DNA of 32,090 nt from a virus. Lineage: Duplodnaviria; Caudoviricetes. Below are positions 1-32,090 of this stretch, piece after piece (the first letter of the stretch is position 1; each line of letters begins with the position of its first letter). Made by a program: the position numbers and the translations under genes. A model generated the notes under the pieces. It did not search any database. It was not told the DNA's origin and saw only the letters and a list, made by a program, of their open reading frames with translations. Location of the stretch: positions 1-32,090 of the IMG/VR virus record IMGVR_UViG_3300010359_000009, one strand, 5' to 3'.

Positions 1-38
1 GCGGGGCCGTACCACGGTTCCGACGGGACGCAAGCTTG

Positions 39-257
39 TCAGCTCCGTCGTCTGTTAGTTTCTCCGCCTGAGGTGTCTCGTCTTCCAGCTGTGTACCCAA
101 TACGACCACTGCCCAGCGTCGTAATGTGGCGGTGCGCGTGCTGACAGTTACCCCGAGCGACCATATGCAAAGTTGCCACAATGATGACCACTGCGGCGGC
201 ATAGGCGATCGGCAAGCTGGACACTATCAGCCATCCATACCAGGGCATTGCAATCAC
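39..257 (-). CDS. Small membrane protein
   Basis: Hydrophobic stretch WYGWLIVSSLPIAYAAAVVIIVATL; AAAGGTG upstream; packed behind the 265..585 ORF. Confidence 0.6.
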   Translation of the reverse strand: MIAMPWYGWLIVSSLPIAYAAAVVIIVATLHMVARGNCQHAHRHITTLGSGRIGYTAGRRDTSGGETNRRRS

Positions 258-264
258 CTTTCAC

Positions 265-585
265 TCAAAGTCGTACGGGCCACGCCAGCCCGTCTTCGCG
301 TGCATGGTCCTCACCGCGGTCGACATGGCGGGAATCAAGCACGCACGGCCAGCCGTCCGGGCATGGCGCATCACACATCACGTAGTCATCATCGACCGTG
401 GTGAGCGAGCCAATTAGTACATTTATCTCGTCGATGGTCAACTCACTGAACGTACGTACCGGATTATCGTGACGATTCAGTACGTCAGTGGCCCATGCGC
501 GGCGTACTTCCTTGCCTACGCCCTGCCAGCCATGCTCGGCGAGATTGGCGAACAGGCAACCCATGCGGATCCGTCGATCAGACAT
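265..585 (-). CDS. Hypothetical phage protein with C-terminal Cys/His cluster
   Basis: Start overlaps the stop of the upstream gene (TAATG); CDAPC..C...H...H. Confidence 0.6.
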   Translation of the reverse strand: MSDRRIRMGCLFANLAEHGWQGVGKEVRRAWATDVLNRHDNPVRTFSELTIDEINVLIGSLTTVDDDYVMCDAPCPDGWPCVLDSRHVDRGEDHAREDGLAWPVRL

Positions 586-770
586 TAGGACATCCTTTCA
601 ACTCGAATACGGACGTTGTATGCATCCAGCCATCTCCGCGATACTACGGAGTAGGCGTCCGTAATCAGGATGACCTCATCACCTCTAATGGGGAAATCAG
701 ATTCGGTATTCATCCATTCACACACTCGAGTATCATCAGTGGTCACAAATATAGCCTTCCTAATGAGCAT
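585..770 (-). CDS. Hypothetical phage protein
   Basis: GAGGAG RBS; tight packing with neighbours. Confidence 0.6.
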   Translation of the reverse strand: MLIRKAIFVTTDDTRVCEWMNTESDFPIRGDEVILITDAYSVVSRRWLDAYNVRIRVERMS

Positions 771-772
771 CG

Positions 773-970
773 CTATCGATCTCCTCTCATGCGTGTATCG
801 GGGTGTGTCGCGTCTTGGGTTCTCTGCTGCTCCTGTAGCCGCATCTCATCGATGAGTAGATCGAGCTCCCAGGTCAACGCCCGACGGTGCCTCTGCGCCC
901 GCGCATGCAACCACGCGAGGTTGACCTTGGACAGGGCGACTGTGGTGCGCTGCCTCTCGGGCTCCATCAT
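773..970 (-). CDS. Putative ribbon-helix-helix (Arc/CopG-like) DNA-binding protein, probably leaderless
   Basis: RQRTTVALSKVNLAWLHARAQRHRRALTWELDLLI fits a strand-helix-helix pattern; ATG at 970 lies 6 nt after TGG-TACGAT. Confidence 0.55.
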   Translation of the reverse strand: MMEPERQRTTVALSKVNLAWLHARAQRHRRALTWELDLLIDEMRLQEQQRTQDATHPDTRMRGDR

Positions 971-985
971 GCCAGCATCGTACCA
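971..985 (-). promoter_or_regulatory. Extended -10 promoter for a leaderless mRNA
   Basis: Minus strand TGG-TACGAT-gctggc-ATG, with no SD sequence. Confidence 0.55.
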
Positions 986-1069
986 TGGCGCAGCGGCATC
1001 TTGTGATGTAACGTAGGTACCGGATCGGGCGATACACCAGACGTAGGCCCACCAACCACGGAGGACGGC

Positions 1070-1273
1070 ATGGCCCACTACCAGATCATCAAGGGTCGCA
1101 GGTACGACAAGCTGGTTAAGGTAACGGCTGGCGACTGGCGTGAGGCCATCGCATTCATTGACCAGGGCACCGGTGACTACCGGTTCTCCGCATCCTGGTC
1201 CAAGCCGGGCAGGTTCATGACCAAGACGGAGATTGCGTACTACGCGCCACTAGTCGAGGGAGCGCAGCAGTGA
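1070..1273 (+). CDS. Hypothetical protein (plus-strand island gene 1)
   Basis: GGAGG RBS; stop overlaps the next start (GTGA). Confidence 0.75.
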   Translation: MAHYQIIKGRRYDKLVKVTAGDWREAIAFIDQGTGDYRFSASWSKPGRFMTKTEIAYYAPLVEGAQQ

Positions 1274-1458
1274 CCGAGCACATTAGACCCTACGACCTGC
1301 GTCTACGCGCCGAAGACGGCCTGATCCTGCGTCGCGAAGTAGTCCCCCGTGACCAGTTCGGATCCGAGCGTGAGGCATACGTCAACGTGGAAACTGGCAT
1401 GTTGTGGTGCGAACTCGACGAACTCGGGCCAGAGTTTATGCGGCTCTACGCACTCTGA
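1270..1458 (+). CDS. Hypothetical protein (plus-strand island gene 2)
   Basis: GAGGGAG RBS; 4-nt overlap with the previous gene. Confidence 0.65.
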   Translation: MTEHIRPYDLRLRAEDGLILRREVVPRDQFGSEREAYVNVETGMLWCELDELGPEFMRLYAL

Positions 1459-1498
1459 TCGACTGCTCGCCAGCGCACCGGCCATCCGGCTCATTCGC

Positions 1499-1744
1499 CT
1501 AGCCGCAGCAGTTCTCCGCTCGCCACCATCCCGCGTCCTCATCCCACCCGATCTGATCGCCAGTCGCGAACGGCTCACCGCAGACACAGCGGCCCGGTCG
1601 GTCGGACTTGCGGTAGAACCGGATGGAGTCGACGGGTTCGGCGTCATGCGGCTGCGGTCGGTCGCCCAGTGTGGTCGCGCCCTGCTTGCAGTGATCGCAC
1701 ATCTCGACGGGTAAATCACTCAGATCGCACCGGTCCACTGTCAT
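1499..1744 (-). CDS. Small Cys-rich (zinc-binding) protein
   Basis: CDHC, CVC and NCC motifs; GAGG RBS. Confidence 0.7.
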   Translation of the reverse strand: MTVDRCDLSDLPVEMCDHCKQGATTLGDRPQPHDAEPVDSIRFYRKSDRPGRCVCGEPFATGDQIGWDEDAGWWRAENCCG

Positions 1745-1748
1745 TACG

Positions 1749-2813
1749 CTAATCCTCGGCCAGTCTGGCTAACACATCACCGTGACACGCTTCCGGTGCA
1801 CACCAGCATCCAAGCACCTTCCCACGCAGTTCATGTAGAGCGGCGATGAGCGGGGGCTGCTCTCTAACCCAGTATTCGTACTTCTTCAGCACTTCCGCCC
1901 GAGTTCCGTCGCGACCAATCCGAAACGGATTCCCCCACTTCGTCGTCCGATCAATGCGGACGTCGTACGAGTCTCGCTTCAAGTGCACAACACGGGTAAC
2001 CAGCGGCGCAACTCTTGCCCTCATCGGCCATCCGTCGGCATTCCGCTCAACATCGTCAGCACGCTGCGGCAGGGTGCGGATCAGCTCGTCGGCCTCATCG
2101 CGGGTGACCGCACCAGCGGAATGATCGAACTCGATTTTCTCGACCGCACGGGGTGTCCGCCAGTATGCAGCCAGGCTTAACGATTGCTCGCGATACCACT
2201 TGACCTGCTGACGGTGCAGGTCAGCTAGTTCCATATTGGCCAGCTCGGGGTACCGTTTCGCCAGTTTCCAGGAGGCCCGGGCCGTCGCAAGTGCGTCCGC
2301 TGTACTGTTATGTGCCATCCCGATCGTAACGCCGTAATGCTCACACAAAGACTCCAGCCGGCGCGACCCCCTGCGGTACGGATCCATCGCCTTGTCGCAC
2401 ACGAATAGATCTATCACCGGGGTCTGCTCGGTAATCTCCAGCGGATTCATATCACAACGCGCACGCTCGCAGGCTATTACGGTGAGATCGTAGGATGCGT
2501 TCATTGCCAGCAGTGGCACCGCCGAGTTCCACATTTCCCGTAACGCAATATCCAGTTCAGACAACACATCAGATAGCGGCCTGCCTCGCGCACGCGCCTC
2601 TTCGGTAGTGATACCGTGCGTTGCCGTTGCCGACTCGGGAATCTCTTCGTCTACCGCGACCATCCATTCCAGCGCGGTCGCCCTTTTTGTGACCACTGAT
2701 TGTATCGGGTCAATGACAACCAGCGACGCGGTGACGACGCGCGCGGTGAGCGGATCCTTGCTGGTCGACTCGATATCCAGCGCCAGCAGGTGACCCTCGT
2801 GCCATCCCATCAC
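1749..2813 (-). CDS. DnaQ-like DEDDh 3'-5' exonuclease with C-terminal DUF4326 domain
   Basis: ExoI LDIEST, ExoII NASYDL, ExoIII AHNSTADA; C-terminal KWGNPF...LRGKVLGCWCAPEACHGDVL is typical of DUF4326. Confidence 0.88.
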   Translation of the reverse strand: MMGWHEGHLLALDIESTSKDPLTARVVTASLVVIDPIQSVVTKRATALEWMVAVDEEIPESATATHGITTEEARARGRPLSDVLSELDIALREMWNSAVPLLAMNASYDLTVIACERARCDMNPLEITEQTPVIDLFVCDKAMDPYRRGSRRLESLCEHYGVTIGMAHNSTADALATARASWKLAKRYPELANMELADLHRQQVKWYREQSLSLAAYWRTPRAVEKIEFDHSAGAVTRDEADELIRTLPQRADDVERNADGWPMRARVAPLVTRVVHLKRDSYDVRIDRTTKWGNPFRIGRDGTRAEVLKKYEYWVREQPPLIAALHELRGKVLGCWCAPEACHGDVLARLAED

Positions 2814-3739
2814 GCACCCTGCTGCTGCTCGTACGCCACGACCTCAGCCCAGCGGGCATCATCCTCGCCAGCGGTCGGTTCACCATCCACGTAATCCTCC
2901 ATGAGCGGCTCAGGGCTACCGGAAAGATCCACTGCGGCACCCTGACTGTTGCGCAGCGCAACCTGACCGCCAGCCGCCTGAATTGCCTTCACCTGCTGGA
3001 CTAGCCACTCGGGCGACGTCGGCACCCACTTGCGGAGCCGGCGGATGCTACTCTTCAGCCACATATCATCCTCCCAGTTGTTCCAGGGAGAATAGTCAGA
3101 AGAGGAGCCCTCTGACTTCTTCCGAATCTTGGCTATCTGCGCTCGATTCAACACCACGACGCGGGACACCGCACCATTGATCATATGCGCGTAGGCATAG
3201 ACTAGTTTACGCTGACCACGGTTCTCGGCATCCCAGTCAATATCATGGAACGGGTAGACCTGTGGCCCCCGCCAGCGCGGTGGGTCCTGGGTGTCGTGCT
3301 TGCCAGGAGTCCACGCGAACACGTCGTTGGTGTAGACCACGTCGGCGATCACGCTGGCCGTTGCGCCAGCCCGATACATCAGCTCGATCCAGCCCATGTA
3401 CCCGACAATGCCGAGGATCTCCAGTCGCCCCTTCTCCTTTCGAGGAGTCAGGTAGTAGCCATCGGTACCGGGTTCCAGGCCGAGGCGGGCGGCCTCCAGA
3501 AGTGCCGCCATGAACTTCGCTGGATTGTTGCTGGCGGCCAACTCCAGCTCGGTGCACCATTCGCCACTCGGTAACTGAATTCTCTTACCGCGCTTCAGCG
3601 CTCCGATAGCGACCCGCAGCCACGTCTCCGGCTTGATGTGCGTCGGCAATGCCTCTCGGAAGTCCGCGGCGTACTGGCGAACCATCACCGCGGGGGTATT
3701 GCGCTGCTTCTCGACGGCCTTGCTTACGGACTCACTCAT
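2810..3739 (-). CDS. recT: RecT-family ssDNA-annealing recombinase
   Basis: AARLGLEP, YYLTP, IVGYMGWIELMYR, SPW..W.DDMWLKS.IRRL.KW.P.S; start moved to MSESVSK (GAGG RBS). Confidence 0.92.
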   Translation of the reverse strand: MSESVSKAVEKQRNTPAVMVRQYAADFREALPTHIKPETWLRVAIGALKRGKRIQLPSGEWCTELELAASNNPAKFMAALLEAARLGLEPGTDGYYLTPRKEKGRLEILGIVGYMGWIELMYRAGATASVIADVVYTNDVFAWTPGKHDTQDPPRWRGPQVYPFHDIDWDAENRGQRKLVYAYAHMINGAVSRVVVLNRAQIAKIRKKSEGSSSDYSPWNNWEDDMWLKSSIRRLRKWVPTSPEWLVQQVKAIQAAGGQVALRNSQGAAVDLSGSPEPLMEDYVDGEPTAGEDDARWAEVVAYEQQQGA

Positions 3740-3851
3740 CGTCCAAGTCCTCTTCGCAGTCGCACCAGTCGGCGTCATCCTCATCATCCCATAGGCTACC
3801 GTGCTCGCACTCGAACATCTCGACACCTTCATCCGCATACTCAACACTCAT
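3732..3851 (-). CDS. Very acidic 39-aa peptide (not in ORF track)
   Basis: MSVEYADEGVEMFECEHGSLWDDEDDADWCDCEEDLDDE; ATGA overlap with the upstream gene and an 8-nt overlap with recT. Confidence 0.65.
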   Translation of the reverse strand: MSVEYADEGVEMFECEHGSLWDDEDDADWCDCEEDLDDE

Positions 3852-4279
3852 GGTGCTATCCCTTCATCCCATGAATACGTTTCCGGGCCATCCTCGCCAT
3901 CCATATAACCACGGATAGCATCGTCGTACTCGTCACCCAGCAGAAGGCGGAGCGTCTGATCGATCACCCATGCCTTGTGATGGTCGCCGTCAGTCTGGCC
4001 GTTCTCCAGTAACATCTCGACAGCTAATTCGATGCGGTCGGAATCCGACTCGGGCACCTGCTCCGGCACCACCGCGTACGACTGGTAGCGGCCAGTATGG
4101 TCGCCATCTGGCAGGGGGATATGGAAGCCGCCGTTAGCGGATGACTCCCAATCTGATCGGGAATACTCGCGATCTTTACCTGCGGCAAGCATTGCCGCTT
4201 CGGCAGTGGGGTACAACTCACGCTGCTGGCCGAGCATCAGCGGATACGGCCAGTGCCACAGTCGCCATTCCCGCTTCAT
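3848..4279 (-). CDS. Hypothetical phage protein
   Basis: ATGA overlaps at both ends; C-terminal DGDHHKAWVIDQ...WDEGIAP resembles a widespread phage domain. Confidence 0.8.
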   Translation of the reverse strand: MKREWRLWHWPYPLMLGQQRELYPTAEAAMLAAGKDREYSRSDWESSANGGFHIPLPDGDHTGRYQSYAVVPEQVPESDSDRIELAVEMLLENGQTDGDHHKAWVIDQTLRLLLGDEYDDAIRGYMDGEDGPETYSWDEGIAP

Positions 4280-4626
4280 GCCGATCCCTCCGATCCCTCA
4301 ATCCCTCGCCTCGCCAGCTGGTCGGCCAGCGATGTGTTTCTAAATTCACCCAGAGTGGCTCGCTGAATCAGGGTTCCCTCAGTTCCGAACTCTCGCTTGC
4401 GACTGATGTGAAAATGCGAGTTATCGTCGCGACACCTGTAGGAATGCCGACGCCATCCGCAGTTTGCCAATAATTCGAGCCGTGCTGCATCGGCAGCCTT
4501 ACGAGTGCGGAACACAACTTTGCCGCCGTGCTTAACTACTTCGCCATCCGAGTCGCGCACTGCATACTTCCGCGTAATAGCAAGAGCCGAACGATACGGG
4601 TTACTGGTGAATCGACTCTGCCTCAT
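4276..4626 (-). CDS. Hypothetical basic protein
   Basis: ATGA coupling at both ends; YRC....HFH motif. Confidence 0.7.
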   Translation of the reverse strand: MRQSRFTSNPYRSALAITRKYAVRDSDGEVVKHGGKVVFRTRKAADAARLELLANCGWRRHSYRCRDDNSHFHISRKREFGTEGTLIQRATLGEFRNTSLADQLARRGIEGSEGSA

Positions 4627-5543
4627 GCCGACTTATCCAATCTCTGAGATGCGAAGTTCACCGCACGCAGGTACGGCGTTCCGCCGTTCTTGCCAGGCAC
4701 GCGGGTGGCGATGCACTCCTGACCCCACATGGCCCGGCGTGCCGTACCCATGGCGTCCAGGACAAGTGAGACCTGCCGACGCTTCTCGGCCGTCGCTGCC
4801 TCATGGTCCGCCAGTGCGGTCAGATAGGCCACGGCCAGATCGTCAGGCACGCGATGGTCTCGCGGGTCGATCTCCGGGTGCAGCTCGCGGATCGCCAGAT
4901 GAGTCGCTTCGCTATCATCGATCGGCGGGCGCTCATTACGAGTCACCGTGGCCAAGAACTCCTCGGCTTCCTGGCGCATCAGCAGCGCGTCCTGCTCATC
5001 CCACTCGACCATGTACTCCCGGTAATCGCATGGCGCGATCAGCACGGCAACGTAACAGCGCCGCCGGCCGAGGCAGTCCATATACCACCGCGTCTGAGCC
5101 TTATAGCCCACTGGGATATCGTCGGTACCCGGCTCGCCCCAATACTCGCCCCATCGGGCCTGCTTGATTTCCAGCAATGGACCGTCCGGACCGGGATCCT
5201 CGCCGCCACAATCCCGGTCCGGCTGGCCGAGCTGGTAGGGCCGCTCGGAGTTGCGCCAGAGGCCCGTCCTCTCCACGGCGAACTCCGGATGGCACTCGGC
5301 GAACTTCGCGGCGATTACAGGTTCCAGACGCTTGCCCCACTCCATCTCGGGAGTCTCCTGTACCGGGGCAAGCAGGCCAGCCTTGCGGTGCCAGAGCGAG
5401 AATCTGGACTCGAACGGGGAGAGGCCCAGCACTGCGGCGATCTCGCTGCCGCCGAGTCCACCCTCGCGTGCCGCATGCCACTCTGCGGATCCAGGTTCAA
5501 AATGGCCAAGCTGGTCAGCGGCCATCGGGTTCCGCCAAACCAT
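4623..5543 (-). CDS. YqaJ-family (RecE/lambda-exo-like) exonuclease
   Basis: EWHAAR..GLGGSEIAAVLGLSPF, MEWGKRLEP, PD...LLEIK, Y.AQ..WYM. Confidence 0.92.
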   Translation of the reverse strand: MVWRNPMAADQLGHFEPGSAEWHAAREGGLGGSEIAAVLGLSPFESRFSLWHRKAGLLAPVQETPEMEWGKRLEPVIAAKFAECHPEFAVERTGLWRNSERPYQLGQPDRDCGGEDPGPDGPLLEIKQARWGEYWGEPGTDDIPVGYKAQTRWYMDCLGRRRCYVAVLIAPCDYREYMVEWDEQDALLMRQEAEEFLATVTRNERPPIDDSEATHLAIRELHPEIDPRDHRVPDDLAVAYLTALADHEAATAEKRRQVSLVLDAMGTARRAMWGQECIATRVPGKNGGTPYLRAVNFASQRLDKSA

Positions 5544-5594
5544 CCATCGGGAATCCTCCAGTCCGGACCGTCGCCCATTGCGATATTACCACCA

Positions 5595-5891
5595 TTACAT
5601 GCGACGTCGGTCCACTCTATCCGGCCGTGCTGCCGTAAGACGATCAGTCGGGGTGCCGTAGTGGTAAACAGTGTCGACGGTCAGCGGTCGCGAGTGGCAT
5701 TCGTATGCCTCCATCGTTCGGACGCCGCGGTGATTGCGACGCATTGCTCGGCGAGCCGCCTTGTACGTTGGGTAGCAGCGTTTGCCGCAGTAGGCGCAGA
5801 TATCAGGCGATGCGGCCATGCTTTCCAGTCGATTCCGTTGCTCTGCGGCATGTCGCCCTGCCCACAAGCGCCCGTTACGCACCCGCGGCAC
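5595..5891 (-). CDS. Hypothetical zinc-finger-like protein
   Basis: CAYCGKRCY...AYEC...YH; AAAGG upstream of GTG. Confidence 0.65.
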   Translation of the reverse strand: MPRVRNGRLWAGRHAAEQRNRLESMAASPDICAYCGKRCYPTYKAARRAMRRNHRGVRTMEAYECHSRPLTVDTVYHYGTPTDRLTAARPDRVDRRRM

Positions 5892-5901
5892 CGCCTTTCA
5901 A

Positions 5902-6897
5902 TCATCCGTCAATCCGGTCGAACAGTGTCGGACCCGCATACTCGCCACCATCAGTATCATCTACCCGTTTCATATTCATCACCGCCTGGCGGTGATAGGA
6001 AGGCTTCAGTTCGATGCTGATCGCTCGACGGCCCTGCCGGACCGCGCAGTACGCGACGGACCCGACGCCGCCGCACGGGTCGACCACCAGCTCGCCCGGA
6101 TTACTCCACAGAACGAGACAGCGGTCGATTACGTCTCGCTGCAACGGATGAGGATGCTTCTCGTCCTTATCCTCCTCGGCCTCCTCGAAGGGGAGGACGC
6201 GATCCAACCGGATATCATCCCAGAATGCCGATGCATAGCGCTGCCAGATGATGTGTGAAAATTTGTTCTGAATCTGATTTCCCGACCATCCCCGAAATGG
6301 GAGGACGTCGGGCGGCAGTAGCCGCTCACCGTAGTACTCAGTAAAGCCAGTGGGATGCTCGATCGGGACCGGATTGCTGCCGCGCTTACGGAACACGAGA
6401 AGATAGTCGGCACCTGCATTCGAGCATCGCGACGAGTCGTCCACGACCGATTTATGAGCCAGTGATTTCGTCATCGTCCTGTTCCGGACTGCGAGCGGCT
6501 CCTTCCAGATATGGTACCGCGCGATGTAGCCGAAGCCGCGATCCCTGTGCAGGCGGATGATATCGCCCGGGAAGTCGGTCAGCTCATCCTTCCCCGTATT
6601 GCCTGTCGGCACATCCATGCAGTGCACTGCGGTAATCCGTCCCGGCATTGTCACCCGATGCAACTCGGTCACAAGATAGGAAAACTGCTCAAAGAACTCA
6701 TCGTAAGTTCGAGCGTTACTCATGTCTCGGTCACTGGACGAATAATTGTAGAGCGCGCTGCCGCCTTCTTTGGCAAACGGCGGAGAGTAGATACTCATGC
6801 CCACCGACTCATCCGGCAACCCCGGGAGGACCTCCATATGGTCACCGTTATATAGCGCGTAGCGATCCTCGACTACCTGGTCGAACACGAGAGCCAT
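5902..6897 (-). CDS. N4-cytosine/N6-adenine DNA methyltransferase (beta class)
   Basis: Catalytic SPPF near the N-terminus; HPHPLQ and SAM-binding VVDPCGGVGS near the C-terminus; SIELK. Confidence 0.9.
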   Translation of the reverse strand: MALVFDQVVEDRYALYNGDHMEVLPGLPDESVGMSIYSPPFAKEGGSALYNYSSSDRDMSNARTYDEFFEQFSYLVTELHRVTMPGRITAVHCMDVPTGNTGKDELTDFPGDIIRLHRDRGFGYIARYHIWKEPLAVRNRTMTKSLAHKSVVDDSSRCSNAGADYLLVFRKRGSNPVPIEHPTGFTEYYGERLLPPDVLPFRGWSGNQIQNKFSHIIWQRYASAFWDDIRLDRVLPFEEAEEDKDEKHPHPLQRDVIDRCLVLWSNPGELVVDPCGGVGSVAYCAVRQGRRAISIELKPSYHRQAVMNMKRVDDTDGGEYAGPTLFDRIDG

Positions 6898-8297
6898 GAG
6901 GGCAACTCCATTTCTCTGTCGAAGGGGTTGGAGCGCTGGATTGACAACGCCTCGCGCATATGGCGCGTCAGGGAGTCGAACATGCGGTCAGCGGCAGCCG
7001 CCTTACGCTGGAGATTGGCCAGCATATTAGCGCTACCCTCCGAGGATACTACATCCACGATCACCGGGTTCTGCTGACCGAACCGCCAGCACCGACGGAT
7101 CGCCTGATACCACGACTCGAACGAATGCGACGGCATGTAGGCCACCCGATGGCAGTGCTGCCAGTTGAGTCCCCATGCTCCGATCTTCGGCTTGGTGACG
7201 AGCACGCGGATCTCGCCGCGACCGAAAGCGGCCAGCTTCTCCTCCTTGGCCTCTACCGGATCGGAGCCACTGACCTGCACAGCGCCGTCAATAAGCTTGG
7301 CCAGCCTGTCGCCCTCGGCATTCAGATGGCACCACGCCACGGCCGGTTTCGCATCGGCCAGCACTTCGGCCGCCTTCTCACATCGCACCTGCAGCGTCCT
7401 GCGGGCTTCTTCGCGCTCCTCGTGCAGGCCGCTGGCCGGCATGTCGAACAGAGTGCCTTCCTTCGGTACTGCGGCCTGCACGACATGGTGACGATATTCT
7501 AGGGGCGGTAGCACGAATCCCTCATCGCTGAACTCGCCGAGGTCGCTCGGCTTGCGGCACGCTCTAGCCCAGCTTGACACCCAGCGCCAGAACGGATCCT
7601 CAGCGTGTCCCTTGAATCGCCACGCCGGGCCGTCCTTGAAGTGCATCATGGCGCCGTTCTTTGTGCGCGTACCGTCGATAGCCCAGCGGCCATACATATC
7701 CACCGTCTTTTGCTTGTTGACAAAGAATCTTGTCAGCATATCCACTAAACCGAGGTAGCCGAGGGCCTCGGAGGACGTCCCCAGCTCGGTGTAGTCATTC
7801 GGTGCTGCCGTCGCCGTGCCGAGCAACCGGTACGGCATGCACCGCATAAACTCAGTGACAATCTTACGTCGCTTGCCGTCGAATGCCTTGATCGCGGAGG
7901 ACTCGTCGCATACCACACCGCCGAACGCAGCCGAATCGAATTTCTCCAGCCTCTCGTAGTTCGTCACCGTAATGGCGGCCGGAATCGAACCGTCGCGAGA
8001 CACGGCTAGGTCGATTCCGAACTTATCCGCCTCCTCCTCGAACTGGAATGAGACAGCGAGGGGAGTGAGGATCAGCACGGGCTTACCTGTATGCCGGTAA
8101 ACATTCTCCGCCCACACAAGTTCCATGATCGACTTACCAAGTCCGCAGTCGGCGAAGATCGCAGCCCGGCCCTGCCTGATCGCCCACTCGTCCAGGTTTC
8201 GCTGAAAACCGAATAGGAAGTCCGGCAGCCATAGCGGCTCGAAACCATTACCAGTATTGAACTGGCCGCGCGCTGCAATGAACTCGTCATAGTTCAC
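6873..8297 (-). CDS. SF2/SNF2-like helicase
   Basis: FADCGLGKS (motif I), DESS (II), TAT (III), GLNWQ (V), QAIRRCWRFGQ (VI). Confidence 0.9.
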   Translation of the reverse strand: MNYDEFIAARGQFNTGNGFEPLWLPDFLFGFQRNLDEWAIRQGRAAIFADCGLGKSIMELVWAENVYRHTGKPVLILTPLAVSFQFEEEADKFGIDLAVSRDGSIPAAITVTNYERLEKFDSAAFGGVVCDESSAIKAFDGKRRKIVTEFMRCMPYRLLGTATAAPNDYTELGTSSEALGYLGLVDMLTRFFVNKQKTVDMYGRWAIDGTRTKNGAMMHFKDGPAWRFKGHAEDPFWRWVSSWARACRKPSDLGEFSDEGFVLPPLEYRHHVVQAAVPKEGTLFDMPASGLHEEREEARRTLQVRCEKAAEVLADAKPAVAWCHLNAEGDRLAKLIDGAVQVSGSDPVEAKEEKLAAFGRGEIRVLVTKPKIGAWGLNWQHCHRVAYMPSHSFESWYQAIRRCWRFGQQNPVIVDVVSSEGSANMLANLQRKAAAADRMFDSLTRHMREALSIQRSNPFDREMELPSWLSCSTR

Positions 8298-8551
8298 TCG
8301 GACACCTCATCGAACAGCGTCGGCATCACCGCAGAGAACTCGGCGCGCACAGCCTCAGACTCGCGATCCCGCAGGTATCGCCCCAGCGCCTCGTAGATCT
8401 GACCGGCCGCCTCATCGGGGATGCTGAAGATATCACCCCGCGCGAATACGGTAACCTCAGTCCTCATTCCAGTGAATAGGATGCTGAACTCGCGTCCGCC
8501 GAATGGCACGTTAGCTAGGCCTTCATAACCGTTACTGTCAACACGACTCAC
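8294..8551 (-). CDS. Hypothetical protein
   Basis: GTGA overlaps at both ends; ends in MPTLFDEVSE. Confidence 0.7.
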   Translation of the reverse strand: MSRVDSNGYEGLANVPFGGREFSILFTGMRTEVTVFARGDIFSIPDEAAGQIYEALGRYLRDRESEAVRAEFSAVMPTLFDEVSE

Positions 8552-9681
8552 GACTTCTCCCGGAGATTCAGTGGCATGAGGACATGCCGGTACTCGTCGA
8601 GGACATTGCCCTCCGCGTCACACGGCCGGATGAGGAAACCAGCCACATCCGACGAGGTGAAGACGAACGATGCCGAAGGCGACCGCAGGCAGGCCAGGGC
8701 ATCACCGATGTACTGCGGCTTGACATTGATCCGGATCGGATCTCCCGTAATGGACTGAACATCCACACCGTCGTCGGCATCCCCGAGGCGCTTCTCGCCG
8801 CCGCCAGCATTCGCCAGTGCTACGCCATCCCCGGTGAACTCCATCGTGAGATGGCTGAACTCGCCCATCATCACCGCAGTCCGGTCGATCGCCGCGCGCA
8901 ACTCCTGTACATCGACGACCACGCCGGTATTTGCCTTCTTCTCCGGCTGGTCCAGTACGCTGGCCAGCGCCGGGTACTTCCCGGCAAGCAACCGGCTGGT
9001 GACGGTAAGCTGCCGCGTACCGAATGTGATGATCCCGTCGTTGACACAGACCGTCACATCGCCGTCGGTGCCGACGTGACGGAGTACGTCAATGGGTACC
9101 ACCGCAGAATCACAATCCACCTCGGGCCCGCTCCACGGTACCGGTAGGCGCGCGAGGCGGTATTTGTTCGTGGCGGACAGAATCAGTTCGTCATGTCCGA
9201 ACTCGCATGATACACCTCGAAGAATCTCGTTCTTCGTCTTGCCCTCCGCGTCGGCGGCTGGAATCACCCGGTCCAATGCGGTCACCAAGGTCTCGGCGTC
9301 CACCCGGCCGATCACATCACCGACCGCCGGCCACGTCGGCCAGAGCTCCGCGTCGATCTCGGGGAGAGACCACTTCGGGCGGCCCGAACGCACTTCCAGG
9401 TGCGTGCCGTCAGCTACCAGCGACACCTCGGCGCCCGCGGGTACCCGCTTGGCCACCTCGGCCAGCAGGCGAGCACTCACGACCGCCGATCCGGACTGCT
9501 GGACCACGGCAGGACAGCGGGCCGTGCCAAATGTCTCGAAGTCGCTGGCGGCCAACTCCAGGTCATCGCCAGCGGTCAGCTTGACGCCTGCGAGCACAGG
9601 CGTCACCGGATTGCCGGGTGCGATCTTCGCTGCCCACGCAGCAGCCTTACTGAGATCCTCGCCCTTGCAGGTCAGTTTCAC
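8548..9681 (-). CDS. dnaN: DNA polymerase III beta sliding clamp (phage-encoded)
   Basis: PVLAGVKL, LAASDFE, LSATNKYRLA, SRLLAGKYP and C-terminal VLMPL; GGAGG RBS before GTG at 9681. Confidence 0.9.
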   Translation of the reverse strand: MKLTCKGEDLSKAAAWAAKIAPGNPVTPVLAGVKLTAGDDLELAASDFETFGTARCPAVVQQSGSAVVSARLLAEVAKRVPAGAEVSLVADGTHLEVRSGRPKWSLPEIDAELWPTWPAVGDVIGRVDAETLVTALDRVIPAADAEGKTKNEILRGVSCEFGHDELILSATNKYRLARLPVPWSGPEVDCDSAVVPIDVLRHVGTDGDVTVCVNDGIITFGTRQLTVTSRLLAGKYPALASVLDQPEKKANTGVVVDVQELRAAIDRTAVMMGEFSHLTMEFTGDGVALANAGGGEKRLGDADDGVDVQSITGDPIRINVKPQYIGDALACLRSPSASFVFTSSDVAGFLIRPCDAEGNVLDEYRHVLMPLNLREKS

Positions 9682-9692
9682 AATTCCTCCGG

Positions 9693-9830
9693 TCAGTAGT
9701 AGGGGGTCTCTTCCGCGGCATCGTATGCACCGCACTCTAAGCAGCGCCCGTCGATATCCAAACCTTCATCGGCATCGCCCTCGGCGCCACAATTATGACA
9801 GACAAATTCGACGTACGCAGGGAGCGGCAC
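9693..9830 (-). CDS. Small acidic zinc-ribbon protein, 45 aa (not in ORF track)
   Basis: MPLPAYVEFVCHNCGAEGDADEGLDIDGRCLECGAYDAAEETPYY fills the gap before dnaN. Confidence 0.55.
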   Translation of the reverse strand: MPLPAYVEFVCHNCGAEGDADEGLDIDGRCLECGAYDAAEETPYY

Positions 9831-9865
9831 GGGAGCCTATTCCATTACGATCCTCCGGATCTAAG

Positions 9866-10057
9866 TCACTCTGGATACTCGCCGATGTCATGTAATTCCG
9901 CACAGACTTCACATGCATCAGCAGGATCACCGCAATAGCAGTTAGCCTCATCCTCAGCTTCGCTAGGCAACACACCTAACGGCAGCGCATACACACGGGC
10001 ACCACTGCAACGCAGACAGCTCTCATTGCGGCAAACCGAATTCCAAAAGGTCGTCAT
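9866..10057 (-). CDS. Small Cys-rich protein
   Basis: GGAGG RBS; C....C..C and CYC......C..C. Confidence 0.65.
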   Translation of the reverse strand: MTTFWNSVCRNESCLRCSGARVYALPLGVLPSEAEDEANCYCGDPADACEVCAELHDIGEYPE

Positions 10058-10111
10058 CAGTAATCCTCCGCCCCCCCTTAAGAACGAACATGGCGGGAGT
10101 CCATTCAGCCA

Positions 10112-10393
10112 CTATTTCCCCAATCCTAGGTCGCCATCGGCGCCATGCTTATCGCACAATCCGACCTCGGTCACGCTCCAGGCCGAAGCAAATTCAACCA
10201 ACGCGCCACTAGGTACCTCCTTCGGGTGATTTGACACGCGCCATCCAGTGGCCGTTCGTGTGACCGTTATACCTGAAGGTCTGCCATCGCGGGCAGCCGA
10301 TTGTAGAACAGAACCGACCGGGAGGCCATCCGCGTAATCCGTCATACTTGAATTGAATCCATCGCCAGGGCGCAAGTGCGTCACCTTGTCCAA
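10112..10393 (-). CDS. Hypothetical protein
   Basis: TTG start after GAGGGG; preferred over the overlapping 10209..10403 frame. Confidence 0.5.
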   Translation of the reverse strand: MDKVTHLRPGDGFNSSMTDYADGLPVGSVLQSAARDGRPSGITVTRTATGWRVSNHPKEVPSGALVEFASAWSVTEVGLCDKHGADGDLGLGK

Positions 10394-10409
10394 CTCCCCT
10401 CATCCTCCA

Positions 10410-10682
10410 TTACGATCCTCCGTATCCAAGGCACATCGGATCGCGAGGCGCCGCCGGATACTCCGTGCTCACCATGGCCATAACCTTGCAAGTCGCGGAC
10501 TTGATCGCCTCTTTGAGGCAACCATTAACGAGGCCGGCGTGTGTGACAAGTTCCCCTCCGACAGTTTCACTGCTCACAGTTTGCGAAATGTCGGTCACGT
10601 TCTCCCCGGGCCGGGAACCCGGCGGATCAATGGTAACGTGAATACGAACGCGGACGGTCGGTGTCAACATCTCATCCTCCAT
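10410..10682 (-). CDS. Hypothetical protein (true start may be ATG at 10670)
   Basis: GGAGG lies just before the second ATG; plausible composition. Confidence 0.6.
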   Translation of the reverse strand: MEDEMLTPTVRVRIHVTIDPPGSRPGENVTDISQTVSSETVGGELVTHAGLVNGCLKEAIKSATCKVMAMVSTEYPAAPRDPMCLGYGGS

Positions 10683-10732
10683 TGCCTAGGGCCGCCGCCC
10701 GCATCGATCCTACCGCAACCACGGCGCAACCG

Positions 10733-10966
10733 CTAGTCATTGCGAGCCCCGCGGAGGTCCGTGCGGTACCCACGGCCACGCATCTGGCGCAAACCAGCAC
10801 GCACGTCGGCGAACCGGTAGCGATTCTCTCCCCCTGGTCCGGGGTCACGGGTCACCGCATGAACGCCGTATCGGCCACACCATGCGGATACACCTCGATT
10901 ACTCGAATAGCCGATCAGCACCCTGACCTGAGAAGTGGTCAGGGTGCTGATGTTGTCACTGATCAT
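10733..10966 (-). CDS. MerR/Xis-like helix-turn-helix DNA-binding protein
   Basis: LTTSQVRVLIGY......SAWCGR...GENRYRFADV; basic tail GRGYRTDL. Confidence 0.7.
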   Translation of the reverse strand: MISDNISTLTTSQVRVLIGYSSNRGVSAWCGRYGVHAVTRDPGPGGENRYRFADVRAGLRQMRGRGYRTDLRGARND

Positions 10967-11250
10967 TCGATCTCCCTAGCCAGCAGCGCATCACGCTGAC
11001 ACTGCTCCAACTCCCGCACTTGCTGCAGGGTCATTGCGTTCGTGCACGCCCGCTGGACAATCTCTAGTGCTCGCTCTCGAGTGACGCCCTGGAACAGGTG
11101 CTGGCCGGGCTGGGCGATACCGGGGGTCAGAACCCGGATGCTCCAGCCGGTGCAGGATGCGTTCACGGCATGCAGCCAGAACGTCACGCCGTCGGTGTCG
11201 CGCTTGATGCGGTAGTCGCCGAACCGAATCTGAGTGACGATGGCGGCCAT
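10963..11250 (-). CDS. Hypothetical protein (first gene of a small cassette)
   Basis: AAGGAG RBS; ATGA coupling to the HTH gene. Confidence 0.75.
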   Translation of the reverse strand: MAAIVTQIRFGDYRIKRDTDGVTFWLHAVNASCTGWSIRVLTPGIAQPGQHLFQGVTRERALEIVQRACTNAMTLQQVRELEQCQRDALLAREIE

Positions 11251-11286
11251 GGCGAGTGCTCCTTGGTTGGTTTGCCTGCGGTCTCA

Positions 11287-11319
11287 CCTATAACATCGCT
11301 GTACTACTCAGCAACGTTA
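11287..11319 (-). promoter_or_regulatory. Putative promoter with operator inverted repeat
   Basis: TAACATCGCTG-N7-CAGCAACGTTA (9/11 inverted repeat, 11291-11319) overlapping minus-strand TTGCTG-N16-TATAGG. Confidence 0.45.
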
Positions 11320-11343
11320 CATGCCCGACGCGGGCGTGTCCAC

Positions 11344-12066
11344 TCACCTGTCGTACAGCGGGGCGAGATACTGCCAGGCCCAGTCCGCGGCCTGCTCGGG
11401 GGTCATGTCCGGTGAGGCTACCGACGGTGCCGCGTTGGTGGTCACATGCGACACGACGGACAACTCAGGTTCGGGATCCGCTGACAACCCATCCGGGCCT
11501 GCGTCCGCAGGCTCACGCGGCTCCGCGCCCGGGCGCACGAGATCCCACCATGCCGAGTCGTGGTGGGTCAGTTGGCCGGGTTCATAACTCCACACCAGAG
11601 ACATCGGATGACCGAGGCGGCAACGCTCACAGGCGGATTGCCCGGACAGCAAGAGCCGCTCGCCGCATGCACAGTAGGCTGGCGCGACTCTCCATTGTGG
11701 ATCAGGAATCGCCCGTGGTGGTTCTGGTGACAACTCATGGTACGCGAATACCCGACCGTAAATGCCCCTGCACTTTTTGTCTGGGTGTTCAGTTCGCTCG
11801 CCAGTCTCCGTGTAATCGCAGAATGCCCCCCGACGCTGGCCGTGCTTCTCGTGCATCTCGATAGCGATCGCAACATGATCACGTAAGTCATCTATCCAAT
11901 ACCAGTAACCAGTCCACGGGCCACCAACCGCGACGGCTGGTTCCCGCTCGAATGCCTCACGGGCGAATTTCTCCTGCCAGTCACCTGTCGGCCACTTCTC
12001 GCAGAGCCACCACTCGGGAGGATTCGGGGGAATCGCACGCCTGACTGCTGCGGTGCGCCTAGCCAT
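11344..12066 (-). CDS. Hypothetical protein with Cys clusters
   Basis: Long ORF overlapping the DUF1643 stop; CAC...CERC; Trp-rich. Confidence 0.65.
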   Translation of the reverse strand: MARRTAAVRRAIPPNPPEWWLCEKWPTGDWQEKFAREAFEREPAVAVGGPWTGYWYWIDDLRDHVAIAIEMHEKHGQRRGAFCDYTETGERTEHPDKKCRGIYGRVFAYHELSPEPPRAIPDPQWRVAPAYCACGERLLLSGQSACERCRLGHPMSLVWSYEPGQLTHHDSAWWDLVRPGAEPREPADAGPDGLSADPEPELSVVSHVTTNAAPSVASPDMTPEQAADWAWQYLAPLYDR

Positions 12067-12622
12067 GGGACGCCGCAGGGACACCGTACGGCTCCGATGG
12101 CACGTAGGGCACGCAGAGCGGATGCCTCGGGAGGCCCCGCGCGGTGCGACCTAGGCAGTGGAGAGTGACTCCCAGTTCACCCATCATGCCCAGGACCGCG
12201 GCGGCCCGCCCACTCACCATCTGGTGCGCCCCCCACGCCACGACCACCAGGGAGCACTGCGCCACCGCGGCCCGGATCTGTCCGTCGTTGTCCGGGCCGA
12301 TCGGATCTTCGTGCCCCTTCAGCTCCTCGGGGTTCGTCGCCCTGAGCGCAAACAGGTTAAGCACGACAATGCCACCGTAGCCCCACAGTTGAGAGAACCT
12401 GATGCAGCGCCGGATCGTTGGGTCATCACGCTCGCGTCCAGCTTTGCTCGGATTGAGCATGATGAAGCAGGCAGTCGGCCTGCCGGAATCCCAGGTGCGG
12501 GTCAACCGGTAGCGCCATGGACGGTGCACCGGATCCTCGCACAACTCGCGGTCGCCTGATTCACAGTCGGTACACGGACTGAATGCGGCGTCGCTAGTGG
12601 TGGTGCCGAACAGATCAATCAT
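12059..12622 (-). CDS. DUF1643 family protein
   Basis: RYRLTRTWD, FIMLNPS, DDPTIRRC, NLFALRATNP, AWG, PRHPL. Confidence 0.88.
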   Translation of the reverse strand: MIDLFGTTTSDAAFSPCTDCESGDRELCEDPVHRPWRYRLTRTWDSGRPTACFIMLNPSKAGRERDDPTIRRCIRFSQLWGYGGIVVLNLFALRATNPEELKGHEDPIGPDNDGQIRAAVAQCSLVVVAWGAHQMVSGRAAAVLGMMGELGVTLHCLGRTARGLPRHPLCVPYVPSEPYGVPAASHG

Positions 12623-13092
12623 TTTCCCACCGTCCCGTTCCTGCTGATCCTTGCGTCATGCACAGCCTCATTCTTCATTAATTCATTTACCGCGGACAGG
12701 CGAGTCAATTCCACCGAGTCGACACCCCGGCAGTCACCACCGCACCAATAGCACTCTAACATCGTCATATCCGGCAACGCTGGCTTACCCACCACCGGTA
12801 GAGCCGGACCGATGAGACCGCGGCGGCGTGCTATCGCGTTCGCCGCCCGCGCGAGCCACTCGGTCGCTGCGTAACGTGCGAGTTCAAACGACGGGCACGG
12901 CCACCACTGCTCGCACGTTACGCAGCGACCGTACCTTCGGTACCGATCGGCATTGCACTCAAGCGAGTGGTGTATGTCGGCGGTCAGCTGGAGAATTTCC
13001 ACGAGCTCGGCCGTGGATTCCCGATCGCCTGCGGGGTAACTCATCAGTACCTCAATCGTCTCACTCATGCGCGGCTTGCCAACCCAACTCAC
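12619..13092 (-). CDS. Hypothetical protein with CxxC motifs (start may be 13068)
   Basis: 4-nt overlaps with both neighbours; CVTCEQWWPC, CYWC. Confidence 0.65.
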   Translation of the reverse strand: MSWVGKPRMSETIEVLMSYPAGDRESTAELVEILQLTADIHHSLECNADRYRRYGRCVTCEQWWPCPSFELARYAATEWLARAANAIARRRGLIGPALPVVGKPALPDMTMLECYWCGGDCRGVDSVELTRLSAVNELMKNEAVHDARISRNGTVGK

Positions 13093-14396
13093 CAGTGTCC
13101 ATCGTGATACGGCGCCATCGGTTCAGTCGGCTCCCAGGGGAGCATCGTGCCGTGGCGGAGCTGCTCGGGCCACTGGCGATCCTCGCGGCTACCACGCCAG
13201 GACACCACGTCGACGACCTCAGCGCGACGCTCCCGGGCCTCCCTCGCGCGACGAATACCGAAGCCGTACTCGGGCCAGCGCATCCACAACGATGAGCCGA
13301 TTGGCGCCATCCGACGATCGCCGTTGCCGTCCTCACCTTTCCCGGAATGCGCCTCGATCAGCAGGGCGAATCCATGGCGGGCCCGCAGTGCGTCCCACAC
13401 TGCCGCGACAGCACGCACCTTTGTCTCGTCGGACGGATCGCCGTTGAACATCTTATACAGCGGTCCGACCACGAGAAGATCCGGCGCTGACGAAGAGACC
13501 GCGTGCTCCATCCAGGCAACATCCTTTGTACCCAGCAGGTCGAGTCCCTCGGGGCGAACGTCGATGAACATCCGAGACTTCCAGTCCGCGCCAGAGAGTC
13601 CAGCACGGTTCCTGATCGCATCCACCTGCCCGAGTATCCGCCTGTACCTGCGTCGGTTCTGCACTGCCGAGTTCTCGCAGTCGACGACGGTGACGCGTAT
13701 CCCTCGATCGCCCTGACCGAGAACCGCTCCCGAAAACGGATGCACCGACCCGGCGAGACATGCACCTATCTGGGACGCCAGATAGGTCTTTCCCCCTCCC
13801 TCATTTCCCGTGATGATGGTGCGCTCGTTGTGCTCCAGGAGCCCAGGCACCAGCCAGTCATACTCCATCGGTCCATCCATGAATTCCCCCATGGACTGAG
13901 GCCCGGGTATTCCGTCCGGCTGTACGGATTCCTCAATGTCGTCACAGGCCGCACGGAACTCAGCCAGCGCCAATCGGACCGCGGCATCCTCGTTATTCGC
14001 CCACCCGTACTCCATGCGCTGCATCATCCGGATGGACACTTCCATCAGCCGGCGCCGCGCGGCGAGTTCGGCGATCCGCTCGCCGTACCACACCACGCCG
14101 GCATGGTCACCTGGTCCCGTGGCCACCGTATGCAGCCAGGGACCGTCGATCTTCGTGACGTGACCGCGGGCAAGAACCTGGCCCATGGTAGTCACCATGT
14201 CGACTGTCTGGCCGCTGGCATACATTCCAGCAAGAACTGCAGCCAATAGCTTGTGCCGACTGTCCCACATTGACGGAGCAAGCCGACCGCAGAACTGCAA
14301 CGCCAGCTCGTCACCATGCAGCGCTATCTTCAGCAATGCCTGCTCGGCCAGCAGGTCGTAGGCGAACTGCGGTGGATTAAGTGGATTATCAGTCAT
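13089..14396 (-). CDS. Replicative helicase, DnaB N-terminal-like domain plus RecA-fold (AAA_25/RepA-like)
   Basis: PPQ....AEQALL N-terminus; WLVPGLL, Walker A GNEGGGKT, VDCENS, LIEAH, PIGSS.W. Confidence 0.85.
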   Translation of the reverse strand: MTDNPLNPPQFAYDLLAEQALLKIALHGDELALQFCGRLAPSMWDSRHKLLAAVLAGMYASGQTVDMVTTMGQVLARGHVTKIDGPWLHTVATGPGDHAGVVWYGERIAELAARRRLMEVSIRMMQRMEYGWANNEDAAVRLALAEFRAACDDIEESVQPDGIPGPQSMGEFMDGPMEYDWLVPGLLEHNERTIITGNEGGGKTYLASQIGACLAGSVHPFSGAVLGQGDRGIRVTVVDCENSAVQNRRRYRRILGQVDAIRNRAGLSGADWKSRMFIDVRPEGLDLLGTKDVAWMEHAVSSSAPDLLVVGPLYKMFNGDPSDETKVRAVAAVWDALRARHGFALLIEAHSGKGEDGNGDRRMAPIGSSLWMRWPEYGFGIRRAREARERRAEVVDVVSWRGSREDRQWPEQLRHGTMLPWEPTEPMAPYHDGHW

Positions 14397-14596
14397 TGCG
14401 ACGCCACGACCTCACTGAACGAACAGCCACACTTCGGACAGCGGCCGTCGACGGTCAGCTCGTCCTCATAGCCGGACCATGAACACTCCGGCGCATCGCA
14501 CTCAACGTACAGATCTACCTCGTCGGGATCGTACATATCGGACCCATAGTTGACCATCGCATCCTCCATGACACACGCCGTCGCGTAATCACTCAT
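14393..14596 (-). CDS. Small acidic zinc-ribbon protein
   Basis: CDAPEC...DGRCPKCG; ATGA coupling. Confidence 0.7.
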   Translation of the reverse strand: MSDYATACVMEDAMVNYGSDMYDPDEVDLYVECDAPECSWSGYEDELTVDGRCPKCGCSFSEVVASQ

Positions 14597-14775
14597 TTGT
14601 CGACCACCCTTGCCTCATCTGTCAGGCCGAGTTCTTTCTGAACGAGACAGCGGATCAGGCGCGAAGCACTGATACCCCGTTCTGTCGCCGCACGGAATAG
14701 CACATCACGTTCACTTGATGGCATCTTGGCGGCGACCACCACCATTGGCCGTGATTCTCGCGATGCTCTGTTCAT
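14593..14775 (-). CDS. Ribbon-helix-helix DNA-binding protein
   Basis: VVVAAKMPSSERDVLFRAATERGISASRLIRCLV; ATGA coupling. Confidence 0.7.
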   Translation of the reverse strand: MNRASRESRPMVVVAAKMPSSERDVLFRAATERGISASRLIRCLVQKELGLTDEARVVDK

Positions 14776-15875
14776 TCCTGCACGAACCTCTTCCAGTCGG
14801 TCACCGGCAGTTCGGTGGCGGAGACCCGGCCGGGTCGCGAGCTGCCGGTGGTGCTCGTCATGCGGGCAAGCTGCTGCTCCACGGCGGCGTACCCGGCTCT
14901 ACCGGCCATCCGGGCAGCGTGCACCACGCGCCGTGGATCGTTGCCGGCGACGATGAGCGCGCGGATCTCCCTCCCTGCCCGCCCCCGCAGGTTCGCGCTC
15001 GGCTCCACACTGGCGTGCGCCGCCCGGTAGGCGTCCACGAACTCACCGACGGCGCGCTGGACGTGCTCAGCTTGCTCGGGCGGCAGGGTCGAACTTGATC
15101 GTTTGGTCCCGTTAACTTTCCCACTGTTACCCCGTGATCTTTCGTTGCCAGCGGAACCACCTACAGGCGTCGGGGTCTGCTCTTGACCGTTGCCGTTGCT
15201 GTTGATCTTTTCCTCAAACCCTAGCTTCGAAGAGGAGGGATCATCACCCAGCCCCTCCAGGCCCTCTTCTGCAGCGCTTTGATCTTCTCCCGGGCCTCGG
15301 CCCGCGCGCGACGCGCCAGCGTTCGTGCCCGAAGCGCTAGCTTCGGAAGCATGGTTACTTGGGTTTGGTTCAACTGGGTATGGTTCCGATCCGCCACATC
15401 TGTCGTATGGCTGTCCAGCGCTCTGACCAGCAAAAATGTCGGATTGTCCCCCGTCAGCTCCACCCGACGGATCTGACGGCTGGTTGTGACCTGCGGATTC
15501 ACTCTGTTTTTGCTGGTCAGCTCCACCCGTCAGATGTGACGTATGGAGGAGCGCCGCGATCGGATCTTCGCGAGGATCGTCCAGCGGCAGGAAGTAGTGA
15601 TTCCGGCCGTAGTTGCCGTCTTCCTTGCGCGTCCGGACGATCACTAGGGCGTCGGCCTCCCGGAGTGCCCGGATGGCTCGCTGGGTGGTTCGCTCGCTGC
15701 AGCCGAGGTCGCTGGCCAGCCGGGCCTCACCAGGCCACGCGTACCGCTTGCCGTTGGCGTACCTGCCGGCGAGCCATGCGTAGTGCCGTAGCGCGCTGGC
15801 GTCGCTGATTCGTTCGACGACCCACAGAGGAACGAGCGCGACCTGCGTCTGCATCGTGCCGCTCATCGCGACCAC
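14772..15875 (-). CDS. Replication initiator with N-terminal winged HTH (lambda O-like organisation)
   Basis: AWPGEARLASDLGCSERTTQRAIRAL...RNHY; low-complexity middle carrying DNA repeats; upstream of the helicase. Confidence 0.8.
   Translation of the reverse strand: MVAMSGTMQTQVALVPLWVVERISDASALRHYAWLAGRYANGKRYAWPGEARLASDLGCSERTTQRAIRALREADALVIVRTRKEDGNYGRNHYFLPLDDPREDPIAALLHTSHLTGGADQQKQSESAGHNQPSDPSGGADGGQSDIFAGQSAGQPYDRCGGSEPYPVEPNPSNHASEASASGTNAGASRAGRGPGEDQSAAEEGLEGLGDDPSSSKLGFEEKINSNGNGQEQTPTPVGGSAGNERSRGNSGKVNGTKRSSSTLPPEQAEHVQRAVGEFVDAYRAAHASVEPSANLRGRAGREIRALIVAGNDPRRVVHAARMAGRAGYAAVEQQLARMTSTTGSSRPGRVSATELPVTDWKRFVQE
15423..15541. repeat. Iteron-like repeats, candidate origin of replication
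   Basis: 26-bp direct repeat GTCAGCTCCACCCG(A/T)C(G/A)GAT(C/G)TGACG at 15453-15478 and 15516-15541; perfect 14-bp inverted repeat CTGACCAGCAAAAA at 15423-15436 and 15507-15520. Confidence 0.65.
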
Positions 15876-15895
15876 CCACTGAGGTCGCTACCCCG

Positions 15896-15938
15896 GAAAT
15901 GAACGAGACCCCTTGGGCCGAAGCCCGCAGGGTCTCGT
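15896..15938 (-). terminator. Intrinsic terminator/attenuator hairpin upstream of the initiator gene
   Basis: Minus strand ACGAGACCC..GGGC-TTCG-GCCC..GGGTCTCGT followed by TCATTT. Confidence 0.65.
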
Positions 15939-16091
15939 GAGACAACACCAATACACTGAAGTGCTGTCAGCTTATCAGAAGTTACCGGGGTGCCGCAGGT
16001 GACATACCTCATGGGTACGGAGTCCTTTCAGTGTATTTATGTTGTGTGCACCTCATCGAAACGCCCGGTGTCTCACGTCGGGTGTCCTGCA

Positions 16092-16120
16092 ATTTTACCG
16101 CACCGTGGCCAGACTGTCAG
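16092..16120 (-). promoter_or_regulatory. Housekeeping-sigma promoter for the replication operon
   Basis: Minus strand CTGACA-N17-TAAAAT. Confidence 0.7.
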
Positions 16121-16148
16121 GTCGCCGGAACGGTGGTGAGACCGCTGG

Positions 16149-16445
16149 TCAGGGGCACCCTCCCGCCTGCGCTACCGCTCTGCGTCGATGCGCCAGCTTG
16201 CCACCCTGACGTGACTGGCATGGTGCGCACGCCGGTCCGATGTTGTCCCGCGTGTACCGCCCGCCGTCGCACCCGGGGGTGAGTCGATCGATCGTCAGGG
16301 TCGCCTTGATGAGCGTCATCCAGCAGTACCGGCAGGCCACGTGGATGCCGTCGCCGAAGTGGTCGAGTATCCACTGTCTGCGTATAGCTCGATCGTGTGA
16401 TGACCCGCGGTCGTTCCGGTTGGTGGTACCCCTTCGGCTGGTCAT
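16149..16445 (-). CDS. HNH-fold endonuclease (actinophage type)
   Basis: CRYC...TIDRLTPG..GGRY...NI.PAC..CQ; ATG at 16445 overlaps the upstream TGA. Confidence 0.8.
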   Translation of the reverse strand: MTSRRGTTNRNDRGSSHDRAIRRQWILDHFGDGIHVACRYCWMTLIKATLTIDRLTPGCDGGRYTRDNIGPACAPCQSRQGGKLAHRRRAVAQAGGCP

Positions 16446-16597
16446 CGGAGCGCCCAGCTCGGCCGAGTATCCGGGTATTGATCCCAAGTTCTACTGTCGA
16501 GTAACCGCCAGCCTGCCTTCGGGGTCCTGCCACCCCATTGCTTGAAGAAGAACGGCACGCCAACGTCGACGCACTGGTCGTGTAGCGATCTGGTCAT
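16442..16597 (-). pseudogene. C-terminal remnant of a DUF5131 (Gp37/Gp68-family) protein
   Basis: RSLHDQC...GVPFFFKQWGGRTPKAG.RLLD.RTWDQYP is the family C-terminus; the N-terminal three-Cys region is absent. Confidence 0.75.
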
Positions 16598-16836
16598 TCT
16601 GTCCACCCCGCGTCCGATGCGTCGGCAGCGGCAGTGATCGCGGTGACCAGCTCCCGAGCCTGCTCGGTGGTTAACTGCGTGATGATCTCCCCGCGGTTCG
16701 GGTCGATGATCCGCATCCCGACGCCCCACATCCAGCAGGCGTCGACGGCGATCTCTCCGTCAGGTGGAAGGATTGTGTCGATGGAGGCTTGTGCGCGCTT
16801 GGTGTTGCAGGGGCACTCCGCAGCCGGCTCGCTCAT
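16594..16836 (-). CDS. Hypothetical protein
   Basis: AGGTG RBS before ATG at 16836; ATGA coupling downstream. Confidence 0.65.
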   Translation of the reverse strand: MSEPAAECPCNTKRAQASIDTILPPDGEIAVDACWMWGVGMRIIDPNRGEIITQLTTEQARELVTAITAAADASDAGWTE

Positions 16837-16841
16837 CACAC

Positions 16842-16950
16842 CTGCCACCCAGTAAAGCAACCAGTCGCCGGAGCCTCAGATTGGCTACACGACGACTGGT
16901 CGTTTGTCTCGGTGGTGGCAGCACCGCTCACTAGACTGGTCCCCAGTGTA
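16842..16950 (-). promoter_or_regulatory. Putative -10 (TACACT) followed by a structured leader
   Basis: Stems 16860-16870/16890-16900 and 16842-16849/16914-16921; TACACT at 16945-16950. Confidence 0.45.
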
Positions 16951-17193
16951 GCGGATTGATCGTGAGTACACGAAAGAGTTGGACCGCGCATGTAGCGCTC
17001 CTTTGCCTAGTGAGTTCGTATGTGTGACCGAAGCCACTTGTTTACCGCTGACCCGAAGTCGAGGCCGAACCTCCTCCGCAGATCTGCCACAGCCTGCGGA
17101 TATAGACAAGTTTACCGCGTCGAGCGTACGGGTGCCATGCCCGGATGGACGGGATCGATCAGGGTGCCGCTGACCAGCGATGGAGGGGGCTTG

Positions 17194-17235
17194 GCTTGGT
17201 GTAGCTACAGCCTATCCGCTGTAGCTACACCAAGC
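17194..17235. promoter_or_regulatory. Perfect 18-bp inverted repeat, candidate operator
   Basis: GCTTGGTGTAGCTACAGC-ctatcc-GCTGTAGCTACACCAAGC; each arm contains the palindrome TGTAGCTACA; abuts an AGGAGG RBS. Confidence 0.75.
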
Positions 17236-17246
17236 AGGAGGCCCTG

Positions 17247-17474
17247 ATGACCACCACGACCCGTGTCGAGTGCACCTGTAAGATCTGTGCCGCCAACGCC
17301 GTGAAACTGAACCGACTAGTCCTAGCTGCCGAGATCGCCACCGCTGGCGTTCAGCGCCTCGGTCGTAACGGCAAGTTGTCTAAGCAGGCTATCCACGGCA
17401 TCGTGCACGCTGCGAACCACCCGGTGCTCGGCAAGGCTCTGGCCAAGCACCGTACCGCCTACTGGGCGGCCTGA
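17247..17474 (+). CDS. Small basic hypothetical protein (CxCxxC)
   Basis: AGGAGG RBS; plus-strand island. Confidence 0.8.
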   Translation: MTTTTRVECTCKICAANAVKLNRLVLAAEIATAGVQRLGRNGKLSKQAIHGIVHAANHPVLGKALAKHRTAYWAA

Positions 17475-17475
17475 T

Positions 17476-17637
17476 ATGGCTACTACTCCCACTCAGATCC
17501 GTATCCCGTACGACCTGAAAAACAGGGTCCGGGCAAAGGCTACCGCGCAGGGGCTAACCCTTACCGACGTGGTAATTTGGGCATTGACGGAGTACGTGAG
17601 TCTTGCTGAGCACGGCAAGGGCGATCCGAAGCGCTAA
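17476..17637 (+). CDS. Ribbon-helix-helix protein, 53 aa (not in ORF track)
   Basis: MATTPTQIRIPYDLKNRVRAKATAQGLTLTDVVIWALTEYV...; starts 1 nt after the upstream stop. Confidence 0.75.
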   Translation: MATTPTQIRIPYDLKNRVRAKATAQGLTLTDVVIWALTEYVSLAEHGKGDPKR

Positions 17638-18967
17638 CATCCAGTAGGTACCGCACAGCGGCCTCGCCCTGTTGCGGTACCACGCCGTTGCCGAGCATCT
17701 TCAGCGCCTCGTTACGGCCGACACCGGGCACGGCGGTGACCCATCCCTCGGGCAGGCCCATCATCCATTCGACGAAGATCGGCGAGAGCTGCTTGCCGCC
17801 GCGCTTGCCCAGCATGGTCGGCGCTGGCGCTGGCCTGCCTAGCCGTCCCCCCCATCGTCGAATGGCGGGTCCATAGGCCCCCCAATCCAGAAAATGTCCA
17901 GTAGCGTCTGCCCTGAGTGGTGCTTGCTGTCGGGATTCGACCGTCCGGACGTCGCATTGCGCGCCCCGTTCGCGTCCGTAGCTACTGGCGTCGGCAGTAA
18001 TGCCCCAGTCGGGGGGTGCTCCTTGCGCGCCATGGTCTCCAGTGATTCCCGCACCGGTCCCACTCGACCCATCGAGCCGCCCTGATTGCTCCCGTAGGTG
18101 GATGCAGTCGGCGTCGGCAGGAGTCGATGGATCGTCTCGCTCAGCGGTCGCCCCGTCTGATCCTCCCATCCAGCTCCCCGAATCCCATCCCGCGCCGTTG
18201 GTGTCGGTAGTAGCGTGGCCGTTACGTCTTGCAGGGTCACTGAGTGACCGCCAGATTTCCGCTTCTCCGGATCCTGCGGACCGCCCCGGTCCGAATCGTA
18301 TGCCCCGGGAGTGGGTAAGAGCTGATCGATCTGCGCCTCCAGCCGACCCCTGGCCTGCCGAGTTGATCGCGTATAGTTCCCTACCCCATTCGCCGATGAG
18401 GTTCGTGGAGTGCCCAGCAGGCCATGCAAGGATGAAGACTCGGTATCGTCCATGGGGGGCTCCGACGTCGGCAGCGCGTAGGCCACACCATCGCGTGTCA
18501 TACCCGATGTCGGCCAGGTTGCCGAGAACGCAGCCGAGTGCCCGCAGAGGGGCTGCTCCGTCGTCTCCCACACACCACGTACAGGATTCCAGAACGCCAG
18601 TGGCGTGCTGTGAGAGGATTCCGCGAACATTTTCTATCACCACCAGATCTGGTCGGAGTACGTCAATTGCCGTGGCCATATGCGACCATAGACCGGAGCG
18701 CGTTTGCGAATTGAGGCCAGCGCGCTGGCCAGCCAGTGAGATATCTGTGCAGGGAAATCCGCCCGTCAGGACGCTCACGCGCGGCACTGCTGACCAGTCC
18801 ACCAATGATATATCACCGAGATTCGGCACCTTCGGATGGTGATGCTCGAGCACCCGGCATGCGGCAGGTTCGATCTCCGAAAACCACGTAAGGTGCCCTG
18901 GGAGGACTCGCTGTACGGCCATGGTCAGGCCGCTATAGCCCTCGAACAGTCCGCCGTAGGTCAGCAC
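17561..18967 (-). CDS. C5-cytosine DNA methyltransferase (catalytic frame)
   Basis: Motifs I LFEGYSG, IV GGFPC, VI IENV, VIII PHGRYRVF, IX FVEWMMGLP, X LGNGVVP. Confidence 0.92.
   Translation of the reverse strand: MLTYGGLFEGYSGLTMAVQRVLPGHLTWFSEIEPAACRVLEHHHPKVPNLGDISLVDWSAVPRVSVLTGGFPCTDISLAGQRAGLNSQTRSGLWSHMATAIDVLRPDLVVIENVRGILSQHATGVLESCTWCVGDDGAAPLRALGCVLGNLADIGYDTRWCGLRAADVGAPHGRYRVFILAWPAGHSTNLIGEWGRELYAINSAGQGSAGGADRSALTHSRGIRFGPGRSAGSGEAEIWRSLSDPARRNGHATTDTNGAGWDSGSWMGGSDGATAERDDPSTPADADCIHLREQSGRLDGSSGTGAGITGDHGAQGAPPDWGITADASSYGRERGAQCDVRTVESRQQAPLRADATGHFLDWGAYGPAIRRWGGRLGRPAPAPTMLGKRGGKQLSPIFVEWMMGLPEGWVTAVPGVGRNEALKMLGNGVVPQQGEAAVRYLLDVSASDRPCRAQQDSRTPSMPKLPRR
17839..18630 (-). 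CDS. Nested out-of-frame protein with five LLxTP repeats (putative methyltransferase specificity subunit)
   Basis: 263-aa ORF inside the MTase; repeats LLGTPRT, LLPTPGAYD, LLPTPTARD, LLPTPTAST, LLPTPVATD; GGTGGTG upstream of ATG. Confidence 0.75.
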   Translation of the reverse strand: MFAESSHSTPLAFWNPVRGVWETTEQPLCGHSAAFSATWPTSGMTRDGVAYALPTSEPPMDDTESSSLHGLLGTPRTSSANGVGNYTRSTRQARGRLEAQIDQLLPTPGAYDSDRGGPQDPEKRKSGGHSVTLQDVTATLLPTPTARDGIRGAGWEDQTGRPLSETIHRLLPTPTASTYGSNQGGSMGRVGPVRESLETMARKEHPPTGALLPTPVATDANGARNATSGRSNPDSKHHSGQTLLDIFWIGGPMDPPFDDGGDG

Positions 18968-19230
18968 GAGGCACCTGCATCCGCGATCACCTGGTCGATC
19001 GCGTCGGCCATCCGGGCCGCGGCAGTAGCATCGCCGACCGTCAGCTCAAACTGGACCGTCAACAGCCGTGCCGCGCCGTCTGCTGACACCACCAGCTCAT
19101 TGAGTTCGCTGATGCTGGCGCCGAATAACACGGTCAGCAGTTCGCTGGTGAGGCGCTCCAGGCCGACGCGATCGAGATCCAGCGGACCGTAGATCCACGC
19201 CTGACGACCGTCACCGCCGAAGCTGGGCAA
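18961..19230 (-). CDS. Hypothetical protein
   Basis: GGAGG upstream; overlaps both neighbours. Confidence 0.55.
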   Translation of the reverse strand: MPSFGGDGRQAWIYGPLDLDRVGLERLTSELLTVLFGASISELNELVVSADGAARLLTVQFELTVGDATAAARMADAIDQVIADAGASC

Positions 19231-19501
19231 CCCGGGCCTCCAGTTCCTCGATGGTGACGCCCTGCCTCTGGGCGATCTCAGCGACCATCTCGTCGCGGGT
19301 TAGGCCCTTTCCGGGATGGGCGACGTGGTATCGCTGGATGTGATCGTTAGCCTCGCGGATGGCCATCCCGGTCGGCTCGGGGTAGCCGTAGTCAGCCGGG
19401 TCCACCCCCTGACGCTGGTAGTAGTTCCGAATGCAGGAGTTATGCGCTAGCAGTCGAGCTGCGTCGTACTGATCCTCGGTCACGCCACACGTGTCACACA
19501 T
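19211..19501 (-). CDS. Hypothetical protein
   Basis: AGGGGA/GGA upstream; N-terminal CxxC. Confidence 0.7.
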   Translation of the reverse strand: MCDTCGVTEDQYDAARLLAHNSCIRNYYQRQGVDPADYGYPEPTGMAIREANDHIQRYHVAHPGKGLTRDEMVAEIAQRQGVTIEELEARVAQLRR

Positions 19502-19518
19502 TTGTGATCCATCCCCTG

Positions 19519-20010
19519 CTACGTCGAAAGATATTGCGTAACGCTATCGTCGCTCATTCCACCGAGAACCCATATGAGCGTGTTTCTGACAGCCTCAGTC
19601 TCACCATCGCAGTCTTCCCCCTCGGCATCGAATCGAGCCAGCATCTGCTCGATCTCTATTGGCGCTCGCATGGAATCCTTCCGTTGCCATCCTTCAGTAT
19701 TGATTCGGCCAGCTCGTTTCGCTCGGTTTCGGCCAGGCAGTCCGGAAACATACAGGGACTCTCGCAGTCGTGCGGGAGTATGGTGCATCCGTGGTGGCAG
19801 CCGCACTCGTCGCGCTTGTCTATTATCACTGAGGCCCCCCGTGTGATCGGCACTGCCGTGCCAGTACCCTAGTTCGATGCAGTAGGCCTGGTCGCCATTC
19901 CACTTCACGTAGCGATGCCATTCGACGGGGCATGCCCAGGCTTCTACTCGCGTGCCGTTACTGGCGGTTCCTAAGTGCTGTACTGGCGTCGGCTCAGTCA
20001 TCGTCGTCAC
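19519..20010 (-). CDS. Hypothetical ORF, probably composite (separate internal start at 19671)
   Basis: Plausible N- and C-terminal parts; GGAAGG before ATG at 19671; the Arg-rich middle overlaps another ORF. Confidence 0.45.
   Translation of the reverse strand: MTTMTEPTPVQHLGTASNGTRVEAWACPVEWHRYVKWNGDQAYCIELGYWHGSADHTGGLSDNRQARRVRLPPRMHHTPARLRESLYVSGLPGRNRAKRAGRINTEGWQRKDSMRAPIEIEQMLARFDAEGEDCDGETEAVRNTLIWVLGGMSDDSVTQYLST
19656..19829 (-). CDS. Small Cys/His-rich protein
   Basis: CGCHHGC....HDC...C....C; GGGGG upstream of GTG. Confidence 0.5.
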   Translation of the reverse strand: MIIDKRDECGCHHGCTILPHDCESPCMFPDCLAETERNELAESILKDGNGRIPCERQ

Positions 20011-20461
20011 CCCGGAGCTGCCTCAGCGCGTCCTCCGTTTTGGGAGGCCCGCGCCAGATGCCGACCGATTCGTCGAGGAACATTGCTCGCTGGCCGGCAG
20101 TCATGATCTCGTTCGGCCTCAGGCATGGGTCTCCCTCGGTGAGCGCGGCGACCCTGTGGCGGTCGAACAGCGAGACCGAGGAGAACGTCTCGCAACATCC
20201 AGCGCAGTGCGCCCAGCTGGTTGCCCGCCACATGCGATTGCATTGCCAGCAGTGCCCGAGCGGTGAGGTATTATTCCGGCCAGCCACCACGGCGCGGGCT
20301 GGTATCCAATCTTCATTGGCGGGCACCGTGAAGTCGAGTAGCGCGCCCTGGAGATCTGGCTCGGTGAAGTCTGGCCCCTTGGGGATCTTTCCGTCAGCAC
20401 GGAGGATCGCAAGTCCGTCCGCGCCAAGTTTTGAAAGATTGGAGCGATGCACCGCAGTCAC
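19994..20461 (-). CDS. Chimeric protein: MazG-like NTP-pyrophosphatase C-terminal remnant plus FDxHR zinc-binding domain
   Basis: AVHRSNLSKLGADG..ILRADGKIPKGPDF..PDL followed by C..C...W....AHC..C..TFSS...FDRHR. Confidence 0.65.
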   Translation of the reverse strand: MTAVHRSNLSKLGADGLAILRADGKIPKGPDFTEPDLQGALLDFTVPANEDWIPARAVVAGRNNTSPLGHCWQCNRMWRATSWAHCAGCCETFSSVSLFDRHRVAALTEGDPCLRPNEIMTAGQRAMFLDESVGIWRGPPKTEDALRQLRGDDDD

Positions 20462-20970
20462 TGCTGCGCCTCGTCGAGCAGATCGCACCGCATCGACTGC
20501 ACTGCCTTCGTCCAACGGTCAATCAGGCTACGTCGATCGACGGTTGTGTCTGCGCCCCAGTCTACGACGGTGAGATCACATTGCCTCGCCACCTGCGCAC
20601 AGCCGCTTGTGCCAGATGGCACGCTCATAGCGAAGGCTAGCGTGAGCGACCCCGGCGGGATGCTGGCGATCATTATGGCATTGCGCAGATATCCAGCATC
20701 GGGGCAATACGCTCGACCAGGCTGATTCCTCCGCAGACCGTGTTGGCAGCGATCCGAGCAGGTCGTCCAGTTTGCCGGGTACGCCTCGGTCATCATATTC
20801 ATCCTCTGACCGCAGCGCGCTGCGGTCAGATCAGCGCCGCGGGCACCGCCGTGCACGAGCGTGACCTCGCTGGCGGGTACACCGAGGCTGAGCACGGCTG
20901 ATTTCAGGGCCACCCGGATGAGATTCGCGTCAGTCCAGGACCGACTGCCGGTGACGAGGAGGCGTTTCAT
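20458..20970 (-). CDS. SLOG-superfamily protein (DUF2493/YspA-like)
   Basis: LLVTGSRSW, LVHGGARGAD, YPANW, AGYLRN..M, SGT. Confidence 0.85.
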   Translation of the reverse strand: MKRLLVTGSRSWTDANLIRVALKSAVLSLGVPASEVTLVHGGARGADLTAARCGQRMNMMTEAYPANWTTCSDRCQHGLRRNQPGRAYCPDAGYLRNAIMIASIPPGSLTLAFAMSVPSGTSGCAQVARQCDLTVVDWGADTTVDRRSLIDRWTKAVQSMRCDLLDEAQQ

Positions 20971-21323
20971 GTGTATACGCCCTCGATGATTTCGTCAACA
21001 AGAAATCTCAGAAAATCCGCCGAGTTCGTTTCATTAAAGAGCATGCGCGCTAGCTCCGGTGAGATTCCGAGTAGCCCGGCAGCAGCCTTGCTGATTGTTA
21101 CCCGTGCGCCAGTCTCTGGGTTTTTACAGGCACCGGCCCACAGGTTCCCGTTACCGTACGGTTCGAATAGGACCCTCCATCCGGACATAATGACGGTATG
21201 TCCGGCGAAACAGTAAGCCGTGCCGCATTCGTTACGTATTGCCCACATCTTCTGATTGTGCTCGTCCGGGTGATTCTCGATGTGCTCCATGACCTTACGA
21301 AGCAGTGGGACATTGACTGCCAT
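20967..21323 (-). CDS. Hypothetical actinophage protein
   Basis: GAGG RBS before ATG at 21323; HIENHP.EHNQ..W....CGTAYCFAGHT. Confidence 0.75.
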   Translation of the reverse strand: MAVNVPLLRKVMEHIENHPDEHNQKMWAIRNECGTAYCFAGHTVIMSGWRVLFEPYGNGNLWAGACKNPETGARVTISKAAAGLLGISPELARMLFNETNSADFLRFLVDEIIEGVYT

Positions 21324-21333
21324 TACGATCCTC

Positions 21334-21444
21334 TCACCATGGCCACCACATGACCGACATGTTCGCGCCAATGATCCAGCCGAGCAGGCCGGCACCACCT
21401 ACGATGCCGGCCGCCGACCAGGGTCCGATCCGAATACGGATCAT
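21334..21444 (-). CDS. Putative 36-aa membrane peptide (not in ORF track)
   Basis: MIRIRIGPWSAAGIVGGAGLLGWIIGANMSVMWWPW fills the gap exactly; weak RBS. Confidence 0.45.
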   Translation of the reverse strand: MIRIRIGPWSAAGIVGGAGLLGWIIGANMSVMWWPW

Positions 21445-21451
21445 TATGAGA

Positions 21452-21673
21452 TCAGCTCGGACCCGGGCGGCCCGGCTTGCCCCGCTGGGTAATCTTGCCC
21501 TGCTCGATGGAGTCCCACTTTCCGCGGTGCCCGGTCATCGCCTGCGCGGCGTTCAGTGCATCCTGGACATCGTCGCCGGTGTAGGCGATCGAGTAGATAA
21601 CGGTGCAACTCTCGGGGTCGATGCAGTGGATGCTGTACTGCTTGGCGGAACCCATCTGAATGGTGAAGCTCAT
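21452..21673 (-). CDS. Hypothetical protein
   Basis: GAGAGGA RBS; typical high-GC codon usage. Confidence 0.65.
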   Translation of the reverse strand: MSFTIQMGSAKQYSIHCIDPESCTVIYSIAYTGDDVQDALNAAQAMTGHRGKWDSIEQGKITQRGKPGRPGPS

Positions 21674-21717
21674 GGGAGGGTGTTCCTCTCTTGTTTGAAT
21701 GACGACTGATGCGGCTA

Positions 21718-21939
21718 TCAGTTCTGCTTCGGCACAAGCTCGACCCAGTCGGCCACGTCCTCATCCGAGAAGGCCTGCATCTGCAGCCCGTTCGCTGGGT
21801 TACCCATCAGCGGGTTCGGACGGTAGGCCGTCAGGATCCAGGAGCCGTTGCCCTCGAACTCGACATCGAACCGTTGGGCCACGAACCCTTCAGGACTGAC
21901 CCGGGCTTGTATCAATGGGGTGGTCACGTGTTCGATCAT
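21718..21939 (-). CDS. Hypothetical protein
   Basis: ATGA coupling to the upstream RHH gene. Confidence 0.65.
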   Translation of the reverse strand: MIEHVTTPLIQARVSPEGFVAQRFDVEFEGNGSWILTAYRPNPLMGNPANGLQMQAFSDEDVADWVELVPKQN

Positions 21940-22154
21940 ACCGAAGTGCCAGCAGTTCCGCCGAGATTGTCATCGGTATTATCAGTGAGTGAGTCTGCGA
22001 TCGGCAGATAGCCCCGACGCTTCAGCGCGTCACCGACGATGACATTGACGAGTCCGTTCTTGCTGACGGACGGCCGATGATCTGCGGCGCACCTCGTGAC
22101 GGCGTCCCAGACCGCAGCGTCCCATCTGATCGTCACGGGGGTAGTCTCTGACAT
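21936..22154 (-). CDS. Putative RHH/Arc-like DNA-binding protein, leaderless; first gene of the left arm
   Basis: TTPVTIRWDAAVWDAVTRCA......SKNGLVNVIV; TGG-TACCAT-N6-ATG. Confidence 0.65.
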   Translation of the reverse strand: MSETTPVTIRWDAAVWDAVTRCAADHRPSVSKNGLVNVIVGDALKRRGYLPIADSLTDNTDDNLGGTAGTSV

Positions 22155-22169
22155 GAGGACATGGTACCA
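22155..22169 (-). promoter_or_regulatory. Extended -10 leaderless promoter
   Basis: Minus strand TGG-TACCAT-gtcctc-ATG. Confidence 0.55.
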
Positions 22170-22308
22170 CCATGGTTGCATGGTAGCTGTACTCGTGCTC
22201 GATACCCATAAGCCGTTACCATGTACCGGTGCTCAGGTGCGTATGCCAGAGGCCGATTGCTGTTCCATGGATTGCTGCTCGGGTTGCGACAACAAGGGAG
22301 GCAACATA

Positions 22309-22827
22309 TTGAACAGCAACATCAGTCCCGAGAAGCGCGGCGGCCTGAGCACTGCGGAAGCGGTACGTCGTCGTGATCTGGAGGCCGCCCGATTGGCCGC
22401 CCTCCGCTTTTCCTACGACCAGATCGCGACGCAGCTAGGCTACGACGATCGCTCCGGCGCCTGGCGCGCGGTCCGTCGTGGTCAGGAGCTGATCGCCCGC
22501 GAGCCCCATGACAACATGGTCCTGCTGGACCTGCACGAGCTGGACGAGATGGCCCGGCAGGCGTGGGCAGTGCTGCAACGCACGCACTACGTCGTCGACA
22601 AGGGCGCGGTGGTCGTCTGGGAAGGCCGGCCCCTGAATGATGACGGCCCGATCCTGGCGGCGATCGCCAAGCTGCTCGACATCCAGCGCCGTCGCGCCGA
22701 CCTGGTGGGCCTGGACGCCCCGAAGCGCCTGCGGGTCGCCGACGCGTTACCCGACCTGGACGCAGCGGTACAGGAGTTGGCTGCAGAGCTGAGGGCGCTC
22801 CCGGGCGGGTCGGTGTCGGACGAATGA
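22309..22827 (+). CDS. terS: Terminase small subunit (HTH)
   Basis: HTH FSYDQIATQLGY..RSGAW; C-terminal RRADLVGLDAP; coupled to TerL; GGGAGG before TTG at 22309 (start uncertain). Confidence 0.75.
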   Translation: MNSNISPEKRGGLSTAEAVRRRDLEAARLAALRFSYDQIATQLGYDDRSGAWRAVRRGQELIAREPHDNMVLLDLHELDEMARQAWAVLQRTHYVVDKGAVVVWEGRPLNDDGPILAAIAKLLDIQRRRADLVGLDAPKRLRVADALPDLDAAVQELAAELRALPGGSVSDE

Positions 22828-24527
22828 CGGCAGCAACCACCCGCCAGTTCGCCGAGGGCCGCTCCGATCGGGAAGTGGCGGCCCTCGCCGCCCAGGTCCG
22901 GTCTAGGGCGCGTCGGATGCGGACGATCCGCGAGTATCCGACTGGCCTTGACCTGGCGGTCGGTCACGATCGGCGGATCGTCCGCACGCCAGCACTGGAC
23001 CTACTTAATGAGCGTATCAATGAGACTGTCCGATCAGGTGACGGTAGATTGGTGATATCAATACCACCACAAGAGGGAAAGAGTAGTCTGACGCGCTGGA
23101 CATGCGCACAGCTGCTCATCGAGCACCCTGACCTGAGATTAGCGTACGTATCCTATGCCGCGTCGTTAGCCCGTACGTCCGGCCGGATCGTCCGGGGACT
23201 CATCAGGCAGCACGGCAGTCAATGGGGGATATCAGTTTCCCGCGAGCACGCCGACGCATCAGACTGGGAATTGGCTGGTCACCGGGGCGGAATGATTGCC
23301 GTCGGTCGTGACGGAACTATTACCGGACGTCCGGCGGAGGGCATCCTCATCGACGATCCGCTGAAGAATCGCAAGGAAGCGGACTCGCTGATTATCTTGG
23401 ACTCACTGAATAATCTCTGGGAAGCGGTCATCCGCCCGCGTCTTGCGCCGCTCGCGTTCGTGATTCTCATCATGACCAGGTGGGCGGAGAAGGACCTAGC
23501 TGGCAGGTTTGAATCCGAGGGCTGGCCGGTCGTCAATATCCCAGCTTTAGCTGATGGCAAGGCTCCGGATGCGCTAGGCCGACCGGTTGGTACCTACATG
23601 ATTTCAGCTCGCGGCCGAACCGAGCAGGAGTGGCGACAGATTCGTGCGGACGTCGGTGAACGGGAATGGGCAGCCCTTTATCAGGGGATGCCGGCACCGC
23701 CAGGTGGTACGTGGTTCCAGCAGGCCTGGTTCGACCGTGACCGGGTGACCGAAGCGCCTGCGGACTGTCTACCGCCGATTGTCTATGTGGACCCGGCGGA
23801 CAATACCGGCGGCGGCGATGAGGCTGGCGTGATCATAGGCCGAGTGGACGCCAAGCGGCACGTCTACGTCGGGCCGGACTATACGCAGATCGCCACCATG
23901 GCCCAGTGGGTGCGGATCGCCCTGCTCGCTGCGGTACGCCATGGCGCCGTCGCCCTGGCCTACGAGCGGTCGCTGTCCGGTCTGCCGAAGGCGATCCGCG
24001 AAGGGTGGTCGTCCCTGCGCCAGCAGGCGATCGAGCTGCAGCGGGCATCGGGAGCAGGCGAGACCGCATGGCCGGCATCGCCGGATCAGGAGGCGATAAC
24101 TTCCGCCATGGCCGTGTTGGTGCGCGAGGACGACACTCCGGAGACGCACGACGAGGTATTGGCCGAGGTGATGGAACTCTGGCCGTATGTGCATAAGGTG
24201 CTCGCCTACCCGCAGGACGGCCCGCAGCGGCGCACCATCACCCCAAGGGGGACGAAGCTCTTCCGGATCATGTCCGCATCGCCCGCGCTGCAGAACCGTC
24301 GGGTGCACGTGATCGGTAAGCTGCCCGAGATGGAGCACGAGGCGGTGACATGGTTGCCCGGCAAGCCGAGCCCGAACCGGCTGGACACGCTCGTGCATAT
24401 GATCCACGACCTCGGCGGAGCCGTGCCGGCGACGCTGTCCAAGCCGGAACGCCAGCAGGGTCAGCTCCCGACCCGGTCTGCCCGGAGCGGATACAGCGCA
24501 ATGATCTATAGGTCGGCGAGACGATAG
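22824..24527 (+). CDS. terL: Terminase large subunit
   Basis: PPQEGKS Walker A, ILIDDP Walker B, MTRW, ALYQG.P, nuclease YVDPA...DEAG, SPNRLD. Confidence 0.92.
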   Translation: MTAATTRQFAEGRSDREVAALAAQVRSRARRMRTIREYPTGLDLAVGHDRRIVRTPALDLLNERINETVRSGDGRLVISIPPQEGKSSLTRWTCAQLLIEHPDLRLAYVSYAASLARTSGRIVRGLIRQHGSQWGISVSREHADASDWELAGHRGGMIAVGRDGTITGRPAEGILIDDPLKNRKEADSLIILDSLNNLWEAVIRPRLAPLAFVILIMTRWAEKDLAGRFESEGWPVVNIPALADGKAPDALGRPVGTYMISARGRTEQEWRQIRADVGEREWAALYQGMPAPPGGTWFQQAWFDRDRVTEAPADCLPPIVYVDPADNTGGGDEAGVIIGRVDAKRHVYVGPDYTQIATMAQWVRIALLAAVRHGAVALAYERSLSGLPKAIREGWSSLRQQAIELQRASGAGETAWPASPDQEAITSAMAVLVREDDTPETHDEVLAEVMELWPYVHKVLAYPQDGPQRRTITPRGTKLFRIMSASPALQNRRVHVIGKLPEMEHEAVTWLPGKPSPNRLDTLVHMIHDLGGAVPATLSKPERQQGQLPTRSARSGYSAMIYRSARR

Positions 24528-24539
24528 GAGGGTCAGGCT

Positions 24540-25022
24540 GTGCAGCCGTTGCCGAGGTCAACTCAGGCGGGCCGCGGGCAGCTGTCCGGCCCTGCGGGCA
24601 CTCCGCGCCAAACCCGGAGTATCACTGCGCATATTACTGAGGTACAACCCGGAGTCATCCAGTTCGCGCTGGACTTCGGATGGAAATCGAGTCTCGCGCG
24701 GACGCCCGGCCAGCTTGCCCAGGTACTCGCCTCGGCGTTCGTTGAAGCGCAGATTGCTAATTACGCAAAGTTCCGCAATGGTCCCTATGATGATGGGACC
24801 GCACCCGACGGGTTAGCCGTGAAACGGGAGTACCCAATCCGGCGCGGTCGGCGTATTGACGTGCACGACCCGCGGCTGTGGAAAAAAGACGCCGACGGCA
24901 AATGGATATCGCCGGGTTCGGGTCGAAGGTACAACCCCGACGCTCAGGTCGTGCAACGAGTCAAGGCGCAACTGGCCAGAATGTGGACGCCGGAACCGAA
25001 ATCGGACGGTGATGGTACATGA
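24540..25022 (+). CDS. Hypothetical protein
   Basis: AGGAGG RBS; ATGA coupling downstream. Confidence 0.7.
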   Translation: MQPLPRSTQAGRGQLSGPAGTPRQTRSITAHITEVQPGVIQFALDFGWKSSLARTPGQLAQVLASAFVEAQIANYAKFRNGPYDDGTAPDGLAVKREYPIRRGRRIDVHDPRLWKKDADGKWISPGSGRRYNPDAQVVQRVKAQLARMWTPEPKSDGDGT

Positions 25023-25339
25023 CGATTGTTCGCGGCCGGTGGTTCCCTGCACTGGTGATAATCCCGGGTATGCCGAAACCGTGGCGGCGCTGCTACGTAC
25101 TCGCGGCTGATGATGGCTTGCATGTCTTCCGGCAGCGCGGTGAGCAGGCTGACTGGCATTCTGGTATAGACTGGACTGCCACGGTGCTGCCGACCACCCA
25201 GCGGGAGGTCCAGCGCGGCGTTAGCGTGCATACGGACGATGGCCTCGTGGTGGTTACGCTAGGCTCTGGGTGTTCGTGTGGATCGATGGGCAACTGGAGG
25301 GGTCCATCTTGGGCCCGGGAGGAGCTGGCACGACCATGA
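25019..25339 (+). CDS. Hypothetical protein with C-terminal CxC
   Basis: ATGA overlaps at both ends. Confidence 0.7.
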   Translation: MTIVRGRWFPALVIIPGMPKPWRRCYVLAADDGLHVFRQRGEQADWHSGIDWTATVLPTTQREVQRGVSVHTDDGLVVVTLGSGCSCGSMGNWRGPSWAREELARP

Positions 25340-25671
25340 GTGAGTTGATGGCATATCTGATATTAGGGTCACTGCTTATCTTCGGGGTGATAAGCAGCTG
25401 GGTTACATTCGACGACTACTGGGGCGGGCGCATCGGACTGCGCCCAATCGTCGTCAGCATTACTGCCGTTATCTGCTACGCGAGTCTCAGTGGATTGTAC
25501 TTCACATCCGTTGTACTCGGTTATTCCGATACATCGGCGGCAGCCGACGCAGCCTTCTGCGCCCTGTTCGCTTTGGCGCTCGGTGTAGATGTGAGCCTGG
25601 CGACGGCTATTTTTTGGCGCACGGTACAGGCCCGCAGGATTCCTGGTAATGATGTGGCAGTGCGGAGATGA
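25336..25671 (+). CDS. Membrane protein (about 3 TM helices)
   Basis: GGAGGAG RBS; three hydrophobic segments. Confidence 0.7.
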   Translation: MSELMAYLILGSLLIFGVISSWVTFDDYWGGRIGLRPIVVSITAVICYASLSGLYFTSVVLGYSDTSAAADAAFCALFALALGVDVSLATAIFWRTVQARRIPGNDVAVRR

Positions 25672-25874
25672 CCTTGTGCCGGAAGTTGACTCATCTGAAT
25701 GTGGACTCCCGCGAGATAACCCCTGAATCCGTCGAGCTGGCGCAGTGGCACTTCGATAATTTCGTCGTGCAGGCGCAGATAGCCGCCGCCGTGATGACGC
25801 AGTTTCACGACGCCCTGCGTGCTGCGATGGTTGACATTGCACAGGTAGTAACCGAGGTGCGCCGTCGTGCCTGA
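25668..25874 (+). CDS. Hypothetical protein
   Basis: ATGA overlap with the upstream gene. Confidence 0.55.
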   Translation: MTLCRKLTHLNVDSREITPESVELAQWHFDNFVVQAQIAAAVMTQFHDALRAAMVDIAQVVTEVRRRA

Positions 25875-26175
25875 TTGGTTCGCCCCTCTCCCTCTGCTGC
25901 TTGATGCGCTGGCCGTGACTTATATCGTCTACCTCATCACCACCGACGGTGGTCCGTTGAGTCCGATTCGCGAACGGATGCTGGATCGGATGCCGGGCCT
26001 GCTGGTCAAGTGGGCGTCTTGCCCTTGGTGCGCTTCGGCGTGGGTGGGTGCTGCGGTACTCGCGTTACATGCCCTGCTACCGGCCATCTGGCCGTACGCT
26101 GCTGCCATGCTGGCCACTGCGGCCATAGCGAGCATTCTGGTGATGGCGATCTGGCGGCTACAGCGGGAGGACTGA
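25867..26175 (+). CDS. DUF1360-like membrane protein
   Basis: LITTD....PIRE...CPWC.SAWV with flanking TM segments. Confidence 0.75.
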   Translation: MPDWFAPLPLLLDALAVTYIVYLITTDGGPLSPIRERMLDRMPGLLVKWASCPWCASAWVGAAVLALHALLPAIWPYAAAMLATAAIASILVMAIWRLQRED

Positions 26176-26564
26176 TGGCCGAGCCGTTGGAGATCAAGCA
26201 GGGCACCACGAGGACGATCGTGGTATCCAAACTCCGCGACAGTGCTGGTCAGCCATTGGATCCAACCGGATGGGAGGTGCACGCCGTGGCCCGGGCGGGG
26301 GTATGGGGTCCAGTGGTCGCGGCGTGGCGTACCACCCCGGGAGATGGTGAGGGCCTTGCTGAGGTGGTTGACGCCGACCCGGACGTCGATCCCACGGCTG
26401 CGGGGGAGAAGTGGATCTACCTGCACATCACGCCAGCCTGGTCGGACGGCTGGACCTGGACTTACGCCGACCTGGATATTGAGATCCACGAGCCACCGCC
26501 GCTGTCCCGCGAGGAGGCGTTCTCCCGCCAGCTGAAGCTGATACCGACGACCGTCCGCGCGTAA
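26175..26564 (+). CDS. Putative virion/fibre adaptor (beta-sandwich)
   Basis: GGGAGG RBS; LEIKQG.T......D..GQPLD.TGW pattern. Confidence 0.6.
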   Translation: MAEPLEIKQGTTRTIVVSKLRDSAGQPLDPTGWEVHAVARAGVWGPVVAAWRTTPGDGEGLAEVVDADPDVDPTAAGEKWIYLHITPAWSDGWTWTYADLDIEIHEPPPLSREEAFSRQLKLIPTTVRA

Positions 26565-26579
26565 TGGAGGTGCCGCCAG

Positions 26580-26990
26580 ATGACGAACGCACTTTATGAC
26601 ACCGGCCGCAACGCCTTCCTCTCAGGTGGCATCAACTGGGTTGCGGATGACATCCGGGTAATTCTTGTTGACACTGCGGACTACACTGTTAATCTGGCCA
26701 CTCATGATTTTCTCAATGACGTCCCCTCCGCTGCCAGAGTGGCAGTTCTCGGTGCATCGTTAGCAAACAAGACAGCCGTCGCTGGTGTTGCTGACGCGGA
26801 TAACATCACATTCCCCACCGTTACGGGAGATGTGTCAGAGGCACTGATACTTTATAAACACACGGGGACGGAATCCACGTCGCAGCTGATTGCTTATATC
26901 GACTCGGCCACCGGGCTTCCGGTAACCCCCAATGGGGGAAATGTCGATGTAGCGTGGGACAACGGGGCGAACAAGATTTTTAAGTTGTGA
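26580..26990 (+). CDS. Putative virion structural/fibre-associated protein
   Basis: GGAGG RBS; NALYD.G...F..G.I.W..DDIRVILVD...PVTPNGG......W.NG..KIF. Confidence 0.7.
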   Translation: MTNALYDTGRNAFLSGGINWVADDIRVILVDTADYTVNLATHDFLNDVPSAARVAVLGASLANKTAVAGVADADNITFPTVTGDVSEALILYKHTGTESTSQLIAYIDSATGLPVTPNGGNVDVAWDNGANKIFKL

Positions 26991-26991
26991 C

Positions 26992-28101
26992 ATGGCCTAC
27001 CGGTCGGATGCCGCCACGGAACGCCTCTATCTGAATGCGACTCTGCCCAACCCAGCTATCTCGAAGCTGACGATAATGGGCTGGTTCAAGGTTACCGACC
27101 GGAATGACTACTCGACGTACTGGCGGACATCGAGCGGTGGCGGAACCATTAATACCGTGGCTACGGACGGCGGCGGCCTGGGAGTGAACGTATTCACCCC
27201 AACCACGAGTATCACCAATACGTATTCCAATTCAGACGGACAGTGGATACATATAGCCACGGTGGATGATACCGGGAGTGTGGTTAATTATGTCACGCCC
27301 GAAGGTGGCTCTATAGTCTCACAGAGTGGCACGATCCTGAGTGCCGTCTCAGACCAGTTATGTCTCTTGGGCCGACGCTCGGATGACGCCACCGAGTGGG
27401 GTAACATGGCCGTTGCATACGTGAGGGTATTCGCGGGCAAGCTGACGCAGGCCCAGGTCGAGGCCGAGCGGGACAGCGCTGTGGCAATCCTGTCGGCATG
27501 GGCCGACTGGCCACTGAGTACGGGCACCGATCTGAACGACGTCAGTGGTAATGGACGTCATTTAACCGCCGTAGGTGCAGGCGGGAGTACCGAGGCCGGA
27601 CCTCCCATTAGTGGTACGCAGACAATCTCTCCGAGCGGTATCGCGTCTGCGGAGTCGATGGGAGCGCCGACCGTAACACCTGGCTCCGTCAGCTTAGGGC
27701 CGACCGGAGTGACCTCTACCGAGGCATTCGGTACTGATGTGGTGAGTCCGGGGCCTGTAACCGCAACGCCTGCGGGCATCCCTTCGGCCGAGGCAACCGG
27801 TACACCGTCTGTGGTGTCGGGCGGGGTTACTATCAGTCTGGTTGGTATCGGCTCGGCCGAGGCATTCGGCACGCCGGTTGTCATCATGGTCGTCGAGCCG
27901 GGTGCTATCGTCTCTGCCGAGCAATTCGGCTTGTCGACCGTTACCCCGGGGTCAGTCGTACTGGCACCGAGTGGCATCGCATCGGCCGCCGTATTCGGTG
28001 CGATTGCGGTCATCGGGGGAGACACTCGGATACTGTGGCCTCCCGCTGCTGGCAAGATATGGGTTATGGGTGTCGCTACCGGTGAGGTCAGTATTCGATG
28101 A
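26992..28101 (+). CDS. Fibre-like protein: N-terminal LamG/ConA-like domain plus repeated stalk
   Basis: TIMGWFK, WIHIA.V, VRVF...LTQAQV; six ~23-aa GIxSAExFG repeats. Confidence 0.7.
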   Translation: MAYRSDAATERLYLNATLPNPAISKLTIMGWFKVTDRNDYSTYWRTSSGGGTINTVATDGGGLGVNVFTPTTSITNTYSNSDGQWIHIATVDDTGSVVNYVTPEGGSIVSQSGTILSAVSDQLCLLGRRSDDATEWGNMAVAYVRVFAGKLTQAQVEAERDSAVAILSAWADWPLSTGTDLNDVSGNGRHLTAVGAGGSTEAGPPISGTQTISPSGIASAESMGAPTVTPGSVSLGPTGVTSTEAFGTDVVSPGPVTATPAGIPSAEATGTPSVVSGGVTISLVGIGSAEAFGTPVVIMVVEPGAIVSAEQFGLSTVTPGSVVLAPSGIASAAVFGAIAVIGGDTRILWPPAAGKIWVMGVATGEVSIR

Positions 28102-28117
28102 GACGGTATAAGGAGAT

Positions 28118-28399
28118 GTGGATATGATAAGAAGTTTCCGGGGTGCTGCGACGACGGTCATCCTGGCTGCTGCAGCAGTACTCGTGGCAGCGCCGTCTGC
28201 GTCGGCTTCTTCGCGGGTAATGGCGACCGGTCCGGAGTGCGCTCCGAACGTGGTGTCAGCAGTGCTGCAGGCTATCAACGATGCGGGGTTAAGCGTTCCG
28301 CCCGGTAGATACCAATATCTACAGGTCAGCTATGACTCTGCGCAAGGCCGGTATGTGTTGCAGCCATGCGTGGTTACTGTTCCAGCCGCGGTCAGTTGA
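28118..28399 (+). CDS. Small secreted protein
   Basis: AAGGAG RBS; signal peptide RSFRG-TVILAAAAVLVAAP-SASA; two Cys in the mature part. Confidence 0.7.
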   Translation: MDMIRSFRGAATTVILAAAAVLVAAPSASASSRVMATGPECAPNVVSAVLQAINDAGLSVPPGRYQYLQVSYDSAQGRYVLQPCVVTVPAAVS

Positions 28400-28535
28400 T
28401 ACCGACGTACGGGTAACCCTTCACCGTTGCGCCAGCCCGTGTCGCGTTGTCGCCCTCCCCCCGGCCCTCGATGATCTGGCATCCTTTCTCGGAGGACTCC
28501 CGGTCCACCGTTGCCGGCCCGCAGGGAGGATTGCT

Positions 28536-31214
28536 GTGGATCTGCTGGCGCGCTGGCGGCGCAAACCGGTCGATGAGCAGCAGGATGTGCTGCGGTCAGT
28601 CGCTCAGCTCAGGGTATTGCGCGCCTCCGGTCAGCGGATCGACCTGTCCGCGCGAGACGTCGGCATGCGTATCGCGGCCACGCGGCAGTCGTGGCAGCAA
28701 GATGCATGGGACTATCACGGCCGGATCGGCGAGCTGGCATTTGCGCTGCGCCAGCTCGCGCAACAGGTCGCGAAGGTCCGTTTCTACGCAGCGGAGATCC
28801 GGCCGTATCCGGAAGATCCGATCGAGCTGACGAATGATGACCACGATGTCGATCCGCAGTTAGCTGCTGATGCTGTGGGGAATCTCGCCCGGCTTCCACT
28901 GGATGACGAGTCGATCGACGGGTTCAAGGCCACCATATGTCGTAATCTGAACGTCGCCGGCGAGGGTTGGATCCATGGTGAACCTGACGGCGGCGGTGAG
29001 TCCTGGCAAGTCAGATCGATATCTGAGATTATCCCGCGCGGCGACGAGGTGTATCTGTCTGAACTGCCGACCGCGACAAGCCTCGGTCAGCGGAAGATTA
29101 CCGACTCCGAGGTTTTGATGCGTTGCTGGCTGCGGCACCCACGGTGGACGCAACTCGCGGACTCGCCATTGTCGAGCACGTTGGATATCCTCGAAGGGAT
29201 CGTGCTCGACGGCCGGGAGATGCGGGTGGCCGCGCAGTCTAGGATTGCCGCTAACGGCATCCTGCTCGTCCCGAGCGAAATATCCCTCACGAGAGTTATC
29301 GAGGATGCGCAGGGGTTGCGCGAGGAGTCCGTTACCGACGAAGAGTTCATGGCCGGACTTGTCGACGCCATGACAGCGCCGATTCGCAACGAGGGCCATC
29401 CGGGTGCAGTTGCCCCCATGGTGATGAGAGGAATGGCTGAGCACCTCAAAGAGGTCAGGCACATGAAAATTGACCGCGCCGACTCTCAGCAGATCATGGA
29501 ACGGGTGGCCGGTGGTCTACTCAGGATGCTGAAGAGCATCGATATTCAACCGGAGCAGGTTGAGGGCCTGAAGAGCCTGAATCACTGGTCAGGCTGGCAG
29601 GTCGAGGCCAAAGCGGCGAAGGATCTGGCCATTCCATGGTCGGCGACTGTCGCCGGATGTATCGCGAAGGCGTTCCTCCGTTCAGCCCTTGAATCGGTAG
29701 GGTACTCCCGGGACGCTCTTCGCAGGATCGGCGTGTGGTATGACGCCAGCAAGCTGACCGAGAATCCCAACAAGGCGCAGGACGCACGGGATGCGCACGA
29801 TCGCATCGTCATCTCCGATGAAAGGTTCCGTCGTGACCTCGGCTATGACGAGGACGATGCTCCGGATGAGGAGGAGCGGAACCGCCGTATCGCCGCGAAG
29901 GCTGGTATCGACCAGGGCACCGCGGCGGCAGTGCTAGAGATCGCTCGCTATGTCTCCGGACGGCAACTGCCGCGGGTCATCGGCCAGCCTGGTCAGAACG
30001 CACTGCCGACTGGCACGGCAACCGGCGACGCGCACCCACCGCGGCCGGGCGAGACGGTGCCAGAGGAGGTGATACCGACCGAGCCGGCGCGGCAGGAGCA
30101 AGACCGTAGTATGACCGCCGCTGCCGAGCAGGGCCACCCCCTCCCGGGCGGCTGGCGCGTGGACATGGCACTGTCCCGCGATCTGGCCGACATTGATGCC
30201 GCACTAGCGGAGCGCATCATCACTGCCGCTGACGCGGCGATCGCCCGGGCCATTGAGCGTGCTGGCGGTCGGGCGCGCACAGCACTGCGTAGCGCCGCCC
30301 GCAGGGACTCCGCACTGACCGCCGCCATCGATGGTGTCGATGCGGCTATGATTCCCGGCCGGGTCGGCCGGGATGTGTTGCTGGCGGCAACCGGATTGCC
30401 CGAGTTGCTGGCCGGTGCGTTCACGCGCCTGCGGTCTCAGTTTTTTGACTGGCTTCGGCTGTCGGCGGAACAGGTGGCCAGTACGGTATCCCGACTGCTG
30501 GGTGCCCGACAGCAGGACCGTCAGCGCGTCGTGGTTGACCGCTTACTGGAGCGCCGAGACGCAGCATGGACCGCGCTAGCTGAAGAGCTCGACGCCGCAG
30601 CCGCGCGGGCGATGTTCCGTGCTGACCCGCTGGCACCCGAGCAGGGCCGCGGGGAGGGTTCTGGCGCTCTGATCGAGCCGCCTGCGGTCACTCGTGCACT
30701 GACGATCGCGGGTGGTGGTCACCCCGACCGGATCACTGACAGCGGGCTGGGATCTGGCCCGATCGTTCGCGAGGTGCTGGCCGGTGCCGGTGCGGTGACG
30801 CTCGGCTGGGAGTGGCAGTATCGGCCCGAGCGTCCCCGTGGCGCGCACTTCCCTCCGCATGTCGCGCTGGACGGTGCCCGGTTCTCCACCTGGACGGATC
30901 CAGTGTTGGCTACCGATGAATCCACCGCATGGGTCGGCACCCACTTTCGTCCGGGTGACCACGAAGCGTGCCGGTGCACGAGCCGTACGATCATCGCAGT
31001 ACCGGAACCCGAGGAGGCCGAACTTGTCTCTCGCCGAATCCAGGAAGCTGGCGAGAGCGGTCGCGGCCGGGCAGCCGCTCGCCTTGCAAGCGAAGACGTT
31101 TCCGCTGGTAGGGCTGGCACTAGTGCGCAACGAGAGATCGAAACGCGGGATCGGCTCGCCGCAGACGTGGAACGGTTGCGGCAGCACTACATCGAAGGAG
31201 TGCGAAGTCAATGA
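28536..31214 (+). CDS. Portal protein with C-terminal MuF-like head morphogenesis domain
   Basis: GGGAGG before GTG at 28536; WQQDAW.Y...IGEL.F, LNVAGEGW, RHPR....ADSP, SRIAANGILLVP, NHWSGW; C-terminal PH..LDG...PGDH..CRC. Confidence 0.8.
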   Translation: MDLLARWRRKPVDEQQDVLRSVAQLRVLRASGQRIDLSARDVGMRIAATRQSWQQDAWDYHGRIGELAFALRQLAQQVAKVRFYAAEIRPYPEDPIELTNDDHDVDPQLAADAVGNLARLPLDDESIDGFKATICRNLNVAGEGWIHGEPDGGGESWQVRSISEIIPRGDEVYLSELPTATSLGQRKITDSEVLMRCWLRHPRWTQLADSPLSSTLDILEGIVLDGREMRVAAQSRIAANGILLVPSEISLTRVIEDAQGLREESVTDEEFMAGLVDAMTAPIRNEGHPGAVAPMVMRGMAEHLKEVRHMKIDRADSQQIMERVAGGLLRMLKSIDIQPEQVEGLKSLNHWSGWQVEAKAAKDLAIPWSATVAGCIAKAFLRSALESVGYSRDALRRIGVWYDASKLTENPNKAQDARDAHDRIVISDERFRRDLGYDEDDAPDEEERNRRIAAKAGIDQGTAAAVLEIARYVSGRQLPRVIGQPGQNALPTGTATGDAHPPRPGETVPEEVIPTEPARQEQDRSMTAAAEQGHPLPGGWRVDMALSRDLADIDAALAERIITAADAAIARAIERAGGRARTALRSAARRDSALTAAIDGVDAAMIPGRVGRDVLLAATGLPELLAGAFTRLRSQFFDWLRLSAEQVASTVSRLLGARQQDRQRVVVDRLLERRDAAWTALAEELDAAAARAMFRADPLAPEQGRGEGSGALIEPPAVTRALTIAGGGHPDRITDSGLGSGPIVREVLAGAGAVTLGWEWQYRPERPRGAHFPPHVALDGARFSTWTDPVLATDESTAWVGTHFRPGDHEACRCTSRTIIAVPEPEEAELVSRRIQEAGESGRGRAAARLASEDVSAGRAGTSAQREIETRDRLAADVERLRQHYIEGVRSQ

Positions 31215-31504
31215 GCGAGGCGCATCTGGATCACCCTGGCGAGTGGCGTTGGTTCCATGGCTACGGCCCAGCCGAGATAGTAGGACAATGCCCACACGAC
31301 TCGTGTGGGCATTACGGGACCTCTGTCATTGCCTACGGCCCGGACTTCGAGCACTACGAGTTAGTAACATGCGACGATACCGATGGATGTAATGGCAGTT
31401 GCCGAGGTTGGACCAAAGAGTATCCGACATTTGAAGCAAACAGACGAGGCTTACCTCGGGTAGTGTGGCCACACGATCACCTCGGATGGATGGCGGTGCG
31501 ATGA
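31211..31504 (+). CDS. Hypothetical Cys/His-containing protein
   Basis: AAGGAG RBS; ATGA overlaps. Confidence 0.7.
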   Translation: MSEAHLDHPGEWRWFHGYGPAEIVGQCPHDSCGHYGTSVIAYGPDFEHYELVTCDDTDGCNGSCRGWTKEYPTFEANRRGLPRVVWPHDHLGWMAVR

Positions 31505-31734
31505 TTGACCCTGACGAGCTGGATAACGACTTCCGCTACCACCCTCCCGCATCAGCGAAGCGACGTGAAGCACATGAAGCTATTCGCGCTGCCTGCACGA
31601 ATCTCGGATTCCAGCTTAATCAGCTAGTGCCGGATGGTCCGGAGAAGACTCAGGCGATCAAGGTGAATTTAGCTCAGGTGATGTTCTGGGCTAACGCTGG
31701 CATCGCACGACAGCCGAATGGAGACAGCCAGTGA
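31501..31734 (+). CDS. Acb2/Tad1-like helical-hairpin protein (candidate nucleotide-signal sponge)
   Basis: FRYHPP...HEAIR...VPDGPEK.QA...L.QVMFWANAGIAR. Confidence 0.7.
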   Translation: MIDPDELDNDFRYHPPASAKRREAHEAIRAACTNLGFQLNQLVPDGPEKTQAIKVNLAQVMFWANAGIARQPNGDSQ

Positions 31735-32012
31735 CCACCGTGCACGCGGCGATCGGAAATTCCGACGACAAGCTATCGCAGGTTGACTGGAGCAATTACG
31801 TGGAAGCGTTCCAGCGCGTGATGATAGCGGCTGCAACTCAGGCATACGGGCAGTGGTACTCAGAACCGCGCAGTCCATTCCAGAATGCCTGCATGGCGAT
31901 TGAGATCAAGCAGGGTGCGATTGATGACCTGAAATCGAAACTACTCGATCTGCGGTTACGATTCGGTCAGGACTCTATTGCGCTCAACGTGTCGGATACG
32001 GAGTTTGTGTGA
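31731..32012 (+). CDS. Hypothetical protein
   Basis: GGAG RBS; GTGA overlap; IGNSDDKLSQ..W. Confidence 0.7.
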   Translation: MTTVHAAIGNSDDKLSQVDWSNYVEAFQRVMIAAATQAYGQWYSEPRSPFQNACMAIEIKQGAIDDLKSKLLDLRLRFGQDSIALNVSDTEFV

Positions 32013-32090
32013 TGACAGCACCCACCGTGGACCAGCCGGACATCGCCGAGACCGCCCAGCCCGAGCACACCGGCGGCATGATCGCGCTCA
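32012..32090 (+). CDS. 5' fragment of the next gene (runs off the window)
   Basis: TGATG overlap; MTAPTVDQPDIAETAQPEHTGGMIAL. Confidence 0.6.
   Translation, partial: MTAPTVDQPDIAETAQPEHTGGMIAL

Follow-up and report, generated by a model that had tools for sequence, protein, structure and literature searches.

The closest described relative of the locus reported here is M.EcoHK31I of E. coli HK31 (YGGCCR), a C5 methyltransferase whose second chain is nested in another frame of the same gene and made by internal initiation, as described in the accessible portions of PMC2836561 and PMC3404938. In the accounts available, motif IX lies on the nested chain, and the published prediction puts the TRD on the alpha chain (PMC2836561, PMC3404938); N-terminal deletions of the beta chain weaken association stepwise, and protection drops from truncation 37 on (PMC2836561, accessible portion). 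M.AquI (CYCGRG) is a further C5 enzyme that naturally consists of two chains, divided within the variable region, and C5 target recognition lies between motifs VIII and IX (both from the available part of PMC3404938). The multispecific C5 enzymes of Bacillus temperate phages give protection against several host restriction systems, according to the available part of PMC12707154. A phage C5 family encoded in two frames is not described in the open-access literature that we searched. None of the seven open-access papers naming EcoHK31I concerns phages by its title or the start of its abstract; no comparable overlap was found in the accessible part of the Sinorhizobium LM21 paper, and the Tweety phage paper, in its accessible part, merely lists methylases.

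The window analysed here is a stretch of 32,090 nucleotides from a virus of the Caudoviricetes, with Pfam matches to the phage genes RecT, YqaJ, sliding clamp, helicase, N6/N4 methylase, HNH and terminase. The best matches of its terminase are Rhodococcus and Mycobacterium phages, at 32-35%, and the sole sequencing run containing the window DNA is a soil metagenome; judged from these sequences, the host is likely actinobacterial. Pfam reported no restriction family among the ORFs adjoining the C5 gene, and an HNH ORF lies 1.1 kb past its 3' end. On the same replication arm, a second methyltransferase gene (N6/N4, PF01555) and a helicase-like gene overlap (5902-6897 and 6873-8297, minus strand). 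A small plus-strand operon (17247-17637) ends in a gene for a 53-aa Arc-like, ribbon-helix-helix repressor (17476-17637, PHROG E 7.9e-06), which converges on the C5 methyltransferase gene and overlaps its last 77 bases in antisense. In phage Kenuha5, too, a gene annotated as ribbon-helix-type overlaps the methyltransferase gene convergently; a strict pattern finds a convergent Arc-like ORF in 2 of the 138 related loci introduced below. Eleven nucleotides ahead of the operon stands a perfect 18-nt inverted repeat with a 6-nt loop (17194-17235) and the palindrome TGTAGCTACA inside each arm, which could be an operator pair for the Arc-like repressor, or a terminator.

The outer gene of the locus comprises the following features.

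17561..18967, minus strand: outer gene, alpha chain, C5 DNA methyltransferase (GTG start, 468 aa; Pfam PF00145 and PHROG DNA methyltransferase families)
18749..18754, minus strand: catalytic Pro-Cys of motif IV, residues 72-73, intact and invariant in 73 rows
18626..18634, minus strand: motif VI (ENV, GAA AAT GTT), read from the sequence, holding the inner ATG at 18630
17894..18412, minus strand: outer linker, residues 186-358, the -1 reading of the modules, stop-free (conservation and stop counts)
17633..17893, minus strand: C-terminal block with a WG.Y..AIRRW segment and motifs IX and X (phrog_1008 positions 221-323)

The original prediction had read motifs I, IV, VI, VIII, IX and X around a featureless, G/S/A-rich variable region, and this description holds. 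The alpha chain runs through motifs I-VIII (I, LFEGYSG; IV, FPC at 71-73; VI, ENV at 112-114; VIII, PHGRYRVF), a 173-residue linker rich in G/A/S/D, and motifs IX (LSPIFVEWMMGLPEGW) and X (LGNGVVPQ). Pfam DNA_methylase (PF00145) covers residues 7-182 with E 3.9e-29, and TIGR00675 scores 96.8 bits, slightly below its cut-off of 100.65. A model made for a relative (L194), not for the window's own chain, adopts the C5-methyltransferase fold with core pLDDT above 90 and a Foldseek match to M.HhaI at E 3e-18. With motifs I, IV (PC), VI (ENV), VIII, IX and X in order, the alpha chain is by sequence a C5 cytosine DNA methyltransferase.

Nested within this gene is a second ORF in the +1 frame.

17839..18630, minus strand: inner gene, beta chain (ATG start, 263 aa; phrog_1008 positions 68-210)
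18638..18644, minus strand: GGTGGTG, a putative ribosome-binding site 7 nt ahead of the inner ATG, spelling the outer codons L-V-V
18427..18630, minus strand: conserved beta head, residues 1-68, overprinted on outer motifs VI-VIII (conservation; pLDDT 73-91)

The original prediction had noticed five modules of the form LLxTP...L in the beta chain, together with the ATG formed by the codons of motif VI and the GGTGGTG upstream of it, and all of these are present; the modules follow the 68-aa head, the best-conserved part of the chain, which the prediction had passed over. Two stops (TGA TAG) shut the inner frame just upstream of this start region. When the outer protein was randomly recoded with synonymous codons 20,000 times, the +1 frame stayed open in 0.7% of the recodings; recoding the inner protein 20,000 times left the outer frame free of stops under the modules in 4.1% of cases. 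The inner protein matches 225 phage records and has 1265 homologous proteins. Pfam and NCBIfam returned nothing for it, the ESM Atlas gave unnamed clusters only, with a recognition value under the reliable range, a PDB sequence search with the beta alignment (A2) gave 0 matches at E up to 10, and Foldseek with the low-confidence inner model (mean pLDDT 61) gave no match at E 0.001.

A nested ORF of this length might be open by chance, or might stem from a single gene that is broken or misassembled and carries compensating frameshifts. Long off-frame ORFs are favoured at high GC, and the same DNA also holds a 280-aa antisense ORF (18000-18842) with no PHROG or Pfam match. Assembly errors, which the original prediction had named as a possible cause, were checked against a second assembly of the probable source run: three Logan contigs, one of which spans the whole inner ORF, match window positions 17400-19100 with 0 differences and 0 gaps. 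Because this run is the probable source sample, the match tests the assembly and does not count as a second organism. The catalytic residues are intact, and the same arrangement occurs in 84 of 138 related loci, phage isolates among them. The broken, misassembled or chance-open reading is thus largely refuted already, and we regard it as very improbable.

Related loci were sampled through alignments of the inner protein (80 viral and 80 genome loci). As a guard against circularity, a further 80 were chosen on outer motifs I-V, which lie ahead of the overlap, with about 3 of the 64 parts of the collection scanned. Among the matches listed for this outer-selected set, 68 of the 80 have a head match at a loose threshold (lowest scores 13-20 bits), and in every one of the 47 loci that have all four blocks the head stands in the +1 frame. 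Four layouts were seen. In layout A, that of the window and of the sequenced phage isolates Darolandstone and MidnightRain, alpha carries motifs I-VIII, the linker and IX-X, and beta the head and all modules; in layout B alpha ends after VIII, and beta consists of head, modules and IX-X; in layout C the modules are divided between the chains; and in layout D, seen in 15 of the 80 outer-selected loci among the matches listed, beta carries motif IX and alpha motif X. The 138 non-redundant loci, drawn from 188 with strong head matches and layouts A-C, comprise 84 A, 38 B and 16 C. Where all four blocks are present (200 loci), IX-X is continuous with one chain in 194; the other six look broken, so any given copy can be dead.

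The possibility of a movable chain break was suggested by phrog_1008, whose first part matches the inner protein and whose last part matches the outer C-terminus. In a rapidly built, weakly resolved tree of motifs I-V (128 rows by 111 columns, with 60 of its 125 branches left open), layout D forms one side of a branch with support 99, and A, B and C are intermixed, with 21 changes by parsimony and strong branches forcing at least 3-4 for each; this tree shows that the layouts mix, not their order. Phages DotProduct (layout C) and Ovechkin (layout B) are 96.9% identical over 1114 aligned bases. Beyond a 2-base gap at the margin of the region compared, a 1-base insertion switches the layout between them, and a 108-base in-frame module also differs. 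From these comparisons, the chain break is movable: modules and motifs IX-X can sit on either chain, and a single inserted base switches the layout. The expectation that gain or loss of a module must keep both frames open thus applies to the window's layout only, since in 38 of the 138 loci the outer frame stops after VIII and beta carries IX-X.

Further variants were observed among the relatives. In phage Kingsley (L011, 855-2172), a 1-base insertion shifts motif VIII from alpha to beta, with all motifs kept across the two chains. In L194 (2498-3718), the sole such locus observed, all four modules stand in frame on the catalytic chain and the +1-frame head has decayed, which makes this locus a candidate return to a single chain. 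Streptomyces proteins, 89 of 120 of which have all outer blocks and in-frame modules, were considered as single-chain forms lacking beta and were ruled out from the DNA: the +1 frame is open over VI-VIII in all 78 parsed loci (of 81), and the head scores at least 20 bits in 67. In many Streptomyces loci (L103, L107, L112-L114 and similar ones) the alpha frame opens shortly before motif IV, with motifs I-III in another frame or missing. Beta-like chains match 203 plasmid records from several phyla, and the 20 matches listed have a single methyltransferase annotation or none. Four of the eight GenBank records examined annotate the outer gene alone, and the other four start a second gene downstream of the head; the family goes under the labels PHROG 1008 and, in SEA-PHAGES, 'DNA methylase'.

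The inner start is itself conserved, lying at most 25 codons from the head in 126 of 129 parsed loci. It takes one of two forms, an ATG in the AAT-GTN of ENV, as in the window, or a GTG/ATG 3, 7 or 8 codons on. Exactly one of these is present in 118 of 133 loci (47 + 71), both in 7 and neither in 8 (Fisher p 5e-20, with loci treated without correction for kinship). The background usage of Asn codons in these loci is AAC 407 versus AAT 68. The Arg codon upstream of the +7 start is AGR in 52 of 60 loci, against 7 of 53 in loci without that start, a choice that builds an AGAGG-like site. These features bear on the proposal that ribosomes produce one protein by shifting into the module frame after motif VIII and returning before IX. 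The frames do cross at natural domain borders, as such a mechanism would have it; however, two shifts would be required, and frameshifting leaves unexplained the head overlapping VI-VIII, the paired starts with their purine-rich Arg codons and the open linker, while M.EcoHK31I, as far as its accessible description goes, employs internal initiation. We therefore give frameshifting very little credence.

Selection was examined in each frame separately. Differences between class 1 modules fall 4718/3612/11385 on codon positions 1/2/3 of the module frame, concentrating at its third positions, and protein identity within this class is 0.80 in the module frame versus 0.44 in the outer frame, identity figures that favour the module frame as module classes were built on protein similarity. 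Read in the outer frame, the module DNA has an identity of 0.43-0.44 among layout A loci; for layout B, which does not use this reading, the value is 0.42. Stops number 310 among the 5907 outer-reading codons of layout B, and at that rate the 84 A loci should contain about 243; since layout A is defined by an open outer frame, the fair count is of loci with IX-X in the alpha frame. Of these 145 loci, 143 have an open outer linker, whereas the mean probability of its being open by chance is 0.078. A linker that is kept open yet is no more conserved than when it is unused points to a tether rather than a recognition domain. In the region of motifs VII-VIII both frames are conserved. By the starts, the module third positions and the stop-free linker, then, both frames are under selection at the sequence level. 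Together with the comparison of relatives and the complex prediction given below, this strongly supports the claim of two chains from two frames, and we hold it highly probable that two overlapping conserved genes make two chains.

The five modules of the beta chain are as follows.

18322..18420, minus strand: module 1 (LLGTP...GRLEAQI), class 28, 3 members
18214..18321, minus strand: module 2 (LLPTP...VTLQDV), class 1, 61 members
18124..18213, minus strand: module 3 (LLPTP...RPLSETI), singleton in this sample
18001..18123, minus strand: module 4 (LLPTP...ESLETMA) and a short spacer, class 4, 18 members
17887..18000, minus strand: module 5 (LLPTP...QTLLDIF), within the predicted interface, class 8, 14 members

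A single module profile recovers all five, four of which have class mates elsewhere; a repeat search at the DNA level over the modules found no tandem family. Modules occur in all 138 loci, 137 by pattern and one (L056, two modules) by eye. The 470 modules found by pattern, 1-7 per locus with a median of 38 residues, fall into 108 classes (62 singletons) and form 118 different strings, with 38 class pairs seen in both orders. This variation in repeat number, common library and shuffled order support the idea of a modular, expandable subunit. Classes are conserved at any array position and on either chain, on beta or, in relatives, in frame on alpha between VIII and IX. Same-class duplicates within a locus number 4 versus 33.8 expected (0 of 2000 shuffles as low), and similar module pairs within loci 0 of 722 versus 22 expected. 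The near-absence of duplicates indicates a repertoire of different functions and not tandem duplication, and is as would be expected if the modules were distinct specificities. Elsewhere, two more distant C5 genes with a +1-frame head have a different type of repeat, on beta (L238) or on alpha (L243), whose units by eye look nearer classical TRDs; in P0138 and P0205 the modules and motifs IX-X are joined, by fusion or by read-through, to a long C-terminal region (annotated PF12705 in P0138).

That these modules are TRD-like and confer multispecificity, as originally proposed, is supported by their position in the VIII-IX slot; against it stand the low-confidence fold of these Gly-rich modules and the result that SPbeta MtbP matched neither the module HMM nor alignment A5, so multispecificity stays a deduction from position and pattern. 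The two-chain enzyme could be real and its modules act jointly and loosely as one relaxed specificity, or be mostly inert passengers with one working. The last module alone is confidently placed in both models, and in the model of L194 three of the four modules have pLDDT below 50, with only the last at about 60-69, a picture that fits one module docked at a time but falls short of showing so. A single module is found by pattern in 10 of 137 loci. Inert TRDs exist in Bacillus phage C5 enzymes. For unrelated large phage C5 enzymes, relaxed CC specificity is described in the accessible part of PMC5537653. However, passengers or generic DNA grips need not differ from one another, so the avoidance of duplicates counts against both forms of this explanation, as do the third-position excess and the conservation of classes at any position and on either chain. 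We judge it unlikely, though of the alternatives it deserves the most attention.

The head could also dock on the enzyme while the modules bind proteins, such as host defence or replication factors, and not DNA. The lack of likeness to a known TRD (SPbeta MtbP compared), the short Gly/Pro-rich, low-confidence motifs and the absence of a solved relative in the PDB and Foldseek searches would suit such a role. But with its linker unconstrained, the enzyme minus modules has no candidate recognition region, and at least one module is kept in 138 of 138 loci, in relatives exactly in the VIII-IX slot. Protein binding is accordingly an improbable explanation, and recognition of DNA by the modules is the reading followed below.

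The association of the two chains was examined by complex prediction, which places the contact in the head.

18516-18481, minus strand: predicted docking strand, beta residues 39-50 (complex prediction)

Prediction with alpha 1-446 and beta gave a score of 0.83, versus 0.01 for the best of 3 controls; the mark used is reached by 116 of 157 solved pairs and 2 of 215 mismatched pairs, and at least 56% of contacts agree between runs. The top pairs set beta 41-46 antiparallel to alpha 157-161, W14 on alpha 148-152 and W39 on alpha 144; W14, W21 and G43 of the head do not vary across 104 rows. Beyond the head, only residues 196-248 of beta enter the predicted interface, covering the end of module 4 together with module 5. 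The partner has pLDDT 46-47 in the complex model, so its own fold is uncertain, and split-enzyme halves tend to pass this test through likeness to solved monomers. In addition, the same bases encode beta 45 and alpha 157/158; the resulting covariation could bias the model, and the pass may be inflated; the predicted register is antiparallel and not parallel, which speaks against this source. The beta head is thus predicted to dock on the alpha catalytic domain.

The head also resembles the association segment of M.EcoHK31I beta. Ungapped, residues 37-69 of that chain and 39-71 of the inner protein share 10 of 33 identities, a match without an E-value in which M.EcoHK31I beta 35-75 was read by eye from the primer tables of the PMC2836561 supplement. 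The shared positions are W37, S40, G41, M42, G46, T53, E55, P57, E62 and L69, with inner counterparts W39, S42, G43, M44, G48, T55, E57, P59, E64 and L71, respectively. Like M.EcoHK31I, the locus has a fully nested second gene with its own start in another frame, known here from sequence and conservation. The parallel drawn in the original prediction thus stands for the alternative-frame second chain but not for the division of motifs: the window keeps IX and X on the outer chain, so its beta is without a classical motif, and the M.EcoHK31I split, with IX on beta and X on alpha, is absent in the window and present in layout D. Also unlike M.EcoHK31I, the window beta bears five variable modules and the gene is a phage orphan. 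On sequence grounds, the locus is a variant of the M.EcoHK31I kind, with nested gene and association segment shared, motif IX placed differently and a module array added. The division of M.AquI (alpha I-VIII; beta variable region and IX-X) is likened by description only to the layout of 38 of the 138 relatives, whereas the window has IX-X on alpha and fully nested genes. With the multispecific C5 enzymes of Bacillus phages the locus shares its orphan state, its place in a replication region and several non-identical units in the VIII-IX slot. Those enzymes are single polypeptides, unlike the window's, where all five modules are on the nested chain; compared with SPbeta MtbP, the one member examined, the modules have no detectable sequence match and belong to a library of 108 classes in this sample. 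By analogy, the window enzyme may work like the Bacillus multispecific enzymes without belonging to them.

Taken together, these results suggest the following mechanism. Translation of one mRNA would begin at the GTG at 18967 and, independently, at the ATG at 18630, as the conserved starts suggest. Motifs I-VIII and X of alpha would form a SAM-binding catalytic domain, which IX would join from the far end of the long unstructured linker; here the motifs are seen in the sequence, and the fold is taken from the model of the relative. According to the complex prediction, beta 39-50 adds a strand next to alpha 157-161, and W14 and W39 pack on alpha 144-152. The recognition slot between VIII and IX would then be occupied by one module at a time, so that several different sites would be methylated; by analogy with the Bacillus temperate phages, the likely purpose would be to protect the phage DNA, as it replicates, against several host restriction systems. 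Arrays probably change through the exchange of in-frame cassettes at the LLPTP codons that modules share, and single-base indels would shift the chain break with no part lost. We consider it reasonably probable, if well short of settled, that the locus encodes a two-chain phage C5 methyltransferase in which a nested chain docks by its head and offers five alternative recognition modules, making the enzyme multispecific. The broader reading is more tentative, and we would place it slightly on the doubtful side of even: a widespread multispecific family in which a new class of recognition cassettes of 30-45 residues, from a library of at least 100, is borne on a +1-frame specificity subunit that adds a strand to the strand its own bases encode in the other frame, with a break that slides over VIII-X through single-base indels.

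If that reading is true, the cassettes would constitute a natural plug-in code from cassette to DNA sequence, and M.EcoHK31I would become a single example within a large dual-coded lineage. Behind many a phage or prophage gene now annotated as a single methylase there would be a second, needed gene; annotations would have to change, and unsuccessful attempts to clone these enzymes may find an explanation. As a large natural collection of very short C5 specificity units, the modules would be useful for predicting phage anti-restriction and for engineering methyltransferases. Cultured, near-identical phages such as DotProduct and Ovechkin, one base or one module apart, make the two-chain and one-module-one-site claims directly testable, and the locus clearly exemplifies long same-strand overprinting in which the chain break can move.
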